A stretch of DNA of 44,952 nucleotides from Seison nebaliae (Eukaryota), in contig JALJEE010001395.1 of assembly GCA_023231475.1 (NCBI GenBank), positions 1 through 44,952 of the forward strand, given 5' to 3'. The notes under the pieces were generated by a model. The model saw only the letters and a list, made by a program, of their open reading frames with translations, had not been told where the DNA came from and did not search any database. Positions 1 to 44,952 of this stretch are shown in pieces (position 1 is the stretch's first letter; every line of letters starts with the position of its first letter). Made by a program: the position numbers and the translations under genes.

Positions 1-1096
1 CCGACCTAGTAATTATGATCCATCAGCTGGCCGTTGGTCCGTTGCGGCCTAGTTTCACATTCTTTGCGTGTTTGTCCTGGCTTCTTTATCTTTGATTTAT
101 TGTCCATTATGATGTTGCATACTTTATTAGTTGATGCGTCGTTTAGTGTCATCTGGGATTCTTATATGACTTTGACTGATTACAGATTATATATTTGATT
201 ATTTCATTCATGGAAGAGAAATGGATATCGTGAAATTCTTGTGCTATCGAGGTTATTGCACGTAACCTCTCTGGTAACGCGACACTTACTAAATCTTTCC
301 ACATGCGCGTTGGGATACGATTTTGGTTGAAGTATAATTTGACTCCGGAACTCCAATTTAATATTGATTCTCCATCTGTCATATTTGGAACCTGCAAAGA
401 GCCAACGACGATATTCTCTTTCTCCTCATCTTTTATATTGTGATATATTATCTTTTTTTGATTTCTGGTGGTTCTTTGGACCATTTGGATTTTAAATGTT
501 CAATATCATCTTCCTCTAGCTCTTCCAATATTATTTGTAAATTTTTCAGACACTTCAGTCTTCTGTCGAATTGGGTATCCGGAATTGTCTGAAGTATTTT
601 CTCCAATGCCTTCAGTACGTAAAATATATTCCATTCATCCGGTCCGTTTATTTCCCCTAAAGCTGATAGACACTTAAATTGAATTTGTTTGAATTTAGTC
701 GCCCATTTTTTTACCAATTCGATGTTAGATTCTCCTTCCTATGATCTTCTTTTGGTTGGGTAGAGCATAATTAGAGAAAATTTTCGTTCGAAAACGACAG
801 GAAATATGACAATATCGTCATTTTGACACATATCAAAGGCTTCTGTCAAATTTCCGATTGTAAAAAATTTCTTCGAAAGATTGATATTCGATTTTTTGTC
901 CTCCCAAATCTTCGAGAAATTGTTGAAATATTTCATTTCTTCGTCAAATTTGTATTGATTAATCTTTAGTGACTGGACGATTTATCTATTGTTCGGTCTT
1001 TCTCCAGAATCGATAATCTCATGTTAATATTGTTCAATTGATCCGACATTCTTGTTAAACAATCAAGAATTGTATTTTGTGGTGGTTCGGACGCTG

Positions 1097-1107
1097 CGTG
1101 GTCGCCA
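1097..1107 (-). promoter_or_regulatory. Primer-binding site complementary to a tRNA-Arg 3' end
   Basis: TGGCGACCACG abuts the LTR-terminal CA. The plus strand reads CGTGGTCGCCA, matching the 3' end of animal tRNA-Arg(TCG) plus CCA as I recall it. Confidence 0.6.
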
Positions 1108-1607
1108 TGTTGTGGATACATGTTTTAAACCGAGATTTTAGAAGATTCAAACAGAAAAGTGGAAACGAATAGATATAAATATGTAAGAGGTCTAAACATA
1201 ACCCAGACAATGGCAAGACGAAAAGACAGTTAGGTCATGAAGAAATAAAGAAAATATTAATAATAATTAAAAGAGTCGCTCGCGCCGAAATGTCTTACTC
1301 ATCGTTCGTTTGATCTTTGCTCCCTCGACCCTCGATCATTCAAGAAACAATTCTCTCATGAACGTTAATTGATTAAATTCAATCAACTCATTGGAAACAA
1401 TTCTCTTTTGAATGTTAATTGATTAAATTCAATCAACTCATTAGAAACAATTATCTTGTGAACCCTAATTGATTAATTTCAATTAATTCATTAAGACAAA
1501 CACCAATCTTTCAATAACAATCTTGAATTAACGTAGGCTGACCAGCTTACAAATTGGTAGCAGCGAGTCTAACGATTACGCCACATTACCCACCCTCATC
1601 TTCAACA
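1108..1607 (-). repeat. Putative 500-bp 5' LTR
   Basis: Inverted termini TGTTG/CAACA adjacent to the PBS. The second LTR and TSD are not in the window, so the outer boundary is tentative. Confidence 0.5.
1344..1492. repeat. Three tandem 50-bp units inside the putative LTR
   Basis: GAAACAATT...TAATTGATTAAATTCAATCAACTCATT units start at 1344, 1394 and 1444. Confidence 0.9.
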
Positions 1608-1855
1608 CACAAATATAACCACAGTAACAAATATTTCAATCGAATATGGATGAAAATCCGAAAAAAGTCAATCCGTTTATGGAATCCATACCAATTCGAC
1701 AAAGGAATATGCGACGAAAAATAAAATAATGAAAATGGGTTCTTCACAACGATCCATATCCATCGAATTATTACAAATCCAGATGCAAGATATTCATAAA
1801 CTTATTATAAATAAGAAATTCTATTTTAACATCAACTGAAGAAAAGGGATGACAT

Positions 1856-2091
1856 GGTGCATTACCATCTACACCTGTACCCAAGCAGGTTCTTTTATTC
1901 GTGGAAGGTATACAGGTATTTTTAGAACCTTTCGGTCTTCCCCTTCCTCTCTTGCCTTCACCAATTGGCTTTTCCGGCGCTTATCATAACCGATTATTCA
2001 TAACACAATCAACATTATTGTCAATTACGGATAACTCTTCGTCGTCCACATCATCAGAATTATTAAACAATTTATTAATATTCAAAGACAT
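1856..2091 (-). pseudogene. AT-hook-containing ORF remnant, probably a transposon protein N-terminus
   Basis: From ATG 2091: MSLNINKLFNNSDDVDDEELS...RL**APEKPIGEGKRGRGRPKGSKN. The AT-hook core RGRP lies within 1918-1953, with two in-frame stops at 1981-1986. Confidence 0.5.
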
Positions 2092-2099
2092 GTTAAAAA

Positions 2100-2254
2100 A
2101 AGAATGATTGTTACTTTTATTTAGTATTTTATCAATTTTATTCTTTGGGTGTAATTTCTAACTTACAAGTTGGAGTACAGTGTTAGTTTTGAGTCAATAT
2201 CGACTAATCTTATAGACTCATTTTTTTTTAAATAGTTAAATTTGAGTTATACTC
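2100..2254. repeat. ~155-bp dispersed repeat, inverted relative to the copy at 5455-5606
   Basis: AAGAATGATTGTTACTTTTATTTA...TTTGAGTTATACTC is the near-exact reverse complement of 5455-5606, with a few indels. Confidence 0.9.
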
Positions 2255-3089
2255 ACAATAGGGAAGGATATAATTAATCTTGAGTATGATTGTGATATTT
2301 TTGATGATGAACGAAATTCATTATTTTAATAAAACAGTTATCTTCTAATTATTATTTTTTCCCTTATGTATGTGAATTACTAGATATACGTACATTATTT
2401 AGTCACTAGCTGAATTATTTACTCAGAAATTCGTGTATCTCAAATATTACTCCATTCAATTTGTCATTCGGCAAAATCACAATCGTATCAGTAACAGAAT
2501 AAATACGTAGCTTCTCATTATCCTTGAGTTGAATTGTGTAATCAAAATAAAAATTACGACATTGTTTCTAACAAATTGTTTCTTGTTATTTTTTAAGTTG
2601 CAACACGTTTTCCCAGAACTGACAAAAATATAATTAACATGTAATTTTTTACGAATACAATGTCAACTATGATATTTTACAAATTGATATCATGTAAACA
2701 TTAAAGATAAATAGAACACTTTAATTGAACCAAACATAATAATATTATTCTAATACTATGATTGGAAAATGTTCATTTATATTTATTTTTTAAAATTATT
2801 TTTCAGAAAAAATGTAAAATTTGAACACGCAAATGTTTTGGAAATATTTAACTTCAATAATCTTTTACTAATTTTAGATATTTGAAATTTGGATATTAAA
2901 TTTCATTTTAATATATTCAAATCGAAATATATAAAAGAAGAATAAAATAAAGTACTAAAGTGCTCAATAATTTTCAGTTATAGATGTATGAAATTGTAAA
3001 AATAGAAATTAAGGAATTTGAAGTTTTTAGGAAACAAAATAATTTTATTTTAATTATTTTCTATAGAAGTTACTTCTTTTGAAATTTGA

Positions 3090-3783
3090 AAATAAGAAAT
3101 TCTATTTTAACATCAACTGAAGAAAATGGATGACATTTTCATAGATCAATTGCCGTTGGAGAATGTAACGATTTATTCATCATCAGCTGAATTAAAAAAG
3201 TTTATACATCGAAAGTTTTGGAGAAGGGAATTACAAAAATTCGATTTGGTAAATTTCCTCAACAATGTAATATCAATTCAACGAGGTTAGTTACTAATTT
3301 TATGTCCTTCCATCTGGTTAGATGACCTTCCATCCTTTCCAAAGCTAAGGAAAAAAACATTTCCTTCGAGGCATCAAAAATCCTTAAAAAAAGAAATCGA
3401 TAAATATGATGGTTATTGTCCGAACGAAAAATCATATCTCGATTTTTGGAATAAGTCACCCAATTTAAACCAACTATCTAAAGTTACACAAATTGTAATT
3501 GCCGTATCTGTAACTTCATTATCTTGTGAACAATTGTTCAGCTCATCCGAAAATGTATTTACGAAAAAACGATCAAATTTAACTGATAAAAATTTATCGC
3601 TTCTATCATTTCTACACAATAACAAATCTTCGATTATGAAAACTTTATAAATTACTATTTTTGATTTTGATAATATTTTCATTTACATTTTATTCCTTTT
3701 TTTGTATCTATATAAAAATTTTTATTCCTAATAAAATATATTTTTCCCCCTATCATAATTTTTCAACGAATATATTGTCCCTG
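3090..3783 (+). mobile_element. hAT transposon 3' remnant with C-terminal dimerisation domain (ORF 3126-3650, possible 36-bp intron 3286-3321)
   Basis: The plus strand reads EIDKY...LDFWNKSPNLNQLSKVTQIVIAVSVTSLSCEQLFSSSENVFTKKRSNLTDKNLSLLSFLHNN, the hATC pattern (W...L...ATS..SER.FS...R..L). It ends in TTGTCCCTG at 3783, a CAGGG-type terminus. Bases 3090-3135 are duplicated at about 1810-1855. Confidence 0.75.
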
Positions 3784-4303
3784 TACTATTCTGTCCGTTA
3801 AAGTAGTAAAAGGACTTTCAAAAAAATGTTGCTTCGCCGTCCCTTTTTTTCTCCTTTTCTTTCCTTCACTTCGTTTACCTTCGCGAAGTGGGACTATGTA
3901 TAGTTCGCTGAAATGGTCTAAGAATGGAAAGAAAATGGTCTTTGCTATTTTATTAACCTTCTTAATCAGTTATTTGATAGTTGATATTAACCTTGATGCC
4001 CATCCATTACAACACCTAAACTCTAATAAGTGTTATTCTGAACTATAGTACTTTCTTTACTTTTCTTTGGTGTTTGATAAGTAGCAACAAAAAAAATGAA
4101 TAAAACATAAAATTCTAAATTCAAAAGTTTATAGATCAAACTAACACAACTGTTTTCTGAATATTTTTGGACCTTTTAGAAGAGAGAATTAAATTTGTCC
4201 ATCTGAATTTTATTTACGTCAATTATGCAATAATTATTATAGATGTTATTATTATGTTAGATTGAATGGGAAAATAAACATGTGGGGGCAGATTTATACC
4301 TAC

Positions 4304-4330
4304 TATAAATAAGTGACGACGTTCATCAGT
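4304..4330 (+). promoter_or_regulatory. TATA box and initiator-like TCAGT of the lysozyme gene
   Basis: TATAAAT at 4304 and TCAGT at 4326, just upstream of ATG 4353. Confidence 0.4.
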
Positions 4331-4352
4331 AACATGAAATTATTCTTACAGA

Positions 4353-4843
4353 ATGCAATTTTTTATTTTCTTAATCAGCTTGTTTCTCCTAGGTTATTTT
4401 CTAAATAAAGTTCTTTCTTCTACTTACACCATGGTGTTTAGGTTCGAGTAATGCAGCTATTAGTAGTACTTGTATGAAATGCATCTGTAAAATTGAAAGT
4501 GGGTGTCGTGCTTTACCTTGTGCTTTTGATGTAAATTCATTATCCTGTGGATATTATCAAATAAAGGAAGCTTACTGGATTGATTGTGGACGACCTGGTG
4601 GTTCATGGAAATCTTGTTCTCTCAGTAAAAGCTGTGCAGACTCTTGTGTCAAAAAATATATGGCTCGATATGGTTAATAAACTTTTAATTCTTTCTGATT
4701 TAAATTTTTCGATTTTAGGTACATTCTGTACTAAGGGACGAACACCAACTTGTAGCGATTATGCTAGAATCCATAATGGAGGACCATACGGATGTCGTTC
4801 ATCTGCTACATTAGGATATGCCAACAAAGTCAAACATTGTTAA
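4353..4843 (+). CDS. Invertebrate-type (i-type/destabilase) lysozyme, 131 aa; exons 4353-4392, 4442-4672, 4719-4843
   Basis: Signal peptide MQFFIFLISLFLLGSSNA. Family motifs CMKCICKIESGC, DVNSLSCGYYQIKEAYWIDCG, CVKKYMARY and ARIHNGGPYGC. Two GT-AG introns (49 and 46 bp) restore the frame. Confidence 0.95.
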
Positions 4844-5016
4844 TTGTGATTTGAGTTTAAGAGATCATAGCTTTATATTTTTATTACCACGTTATATTAT
4901 ATAATAAAATATATCGTTCCCTAAATAATTTTTTAAAAGCATGGTTAAATTGACAACATAAATTTATATATATAATGATATAGTATTCATGTTCATTAAT
5001 TTGGGATCAAGTTTCA

Positions 5017-5432
5017 TCAGCATTTGGTGAATGAGGCGCGATCAATTGACAAAAATGAACGTTGTGTACATAAGGAAATGGTTTCCAACGAGTATAGTGG
5101 AAAAACTAAACTCTTAAAAAATTTTGGACGTAATTTTAAAGGAACGAATTTCGTCTTGGGAGAGAAAGAGAAAAATGATCTGCATAATTTGTTTCGAATG
5201 TGATCCAAGGCGAAAGAGGAGAGACAACGGAGATCGATGGTTGAACCAAGAAAGATAGTTGAGGATTTAAGCAGAATTGAGGAGAAAGAACGCTTGCCTG
5301 TTCATAATAGGAGGGATTTATGGATACCCCCATCTGGGAGAGAAGAAAAGATAATTGTCGATATGACCGTTTCAGATGACGGAGAGAACGGTCTACGATC
5401 ACGATGTCATCTGCATAAACCATAACATCCAA
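5017..5432 (-). mobile_element. Non-LTR retroelement RT fragment (YADD through thumb), frameshifted
   Basis: VMVYADDIVIV...LSQMGVSINPS, then FKSLVFPLYSLE, which is homologous to FRSLVLPLYSLE near 16075. Confidence 0.8.
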
Positions 5433-5454
5433 GTAATTGAGTAGTATAACAATC

Positions 5455-5606
5455 GAGTATAACTCAAATTTAATAATTTTTTTATAAAAAAAAATAATCT
5501 ATAAGACTTAGTCGATATTGACTCAAAACTAACAAACTTGTAAGTTAGAAATTACACCCAAAGAATAAAATTGATAAAGTAATAAATAAAAGTAACAATC
5601 ATTCTT
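5455..5606. repeat. Inverted copy of the 2100-2254 repeat
   Basis: Reverse-complement match visible by eye. Confidence 0.9.
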
Positions 5607-6406
5607 CATTTCGATAATTTCTAATAAATTTTTAAGAGAGGTTATGAAATTTTCGGACAATCTAACTTTTCACAAATTTGGAATAAAAATAAGAATAATT
5701 ACCTCTATTTTTGCTCAATTGTCCGAAAATGTCGGAAAAATCTCTTGCTCAATTCCATAATCATGTTTTCTATAAAGCTTAATATCACGGACAAAATTTC
5801 GTCCTTTAACAACTCTGTATTTTGTAACTCCGTATTAAACTTTTCCTAACATTAAGAACAGGTCTCCGTGGTTTTATTTGTTGTTTTTTTCTCAACGTTC
5901 TATTAATTTCATGAAGGTTCCTGGCATCCTTTTTAAGCTTTGGGACAGTTTGTAATCTTCTAAAAAAGAAAGCACAGTTTTTAGCCTTACAGCATAATGA
6001 AAAGATAACAGTTAAAATAAAAGATTATATATTATAAAATAAAAACCATACTAGAAAGATTTCGATAACAGTTGTTAACCCATAATTAGAACAATTTTTA
6101 ATATTGTTTTTTATTTTTTTTCTAAGTAACCGAATATCTTTGGAATAACGGAAATATAAAATTGCTAAACAGTTATAAAAACAAACATAGATTAAAAACC
6201 ACAAGACATATCATAATTAGCAATGAATTGCTGAAAATTTCAAGAGAATTGGAATACAATTTTGTTTCGAAAACGAATAAATTAAATTTTAACTTTTCTT
6301 TTTTTTATATATTTTCAATTTTCATATTTTCTATCATTTGATGAAAGAGAAATTAAATAATTGAGATAAAATTGTTTAAAAAGCATTGTTGAAACAATTT
6401 CTCAAT

Positions 6407-7798
6407 ATGAACAAGAGGGCTAAGGAAGCAGATCAACTGACTTATCAACAGTTGGTTCTATTGCATCGGTCATTATATCCATTGGCTGTGAAGGAACCTA
6501 GCCAGCTTTATCCATCGCTTTTTGGTGGTCGTCTAAATGGAATGGTAGAATATGGGACGTATGCTTATAACGATGCTTTTAAAGAATTATATCAATGTAA
6601 AAGTCAACGACCACGGATCGAAACTGGAACACTTAGAGGTACCGCCACCGAATGGATTAATGACATGAAAACTTATAATAAGTTTCAAACATTTCCCCCT
6701 AAATTACACATTTTCGAAGGAGTAAAAGACTGGATTAATGAACAAGAAGAAGAAAAAGAAGCAGCAACAAAAACCAAAAGTAAGGTATGTATTTTATTTT
6801 ATTTAAACATTCCAAATTATCGTTTGAATAGTCCAAAAAATCACAATCATCAATGAAGTATCAGTCTGTAATTACGAAATCACAATTTACAAATGAAGAA
6901 GTTAAATCGAAAGAACCTAAAAAACCAAAACCACAGAAAGAGATAATTGAATTATCAACATTATTGAATAAGCAACATAAGAAATTTATTAATAATCAAA
7001 AGGAACAAATGTGCAAAAAAATCGACATGTATCGTGGAACATTGTTTAATGAAGATAAAGATAAAGAACGATTTCATTATCAAATTCCTGAAAAAAAAGT
7101 GAAGTATAAAGTCAAACAGCCGTTGTTTTCTTTACAGAAGATTAATTCTAGGTTAAATTTTGATCTTACATCTCACAGAATTATTTAAAATAATGAATAG
7201 GAATGAAGTATTACCTAAATTAAATTTGGTGAAAGATCCAGCAAGAACATCTTCCATCTTTAGTCAGGAAGAAAAAGTTCATAGTGCAGACCGAGTGCAA
7301 TTAAACGAACGCCTTAAAGACTACTTAAATGTTGGGAGGAAAGGCTCTCTTAATTATTTGAAGAACAATAAATTCCAAGAAATACCGATGCGTTCCGAAA
7401 TGATGGACAATAAAGAAATTGATAAAGTTCTGAATAACATTGAAAATTGGTCATTACCTCCACGTCCTATTGCAACGTTATATACTCCAATTTTATATTC
7501 GGTGGAAAAAGTTTTACCGAAAACTTGTTTGAGTGATACTTATAGTGACATTGGAACGATGAAGTATAAGAAGGATCGGGCTAGACGAACTAAAGCGAAT
7601 ACAGTGAACAGTCCGTTGACTGTGCAAGAAATATTTGTGAGAGATCATTTGTTGATCATTCGAAGAGTTCTTCTTCTTCTTCTCTGATTTAATGTCATTT
7701 CATAAAAACAGGTATATTTCGAATATTTGAATGTTGCACCTACTCGAACACTTAATCGAGTAACAGTTAATTATCCTCCACAACGTTTAGAAGCATAA
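6407..7798 (+). CDS. Uncharacterised K/E-rich protein, ~416 aa; exons 6407-6784, 6832-7151, 7201-7666, 7712-7798
   Basis: Three consecutive ORFs plus a short terminal exon are joined in frame by 47-, 49- and 45-bp GT-AG introns. No recognised domain. Confidence 0.75.
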
Positions 7799-7883
7799 AC
7801 TAAACAAGAAGAAAATGTAATGAAAAATGTAACATGGATTTCGTTTCAATGTAATTTTGTTTTGCTAAGTTTAGTTTCTTAAA

Positions 7884-8902
7884 ATGGCTGAGCGTCAAAC
7901 TTCAAAGATCGCTACAGTCTTGGACGATAATGATAAGAAGTACGGTGTATTCCAACCACCATATATATACGATTTTCCTGACAAAATAAAAGCGGTGATG
8001 AAGACATTAGTTGATCGGTGGAATCAATTTGCTCGTTTACAATAAATTCTTCTAATTTTCCATGAAACTTTCTAATGGAGTTTCTTTTCTTTTATTCTCC
8101 TTTTTGTTGAGAATTATTTATATACAATTATAAATTTATAAATAATTATTAGAATATCCTATTAATTATTATTATATATAATTATAAAATATTTTAGCCG
8201 AATCGTATAGCGTTGTAATGAATCAGAATTTCAATGATCCTCCATTTCCCCCTATCGTCTTAACAAAGAAAGGTTTCATTAATTCTCTCAATTTTCTCGT
8301 TTCACATTTTTCAAAGTAACTTCTGTTAATTCTGCATATTTGTCCCAAAAGATTGTGGCTAAAAAGATAGGGATGATTATTTATGAGATGACGTCCTTAA
8401 AAATTTATAATACTCTTACCAACAAAGGTTTGAGAGCAATATAAAATATTGTTAAATGACTTTTCTTTTGCAAATGAAAGGAATTAAATTATTTCTCGAC
8501 TTCGCCGACGTCTTGTCAACATTCATCGAACATTTAACGGAGGATACAGATAATTTGGAGGATCAACTATGGAATTCACGTACCGATGGTAATAAAGCTA
8601 CTACTATTCCCGAACTTACAAGTTCCCAACATTCGATGGACATGCATTCGATCGATTCACATAGAAGTAATAAGATCGAATTGGAGAAACTACAGACGAA
8701 CGAAATTAAATTGAGATTGGCATTAGAAGATGAACGAAAATTATTTCCTTACGATGAAGCCGAGTATAATCTGAATAAGAAGAAGGAATTGAAAAAGAAA
8801 ACAATGACTAACGAAGCAATGGCAAGAAAGATTAAAGCCGATAAAAGAAAGAAACGTCAAAAAATTATATTTAGAGATATCGATGTTGAGGATAACGATT
8901 AA
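7884..8902 (+). CDS. Uncharacterised protein, ~252 aa, basic coiled-coil C-terminus; exons 7884-8034, 8198-8272, 8317-8427, 8481-8902
   Basis: MAERQTSKIATVLDD... joins ORF 8456-8902 through 163-, 44- and 53-bp GTT-AG introns, all frame-consistent. AATAAA follows near 8940. Confidence 0.7.
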
Positions 8903-9217
8903 CTATCAATTCCACTATGACTATATTTACCAAATTTTAAATAAATAAAGTGTAATATAATTATATTAATCATTTAATTACTAATGAATAAGAAGAATTA
9001 TCATTCTTCTGACAAGCGAACTACCGAACTGCCAGCTCTCAAATTAGTTGAAAAAATTGGGAGGGATGTGAAAAATAATGTAAAAACACTATGCAAAAAA
9101 TTAGATGAGCAATTTTAACTTTAATTTTAACTGTGAGAATTATTCTGTTCATTTCATTAATAATTTTTATTTCTTTTTTCAAGATTTTTGAAGATATTTG
9201 AAGAAAATGAAGATTTT

Positions 9218-10851
9218 TCAAAAAATTTTCTTCATTGAAATTAAATAACGACAAATGTTTTTCTTCAATTTCTGTTCAACAATCGATCGAACTTCAAAAC
9301 CATATTTCTTATGGAACCTTTCGTAAACCGATGATGTTGTCACACTTCAATGGGAATCGGTTAAGAACAATAAATTATTTTAAATAAAACTCCAACTTTA
9401 ATGATGGATACCAGAAAACTAAATATCCGTCTAGCTTAATTAAAATTGAAGAAATTCGTAAAAAATTGTCAAAAAATTCTTCGACAGAATTCTTCCCATT
9501 TGCACTTTCTCTAACACCATAAGGAGCTTTTCGAAAAACAAGATGTTAAGCTAAAAAGCTTTTACTTATTAGAACTAACGATCAGTGATGATACCGTCAA
9601 AGAATGAAGAGAATCTGATAGTTTTATCTAAAGAGAAAACATTTGAACAGATTGAATCGACATAATTTGATAATAAATTATATTGTTCCATATTTCCTTT
9701 GATAACAGCTTTTCGACTTCTCCATTTTTCACCTTTCCTATTAGATTTTCCTCGTCCCACTAATAACGTCCAATTAAGATCAGAACCAAACACATAAGCA
9801 CCGAAATAAGCTGCTGCAACGATGATACTCCCAGATCCGACAAAGGGATCCAAAATTATATCGTTCTTTTTCACTTCTCCCATATTCACCATCATCATCG
9901 AGATCAAAGGAACCATGCTGGTATTAGCAATACAAATCCGATTTTTCAAAGTGAAATTTTCCACTGTTTTTCTTCCACCTTCGCAAATCTGTTCATTTCA
10001 TACTTGAACTAGAAGTGGAAAGAAGAAATGTGAGAGAAACCTTTTCGCCAAAAATATATTTCACTAGAACATTCCGATCATAAGGAGAATAACAAGCAAA
10101 CAAACAATATGTTCGACTTGCAGCCAACTTCAAATTTAATTTCCATTTTTCTGAATTCCAATTAAGAGCAATTAAAATTCGCTAAGGAAAAAATAAGATT
10201 TTTATAAGCCAATAATGTCAAAATTAAACTTCGATATCTCCAATTTTTTCATCTTGTGTTAATTTTCTGTTAATTGTATATAATAGTAATCGATAATCAG
10301 TTTCGTTCTCTGAATATGGCTGAAGGAAAACAGGAATGAAAAAGCTGAAAATTTGAATGAAAACCTTTTCATAATATTGACATGTTTTCAATTTATTCAA
10401 TAAATCTTCTTTCGTATCAGATATTTGAATATTTCTCAAACCATTTCTATACGGGAATAAGATAAAAGGATTATTTTTCAAAATGTTTGTGGATTTATAT
10501 TTGTAGCAGAATTCCAAGAGTTTATGTAATTTTTTTCATTGCACAAGTAAAAGATCAACCTTATAAAAACCGATCTATTGCACAAATTAATAAATTGTTT
10601 TTCATTTTCACATTCTATCTTATAAACAGATAAAGGGATCTGATATGTAAAGATGAGGAAGATGCAGATTAAAGAGTTCATTTTAACATTCTCATCAACT
10701 TCGCTTATACGAATTTCTTTCGGTTGGAATAATAGAACTGATATTGCGTCCAATTCCTGTCAGATATTTTCTTCCAGATTAAAACAAATAAGTTTTGCGT
10801 AACTTTCTTTCTGAAATTCTCATATTCGTTTGCTGTCTCTACAAGAAACAT
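9218..10851 (-). CDS. TRMT11: tRNA (guanine-10-N2)-methyltransferase, ~391 aa, 9 exons (introns 10803-10757, 10687-10640, 10559-10447, 10364-10320, 10229-10182, 10040-9989, 9579-9527, 9396-9345)
   Basis: Motifs FTLKNRICIANTSM, ILDPFVGSGS and AAAYFGAYVFGSD. The spliced product gives FDGIITDPPYGVRE, LVFWYP and a C-terminal EQKL...RYLISMKK. Confidence 0.9.
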
Positions 10852-11046
10852 TTTGATAATTCTCCTTATTACAAATATTATAAAGATCTCTATAAAGGTA
10901 TTATAAAAGACTCTTTTTTAAGAATTTATTTCTCCATTGATTTATTATTTTTTTTCTATAAAAAAAGATTAGAAACTTTCATTTAAAATTAGAATATTTA
11001 TTTTGAATTATTCGCTTATTTAATAGTGTATTGCCGAAAAAGAAAA

Positions 11047-12122
11047 ATGATCCTCAAACGCTCATTGAACATCGCTTTCCGCACTCTCTCCACCACATCA
11101 ATTAACTCCAATTTCCAGAAACTTAATGCAAAAGTGTCATTGTTGGGATCTGTTGGCGGCATTGGACAGCCAATGGCATTATTGTTGAAACAAAGTGGAT
11201 TGATTGAAAAATTGGCATTGTACGATATTGCTGGAACTGCAGGAGTCGCTGCTGATTTGAGTCATATTGAAACTAAAGCGAAAGTTCAGGGATTCACCGG
11301 TCTGAAAGAGTTACCCGAATGTTTAACAGGAAGTGATATCGTTGTAATACCAGCAGGTGTTCCTCGAAAACCAGGAATGACGAGAGATGATTTGTTTAAT
11401 ATTAATGCTTCAATCGTTGCACAATTAACTGATTATTGTGCACAACATTGTCCGAAAGCATTAATTGCAATTATTTCCAATCCAGTTAATTCAACTGTGC
11501 CGATTGCAGCAGAAATTATGAAACGACGAGGTGTTTATGATCCGAGGAAAATTCTGGGTGTTTCAACTTTAGATGTAGTTCGTGCAAATACATTCATAGC
11601 GGAAAAAAAACAATTTGAAGTTGGAAAAGTGAATGTGCCTGTGGTGGGTGGCCATTCGGGTAACACAATCATTCCTCTTCTCTCACAAACGTCCCCACGT
11701 TGCGAATTTACGAAAGATGAAGTCCAACAGTTGACGAAACGTATTCAAAATGCTGGTACAGAAGTCGTAGAAGCAAAAGCTGGAGCTGGTAGTGCTACGT
11801 TATCTATGGCATTCGCTGGCGCTCGATTTGTCTTTTCTCTTTTGGAAGCGTTGAATGATAAAGAAGGTATCATCGAATGTGCATATGTAGAATCGACAGA
11901 AACGGAAACCAAATATTTCGCCACTCCTTTACTTTTTGGAGTTAGACGATTTTAATTGTAAATTAATTTTAAATGATTTTCCAGAGAAATGGCGTTGAGA
12001 AAAGTTTGGGCATGGGAAAACTATCGGAATATGAAAATGATTTATTACAAAAAGCCCTGGGAGAATTATCAGGTAACATTAAGAAAGGAGAAGATTTTGT
12101 CAAAACATTCAAAACCGGATAA
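11047..12122 (+). CDS. MDH2: Mitochondrial malate dehydrogenase, 343 aa; exons 11047-11940, 11985-12122
   Basis: Presequence-like N-terminus, then [44 protein letters not shown] and [11 protein letters not shown] 44-bp intron adds the ...[12 protein letters not shown]-terminus. Confidence 0.97.
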
Positions 12123-12392
12123 ATTTATCAACAATAACTTCAATTAGTGACCAATTGAAAGATTATTTAGATTTTTTACCATTGGAAATTATGTGAAGGA
12201 TTTGACCGTTTAATTTTTGTGAATTGAGAAAAAGAGATAATTTTGTGAAAAACTTTCTGATGATTAAATGGAAAAAATAAATTAATCGATTCCTTCAGTA
12301 AAATCATTCTGTATTCTAATACATTTATTCTACATATCTATATTATACAGTCAATATTCTTTGAGAAATTTTTTTTTGTGCACTAAATAGTA

Positions 12393-13133
12393 TTATCTGT
12401 GACCTTGACGTATCTCCGGTTTTGTTTGCCTAGTATCACGTTTCTTATCTTTAAGTTGCTGACGAATTAATATTCTTTCACGCTCAACAGCCTTGATTTG
12501 TTTCCTTTCATAAGCAAATCCAATACTTCCTATAATTATATTCAAACCACTGATGACTATTGTTACGATAATGAATATATCAACTTTTTCTTTCTGTTGT
12601 GCCACTTCATGTGCATCGATCCATTTATTACACGTTTCTTTCGCATTTTTATCGCTGCAGAAAAGATGATCTACACCAATAAGTGGTTCATATCCACAAC
12701 ATGAATGATTCTCTTCAATTTTCCTAATCCATTGATACTCTGTGTCGTTGTTCAAATAATAATACGATGACGATCTCACGGATAAGAGTTTTGATAGTCG
12801 TTTTGTTTGTACTAGTCGACTTATGATTTCAGTGATCATGAATGCGAACTGTACGACAGACAGTGCAATAACAATGGGAAAATAATGATATTTCTTCTTT
12901 GCCGTGCAATATAGTAAGTAACAACCAGCACCGAGCAATATAGCGGCACGACATATTTCAGTTAATACCGAATTTTTATTATGATAAAAATATGAAATTC
13001 CTATTCTATCGTCATCTTTATGTATTCTTCCAACTGCATGAGCAATATTAAAACTTAATATGATGCATCCTAATACTATATTGCAAGCGCTAAAAATTGC
13101 TACCAAGATCCGGTAAACCACACCTTGTGTCAT
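12393..13133 (-). CDS. Divergent tetraspanin-like protein, 246 aa, intronless
   Basis: Three N-terminal hydrophobic segments, a large loop with the CCG motif and two further Cys, a fourth TM segment and a basic tail. Confidence 0.75.
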   Translation of the reverse strand: MTQGVVYRILVAIFSACNIVLGCIILSFNIAHAVGRIHKDDDRIGISYFYHNKNSVLTEICRAAILLGAGCYLLYCTAKKKYHYFPIVIALSVVQFAFMITEIISRLVQTKRLSKLLSVRSSSYYYLNNDTEYQWIRKIEENHSCCGYEPLIGVDHLFCSDKNAKETCNKWIDAHEVAQQKEKVDIFIIVTIVISGLNIIIGSIGFAYERKQIKAVERERILIRQQLKDKKRDTRQTKPEIRQGHR

Positions 13134-13236
13134 TCTTCATATGTATATAAAAAGATGCGTTGAGAAATTTTATTGAATTCAAATAATTTCTATTTCGTAA
13201 CGGTTAGAAGTTTAATTTTCAATTAATCATCTTTTA

Positions 13237-13638
13237 TTAGGCGCACTTCCAAACAATAATTGCTTGTGTTCCACCGAAGAACATGTAGAGTATATTTTTT
13301 AAATCGTATGTTAATTCGAAACCAAATCCTTCTCCCACCACTACATGCCATGATGGCCCATATTTCTTGTCCATAGTTTCTTTAATAAATTTTGCTGCGT
13401 GCTTGGACAATACATTTCTCAGACACATAAAATTTAACTAACTTCATTATTTGTTGCAAATTTCTCACATGCTGTTACGCATAACTCCATTGTTTCAACC
13501 CGAATCTCTTCTATCATATCGCTGTGCTATGAAAAGTATCAAGTCTTAGGATTGTTATATTTTATAAAAAAAAACCTTAATGAGAGCATAACTAAATTTC
13601 TTGGTATCTTCGGCTTTCGCTTCACCTTCATTATCCAT
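13237..13638 (-). CDS. DNAL4: Dynein light chain 4, axonemal, 103 aa; exons 13638-13576, 13526-13443, 13401-13237
   Basis: The spliced product reads YALIKHSDMIEEIRVETMELCVTACEKFATNNEHAAKFIKETMDKKYGPSWHVVVGEGFGFE...LYMFFGG...WKCA. Confidence 0.95.
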
Positions 13639-14826
13639 GTTTTAATTGGATGATTTAAAATCGCTTTGTTTATCTCTTAGTTACTACAAGCATTGGGATA
13701 AAAAATTAATTATGCTATCAATCCATTCATAAACGTTAAAAAATTTGTTTAAAAATTCGTCTTAACTAAATCCGAAGTAAACAATCATTATTTACTAAAT
13801 TACTAACTAGAAATTACTAACTTGTAAGATGTTTGAATTAAAAGTATTCATATCACACATTATGATGTTTGGAAAATTTTTGACTAATTTTCTACATAGT
13901 TTACTAACAAATTTCTTGATCTGCTGTTTTAATAATAATAATATTTGTGAAATATGGTGACATTAAAAACTAGTTTTTACTTTAAACTTTTTTTCTAAAA
14001 AGTTTTTATTAGTGAAGTAGCTGGGATCAGAATTTATTTAATTCAACTTCTCTATTGATTCTTATATTGTTGAAACTCTGAAGAACGAATTGACTTCAGG
14101 GAGGAAGCTTATTATCGGAGGAGAGTTATCGATTATTAATATATGCGATTATTCGATTTATTAATAAAAAAAATATTAACAACAAATCCCCTCGGGGTAA
14201 ATAAAGGCGGAAGACGCATAGGATAAACGTCTATTTGACAAAAGTTATTAGTATTGAAAAAACACAAAATTTTGTCCGATTATTTTTGAGTAGAGCTGTA
14301 TATGTTCATTCTAAAAAAGGGGTTTGTTATGGAGATAATAAAAAAGGGATAAACATGGGATAATGGTACTTTAGTAATAATGTGTCTAATGGTGTCTTTA
14401 ATAATCGGGTCAATGATATATTGCTAATCGGCATTAGAGTATTATCCATTTTTTTATTAAGAATCTTAGAAATAAAATTTAGACCACCATGCTGTTATTA
14501 TTGCAATAACTGATTTTTGGAGATTGATTAGAGAATAAACATGTTATGTGTTACTTTAATATTAAATATAATGTGCTAATAAAATATTAACGTTGTAAGT
14601 TATAATCATGAAGATGATGTTAATCATTATTATTTGACATGATTTAAAAATGAGGATCAACTAAATTGCGTAACATAAAAAGTGTTAAGCGCCTTGACAT
14701 GGTTGTACATAAATGGATTGGATGAAATTGAATTGTTTATACTTTTATCTTTTAAATTTCCTTTTTACTTTCCTTACATTAATATTCCGTTGGAATATTT
14801 GGAATTAGACGTCACTAACATTCTTT

Positions 14827-15430
14827 ATGCTCTTGTTTTTTTCTTTATTTTTCGTTTTTGCAATTACCAACCAAGCATTTGGAAATAGTTATGGTACTAG
14901 TGATAAACCTTCGAAAAAAATGACACAAGTAAAACATTACGTTAAAACCGATTAACTTACCTCAATTAAATATCAAATAAATTTTACTGTATATCCAGAT
15001 CCTACAACATACAAATGTTGTTGGTAGAACCTATGGAAGAAATCGACTCCGAAGTTTAACTATTAAACGTTGAATTATTCTAATGTGTTTTAGAAAAACG
15101 TGAATTAGGAACTGCGTTTGACAATATGGAAGTTACTCCTTTAATCACAATTCAAAGAACTTTTTCACTTCCACCGAGAACAAAACTTTCCAAATTTGAT
15201 CTTGGTCACCGTTTAGATGAGTTGAGTATCTCTCTTTCACACATGATTGAAAATGTAATACATATCATGACTTTCTTTTCAGCATATCCGCCGATAGTCG
15301 GAAATTAATTGAGGGACAAATGAGACAATCACGAAAATTGGAAGAAGTATTATTTCAACAAGATACAACAGCAACTCAAAAACCTGCTGGAATAAATATT
15401 GAACCTAAATTTGAAGTGAATGATACATGA
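14827..15430 (+). CDS. Small secreted orphan protein, 147 aa, with polybasic RLRKKR site; exons 14827-14940, 14999-15053, 15094-15220, 15283-15430
   Basis: Signal peptide MLLFFSLFFVFAITNQAFG and three frame-preserving GT-AG introns (58, 40, 62 bp). AATAAA lies ~20 bp after the stop. The C-terminus INIEPKFEVNDT resembles that of the 17157 gene. Confidence 0.7.
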
Positions 15431-15489
15431 AAGTGCGTGAATTTGAAGTAAATAAAAATTTCATTAATTAATTTATAAGAGTTATTTAT

Positions 15490-15790
15490 TATTATTTATT
15501 TATTAAAATTCCCGCCGGAATAAAGAAGAAAAAAAAATTTTATTGTCTCCGACATCAATTAAGCGTTGTAACTCCGCAAGAGATACTCGGTCTATTGGTA
15601 GAGATGATATCGGGTCGTATGACGAAATGAATATTGTGAAATAATCCATAATAACGGATAGTGTGAGAAAAGATGGAGTTGGAACGAAAGTAGTATGTAG
15701 CACTAGACTCCTGAGAATAGATAAACGAATTTTTAACGGAATAAATTTGGATTTTGCTATGAAACATTTAAATGAAACTATCCTTTACAT
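15490..15790 (-). mobile_element. 3' end of a non-LTR element, same family as 15791-16570 but opposite orientation
   Basis: FISSYDPISSLPIDRVSLAELQRLIDVGDNKIFFSSLF aligns with FISTYDSTSTLPINRDSLDQLRLFIDTEDDNNFFSLFF at about 16415-16563. The stop is followed by TAA/AATAAA-rich sequence. The inner boundary is approximate. Confidence 0.7.
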
Positions 15791-16570
15791 ATTCTCTTCC
15801 TTGATGCTACAAAGGCATTCGATTCCGTTAACGTTTCTTATGCTTTTGATTACCTTGTGTGTCAACTCGTCCCATATCCCATCCTCAGATTTCTCGCTCA
15901 TCTGTCCTGTAATTCCACTGGGTGTGTTGTTCACGATGACAGCTCCAGTACTGATTTCCAGATTAATTGAAGTCCGTCAAGGTACGATCCTTGGTCCATG
16001 GTTATTTGGTTTGGCTATCGACGGCGTCCTTCGCGAACTCGTCCTGTTAAAGATCCGTCTTTCACTATTACCTTTAGGAGCCTAGTGCTACCTTTGTATT
16101 CTTTGGAGATAATCTTTCTATGCTCTCATCGGTCTTTTCTGTCCTTGGACCGTGCTTATAATCGGCTCATTAGGAGAATGATCTGCTATTTTCATAGATG
16201 TAACCGTTGACTTCTTTTCGCCACTGTGAATAACCTACCACTTCCAATTATTCTATGTCGTCGTATTTTTTCACTCCCTGATAAATTTAACAATTTTGAC
16301 CTACTCTCTAGTCATACTTCCGATACCATCCTTTCCACACCCATTCCGTTTTCACATACACTGTCAGATACTACGGGTTATCTCCAAACATTTCTCTAAC
16401 CGATTTTTAAAATTTCATCTCAACATACGATTCCACCTCAACTCTACCTATTAACCGCGATTCCCTCGATCAATTACGCCTTTTTATTGATACAGAGGAT
16501 GACAATAATTTTTTTTCTCTTTTTTTCAAGTTTATCCTGACGGGAATTTTCACCAATAAATAATAATATT
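15791..16570 (+). mobile_element. Internally deleted non-LTR RT element
   Basis: The RT motif EVRQGTILGPWLFGLAIDGVL jumps directly to the thumb region (FRSLVLPLYSLE), so the YADD region is missing. The ORF C-terminus ends at 16563. Confidence 0.8.
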
Positions 16571-16784
16571 TTTTTTTTTATTATTCGGAATCCCCTCGGG
16601 ACAAAGAATATAGAAATTGAGAAATGTTAGCAAAATTATTTGACGATACAAGCTCACGACCACGAGGTAGTAACCCCACAAGATGAGGAGGTACAAAATC
16701 GTTGATGTTGAAATTCTGAAGCAGACTATTCATCGAAGAAATAGATGATGGGTAATCCATATCATAATCATAAAGAAAACTCAA
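16571..16784 (-). other. Possible 3' end of another retroposed sequence with an A-tail
   Basis: A 67-codon open frame ends TAATAA plus an A-run, tail-to-tail with the RT element. AATCCCCTCGGG is shared with a degenerate stretch near 14186. Confidence 0.3.
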
Positions 16785-16843
16785 ATATGATGTTTAAAAA
16801 GAATTTATTTATTGTTGATTTTTATTAAGTTTATTAACAAGTT

Positions 16844-17152
16844 TCATAACATAATTATAATGTTCACGTATTTCCTTCGAATTTTCGGGTTTCCCAGTAT
16901 CATCCATTCGCGGTGTAATAATGATGTTGGTTCCTGGCTCAACACCTGAACAAAGAAAATATCGAAAACTTTAATGTAGAAATAACTTGTAATATCTGTT
17001 GGAACTTCATTGTAATCGGGATTAGCATCTTTTCCCTCATTAATGACGAACAATATGAATGTTGAAAGAAATAAAGTTGAGATAAACATAATAATAGTGG
17101 TCAAATCAAGTTTTGTTTCTTTTCTACTTTTCTCTTTATTTTTATCCGTCAT
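16844..17152 (-). CDS. Uncharacterised single-pass membrane protein, 102 aa
   Basis: Basic N-terminus and one TM segment (TTIIMFISTLFLSTFILFVI). Several AATAAA follow the stop on the minus strand. Confidence 0.5.
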   Translation of the reverse strand: MTDKNKEKSRKETKLDLTTIIMFISTLFLSTFILFVINEGKDANPDYNEVPTDITSYFYIKVFDIFFVQVLSQEPTSLLHREWMILGNPKIRRKYVNIIIML

Positions 17153-17156
17153 TCGA

Positions 17157-17531
17157 ATGAAATCATTTCTAATTTTCCTCTTTAGCCCAATATTACAAGC
17201 CTTTCGCCTTAATCAAGAATTTGGGACGACATTGAAAATGATGCATTCACCTTCATTAGCCGACATACATGGTATGTTAGAGACGCCACCATTTCAAGAA
17301 CCTAATGAAGTAGATTTGATCGACGAAATTAAAGAATTTCAGTTCAATTTAAATTTAGCCGTTTAAAATATAAAATTTTATGCACAATATTTTAGAAAGC
17401 ATAAGGACTTGAGTAAAAATACAAAGAAAATAACTAATGTATTACAAGATAATGGTGAACATGAGAATAAAAAAAGAAAGAGAAAACTATCAAAAAGAAT
17501 TCGAGTACAACCCAAATTTGAAATTGATTGA
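17157..17531 (+). CDS. Small secreted orphan protein, 106 aa; exons 17157-17341, 17396-17531; probable paralogue of 14827-15430
   Basis: Signal-like MKSFLIFLFSPILQA and a 54-bp GTT-AG intron. It ends KKRKRKLSKRIRVQPKFEID. Confidence 0.6.
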
Positions 17532-17842
17532 CTTGTTATAATAAGAATCGTTCGATCCTTAAATATAAACAATTATTAAAATTGTGTAAATGCAAGAATG
17601 AAATTTTATTCTATTTTCCAGATAACATAAGTTACTATACAGAATATATACTAACAAGGGAATGCTTCGCTCCTATTTCCTCTGAATAAGTACAAAAATT
17701 TAGACAATTTAATTTAGATGTTAAAAATAATACAGAACAAAATAGGATCTTCATTTTTTGCGTAAGAAAAAAATTGTGCAAAATAACTTATAAAATGCAT
17801 ATATGATCTATAAATACATTTATGATGATATGTATGTAAGTT

Positions 17843-19309
17843 TCAGGTTGTGTTCTTTCCACTTTTGGTAACCGTGGATTCAAGATTTAAACCAGAAATA
17901 TTTTCTATTACATCGTTAATTGGTTTTGTAGATAGCAATTCGTAATTTTCCTTTTCAATCTTTTCTAATACAACGGCCTCAACAATTTCGTTTTCAATCA
18001 TAACGCTGAAACGTTCAATGTCATCAATTTGAAATGATTGATCGTCGTTCATACAATACCATATTCCATCTTTGGAGATAACGGATAAAGAATGTACCCG
18101 ATGAGTATTTTCCATCAATTTTGTGTATAATTCTCCCTTATTCAATAATTCTCGACAAAGGCCATTGAATTGGTCTTCGTAATCAATTAGATATTTATTT
18201 AAAATTCTTGGAATGATACTATTGTTACGATGATGAATATAGTTCAGAGTTTTTTGACGAATGTTTTCAACACATTCAGTGATTTCTTTGTTCTTAGTGT
18301 AAGATATCGGAATCTCTTTGAGATTAATCTCAGCTTCATTGTATAAATTTATGGAGAGGGCTTTTAACTGATACTGACGATTTTGTTGTTCTATAGGGAA
18401 TGGATATAATAATATATTTCTATTTATTCTAGGAACTGTAAATAATTGTCGATTAAGGAAAATTGAGAAATCCGGGTATGGTAAATCATTATAATCTTCT
18501 AGAATCATAATTGTTAGAAATTCGACAAACATTAGATATGTACGGTCATGTAACTTTATGCCAGGTTCATATTCAAATCCCAAGTGAATAACTTCCACAT
18601 CATCGTAAGTGTATTTGATTTTGTGACTTATTGCTCCAATAGTCTCATCGCCAATAAAGTTAAGATAAGTTGGTAAGAACGGATGAATATCCAAATAATT
18701 ATGGACTCCCTTTACTGAAACAAATTCTACATTTAAAACTTTTAAATTGGGATAATAAATACTTAGAAATTTTTCTTCCAACACTTCTCGATAAACACCA
18801 TCAAGCAAATCAACAACTAGAACATGAAACCTAAATAATGGTGATGTATAAGTCGTCATCTGTTGATCAATTTCATCATATGGATATTTCCTATCAAATG
18901 TTAATTCTTTTTCTTTAATTGCTTTAAATAAACAATATTGACCACTAAGGCCATATTTACTTTGGTAAGTTATATTTTGATCTATTGTACATAGACCATC
19001 CACTAAAATGTTAGATAATATATTATTCTCAATTGGAGGAAGCAAATCTGTTTTATATTCAACAAATTCAAGTACTTTACTTCTCCCGTCATAAAACCGA
19101 TTTGAACATGCATTTCGTTTTTCTCGAACTATCTCCATTAACCATCTACTAGACATAATCAAACCAAATACAACATTTGTTCCGCATATACCTAACATGG
19201 CATCATTAAAAAAACCAGCTACTTTTTTGTTCGAATTATGCGCCATCAGTGAAAGAATATTTCGCCGATCTGCCATAAGTAATGGTTTATATGTTGGAAA
19301 TAAATCCAT
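17843..19309 (-). CDS. Divergent USP-like (peptidase C19 fold) cysteine protease, 488 aa, intronless
   Basis: Cys-box-like GFFNDAMLGICGTNVVFGLI, then LPYPDFSIFLNRQ and YQLKALSI, and His-box-like VHSLSVISKDGIWYCMNDD. The gene itself is secure (long ORF, clear paralogue at 20050); the family call rests on motif patterns only. Confidence 0.7.
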   Translation of the reverse strand: MDLFPTYKPLLMADRRNILSLMAHNSNKKVAGFFNDAMLGICGTNVVFGLIMSSRWLMEIVREKRNACSNRFYDGRSKVLEFVEYKTDLLPPIENNILSNILVDGLCTIDQNITYQSKYGLSGQYCLFKAIKEKELTFDRKYPYDEIDQQMTTYTSPLFRFHVLVVDLLDGVYREVLEEKFLSIYYPNLKVLNVEFVSVKGVHNYLDIHPFLPTYLNFIGDETIGAISHKIKYTYDDVEVIHLGFEYEPGIKLHDRTYLMFVEFLTIMILEDYNDLPYPDFSIFLNRQLFTVPRINRNILLYPFPIEQQNRQYQLKALSINLYNEAEINLKEIPISYTKNKEITECVENIRQKTLNYIHHRNNSIIPRILNKYLIDYEDQFNGLCRELLNKGELYTKLMENTHRVHSLSVISKDGIWYCMNDDQSFQIDDIERFSVMIENEIVEAVVLEKIEKENYELLSTKPINDVIENISGLNLESTVTKSGKNTT

Positions 19310-20049
19310 TTTATAATAACAAGGTAAAGCAAAAAATTAAAAAGGTAAATTCAACATATGAAAACCACACTGTCCTTTTTTGAAGGAAAAACCAGAAGGA
19401 GTAGAACTGTCTCCCATTCAGTCAGAGATTAAGATTTAACCGATTGAATTTTTATACGTACAACTTCCTAGGACGTCGAATTATTTGAACGTAATAAACT
19501 TTTTAATAATACAAATAATTAACTGATTAATATATTTACTTGTATATAATATTATCAATAATCGCTTAAATTAAATGATAATTTCATTCTTAATAGAGAG
19601 GGAAATAATAATAATAATAATGATAATAAAATAATAATAATAAAGTTATAAAAATAACATTGTGTGCTAATTATGAAGGAAAGGGTAAAATCTCTATTCT
19701 CTCTATAAACCAACGAAATAAACATTTTAGAGTTACATTTTTTTCTTGTCTTTTTGGGTTACATTTGAGTTACTTTCTGTTAAATTAACAGTTGATTCAA
19801 CAGAACAGTAATCGAATTTGTAACGTTACAATTTATCAAATCTTGTATGCTAGGGTTGAAACTTGAATGTCTTTGTTATATAACAACATCTTGACATAAG
19901 CCAAAGCCAAGGACTAAGAAACATGGTTTGGAACATGGAATCGAAAGATTTATGAGGCAGTAGATTAGTTAGACAAGAAGTTAAATTAATCCGTTTTTAG
20001 TTTACTGTTTTTGTGTCTTTGGTTTAATTTTACCATTTTTAATAGCATC

Positions 20050-21465
20050 ATGGACATGATTCATCTTTTCAAACAGTCATTAATGAATGACAGAAGATCA
20101 CTCCTTACTTTCTTTTCCAGAACATTCAATTATAAGAAAATAGCAGGATTTTATAATGATGAAGAGCTTGGTATATGTTCTACAAATGTTTTATTAGGAT
20201 TGATAATGTGCAGTCCCACTCTCATGAATATAGTTGAATGTAAAAGTAAATCATATCCAGCTACTTTCTTCAAAGATATGGAATGTTTAAGAGAATATAT
20301 TGAGGGTATTAATAATACAACAACCCCATCAGAATTAACACTTGGCCAAGTTTTATCGGAAGGAATTTGTCAGACAGCGAACAATAAAACCTATAGTAGT
20401 AAATATGGATTAGCAGGAGATTATTGTCTACTTAAGGCATATAAAGACCAGAAATCTACCTGGGATTATACTTATATATACCATAATATAAGAGACTATG
20501 AAACATTGTTTCCTTCATCCTTCTTTAGATTTCAAAGATTACTTAAAGATCTACTAGAAAAACGTTATATAAAATCATATAAGACAACTTATAAATATGA
20601 TTATTTTTCCGGATTAAGAATTTTAAATATAGAATTCCCCCTAATCAACGTGCAGTATGATTACATGGAAAGCAAGAAATTTTTACCTAACTCATATTAC
20701 TCTGATGTTGGAAATAATGTTATCAATAATCTTCGTGTGTTGTTTAAAACAAAGAACGTCGATCCTTTAGTTATACATATGGGTTTTACAGAAAGTGAGA
20801 ACCTAAAGATTCATCCACGGACATATGTAGCATTTATGGAATTCCTAGAAAGCATAAACTATACACTCTTTCAAGAATTACCAAAACCTAAATTTCTAAT
20901 TCATTTAACTACTCAACTGTTATCAATTCCAAAATTAAAAGCTAATAGTCTCTTTTATCCATTTCCTGTTGGTAATGGAACCTGCGATACTTTATTCCAA
21001 TTGACAGGTTTTTCCCTCAGAATGGTCAATGAAGTAAGTATTAATTTGGATAATGTAATTCCTAAAACACATCTAACTTACAAAATAGCGAAATGCGTTT
21101 CAAGGTTTAAAACAAAAAGTTTAATGCAATTTAATGGAGTGGAAGGGTTAGCAGCGAGACTTATAGGTATGTACATGCGGCAACATTATGCTTACTTTCG
21201 AGGTCTGTGTTTTTCATTACTGCACGTTGAAGAATATTATGAATGCATTAAGGATCGTCAAGATGATATGCATACTTTAGCAGTTATTTTAAGAGGAAAA
21301 CATTGGTTCATTATGAACGATGATGATTCTTTTCAAGTGAATGATATAAATAAATTAACGGAAATGTTAGGAGATGAACGAATGGATGCCGTTATTTTGG
21401 AAAGAAATGTAAAACATAATGGTCAAGAACATTTCTATGATAAATTGCGAAAATTGGTTCTTTAA
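20050..21465 (+). CDS. Divergent USP-like cysteine protease paralogue, 471 aa from ATG 20050, intronless
   Basis: GFYNDEELGICSTNVLLGLI, LPKPKFLIHLTTQ, FQLTGFSL, MHTLAVILRGKHWFIMNDD and AVILER. Colinear with 17843-19309. Confidence 0.7.
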   Translation: MDMIHLFKQSLMNDRRSLLTFFSRTFNYKKIAGFYNDEELGICSTNVLLGLIMCSPTLMNIVECKSKSYPATFFKDMECLREYIEGINNTTTPSELTLGQVLSEGICQTANNKTYSSKYGLAGDYCLLKAYKDQKSTWDYTYIYHNIRDYETLFPSSFFRFQRLLKDLLEKRYIKSYKTTYKYDYFSGLRILNIEFPLINVQYDYMESKKFLPNSYYSDVGNNVINNLRVLFKTKNVDPLVIHMGFTESENLKIHPRTYVAFMEFLESINYTLFQELPKPKFLIHLTTQLLSIPKLKANSLFYPFPVGNGTCDTLFQLTGFSLRMVNEVSINLDNVIPKTHLTYKIAKCVSRFKTKSLMQFNGVEGLAARLIGMYMRQHYAYFRGLCFSLLHVEEYYECIKDRQDDMHTLAVILRGKHWFIMNDDDSFQVNDINKLTEMLGDERMDAVILERNVKHNGQEHFYDKLRKLVL

Positions 21466-21551
21466 ATTTTTGAACTCATGAATCATGAGTCATGATACAT
21501 AATCTTTAACTAATGGTAAAATTGTAATTAATTAGCTAATACTAATTATTT

Positions 21552-21987
21552 ATCAGCAAAGCGACATTAGGTAGAGCGAACGTTGGGTAGAACGACCGTT
21601 TGGTAGACAGACACTTGATAAACCGGCCATTTGGTAGACGACCTATATAAAATACAGTTATGTATATATTTTTGGTATTTTCTTTTTTGACATTAAAATT
21701 ACTCGAAATTTTAGATTATTTTTATTTTATTTATTAAAAAACAATTTATTCTTAAATTTAAAGAATGGAGAGAATTGTTGAGTGATTCGGAGAACTTGTT
21801 GCTAAATACCAAATTGTAAATTATAATCTTTTTAAATAATCCAAAAATTTGGTGTAATTTCAATGTCAAAAAACGAAAATATCAAAAATATATACATGAC
21901 TTTATTTTAATATGGAGTCTTAAAAGGTCGATCTACCAAACAGTCGATATGACAAATAGTCCCGTCTACCAAACGTCCTAGACTGAT
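21552..21987. mobile_element. Foldback/MITE-like element with ~150-bp imperfect inverted arms and TTTGGTAGAC subrepeats
   Basis: About 21580-21722 is the reverse complement of about 21833-21980 (for example TGTATATATTTTTGGTATTTTC versus GAAAATATCAAAAATATATACA). Confidence 0.8.
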
Positions 21988-22607
21988 TTTTTATCCCATT
22001 CACTGACATGTTAACCAAATTCCTGAACAAATAGTTTATAATTGACTTCGTAAGTAAAATAAGTTTTAAATTTTACTTCAATCCAGATAATGGAAAGATG
22101 GCAAAATTACGTAAGATATCAATAATGAATATTTAAGTGTGTGGGAAAGAGTAATTGTTTATTTTATTAAACAAAGGGATTTTATATAAAGGTAGTGAGA
22201 ACTTATGTCATGTTCGAAGAAAATGTAAAGATAACAGACTATTTAAATAACAAGTGAGTTGACAATAATGTAGTGAGCTGTGAGTTTATCTGTTACAAAT
22301 TAGTTATTTTCCCTTAATTGCTAATCTTTATACTAGTCGTTTTTACCGTTGAATATAATGCCAAAACATATTAAAATTTTAATTGATCTGTGACCAGATG
22401 CATATCCCAATATCTTACGGGAATGAATAGTTAGAATAACAACGCATAAAGGTTTGATGTCTTTTTTAATTATTTCGACGTTTTTCTCCCGGTCCAACAA
22501 CCTATCAAGGGTCTAAAATAGGTATTAGGTATTATTAAATTGCATATTCCCGCATCAAAGGAATATAAAAGATATGAGGAAAATCAGAACTGATACTAGG
22601 TATGGGG

Positions 22608-22872
22608 GACAGACAATTCGGAGACTCGACAATTCGGAGATGCGACAATTCGGAGACCGACAATTATATGCAGGGTTAAATGGGGGTGCAAAAATTTCCC
22701 TTTTTTAATAGGTTAAATGGGAGTGCAAAAATTGTTAAATGCAAATTTGACAATACTAGATTACAATTCAGCTTTTATTTTTGAAAACACAACTCCTACA
22801 TCACAATGCTTCCGAATATTGGGTCTCCGAATCGGCACGTCTCCGAATTGTCGAGTCTCCGAATTGTCTGTC
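22608..22872. mobile_element. MITE with perfect 33-bp TIRs built from 16-bp subrepeats
   Basis: GACAGACAATTCGGAGACTCGACAATTCGGAGA (22608-22640) and its exact reverse complement (22840-22872). An internal direct repeat reads GGTTAAATGGG(G/A)GTGCAAAAATT. Confidence 0.9.
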
Positions 22873-23145
22873 GTTCACTACGTATATTTACTTTTCGTAA
22901 AAATCATCATTTTCATTTCATATATTATTAATACTACATGTTGAAACAGCTTGAAACAGAATTGACACAAGCTTTAAATTCGAAATATTCAACTTAATTA
23001 ATTTTATGTCGCAAAACCTGTCATGTGAAAAGTTAATCAAGAAGTATAAATGATATGAATATCAAAACACAGACTCATCATTTTTTTAATTTAAAAATTT
23101 CTTAACGAATATAATAACGAATCTAGAATCTAGATTCTAAAACAC

Positions 23146-23231
23146 ATATATTATGACATATATATATATATATATAATATATACTATATATAGTATATAT
23201 TATTATAGATACAGTATATAATATATATATT
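23146..23231. repeat. (TA)n-rich low-complexity tract
   Basis: Interrupted TA dinucleotide run. Confidence 0.8.
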
Positions 23232-24048
23232 ATTTGTTTGCATATCTACATTATTAAATGTCTATTATTTTATTTATATTATTATTTTTCTTCCTCTATA
23301 TTCTCTATAATGTAGAGAATTACTAATAAACTATTCTAATTAATTTCATGAAACATTAGCCAGAATTTCGAAATCAGATATTGCGTAATAGGTTGTGGAA
23401 GATGAATTTTATAGAGAATTTTATTTCATTAAGAATTTGTTTAATGTGCTAATGAAAAAGTGGCAAACAAAATTTTTGTATATGCGTATAAATGAAAAAG
23501 TGAATGAGTTAGATATAATAACTATTAAATAATAAGAAAATGAATAGGAAATAAATTGGGAGATTGTTTGGAAGAAGAATATATCATTTTCTTTAGAAGA
23601 TCTAACCAAGCCAAATTGGAAAATTCGATTAAACAGAATATCATTGGTTTGACGTAAAAATAAATGAACGGGAATTATTATAATTATATAATAAATAAGT
23701 AATGTATTCATCGTTGGGAGAATCATTGATTTTATTATTGGAAAGAAGAATTGATAATATAAAAGGATTATCTTCTCATCGTACAACAATGGTTTTCCTT
23801 TATGATATCTGCAATAGTACCGGATCCTAGCACAAATTTTATTCTTTGTCATCGTTATTAACTCTTCAATCGTACAATATTCAATATTCTGACAGTAAGA
23901 TAACTACTATATTCGAAAGTAATTTATTTCATTCTTTGTTAAATAATTGTGGACATATCGATTCACAACACAAATATTTTTCTTTCATAATATTTGATCA
24001 ATACTAAAAAAGTCAATAATTCCCAACATCCGATTCCAATTGACAACC

Positions 24049-27000
24049 ATGTACAATCGAGCGAATTCATCAGATCATAGTTCCGATGAAAAGTTTTGTT
24101 TCGACTATTACCACCGGACGCAATCGATTGATGAGATTATTATGGAGAAAACAGAAGACGAATTGAAAGCAAATTATATACTCAATTACGATGAAGAAGA
24201 TGAGATGCAAATTCAATCATTTCGTATTAATAACCTCAAATTGTGGATGTGTCGATTGCTCTCAATTCTCTCAATAGGTTTCGCCTATCTGGTATTCTAC
24301 TGGAAACCGTCGTGGTGGTTGAAGATCACTCATGATAAATGTCGATTGAATGAGGCTGATCGACTATTATTGATCGATCAATATCGACAAGAATTCGTGG
24401 AAATGATCCAAACTGAGGAAGTGTCAAGCGATTTATTATCGATTTTCAATCCGATTTCATATAAAATTGGTCGAGAAGGAAATGTATCTGTTCCTTTTTT
24501 GAATTTGGTACAAATGATAAAAAACGACGGATGTAAATTAGTTACGTTATTTAACAAAAAACTGAAATACGTTTGGAAATGTTTGGAAGGAGAATTTTGT
24601 CAATTAAATGGATTGGATACAGATAGTCTTAAATTATCTATGATCCATAAGATGCCGCCATTAACTACGAAACAGAATAATGAATTATTGAAATTATATG
24701 GAGAGAATGTTTTGAATTTACAACTGACACCAATTTGGAAAGTATTACTTCAAGAAATCATTTCTCCATTTTATATATTTCAAATTTTCTCCGTCATTCT
24801 ATGGTGCACTGATCAATATTATTTTTATTCTGGTTGCATCTTCATCATTTCCGTCATCAGTGTCACCCTTACTCTTGTTCAAACGAGAAGAAATGAGAAA
24901 CATTTACTCGATATGGTATCATTGTCACATGATCAAATGACAAATGTCTTTCGACGTAATGAAAATGAGACGGTTCAACGAATAAAAACAGCAGCATCAC
25001 AATTGGTACCAGGAGAAATTATTGAAATTCCCAAAAATGGTTGTCTGATGGAATGTGATGCCATATTATTGAATGGTGAATGTATCGTCAATGAATGTAT
25101 GTTGACTGGTGAGAGTGTTCCTGTTACTAAAACTGCATTACCCAATCCACAAGAATATAATTTCAATATGAGAACAATTTCTCTATCGAGTACGAAGAAA
25201 GATGATATTATCAAAGAAGATTTTCCACCGAAACAATCTACTAAACAACATTTGGAAGAAACTTTCACGATAGAGAAATGCAGTAAAAATGTACTTTTCT
25301 GTGGAACAAATGTCATTCAGGGACGATATTATGGAGATATGGCAATAAAGGCTATCGTTATCCGAACGGGTTATACGACGACTAAAGGACGATTATTATT
25401 ATCAATTCTTTATCCGAAACCATTACATTATCAATTTCAATTTGACACTTATAAATTTGTGGGTGTATTAAGTATGATTGCTTTAGTTGGATTAATTGCG
25501 ACAATTGTCATTATGACGAAACGTTCTTATCATGTCGGTGCGATGATTAAACGTGCTTTGGATCTTATAACGATTTGTGTCCCTCCAGCTCTATCCGCGG
25601 CATTGACATCATCATTAATGTTTGCTCAACAACGATTAAAGACGAAAAAGATTTTCTGTGTAGCTCCATCGTCGATCAATCAATGTGGAACTTTGGATAC
25701 TTTTGTGTTCGATAAAACAGGAACGTTGACAGAAGATGGTTTAAATTTAATGGGAATCATTCCAGTTGGTAATTCCAGAAATTATATTTCTTTAAAATTT
25801 CCATCATTAACGAATCACCATTCCATTGAACATCAGTCATCGTCGATAATGAAAGATGAAAGAAACGAATTAGAAGGAGAAGAATCGAAAAAGAATCATG
25901 TTATTCTTTTAGATTTGGTTAGAAATGTGTCAGATAATTTGCCAACATCACATCATATCATCGAATGTATGGCGACATGTCATTCGATTATCAGATTAAG
26001 TGGTGTATTAAATGGTGATCCACTTGATTTGAAAATGTTTGAATCAACAGGATGGTCTTTCATCAACGAGAATGATAATATGGGAAATAATGAATCGATC
26101 AATAATAATAATGATATAGAAGAATTGGATGATGGAATAACTTCGTCCAATTATCAATCAATTGTTCAAACGATCGTTCGTTCTCCTTCGTCAGATGAAT
26201 CGATTGAATCTATAATCAATTCATCAGGTGATGTGAATATTAGTGGAAATGAGATCGGAATTGTTCGACAATTTCCATTTTCATCTGCATTACAACGAAT
26301 GTCAGTTATCGTTCGTCATATGACGGCAAATTCGTTTACAATTTATGTGAAAGGTGCACCAGAAATTATTGCGAGTCTTTGTATTCCCGAATCAGTTCCT
26401 ACCAATTTGGAAGAGATACTTCAATATTACACTCAAGAAGGTTATCGCGTTATCGCCTTAGCCATGAGAGAATCACTCAAATTGCCATATACAAAAATTA
26501 TGAAAATTAGTAGGAAGAAGATTGAGAATGATCTGCAATTTTTAGGATTACTCATTTTGGAGAATAGATTGAAAAAAGAAACTGAGCCAATTCTCCTTCA
26601 GTTGCGTGACGCCAACATCCGAACGATTATGTGCACTGGCGACAACATATTAACAGCAATTTCCGTTGCTCATGATTGTGAATTGATTGATGAGAACATC
26701 AAAATTTTAATTGTTGAAGCAGAAAAAAAGAAATTATTTTCTTCAAGTAGTTCCCAACAGATTTCCACAGAAAACAACGAAACAAAAATTATTAATACTT
26801 CTCAATATCCACAATCAGAAAAAAATTTAGATCTCGAGAAGAAATTAAGTGAATCAAAAGATCTCTATGAAATTAAATTGACTTATGCCGAACAACTGAA
26901 GAAACGAGAAATGAGTAACATCGAAGCGGAATTATCTGACCTTCATAATTGTGCTTTGGCGTTGACGGGAACAACTTTCAGAATACTCAGAGATTATTTC

Positions 27001-28193
27001 TATGAAGACATCTTCCAAAGAATAATTGAACGTGGAGCAATTTTCGCTCGCATGTTACCTGATCAAAAACAACAACTTATTGAAGAATTACAACAAACTA
27101 ATAGTCGTGTTGGAATGTGTGGTGATGGTGCAAATGATTGTGGAGCTTTAAAGACAGCCAACGCAGGAATATCATTATCATGCGATCAGGAAGCTTCAAT
27201 TGCTTCACCATTTACTTCTCAGAATAATGATATTAGTTGTGTTCCTATTCTCATGAAAGAAGGACGAGCATCACTCGTCACATCATTTGGTGTCGTCAAA
27301 TATATTTGTCTTTATTCACTCATACAATTTTTTACCGTTTTTCTTCTGTATCTTAATTACAACAATTTGACTGATGTCGAATTTATTTATATCGATTTCT
27401 TCATTCTAACCATACTCGTCATGTGTTTCACGAGAACTGAAGCATTTCCCACTCTTTCCAAAATACCACCATCCATCAAACTCATCAATTGGAGAACGAT
27501 AATTTCCATTATTGGTACATTGGTAATCATGGTTGTCATTCAAACCGTCATGATGGTTGATGTCAAAAATCAAATATGGTTTCATTTTTTCTTCATTCTC
27601 TTTTACACTTATTTGTTCATTTGATAGGTATATTCCGGTGAATAAAACCATGGCTATTGAACATGAAATTTACACGAGTGATCTTAATACAACTTTATTC
27701 TTTGTTTCATCGTTCCAATATATCATTTGTGCTGTCATTTTCTCAAAAGGACGTCCATTTCGAAAGATGATATATTCTAATTGTTACTTTCTATATTCTT
27801 TCTCCAAATATTATAATTTATGTTTCAGATATATTTCTCTTCTCCTTAATTGTCATTACTTTAACTACTTCAGCAATGTTGTTGTGGCCCATAGAAAATT
27901 TGTACAATTTTTTCCAAGTTACTTTTTTGCTAATTGTCTAAAACAATTTTCATGTCCAATAGTTAAAAGTGTTGATTGATAAAAATTATGCAGCAATCAT
28001 TCTCCTCGTTGCGTGTATCAACTTCGTCATTTGTATTATCTTCGAATCGATTATCATCGAACAAGAATTTTCAATTATTCCAAAACTATTCAATTTCGTT
28101 TATTATTGTGTGAAGAGTTGTGGGAAAGATCATGGGAATTACGAATTGAAACAGATGAAAATGAAAACGAAGACGATAAACGAGAATGCATAA
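24049..28193 (+). CDS. P5B-type ATPase (ATP13A2/3-like, putative polyamine transporter), ~1334 aa; exons 24049-27578, 27628-27782, 27829-27917, 27963-28193
   Basis: Motifs [58 protein letters not shown] and [11 protein letters not shown]. Three introns of 45-49 bp complete the C-terminal TM region. Confidence 0.95.
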
Positions 28194-28608
28194 CGATATT
28201 TATTTTCCATTTTATTAAGATCCATCCTAACATCAATGAATGGGTCTATATATTTCTTTTTTAAATTTTGTTACTGATTTTCCGTGCGAGTATTTTAGTT
28301 AATCAATTTTTTTTTCATTTCAAAATTCATTAATTTTCATCGTTCCATTAATTCATGATGCGAATTGATTCATCTACTTTTCGATTTTCTGAGAATATAT
28401 CCTTCAGAACATTTCGTTTCTATCCCATCATATTTATTATTATTATTTGTTTTATTTACTTTTCGTATCGAATTGAATAAATAAGAAAAGAATAAGAAAA
28501 TTTTTAATTAATTAATAAAATGAGAATGAATTTAGATGAATTTCCAGAAACTATAAAAACAAACTAAAGAAAATGATGTGGCAAATTGATGAGATTGAGA
28601 TTGGACAA

Positions 28609-31600
28609 TTAACATAAAATTGAATCGATGTTTGCTTGAGAAATAGCTTCTTCTTTCTTCAATTCCAACTGAGATGTTTGTCGTGTAATCTCTTCTTCCA
28701 ATTTCTCCAAATCCTTCAACTTCAATTCCTCCAACGTGTCTTTCTCTTTCGTATGACGAAGAGCTAAACGACGACGTTGTTCGATAAAACGTTTAGCATT
28801 ATTGGAGAGTAATTCTTTTATTCGTCTCTCTTTCTCTTGTTTCGATTTGATACTTTTGTCAATGTTAATCTTCTTCCTATCTTCCATCGTATCTCTCGCT
28901 TCACTCATTTTGATATTCTGCACATCCTTATCTTGACGACGTTGAAGCATCTTCATCCTCTTATCATGTCGATCATTTAACATTTCTCTTAATAATTGAC
29001 TTTGTTGATTGAGATGTAACAAGAGAATTCCATATCTGTCATTTGTGTGTCGTTGCATGATCTCTTTCCAGTCGACGGATTGAGAATAAATTAAATTCTT
29101 AAACGATTCCGAATGGAATTGCAGATTGGCATATTCATTCTTCCCATCATTCATATTTGTTGTCTGTGAAGATTTTGGTGAGAGAAAATAAAGATATTCG
29201 GAATTGGCGGGAAACAACGGTTTGTTTTGCTTACGACGATTCCTCCTTTCCTTCTCCAACATTGATTCAGTTGCTGCTGTTTGATTCTTCATCATATCAT
29301 GCTTCTCTTTGATTAGACGTCGTTGAAATTGTTCATATTCTATCGATTGTCTCTTCAATAATTTAATATACAATTTATCTTGTTTCAATGAGTCAAATGT
29401 GATAGATTCGAGTTCCACACTCATCTGTTTCTGTTCAGCTGATTCAGCTTCTTTAAATTTCTGTTTATTCTCATCTAAGGCATTCGATTCAGGTATCATC
29501 GATGTGGTTATAGAACGTCGATGATAATTATTCAAAACATGTGATTGATGTTGCCCATCCAACTGAGTTTGTTGTCCACTTAATTTTTTCGTCAATTTTT
29601 CCGAATTTCGACCCAGAATGCTCTGTGGTTGATGATGCGAGTGAGAATGTTGTGATTGTTGAATATTATCACTCAAATTATCTTCAAGAAGATCCATAGT
29701 CGATGGTTGGGATGTTGTTGTAATTTTCTTCTCGACTGCTAATGGATTGTTTAAGGCATTAGCAATTTCACTTAAACCGACCGGTATATATGTACTCAAA
29801 ACGATGTGAATGAAAACGGTGGGCAACGACATTGGAAAATTGGCTTCCGTTCTTAATGAAACGTGTCGATATCCTGCTTGCAATCCATCCAATGGTAAGA
29901 CTCGTTGTCCTATTAATTTATTCGTCTCCTCATATACAGCGATACGTATTACTGCCAAATCAGGCAAAACAATTTTTCGAAATTCGAACGGTTCCTCATT
30001 ATATTGCGGATTTAATCCGTTATTCGGCACCGTCTACATATGAAGAATACAAGAATAAGTAAAAATGAAGAACTTTTGTCTTAAATTCTCTTCGAATAGT
30101 ATCGGTCGGTAATCCATACATATCCACTTCGACGTATGTACCAATCTTCTTATCAGAAAGGAATTGTCCAGAAATTATCTTCAAAAATTCAAAATTGAGA
30201 ATTCTTCAAATTTTATTTAACGTAAGATTAACTTTAATCGAACAATACGCCGCTATTACACCATCGACGGCGCTTTCACTAAATGGATCGAATTGTCGAT
30301 CTTCTCTGATCATAAAATTCGGTTTCAATAAATAACCACAATTGTTGTTATATTCAAATTTGCCTTGATTAATCTGAATACCTAAATCGGGTGTTTGGAA
30401 ATTAAGTGAGACCATTTGACATCCGGCATTCCAAAAAATTTGTGGCATAAAATTGGAGGAATCGACACGACCACCTTTAGGATAAATTCGACTTAATTGT
30501 CTTTTGTTATAACTGGAGAGCATGGATGAAATATTAGTAGAAATGAAAAAGAGAGAAAAGAAAACTTTACAAAATCTACCGGAAATTGCTTCAATAAAGA
30601 GAGTGCCACATTCTCATTGAATGAACTCATTTGGAAATGTAGACTCCTTTCTTCCGAATCGAGAAATGTCTGAAATTTTACTGGTTGAGTGTAATTGACG
30701 AGATCGGAGAGATCCTGATGAATATTTGTTGTTGCACCTGTATATTTATATTTTGACATTAATTCTTCTTCTTGCTCTTTCGTTAATGTACTGTCTTTTT
30801 TCGTATTAGAAATTAATTTCAATCCTTCTCCCATCTTCTTCAACATATTACTCCCATGATGATTCTTTGTAGTTCGTTCATTAGTCAACGAATCATCGAG
30901 ACAATCTAACATGTTATTTCCATTCACATTATTCGTCAGATCATTTCCATTATCATTCGTAGAAATTATTCGATGATTTAATCGACCACTTTCCTCAATC
31001 GTTGTTATCATGTCATTGACATGTTTAACATCCGTTGACGTTCTCATAAAAGATGATGACAATTTTCTAGTGGTTACAGATAGAACTGAATTTGATGTAA
31101 AATTACTATTATTATTTCCATTATTATTATTCGTATTATTATTATTATTATTATTATTTGTGATTGTAGAATTGGAGAATGTTGTTGTTGATGTTTTCGT
31201 GAGTTGAGATGAAGATGAAATGTTGTTGTTGTTTAATGAAGTCGTATTTTCATTTTCATTATCATCATCATCTTCATCATCATCATAATGATCGACTACT
31301 TCACCTTCTTCACCTTCGCCTTGTTCCTCTAATTCTTTCGAACGTTTCGAATTGAAATTTATTGCATTCTTTATTCTCTTGTTTTTTATGAGAATTTTAT
31401 ATTTCAAATCTTCTGGCGATGGTAATGGAACATTCGGTTCCAACGGATATTGCTCCAATGGTTTCGATAACAATTTATCACCAAAACTATCTTTACAATA
31501 TTTCGCCAATTTAAATTGTTGTTTCTTACAACAATGATTCTCAAACGATAAAATAACTGGATATTCTGATGTAACAAATGCCGTTTCGTTAATCGCATAA

Positions 31601-32769
31601 ATAACATCTTTAAATAATATATCTGTACACATCGCTTTTCCATGTGTGATTATCGGTTCCTGATCTTCTCCTTTTCCATCCCAACAATCCAATTCGATAC
31701 AACGACAACCTGCTAATAGAACTTGTCGATACATCTCGACAGAAGATCGTCCACCAAATTGTCTCCCCACCAAATAAGTGTTGTGAGATGAATTAATGAG
31801 ATAATGAGATAAAGGTTTCGTCATATCTTGATAGATTTCGAGTCGATCCAAAAATACAGGTGCATTATCATCCGACATCAAATATTTACAGAATCCATCT
31901 AATCCCAATCGTTCTTTTCGTCGATTCTCTGGATTTGGTTCATACATTTTAATTAATTGTAAAGAATATTCTCGATTATGAAAAGGAAAAAGAATTTCGT
32001 TTAGTCTCGGATCTCTTTGTTTCTCATTCAGGAATTTGACAAGACCATCGATATTTATATAATTCGTTCCCGATGATAAATCGTTAAATAGACTTTGTAT
32101 TTCCGTTCTCGGACAAATTTTATGATACAATTCATAAAATTTATCGAACGTGAATAAATTGACTTCAATATCTTGATTCTTTCCATGTGGCAATCCCAAA
32201 TCTCTTAGACAATTTAATACGATCTTTTCTGTTCGACCAGAAGTGAATGTTCTAGTGATTGAACGAACCGGTATCTTCTCCACAGCATTCAATTGGTGTG
32301 TTATCTTCTTCCAATGTTTCTTCAACCGATCCAACGGACAAATATTACTCACATTTCTATTATGAATAATTAATCGTAATGCATCCATCCATTCTCGACA
32401 TGCGCGTTTATCCTTCGCCGAAAATTGAGTAAATGTCACATTAACTAAATCTGTATTGGAACAGATGGTGAATGTTCTCTCTTCGATATTACCCAATCCT
32501 TCACTCAACGAAAATGTCATTAGTAAATCGTTAATTTTCGGATCAGTTGGTGCACGTCCTTGTCGAACATCAGATATGTGCGAAACATCAAGAAGTTGAC
32601 CTTCTTTGTTAGGACATTTCCAATAAAGGAAGAAACCATATTCATCGACACGCACAAAACAATCGGCCTCGTACATACCGACGCAGTCGTCCCAACGTTC
32701 GAAGACGCCTCCCTTCACCAAACATTTCGGTATCATCTTCTGCCATTTGAAATCAACGAGTTTCGCCAT
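28609..32769 (-). CDS. PLCB4: Phospholipase C beta (PLC-beta4/NorpA-type), ~1337 aa; exons 32769-30566, 30512-30233, 30178-30074, 30033-28609
   Basis: [11 protein letters not shown] start, then PH and EF regions, X box ([20 protein letters not shown]), an Asn-rich XY linker, Y box ([16 protein letters not shown]), C2 ([11 protein letters not shown]) and a coiled-coil C-terminal domain. Confidence 0.95.
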
Positions 32770-34387
32770 TTTGTGTATAGACGAATAATGGGAAACTTCC
32801 AAGAATCTTATTTGATAGATATTAGGACGAGAGACTTTTAATCATTCTTCGACTTCAATCCCCAAAAATTTATTGTGATTTTTATTTCTTTCGTTCATTC
32901 GCAATTCATCCACTTCGGTATAATCTTTAACGAAACATTCTTTAGGAAGATTATTAATATAACATTTTCAGATTCCGTAGAAAGTGGAAATATAGTTCTG
33001 GAACATTCATCCTTCTTTATGAATGCTAATGAATGTGTATTATTTTTATTATAATTATATTTCCAAAACTATCTAGAGAAATGATTTGTTGACAGCTCTC
33101 GGATAATAAATTTTTTCTCCTTATTTTCACTTTCCGCTTTTCGGACATTTCTGTTCTCAAATTTACTTTCCATCCATGAGTAAGCAACATTTACAGGAAG
33201 TACTTTGTTACTTTATTTCCTTTTTTCAAATTGTTTTTTCGCTTTCTGAACAATTCTTTTAGTTACATTAATTCTCACAAAGTTAATCTCGAGTATTTAT
33301 ATAAACTTATTTGAGGCTAATTTCTTGTTTACAATTATCGATTATATATCGATTATTTTATATATATATTATATATTACCGATGACAATATAAATTGTTT
33401 TCATGTTTCTTAATAACGAATTAGAACCTTAAAATAATTGAAGTGTCCGAAAGTGAGAAAAAAGAAAAATTTGCCGAAACTGCAATTAAAAGAATGAAAC
33501 CGTCCGAAATAAGAAAAGAGAAAGAACATATATTTGTGTTCTGGAAGGAATAAGTTTTGTCCGCTATGGAATGTCCGACAACGTAATTTTCTTTTTCGAT
33601 TCCATACATACAATCAATCACACGAACATAATTCTCTATCATCGATTGATGAAAGGATGAGTGATATGTAACACATTTATTAGTAGTTCTATGCATTCTC
33701 CATCCCAGATAATGCATTCATAGAATGTAATTATTGCCAATCAGTACGAAAGTTCAAAAAATGGAAGAATCGAAATTTGGAAAAGAAACCTTAAAACGCT
33801 TAATGACCATCTTGATATTATTTTCCAATGAAAATATAATATTAATTTCTAATCAAATATTTAGACATTCCAATTTATCATAAAAGTGCTGTAAGAATTG
33901 AATTAATAAATGTACATATTTAATAATCAAGAAGCATTTCATATTAGAATTTTTTAAAAATACCACATTATTTTTACAATTTTTCTTTTGCTTCATTAAT
34001 ATTCTTATCTGACATTATTTCGGAATGAGCATTATGAAAGAATGAGCATTAACATTCTTAAAAATAAAACGAGATTCAATTAATAAATAATCACTCAACA
34101 AGTTGAAGTAATTGAACTTCTCTAAATTAGACAAGTGAACTTCGAATGAATAAATTATGTGGAATTGTACCATTGAAAAAAAATGAGCATATTCATAAAA
34201 AACGGATGATTGGAAAATAAATTTCGACAATACACAAGATATTCCTGTGATTAAGAGGGCGAATTTGTGTATGGAAGAAATGGAATAAGCGTAGGATAAA
34301 TTTTATTACAATTAGAAAAGATCTTCCTCCAAATGTCTTATTTTACAATAACCGACTACAATAATTCATCAGCGCACAGCTTTCCCT

Positions 34388-34482
34388 ACATACACATACC
34401 ACCACATGCTACATGAAATATATAAAAATAACATACACTGACATACAGACAGACACAGACACAGACATATACACACACAAAC
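34388..34482. repeat. Compound CA/CAGA microsatellite
   Basis: CATACA, CAGA, CACAGA and CA repeats. Confidence 0.75.
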
Positions 34483-37457
34483 ATAGCATATGTCATAGAA
34501 TATATGCAAATTGTTTAACAATTAATAAGTTCTTCCTAATAACAATATGCCGTAATAGAATTATAAATTAAAATTATTATATTTTTTCTGAAAATTTCTT
34601 CTCTCCTCTTTTCTCCTTCCTCCAATCCCGTTAATATTCAAAGGAGAATATATAACCATCTTATTTCATATATCCACTACACATATGTCCATCGTTTGAA
34701 TGTTTTTGAATTGACCTGGACAATTTTCCAACCAGACTGATATTCCTGATATTGCCATAAAATATGTTGTCATTTATCATCAAGTAATTTTATGTATGTT
34801 ACATCTCCATTGGATTCAAATTGATCATTATTTAGATTTAGTACAGAACATAATGTGTTGTTTTGACCAAGATTCTTAATGGGATTATTTGACGATATTT
34901 TATTCCGTTCATTGCTGGAAATCATCGAAATTCTATTTGTGAAATGTCCAATTAAGCTATTGCTACGATGTTCGAAATGTCCGACGAGAAAAATGTTTTA
35001 TGGAAACGAATTATTAAATAGGAAATCAGACTACATCTCATGAGGAATAACAATTGTAATTGAGTATGTATAAAAAGCTTTAACTATAATTATTTCAGTG
35101 CGTATCTAGAAAATAAGTAATGGATAGAGAGAATGATCCGTCAGGAGGTGACTTGTAAAGACATTAAATAATGTTGATAAATAAAGAATATGGAATAAAA
35201 CAATAAGATGGCAGTGAACGAATAATCTCCCATGCAAGGATTGAAATACAGAATTTGTTTGAAAAAACGAGAAGTTGAAGGAACGTTGCCCATCCTTAAT
35301 GCGAATGATACATACGATTAATTGCTTGCTTTTTTCTAATACTCATATTATTCTATGGAAATAAATGAATTCATCCGACATCCTTCCACATAATTTAACA
35401 TGCGGAAGCAATGTTATTTCGAATGGCGTGTTAACGAATGTAAATATTGTAAACGAGCAGCACATTCCAACTAGAAGAAATGTAGCGTACTAATGAAATT
35501 CATATATGTATGAATTCACAAGAAATGCAGATAAGTATTGCGCATGTTTTTCAAGAAAGATGACACAGAAATTGCATGACATCCAACATCGAACAAGTCG
35601 ACTCGACTTATGTAAATCGGTTATCTGAATATTATAATCATAATTTCAGCAACAGGTACGATCCATGAATTCGAAAGAATAGGACTCCAATTTTCTTAAT
35701 TTCATGGGGAAAAAATTCAGAAATTTTTAAGAGTTCCTATCAGAGGTATAACGACAATTGATTCAAGATCAGATCGCAATCTAACATTAACTAAACCGTT
35801 TAGGCTTAGTTTAGTTTGGGCTTTCCAAAATGGACGAAACCTGGTTTTGTCCTAAAATTTCAATTTGTGGAAACAAATTATTATCTGATTGAAAATTTCA
35901 TTTAGTAGTGAGGCGTACGTGGTGAAATCATCACCCTCACAACATCTCACAAAGGAACCTCATATAAGGAACAATAATCATATATAATATATGATTAAAG
36001 TTGATGAGGATACCGGATGAAAAGTATAATTATTTAATGTTTATGTACGTCGCATAATGAAATAAAATAAAATTGAACGACATTCCAATAGTATAACTGC
36101 AGAAAGGAATGTTTTAATGAAGTGGAACTTCATGGAATTCTTTTGTCTATTAAGTTATTTATGAGAATATAACTATATTATACATTATAATGCAGTATAT
36201 GACGGATTGATATAGACCTTATTATTAAGATTATATTATTATATAACATGGAAATTTATGTTCACCATATTATTATTTTTCCTTCAGTCTAAAATCAAAT
36301 TTTATTTGTTATGATCAAAATTATGATTATGATCATATATTTTAAATTTAAATCTAATGTTAGATAGATATTATATAAAAACTAAAAATATTCAATAAGA
36401 TACATTCGATCATTATTAAAAATTATTTTCGTGAATGAGAAATAACGTGAAAGAAAATATAAATCTTTATTGGAACAATTAATTTAAAAAATTTTCTCCA
36501 ATTGAAACTATAAATTCTTACTCGAATTTTATCAAAATTCATAAGATATTGCATCCTTGTTAAACATCTTTCAACTGTATATAAATATATTTAGTTTTTC
36601 TACAATGGAGACTTGTGAGATAATCGATTAAAAAACATTTGAAAAATGATTGAAAGTTTCTGAATCTTAAATTTTTATGCCATCTTGAAAATATTTTATG
36701 AGCGATATATTACACGAAGAGAATTATTCAGTGTATTAGTCAATTGTTTTGTTTGTGCATATTTCGTATGTGTTTTTACAATTGTTAATATTCTTACAAT
36801 ATTATATATTATATTGAATATTCATACATTACAATTATTGTTAGATTTTTAATAAATATATGAGAATGGAATAAGAGAAATAATGTCATAAAATGGAGAC
36901 TTTTTATTCTCAGACGATTTGAGAATTCCTATCGTTAAAATGATCATATAACAAATAATATATTTCAGTTTTAATTCGACGATTGGTTCAATTAAAAAAA
37001 ATAATTTCTAATATAAACATAGATTCTGATGAATAACGTTGATGTAGTTCGATGACTACAGGTAATTTAGATATTTACATTAATTACTTCGTCCGTAAAA
37101 GGAAGAATGTGATAATTGAGATAATATTTATTTAAATATCATACAAATATGCAAGTGAACTCAATAAAATATAATGTCACATATCGTCTCTTTTGATTAT
37201 TCTAGTGAGTCGAAATTATGCAGTAATTATGATCTATCCAAAAGGGAATTAGCCTCATAATATTTCGATGGAAGATGCAGAATATATCTCTTTCGATGGA
37301 AAGGGAGAAAAAGTAGAATATGTGAATAGTTCGTGAAATAGAAGAATTAGGATGAATTAATTATGAAAAGGAAGAGAATAGATAATTAATTCAGAGGGAA
37401 TGAATTCTACTGAACATCGAATAATAAAAATATTTACATTTACAAAAATTTTTCAAT

Positions 37458-39668
37458 TTATGAGATGTGATTATCTAATGTATCAACCATCTTCAACGAT
37501 TTATCTTCCGATCTTCGTCTTTTCAACGAATTCCCTTGACTCTCATGAATAATATCGTTCTCCAATAAATCTGTTTCGGATGATAAAGTCGAAGAGATTG
37601 TTGAGTCATTGGAATCTGAGGATGATTCATTCGAATCAGATGATGAAGCATCGGATGATGATGATGATGAACATGATGACGATGAGGATGATCGTGTTGC
37701 TGATGAAACATCAGAATAATCAATAATTTCGTCAATTCGTCTTATATCAGATGAGTCAGTTGCCACTCTATTTTCTCTCGAAGATGATTCTTCTTCTGGT
37801 GATGATTCATTTTCTTTTAATGATTCCCCAAGATCATCATCGACTGTACTCTTTACTTTTCCAGATGGTAAATTAGTGAAACGGAATAAATTAGTTAATT
37901 TATCTTTACTCATTTGAACAGAAGATTGTGTTGTCGTCATTTCTTTTGATGATGTACTCTCAGTCTCTTGATACATGGAGAAGGAGTCGTATATTGACTT
38001 TAATGATTCAATAGAATATTCTTGCAGAATGGTTATCTTATCAATCGATACATAGAAGAGAACACAGGAAGAACAAAGTACAATATAACGATTCTTGTCT
38101 AATAATTGTGGTATTTTCTTCTTCATATTTGGTTGGACGACAATGTGACATTCTTTCGTTATAAAAAGAATATTGAATACTTCTGATTCACAAATTAAAC
38201 AGAAATTGGCTGGATCTCCTTTCTCTCTGATTTGTTTTTTGATTGGAATGTTGGCACTTCGCCCAATAGATAAACATTCTAATGAATGTTTTAAAGATAC
38301 GTAAAGAATATATTTGAGCATTAAATATAATTGCATATCTGAAATGAAAAAATCAGTTGCTGCTGCCCAACATAATTGAATCATTGGAACTATTGATTTG
38401 TAATTGAAGTTACGATTAAATTCATATCGTTCAACTGAGACAAATAACTGGCGAAATGAGAATGGTGCAACATTCCATGCAATATTGTTACACCAACCGT
38501 TAGCTTGAACCCAATGAACACATCCACTATTTATCCATACTAAATCACCTGGTCGCTGGACGAAATGTACAACGGGAATCTTTTCCTCTTCCAACTCCTT
38601 CACATTTGGCCACCACGACCCCGACAAATAATCAATTTTCCTCTCGTTACACATGCGACAAATGGCTGGCCAAAACTCGAAAGGAATTGCAAACCATTCA
38701 CAATCACCAGGACCAGCATTGACATTAACTGCACAACAATTTAAATTTTCCTGGTGAGCCGGTGTCCTCGATCCAGGAACTTTCATGTATAATTGAAGAG
38801 AATTCATTCCGAGAACTGTGTGGTCCAAATGAGATAATAAATTCGATTCATGAAATAATCGTAAAAATGAAGGTAATTTTTGAATTTCGTCTAATTGTCT
38901 TCCCCATGTCTTTCCATCCGACAAATCGACATTAGTCCCAAATTTTAACCATTTCACATTCTCAGATTCATCAGAATTGTTATTCGACTCAGTTTCGGTT
39001 GTGGAATTTTTCTGTCGATTTCTTTTCATTTGTAAAAATTCGAGAAGAGAACAAGATTGGTAAGAAGAATATTTTTCGATTGTCGACATTGTTCGTGAAC
39101 TGTCGCAATGCCAACGATCTTTAATGAGTTCTTCGTTTGAGTTAAAAGAAAAATTTATATTTCCACGTTGCTTTATCTGATGTCGTACTTCCAAATGTTG
39201 CTGTGGTGCATTTTTCAGGAGTGATTTTGTTGAAAATAATTCCAAATCGATATTACAATGTTCTATCAAATTCTTAACTATACACATTTCTAAATTTAAT
39301 AATTTCTTTTGGAGAATATTGGAATAGACATCTTTTTTCTTTTCAATGAACAAAACCGGACAATTATCATATAAAGATATTTTATTCTTTCCAGATGTTT
39401 GATTATATGAATTAAATTTTTTGTTAATCAACGGTTCTTCTTTCTTCGGCAATAGAACTGAAGGTAATATTCGTAACGTTGGAAATTTGATATGTTGCAA
39501 ATTTTCTAATAATTCTGCCTCTCCAGTTGTCGTGGACAATTCATCAAGAAATCCTACAAATTGCTTATGTTCCTGTTCAATTATTCGATCGATTTCAGTC
39601 GATTTTTTTGGCGATAGAAACAAGTTTATTAATCTCCTTTGAAATTTCTTTAAATCTCTCTCGTCCAT
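37458..39668 (-). CDS. KDM6-family (UTX/JMJD3) H3K27 demethylase, 736 aa, intronless, no TPR region
   Basis: KFGTNVDLSD, GMNSLQLYMKVPGSRTPAHQEN (HxE), NAGPGDCEWF, GSWWP, QRPGDLVWINSGCVHWVQANGWCNNIAWNV and a Zn-binding CLIC...CSSC, followed by a Ser/acidic tail. Confidence 0.95.
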   Translation of the reverse strand: MDERDLKKFQRRLINLFLSPKKSTEIDRIIEQEHKQFVGFLDELSTTTGEAELLENLQHIKFPTLRILPSVLLPKKEEPLINKKFNSYNQTSGKNKISLYDNCPVLFIEKKKDVYSNILQKKLLNLEMCIVKNLIEHCNIDLELFSTKSLLKNAPQQHLEVRHQIKQRGNINFSFNSNEELIKDRWHCDSSRTMSTIEKYSSYQSCSLLEFLQMKRNRQKNSTTETESNNNSDESENVKWLKFGTNVDLSDGKTWGRQLDEIQKLPSFLRLFHESNLLSHLDHTVLGMNSLQLYMKVPGSRTPAHQENLNCCAVNVNAGPGDCEWFAIPFEFWPAICRMCNERKIDYLSGSWWPNVKELEEEKIPVVHFVQRPGDLVWINSGCVHWVQANGWCNNIAWNVAPFSFRQLFVSVERYEFNRNFNYKSIVPMIQLCWAAATDFFISDMQLYLMLKYILYVSLKHSLECLSIGRSANIPIKKQIREKGDPANFCLICESEVFNILFITKECHIVVQPNMKKKIPQLLDKNRYIVLCSSCVLFYVSIDKITILQEYSIESLKSIYDSFSMYQETESTSSKEMTTTQSSVQMSKDKLTNLFRFTNLPSGKVKSTVDDDLGESLKENESSPEEESSSRENRVATDSSDIRRIDEIIDYSDVSSATRSSSSSSCSSSSSSDASSSDSNESSSDSNDSTISSTLSSETDLLENDIIHESQGNSLKRRRSEDKSLKMVDTLDNHIS

Positions 39669-39758
39669 TATTCAGAAAACAATTAAATCTATTAACAATA
39701 AAAAAATATAAGAAAATTTGAAAAAAAAGCAAATTTATGTGAATAAGGAAAAATAGAA

Positions 39759-40277
39759 TTATTCGAAAGCACCAAGATGATCAGCCATAATCGACCCGAT
39801 TGCGGCTATTTCTGTCGCATCAATTCTAGAGCCAATAATTCTCACTCGAATTACGTCACTTTGCTTGATGGAAGTGTCATCTTCTTTACTCTTATAAGTT
39901 GGAGGATTGGATTCGCAATTGAAATCCATTTCTGGTGGTATATTATGACGTGAAATAAAGCATTGGAATGGTCCAATATCCACAAAGATACCCACTTTAT
40001 TCAATTGAGTCACTACTCCATCAAATACTTCTCCTTTGAATGGTCGGAAAACGATAGCTTTATATTTCACTGGATAGACGACGAAGCCTCGTGACGGTTG
40101 AATTTTACCTGCTCCAATCTTTTCGATCGATGTCACTGCAATAATATAACCAAATTTCCCTGAACATGTACCTTCTACTTCAACCATCAACTTTTCTCGT
40201 ACTTTCTCCAAAATGTCCGCCCCGAAATACATGGGATGTAAGAGTACCTCATGTTTCAATAAGATTCGAAAAAACAT
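39759..40277 (-). CDS. POLR2G: RNA polymerase II subunit RPB7, 172 aa, intronless
   Basis: [47 protein letters not shown] and [10 protein letters not shown]. The start by homology is ATG 40277. Confidence 0.97.
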
Positions 40278-40608
40278 TATTTCATCAAGAAAAATTGGAG
40301 AATTTTTAATTCCACCAATTGTCCCAAAATTTAATGAGGAAAATGCTCTGGAAAACTGTTTTTGAGGCTGAAAATTCAAAAAGAAAACTTTTCAATATCT
40401 TTTCTCTAAAATATTTGGAAAAGTTACCTAAAACTTTTGGATGCATTTACGAATGAAAAATGAAAGAAAGCTGATGAAACGAATGAGACAAAATTTATTC
40501 ATATTAAAATGGAAAAATATAAAATATATATATGTATTGGAATGTGAATGAGAAATGCATATGAAATGTTGTGTGTATATAAAACAGAATGGATTGAGAT
40601 TAAAATAA

Positions 40609-41679
40609 TTAAAAAGTGAATATGAAGAGAACAAATGAAAATATAATAAACTGAGAATGAGGAATTTGATTAGCAGATGACGATCCTTCAATCATTACAG
40701 CAAAACGAACCATACCTCTCCAATATAATTCCCTTTCTTGGTCGATATTCTTCGCGTAAGATTTACAGATAATATTCACAAGAATATTCGATTCGATCAT
40801 TTCCAATTTGACTAAGACCAACGGTTGCTGATAACCGACTTCATTCCGATATGGATAATAATGGAAAGGAATTCCACCAACGTTCTCATCGTTCAACATC
40901 GAAAAATATACGAGTCGTTTAATCATATCACGATCAACAGGATGTTGACCGAAACATTTGACCAAAATAAAATTCTTCCTTTCTTCACTCCAATGATCAC
41001 GAACTTCGTAAGGAACTTCATCTTTGGAAGAGTAAGCAATCGGATACCAGTCGTACACCTTATTCAATTTCACTATCACACATGGTCGACCATTCATATA
41101 ACCATAAGATCCAACTTTACTACACTCCTGATTCTTATCTTGATTATAGAGTATAGATACATCAAAACGACATGATTGTCCTTCTAAACGGTCATGTTGT
41201 ACTTCCTTCTTATTTACACAATCAGTAACGTCTGCCGCACTTGTTTGTTGATGGTCAGGTTCATATCGATTAAGAAATTGAATCATGTTGTCCACATATT
41301 TCTTCCATCCGTTGTCATTCGAATGCACAGACATCTGCTTAAATCTAATTAACGATTCAAGTACTTTCACTTGCGGACGGAAGCCCATACCAGGATTAGG
41401 TGTGTTCATCGTGAACAAACTTCGATTTTCACCTTTCATCAAACTATCTCGATTGACATACGTCGGACGACGCTTATCAATGATCGCATAAAGTATTCCG
41501 ATGAGACACAAATAGAATACTGCCAAGCTGAAATAGAATGAAAAATAAAATAATCCAGTTTTGATCCATTGAATTCCATCACGTCCCATTACTTTGTTCG
41601 TAAACGGATTGTAGAACCATTCTTTCAATTCAGCAAGATAATCCCGTTCTTCTTTTGGCAGAATATACTCTATTTCCAT
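40609..41679 (-). CDS. Na,K-ATPase beta subunit (nervana-like), ~356 aa, intronless, with an extra hydrophobic C-terminus
   Basis: FYNP...VMGRDGIQW, one TM segment, NPGMGFRP, YGYMNGRPCVIVKLNKVYDWYP, PFHYYPY...GYQQPLV and CKSYAKNI. The start could instead be the upstream ATG at 41730. Confidence 0.93.
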   Translation of the reverse strand: MEIEYILPKEERDYLAELKEWFYNPFTNKVMGRDGIQWIKTGLFYFSFYFSLAVFYLCLIGILYAIIDKRRPTYVNRDSLMKGENRSLFTMNTPNPGMGFRPQVKVLESLIRFKQMSVHSNDNGWKKYVDNMIQFLNRYEPDHQQTSAADVTDCVNKKEVQHDRLEGQSCRFDVSILYNQDKNQECSKVGSYGYMNGRPCVIVKLNKVYDWYPIAYSSKDEVPYEVRDHWSEERKNFILVKCFGQHPVDRDMIKRLVYFSMLNDENVGGIPFHYYPYRNEVGYQQPLVLVKLEMIESNILVNIICKSYAKNIDQERELYWRGMVRFAVMIEGSSSANQIPHSQFIIFSFVLFIFTF

Positions 41680-42208
41680 TATCGACAAAATGACAATTGA
41701 TGTACTTCGTAATGACAAAATATTCATCATGTTTTAAATTAAATGTCAAGTTAAATAATTTATTGTTATCCATTTTGAAGAATGATATCGAACAAGGAAT
41801 AACATCTTTAAAACTTTAGCTCTAATTTCTCCATAGGGAAATTCAATATATTAATCTTGCTCACAATAGTCTTGTCAGTCATTAGTCTAATTTATTAGTC
41901 AGTCATAATCTTTATCCATTGCTTTTCATTAAACTATAACCAAAATTAAACAGTTCTTTGAACGTAGTCAAGTCAAGGAATGTAAAACAAATTCGCATAC
42001 ATTGGGTGATCTCATATTAGTAATAATCTATACGTTATTGTCTTATCGACAAGTGAACGAGAACTAATTATACTATATTAGTATAATTACGATAAACTAT
42101 ATTGAATATGGTAAAAGTCTGTTTGAAAGCCACAGAAAAAATATTTTTTTAGAAAGTAGAATATAAGTATTTGGATTAATTTATGTAAATTTTATTTATC
42201 CAAAATAA

Positions 42209-42490
42209 CTATAAAAAAATCATCATTATCTGATTTTCATAATTATTTTCGTTTTCGTTATCTTTATCTTCTATGTAGTCATCTGCCTCATCGTCTTCCT
42301 CGCAATAATCATCATCTTCATTTCCGCTTATTTCATCATCGTCTTCACTAGCGTCATCATCGTTTTCAGTTCCATCATTATCATTCTCTTCATCAAAATT
42401 CTCATCGTTTCGATCTCTAAACCATTGTAAAAAAAATTGAAAAAAGTCGTTGTTTAGCAATCGGGTCTTCTTCAACATACTTTTTACCAT
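42209..42490 (-). other. Acidic (D/E/N) open frame of unknown origin, probably a pseudogene or transposon fragment
   Basis: Long D/E tract in triplet phase; the upstream frame is interrupted by stops. Confidence 0.3.
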
Positions 42491-42739
42491 TAGTAGTTAT
42501 AACTTAAAAGGTTCAAACCTGCTAACCAATCTTTTCATTCAGCCGGTTAAATTCATACTCCTGACATGCATCTCGGCTGGAATCGACTTTGGTCCGAATT
42601 TACAACCGAATGATATGGAATGTTATCTTTTTTTATCTCGTTGGAGATTTTGTTCTTCATTCGAAATTTAATGTACATCTCTTGAAGAAGATTTGCCAAT
42701 TTTGAAAATTGAAACTTCCTCGATCTATTTTTAATAACG

Positions 42740-43160
42740 GCGTCTTCAAAAAGATTTTGGTCTTACTTTGTCAGTTCTATTCGTCCAGGTTCAATGCAGA
42801 GAAGATATGACCGTGGAGCACATACGTGTCTGGCCATCGTGAGGTCACTGATATATTATCAGAGACAAACGAACCGCCCCTTCATATACCTTTCCTAGAC
42901 GCATCAAGAGTGTTCGACTCCATTATGTATTTCATCCATCTATATCCTGCTCTCCTTTGTTTACGTTCTCGCGTGATTCATCATTCGATACTCTCATTTA
43001 TAATAACGATGTGTTCACATTCATTATGTTCAGTTTCGCCGAAAAACTTCCAGCCCTCTCCTTTCCAAGTAAATCGGGCAGTCCATCAAGGATCGATCCT
43101 TGGAACGTGGCTCTTTGGGCTTGCTCTCGATTCCGCAATTGGCTTAATTAATTCCAATTT
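42740..43160 (+). mobile_element. Non-LTR RT fragment (N-terminal RT motifs), same family as the 5.0-kb and 15.8-kb pieces
   Basis: PFLDASRVFDSI (LD..KAFD motif) and FQVNRAVHQGSILGTWLFGLALD, matching QGTILGPWLFGLAID near 15978. Confidence 0.8.
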
Positions 43161-43203
43161 AATGATTAATAGTTCGCGAGTTCCACCAGCATAAGCGGGG
43201 GTC

Positions 43204-43293
43204 GTCAATTCTACGGCGTGTCACTTCTCACGCGTGACATTTCTCCCGAAGTCATTTCACTAACCGTCATTTCTTTCGCAGTCACTTCTCCCG
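43204..43293. repeat. Six 15-16-bp-period subrepeats GTCA(C/T)TTCTC, likely a transposon subterminal array
   Basis: Units at 43204, 43220, 43236, 43251, 43266 and 43281. Confidence 0.75.
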
Positions 43294-43536
43294 TTCTTTC
43301 CTTATTTCTATTTTTTAATTTTTTGTCGGTCATAAATTAAAATTTTTTTTTCTCAATTTAATTTTAAATCAAAAGTAACACAATGAATATTATATAAGAC
43401 GTAATGATATTAAGAAAATGATGAAAAAATAGTGCCAATTTTGTCCAAGTTGCAGATTGCTTCTTTCTTATATTCGCTTATAAGTTTTTTTAATTTCTTT
43501 TTCTTCGCTTTTTTCTTTCGACCTATCCAATTTTTA

Positions 43537-43722
43537 TCATTTGAAATCAGAGGGGTAAGCTTTGAAGGTTCCGTCAAAAAACCACTCATTTGTCAAATCC
43601 ATTTCTCTCAAATTGTCGGTACTCCACATTATGGTTGCATTTTCCAATTTTTTCGTTACTATATTCTCGTTATCTTTGTTTTGTTCATTGCGCTGCCTTT
43701 TCATTCGCAATAGTCGCTTCAT
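43537..43722 (-). mobile_element. Mutator-like (MULE) transposase fragment
   Basis: IMWSTDNLREMDLTNEWFFDGTFKAYPSDF matches the W..DGTFK..P..F motif around the first catalytic Asp of animal MULE transposases. Confidence 0.75.
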
Positions 43723-43881
43723 AATCTGTTAATGGCGCCACATTTTCTCGAATAATGTCTTTGACGCTTTGTATGTATCAATTTTTCTGATATTCGTTTG
43801 TTTCATTTTTTCTGATTTTCTGATTCACATTTGTTATTGACAATGATAAACGCTGGTCTTATCTTTGTTTACTCGAATTGC

Positions 43882-44176
43882 GGAAAGATATTAACCTTTA
43901 AGAAATAATCAACCCTTTATTTAAATAAGGAAAGATATTACCATAAATAAATAAATAAAGGAAAGATAATAAGGATGCCTTGCACATCCTAAAGCAGAAT
44001 TTCTAAAAGGAAAGATGTTTACCCAGTTTCTTCTAAAGGGGAACGGTATTAACTTATTTAGCTGAAAAAGGAACGATGTTAACCTCCATTTGTCTTATAT
44101 GGAACGATATTAACCATCTTTACCACATAACGGAAAGATATCAACTCCTAAAATCGGAAATAGAAAGATATTAACT
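43882..44176. repeat. Array of nine GGAA(A/C)GAT(A/G)TTAAC motifs, mostly at a 30-31-bp period with unrelated spacers
   Basis: Motifs at 43882, 43929, 43960, 44009, 44040, 44070, 44101, 44132 and 44162. Confidence 0.85.
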
Positions 44177-44952
44177 CTGTTGAATCAATTTTAAATTAAA
44201 TATTTACTTATATTAAACGTCTGTTGTATAGTTAATTTTAGAAATATTATACAATTGATTATATATGGCTGTATTCAAAAGTAATCGGACAAAATTGGAT
44301 TTAAATGCTCATAACTTTCTTCAAATACCATTATATGCGTAAGAGTGTATATTTTTAGATAGCCCTATTCAAGCTCCTAAGATTATTCCAATTATTATCA
44401 ATTCAATTCATTTATCAATAACTCTACAGCAGTTAACATTCATAATTAATGAAAATCCTTCTCTTCACTCATTATTATATCTTCTCATCCATTTCCATTC
44501 TATCTTTTTACCATGGGTCGTCCCAGTAACGTAGTTGTGAGAAAAAATTTCAAATTGAAATCTAATGTAAAGGATTGTGAATGTCAAATAATTGCCAATG
44601 GCAATTCGATGTGGGAAATTAATTAAAGGTGCCACTGTCAGTCACATCCGGCAACATATGAAAATATATCATCCAAATGACGAAACATCTGAAGATATAT
44701 TATTCCCAAAGATTCCGAACGATCTAATAGTTTGATCAATTTAATGATAAATTTTATGTTTAAAAGAAACACCAGTTTCTAGTTTTTTATTATTATTCAC
44801 TATTTTCATAAAATTTATAGGTTATAGATTGTTGAGGGATGAGAATTTCATTAAATTTTGTTTCAATTTGGGTTTTCAAATACCAACCTATGAAAAATTC
44901 ATAGAATACATTAATAAACATTTCCTCAAATTAAAAGAAAAAATGAAAGAAC

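Follow-up and report, generated by a model that had tools for sequence, protein, structure and literature searches.

The window analysed here, a 44,952-nucleotide stretch of the Seison nebaliae genome (contig JALJEE010001395.1), carries two divergent genes predicted to encode USP-fold proteases. ORF A (17843..19309, minus strand) encodes 488 amino acids, while ORF B (20050..21465, plus strand) encodes 471 amino acids and supplied the sequence used for modelling. Their start codons lie 740 bp apart, and this spacer (19310..20049) may hold a shared promoter region. The first-pass annotation had described two long, divergent and paralogous ORFs that lack accessory domains, and this description holds for both genes, whose frames are intact. 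The proteins are 35% identical over 459 columns (BLASTP, E 1e-91), 18 of 37 four-fold sites are alike, and identity by codon position is 0.48, 0.61 and 0.41. Divergence of the pair is near saturation, and ORF A and ORF B are not sister copies.

The uninterrupted frame of ORF A is a letter-for-letter match to P0002 in the protein collection, which supports a single coding exon; an exact match to ORF B was looked for there and was absent. Among sequencing-run contigs, one 1896-nt piece spans ORF A at a depth of 26.6, compared with 27.3 and 29.8 on its flanks (X1), and no contig piece joins ORF A to neighbouring genes. ORF B is almost without cover, an absence that the method makes uninformative. 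Of the sequence words in the region that spans the two genes, a fraction of 0.94-0.97 is present in five sequencing runs; no RNA run was among those listed. A short dispersed repeat (19369..19411) lies 60-100 bp upstream of ORF A, where 10-16 contigs per sequencing run trail off loosely at both ends. Transposon remnants are present on the flanks of the gene pair, and Rfam gave no match anywhere in the window.

A diverged family in Seison

A profile search over 1.84 billion proteins returned 42 matches. Names were seen for 22 of these, and all 22 are hypothetical proteins of Seison nebaliae, located on at least 20 contigs. The family comprises 22 or more complete genes that have diverged strongly (15-39% pairwise identity among 22 complete rows), mostly dispersed, with a few local pairs and one triplet. 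Judged from these sequence matches, the family is so far found only in Seison, a tiny marine animal living on crustaceans, as far as searched, and the earlier proposal of a lineage-specific family is borne out to that extent. No relatives were found in viral, metagenome or GTDB contigs using a 3-row alignment as query, nor among phages using ORF B. A word-based search with the 38-row profile recovered 2 known members only and says nothing about range. No transposase or helicase domain was found in any member scanned.

Conventional tools do not recognize these proteins. None of 38 members matches Pfam UCH (PF00443) at E<=1, while three viral USPs, serving as controls, match at 1e-35 to 1e-47. 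Pfam and PDB sequence searches yielded nothing usable for the family, and neither did the ESM Atlas (highest score 0.81, and 0.75 for a cluster of herpes-tegument/OTU type). It had been anticipated that standard annotation would call such proteins hypothetical, and the missing UCH match and the names of the members agree with this. Pfam, a sequence search of the PDB and a language-model atlas all miss the family. Deubiquitinase counts per genome depend on sequence profiles, and at least 22 complete genes escape them here. Seison is described as an animal that has lost many genes (PMC12256650). Our findings suggest that some of the genes reported as lost in such lineages have instead diverged too far to be detected.

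Predicted fold and catalytic residues

An AlphaFold2 model of ORF B built from the 38-row alignment reached pLDDT 90.2 and pTM 0.90 (five models, 87-90), while a model from a 3-row alignment (pLDDT 34, no Foldseek match) was discarded. Against the PDB, Foldseek gave a best E of 7.5e-5 (prob 1.00) and 21 matches at E<=0.001; among the rows listed to rank 50, all were USP, Ubp or PAN2 chains. VIA-align, run independently of Foldseek over 48,161 chains, placed USP-fold proteins at all of ranks 1-36 (Z 16.0 to 9.8), followed by coronavirus PLpro as the next class (8.2). Its best match was USP30 (Z 16.0, rmsd 4.2, 235 aligned residues), and model residues about 28-455 cover the whole USP domain. 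The model superposes loosely on solved USPs: the TM-score is at most about 0.5 by target, identity is 7-16%, and rmsd is 4-6 A in VIA-align and 10-14 A among the top Foldseek rows. A comparison made independently of the model used a 20-sequence profile of viral USPs, twelve boxes of which are colinear on the family profile with a score of 90.2. Column-shuffled controls scored 62.3+-4.4 (maximum 77.0 of 60), the reversed control 66.8, and block-shuffled controls 66.4+-5.1 (0 of 60 reaching 90.2). Profile-profile comparison with viral USPs was weak (P 0.019 and 0.0047, probability 2.5-7.4%). The first-pass annotation had proposed USP-like proteases, and the structural matches to the predicted model uphold it; the family proteins almost certainly adopt the USP fold, the papain-like C19 type with thumb and palm. 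Viral tegument-like DUBs, considered as the nearest kind, reached only Z 5.0 in VIA-align and were rejected.

The predicted fold follows several canonical USPs (USP30, USP2, USP35, USP12, and USP7) over their whole length, with Z 15-16 and 235-250 aligned residues. Cys box, Y.L strand, His, W..ND and last strand come in the same sequence in both, and the Cys-His-Asn/Asp positions agree. The top VIA-align rows are tied within 1 Z and point to no particular USP as the parent. On the other hand, identity to these USPs is 9-13%, and the family lacks a Pfam UCH match, the GHY and QxDxxEF motifs, the CxxC zinc sites of the fingers, and accessory domains.

All of the motifs originally quoted occur in order in both proteins (ORF A/ORF B): GF[FY]ND at 32/33, LGIC holding C42/C43, LP.P.F at 276/277, [YF]QL at 313/316, H[ST]L at 406/408 and W[YF].MNDD at 417/419. 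The Cys loop of ORF A (19184..19207, minus strand) runs from N35, the likely oxyanion-hole residue, to C42, the likely nucleophile. That of ORF B (20155..20178, plus strand) runs from N36 (25/27 rows) to C43 (26/26 rows), and the Asn-to-Cys spacing is seven residues in 24 of 26 rows. The His boxes comprise H406, W417, N421 and D422 in ORF A (18044..18094, minus strand) and H408 (31/33), W419 (32/33), N423 (28/33) and D424 (32/32) in ORF B (21271..21321, plus strand). In the ORF B model, C43 heads a predicted helix (43-54) with N36 upstream, so that the USP-type arrangement is present, and H408 sits on a predicted strand (407-415), with N423/D424 following strand 418-422 near the C terminus. 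The W..fdD box of the viral USP profile maps to the same His region (box scan, P 0.003). Despite pairwise identities as low as 15%, Cys, His and Asp424 are kept in 21 of 22 complete rows, and the columns of Cys, His, Asn/Asp and oxyanion Asn rank with the best conserved in the alignment. The conservation of Cys and His across other members is as expected of the proposed triad. One complete member, P0016, has Lys in place of the catalytic His.

One motif assignment fared less well. LP.P.F had been equated with the USP LPxxL box, which is doubtful because 7/32 and 10/32 rows retain its two prolines, compared with 32/33 for P239. A joint scan places the LPxxL strand at residues 238-246, while a single scan places it at about 279-290 (8.5 against 7.6). 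Residues 238-246 of ORF B (20761..20787, plus strand), with a strand after P239, are the likely equivalent, and residues 279-288 are the competing candidate.

A putatively remodelled substrate site

Parts of the domain that serve to guide ubiquitin in canonical USPs are altered in the family. From the Y.L strand to the catalytic His there are 93 residues in ORF A, 92 in ORF B and 88-108 across 22 rows of the family, in contrast to 16 in canonical USPs, a spacing found in 20 of 20 viral USPs. About 76 residues are therefore extra, close to the 80 or so first estimated. In ORF B this insert (residues about 328-404; 21031..21261, plus strand) lies at the blocking loop 2 position and contains four predicted helices and two invariant cysteines (C349 in 34/34 rows, C387 in 32/32). 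Subfamily-specific Cys sets are present as well. A helical domain inside blocking loop 2 is a predicted way to rebuild the USP substrate cleft, for which no earlier description was found in the literature. The GHY motif, which together with a short blocking loop 2 steers the ubiquitin tail in canonical USPs, is gone: the residue before His is V in 8, I in 6, C in 5, T in 4 and L in 3 of 33 rows, and A, T, G or F follows His instead of Tyr. A bulky residue in place of Gly, along with the lost Tyr, speaks against the Gly-Gly tail taking its usual route. There is no QxDxxEF motif, whose Glu binds ubiquitin Arg72 in canonical USPs; by eye, GxxG[DEN]Y at 120-125 is a possible remnant (position 124 being D in 19 and E in 5 of 34 rows), and both box scans placed the QND box elsewhere, off the expected helix. 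Zinc-knuckle CxxC occurs in only 2 of 38 rows, in neither case in the fingers. Should P239 mark the LPxxL strand, the second finger hairpin is likely lost. When residues 1-455 of ORF A were predicted in complex with ubiquitin from a giant virus as a stand-in, the score was 0.00 in two runs, in which alignments were unused and the controls did not fold, so that the result counts neither for nor against binding.

From the conserved residues, the family proteins are most probably active cysteine proteases. By the chemistry of USPs, His408, oriented by Asn423 (or Asp424), would activate Cys43 (ORF B numbering), which would attack the (iso)peptide bond with Asn36 forming the oxyanion hole. It is very improbable that they are instead pseudo-enzymes, USP-fold scaffolds that bind without cutting, like PAN2's domain or USP39. 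PAN2 pseudo-hydrolase domains do reach Z 15.4, less than 1 Z below the top score, access to the cleft could be obstructed by the large insert, and P0016 has Lys at the His position; yet the catalytic columns are among the best kept, and 21 of 22 complete rows retain them.

By analogy with other USPs, a ubiquitin or ubiquitin-like substrate is slightly favoured. To our knowledge, ubiquitin-like proteins are the substrates of the other solved USP-fold proteases that VIA-align matched and whose active site is intact. Heavily remodelled relatives illustrate how this could be. USP53 and USP54, which are active K63 DUBs, have altered blocking loops, a weak S1 site, a domain that begins, as here, at the N terminus and, as in 24 of 26 family rows, an elongated Cys loop whose oxyanion Asn lies seven residues before Cys (PMC12037411). 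They match the ORF B model at Z 15.7 (rmsd 4.0) with 8% identity in the structural alignment. They differ in that blocking loop 2 is truncated in USP54, which also carries three zinc sites (PMC12037411), while the family loop is about 75 residues larger and CxxC is unconserved. CYLD and Burkholderia TssM, USPs whose fingers are truncated or absent, also have a remodelled ubiquitin-binding surface and no finger zinc, and TssM still cleaves ubiquitin without fingers (PMC10719079); their match is lower (Z 12.8 and 9.8), their inserts sit elsewhere and they are single, unexpanded genes. On balance, we lean slightly toward a Seison USP-fold family, likely active, that would remove a ubiquitin or ubiquitin-like tag via a rebuilt site. 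Binding of one ubiquitin molecule would be weak or take a new orientation, given the missing GHY and QxD motifs, fingers free of zinc and the four helices added to blocking loop 2; selectivity for a chain type or target protein would come from this insert and vary by paralog.

A less probable, though serious, alternative is a USP-fold family outside the ubiquitin system, whose paralogs would cut other proteins or peptides, possibly from the host crustacean or from that animal's microbes; the four-helix insert would serve as a cap that selects them. All known ubiquitin-guiding motifs (GHY, QxD box, blocking loop 2, zinc fingers) are changed while the catalytic residues are near invariant, and at 15-39% identity the paralogs would differ more than expected of proteins that all bind a single invariant substrate. 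Moreover, the two invariant insert cysteines and the subfamily-specific sets could be disulfides, and the family expanded in a genome known for gene loss (PMC12256650). Against this, no signal-peptide-like N terminus was seen (in 24 of 26 rows every 11-residue stretch within the first 30 residues has a hydropathy below 1.0), which makes classical secretion unlikely, and TssM and USP54 still act on ubiquitin-like proteins. Its boldest form, a battery of some 40 fast-evolving USP-fold proteases with targets other than ubiquitin, each target picked by the blocking-loop-2 cap and possibly a protein encountered on the crustacean host, is rather unlikely. The consequences differ between the two cases: if these proteins cut ubiquitin, they may yield new linkage-specific tools; otherwise they would give an animal example of a USP-fold family unconnected with the ubiquitin system. 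As small single-domain proteins, they form a panel for testing how far the USP fold can depart from ubiquitin.

Origin of the family

The family probably descends from an animal USP and would have grown by gene duplication within the lineage. Lateral transfer or retroposition (from a virus, transposon or other organism) followed by spread, as raised in the first-pass annotation, is improbable and found no support. The single coding exon could be read that way, yet exons of neighbouring genes are equal or longer, with a KDM6-like gene of 736 aa in one frame and a P5 ATPase of 1191 aa. GC3 (0.23 for ORF A and 0.24 for ORF B) is just below that of all eight neighbours (0.27-0.34), whereas codon-usage correlations of 0.81 and 0.75 fall within the neighbours' 0.74-0.93. 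Giant-virus USPs match the model as well as cellular ones do (best E 5.3e-5), and the pair is flanked by the transposon remnants mentioned above; however, no relative was found in the viral, metagenome or GTDB contigs with the 3-row alignment or among phages with ORF B, and the members scanned have no transposase or helicase domain. An old transfer would show no such traces in exons, codons, relatives or domains.

The multiplication of the family has a parallel in the mammalian USP17/DUB retrogene arrays. USP17 copies are ordinary USPs. As in Seison, a compact USP gene has multiplied in a lineage-specific manner (PMC5381560, PMC2874809). USP17 copies lie in tandem repeats (PMC5381560), while the Seison copies, 15-39% identical, are scattered over at least 20 contigs.

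Predicted fold and active site

ORF A (17843..19309, minus strand, 488 aa) and ORF B (20050..21465, plus strand, 471 aa) are divergently oriented across a 740-bp spacer; a 459-column alignment of the two shows 35% identity (E 1e-91). ORF A has an exact letter-for-letter entry in the protein collection, and ORF B has no exact-sequence entry there. All of the USP-like motifs quoted in the first-pass annotation were found in both proteins. AlphaFold2 modeled ORF B with a pLDDT of 34 from an alignment of A, B and their relative P0001, and with a pLDDT of 90.2 and pTM of 0.90 from an alignment of 38 family members. With the latter model, Foldseek returned 21 PDB matches at E<=0.001, and the rows listed down to rank 50 were solely USP, Ubp and PAN2 chains, so the proposed USP fold is borne out at the level of prediction. 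Giant-virus USPs came top against viral models. In a VIA-align comparison with 48,161 chains, ranks 1–36 were all USP-fold, led by USP30 (Z 16.0, rmsd 4.2, 235 aligned), USP2 and USP35 (both Z 15.8), USP54 (15.7), USP12 (15.6) and PAN2 (15.4); CYLD (12.8), USPL1 (12.1) and TssM (9.8) scored lower, and the next class, coronavirus papain-like proteases, reached Z 8.2 or less. The structural match spans the Cys box through the last strand, yet it is loose, and no single USP among these chains stands out as a parent.

Model-free comparisons used 20 giant-virus USPs selected from 120 loci by motif and length filters, three of them confirmed as Pfam UCH. Alignment of the family to this set by hhalign was weak (P 0.019 and P 0.0047). 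Twelve colinear USP boxes on the family profile scored 90.2, vs. maxima of 77.0 in 60 column shuffles and 79.5 in 60 block shuffles; these boxes were picked after the motifs had been seen, and the score is therefore supportive rather than blind.

Conserved residues include those of the Cys box (N36 in 25/27 rows, C43 in 26/26, N46 in 26/26; ORF B numbering) and of the His box (H408 in 31/33, W419 in 32/33, N423 in 28/33, D424 in 32/32). The Cys and His that had been noted in the pair recur in other members: Cys, His and Asp424 are all kept in 21 of the 22 complete rows, and in the remaining one Lys replaces His. By analogy with the USP scheme, reported to place Cys in box 1 and the other two residues, His and Asp/Asn, toward the C-terminal end (PMC6462090), C43-H408-N423 (or D424) is likely the triad and N36 likely the oxyanion residue. 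In 24/26 rows this Asn precedes the Cys by 7 residues, in contrast to 5 in the viral set, where the search pattern fixes it; a distance of 7 is also described for USP53/54, whose longer Cys loop is reported as essential (PMC12037411).

Family size, range and origin

Single-sequence searches recovered one relative, P0001, an S. nebaliae hypothetical protein 55% identical to B. When 1.84 billion protein representatives were searched with a profile built from A, B and P0001, 42 proteins matched at E<=0.001, mostly of 450–495 aa. Among the 41 matches besides A, all 22 whose names were checked are S. nebaliae hypothetical proteins, spread over at least 20 contigs, and the two weakest matches are S. 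nebaliae hypothetical proteins as well. The proposed lineage specificity thus holds for the matches checked by name; the range rests on one exhaustive search with a three-row profile, which remote members in other animals may escape. Two pairs of members (P0036/P0038 and P0027/P0031) have adjacent locus tags, each pair on contigs of equal length. P0005 carries three family copies in one gene model, probably an annotation merge; a family copy is joined to a 7TM domain in P0006 and to a START domain in P0043, probably as gene-model fusions. The models of P0001, P0013 and P0042 begin just after the Cys helix, probably from wrong start codons.

The 38-row alignment leaves out P0005, P0006, P0012, P0043 and P0041. 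Cys, His and Asp are all covered in 22 rows, which share 15–39% pairwise identity (median 21%). The family, annotated as hypothetical in the members checked, as had been anticipated, has at least 22 complete copies and perhaps about 40 members, because the remaining rows are partial models, some of them perhaps pieces of one gene. Pooled Seison material is reported to contain two lineages (PMC8351084), which could inflate the count; clustering at 50% identity would merge lineage orthologs above that level. A quick tree built from the 38 rows groups B with P0001 as sisters (SH-aLRT 100) and places A elsewhere, in a 12-row clade. Since A and B are not sisters, the head-to-head pair is old rather than a recent inverted duplication.

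The first-pass annotation had also suggested a retroposed or laterally acquired origin, which we do not uphold. The window is an AT-rich animal contig carrying ordinary genes (malate dehydrogenase, tetraspanin-like, P5 ATPase, phospholipase C beta, KDM6-like, RPB7 and Na/K-ATPase beta). These neighbors have short introns and frames of 2.2 and 3.6 kb, so a gene with one coding exon does not stand out in this setting. Codon usage of A and B is within the neighbors' range, with slightly lower GC3, and searches of viral, metagenome, GTDB and phage collections brought up no relative. The simplest reading is that the family expanded from an animal USP; by the length of its Cys loop, USP53/54 is a lead.

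A probably rebuilt substrate cleft

USPs are described as gripping ubiquitin by the fingers and blocking loops 1 and 2 (PMC12037411). The extra residues previously noted before the His are a family trait: the Y.L strand and His lie 88–108 residues apart, vs. 16 in 20/20 viral USPs. This stretch is predicted to form four helices (344–360, 367–378, 380–391 and 394–403), with C349 (34/34) and C387 (32/32) invariant. The equivalent of GHY is a bulky residue, His and a small residue. No QxDxxEF motif was seen in the family alignment, and CxxC occurs in just 2/38 rows. The LP.P.F motif, earlier equated with the LPxxL box, is present in A and B but confined to their side of the family; P239 is kept in 32/33 rows. 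Two box scans disagree on the placement of the LPxxL strand. If strand 241–246 is the LPxxL strand, four residues separate it from its helix in place of about thirty, and the family would lack the second finger hairpin, like CYLD. A signal-peptide-like N terminus is absent in 24/26 rows. In the thumb (family alignment A3), one clade has Cys near B 64/69/85/107 and another near 74/83, and a Cys near B 143 occurs in 24/28 rows; these could be zinc sites or disulfides.

We class the family as USP-fold proteases, not canonical PF00443 deubiquitinases. On balance we lean toward an active Cys-His-Asn/Asp isopeptidase that would use a non-standard binding site to cleave off ubiquitin or a related protein and whose specificity the helical insert would determine. 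The main rival, which we consider rather improbable, is a protease family with other substrates; in its favor, the paralogs are extremely divergent and the Gly that precedes the catalytic His is lost, but heavy remodeling is reported to be compatible with ubiquitin cleavage in TssM (PMC10719079) and USP54 (PMC12037411). Literature searches, with most subscription journals outside coverage, found nothing pairing Seison with deubiquitinases or ubiquitin-specific proteases and no paper on divergent USP expansions, and the word "ubiquitin" is absent from the main text of both Seison genome papers. We regard the family as a new variant within the known USP fold.

Other features of the window

Close to ORF A on its upstream side, a short repeat (19369–19411) is common to 10–16 other contigs per run, with two copies 18 letters apart on one of them. 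Directly downstream of ORF A (16581–17572, minus) lie small, gene-like, spliced ORFs; they have a single hydrophobic segment and weak Pfam matches, all below cut-off. Two MITE-like elements with inverted arms lie downstream of ORF B (about 21565–21990 and 22608–22872). A high-copy element (15487–16568; summed depth up to about 70x that of its flanks) has 49-nt inverted ends, 82% complementary, and broken reading frames that resemble reverse transcriptase by their motifs, with no Pfam match; related fragments lie at 5136–5498 (RVT_1 E 0.0026) and about 42811–43194. The KDM6-like JmjC protein (37458–39668, minus, 736 aa, annotated as the exact sequence) occupies one frame and has C-helix and GATA-like domains, with no TPR repeats detected. 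An invertebrate-type lysozyme (destabilase; 4405–4843, plus) in two exons (E 8e-16 and 5e-7) adjoins a hAT dimerization-domain remnant (3291–3650) and is flanked by inverted repeats (2095–2207 and 5508–5611, 95–100% complementary), and is possibly a host gene inside a transposon-like unit.
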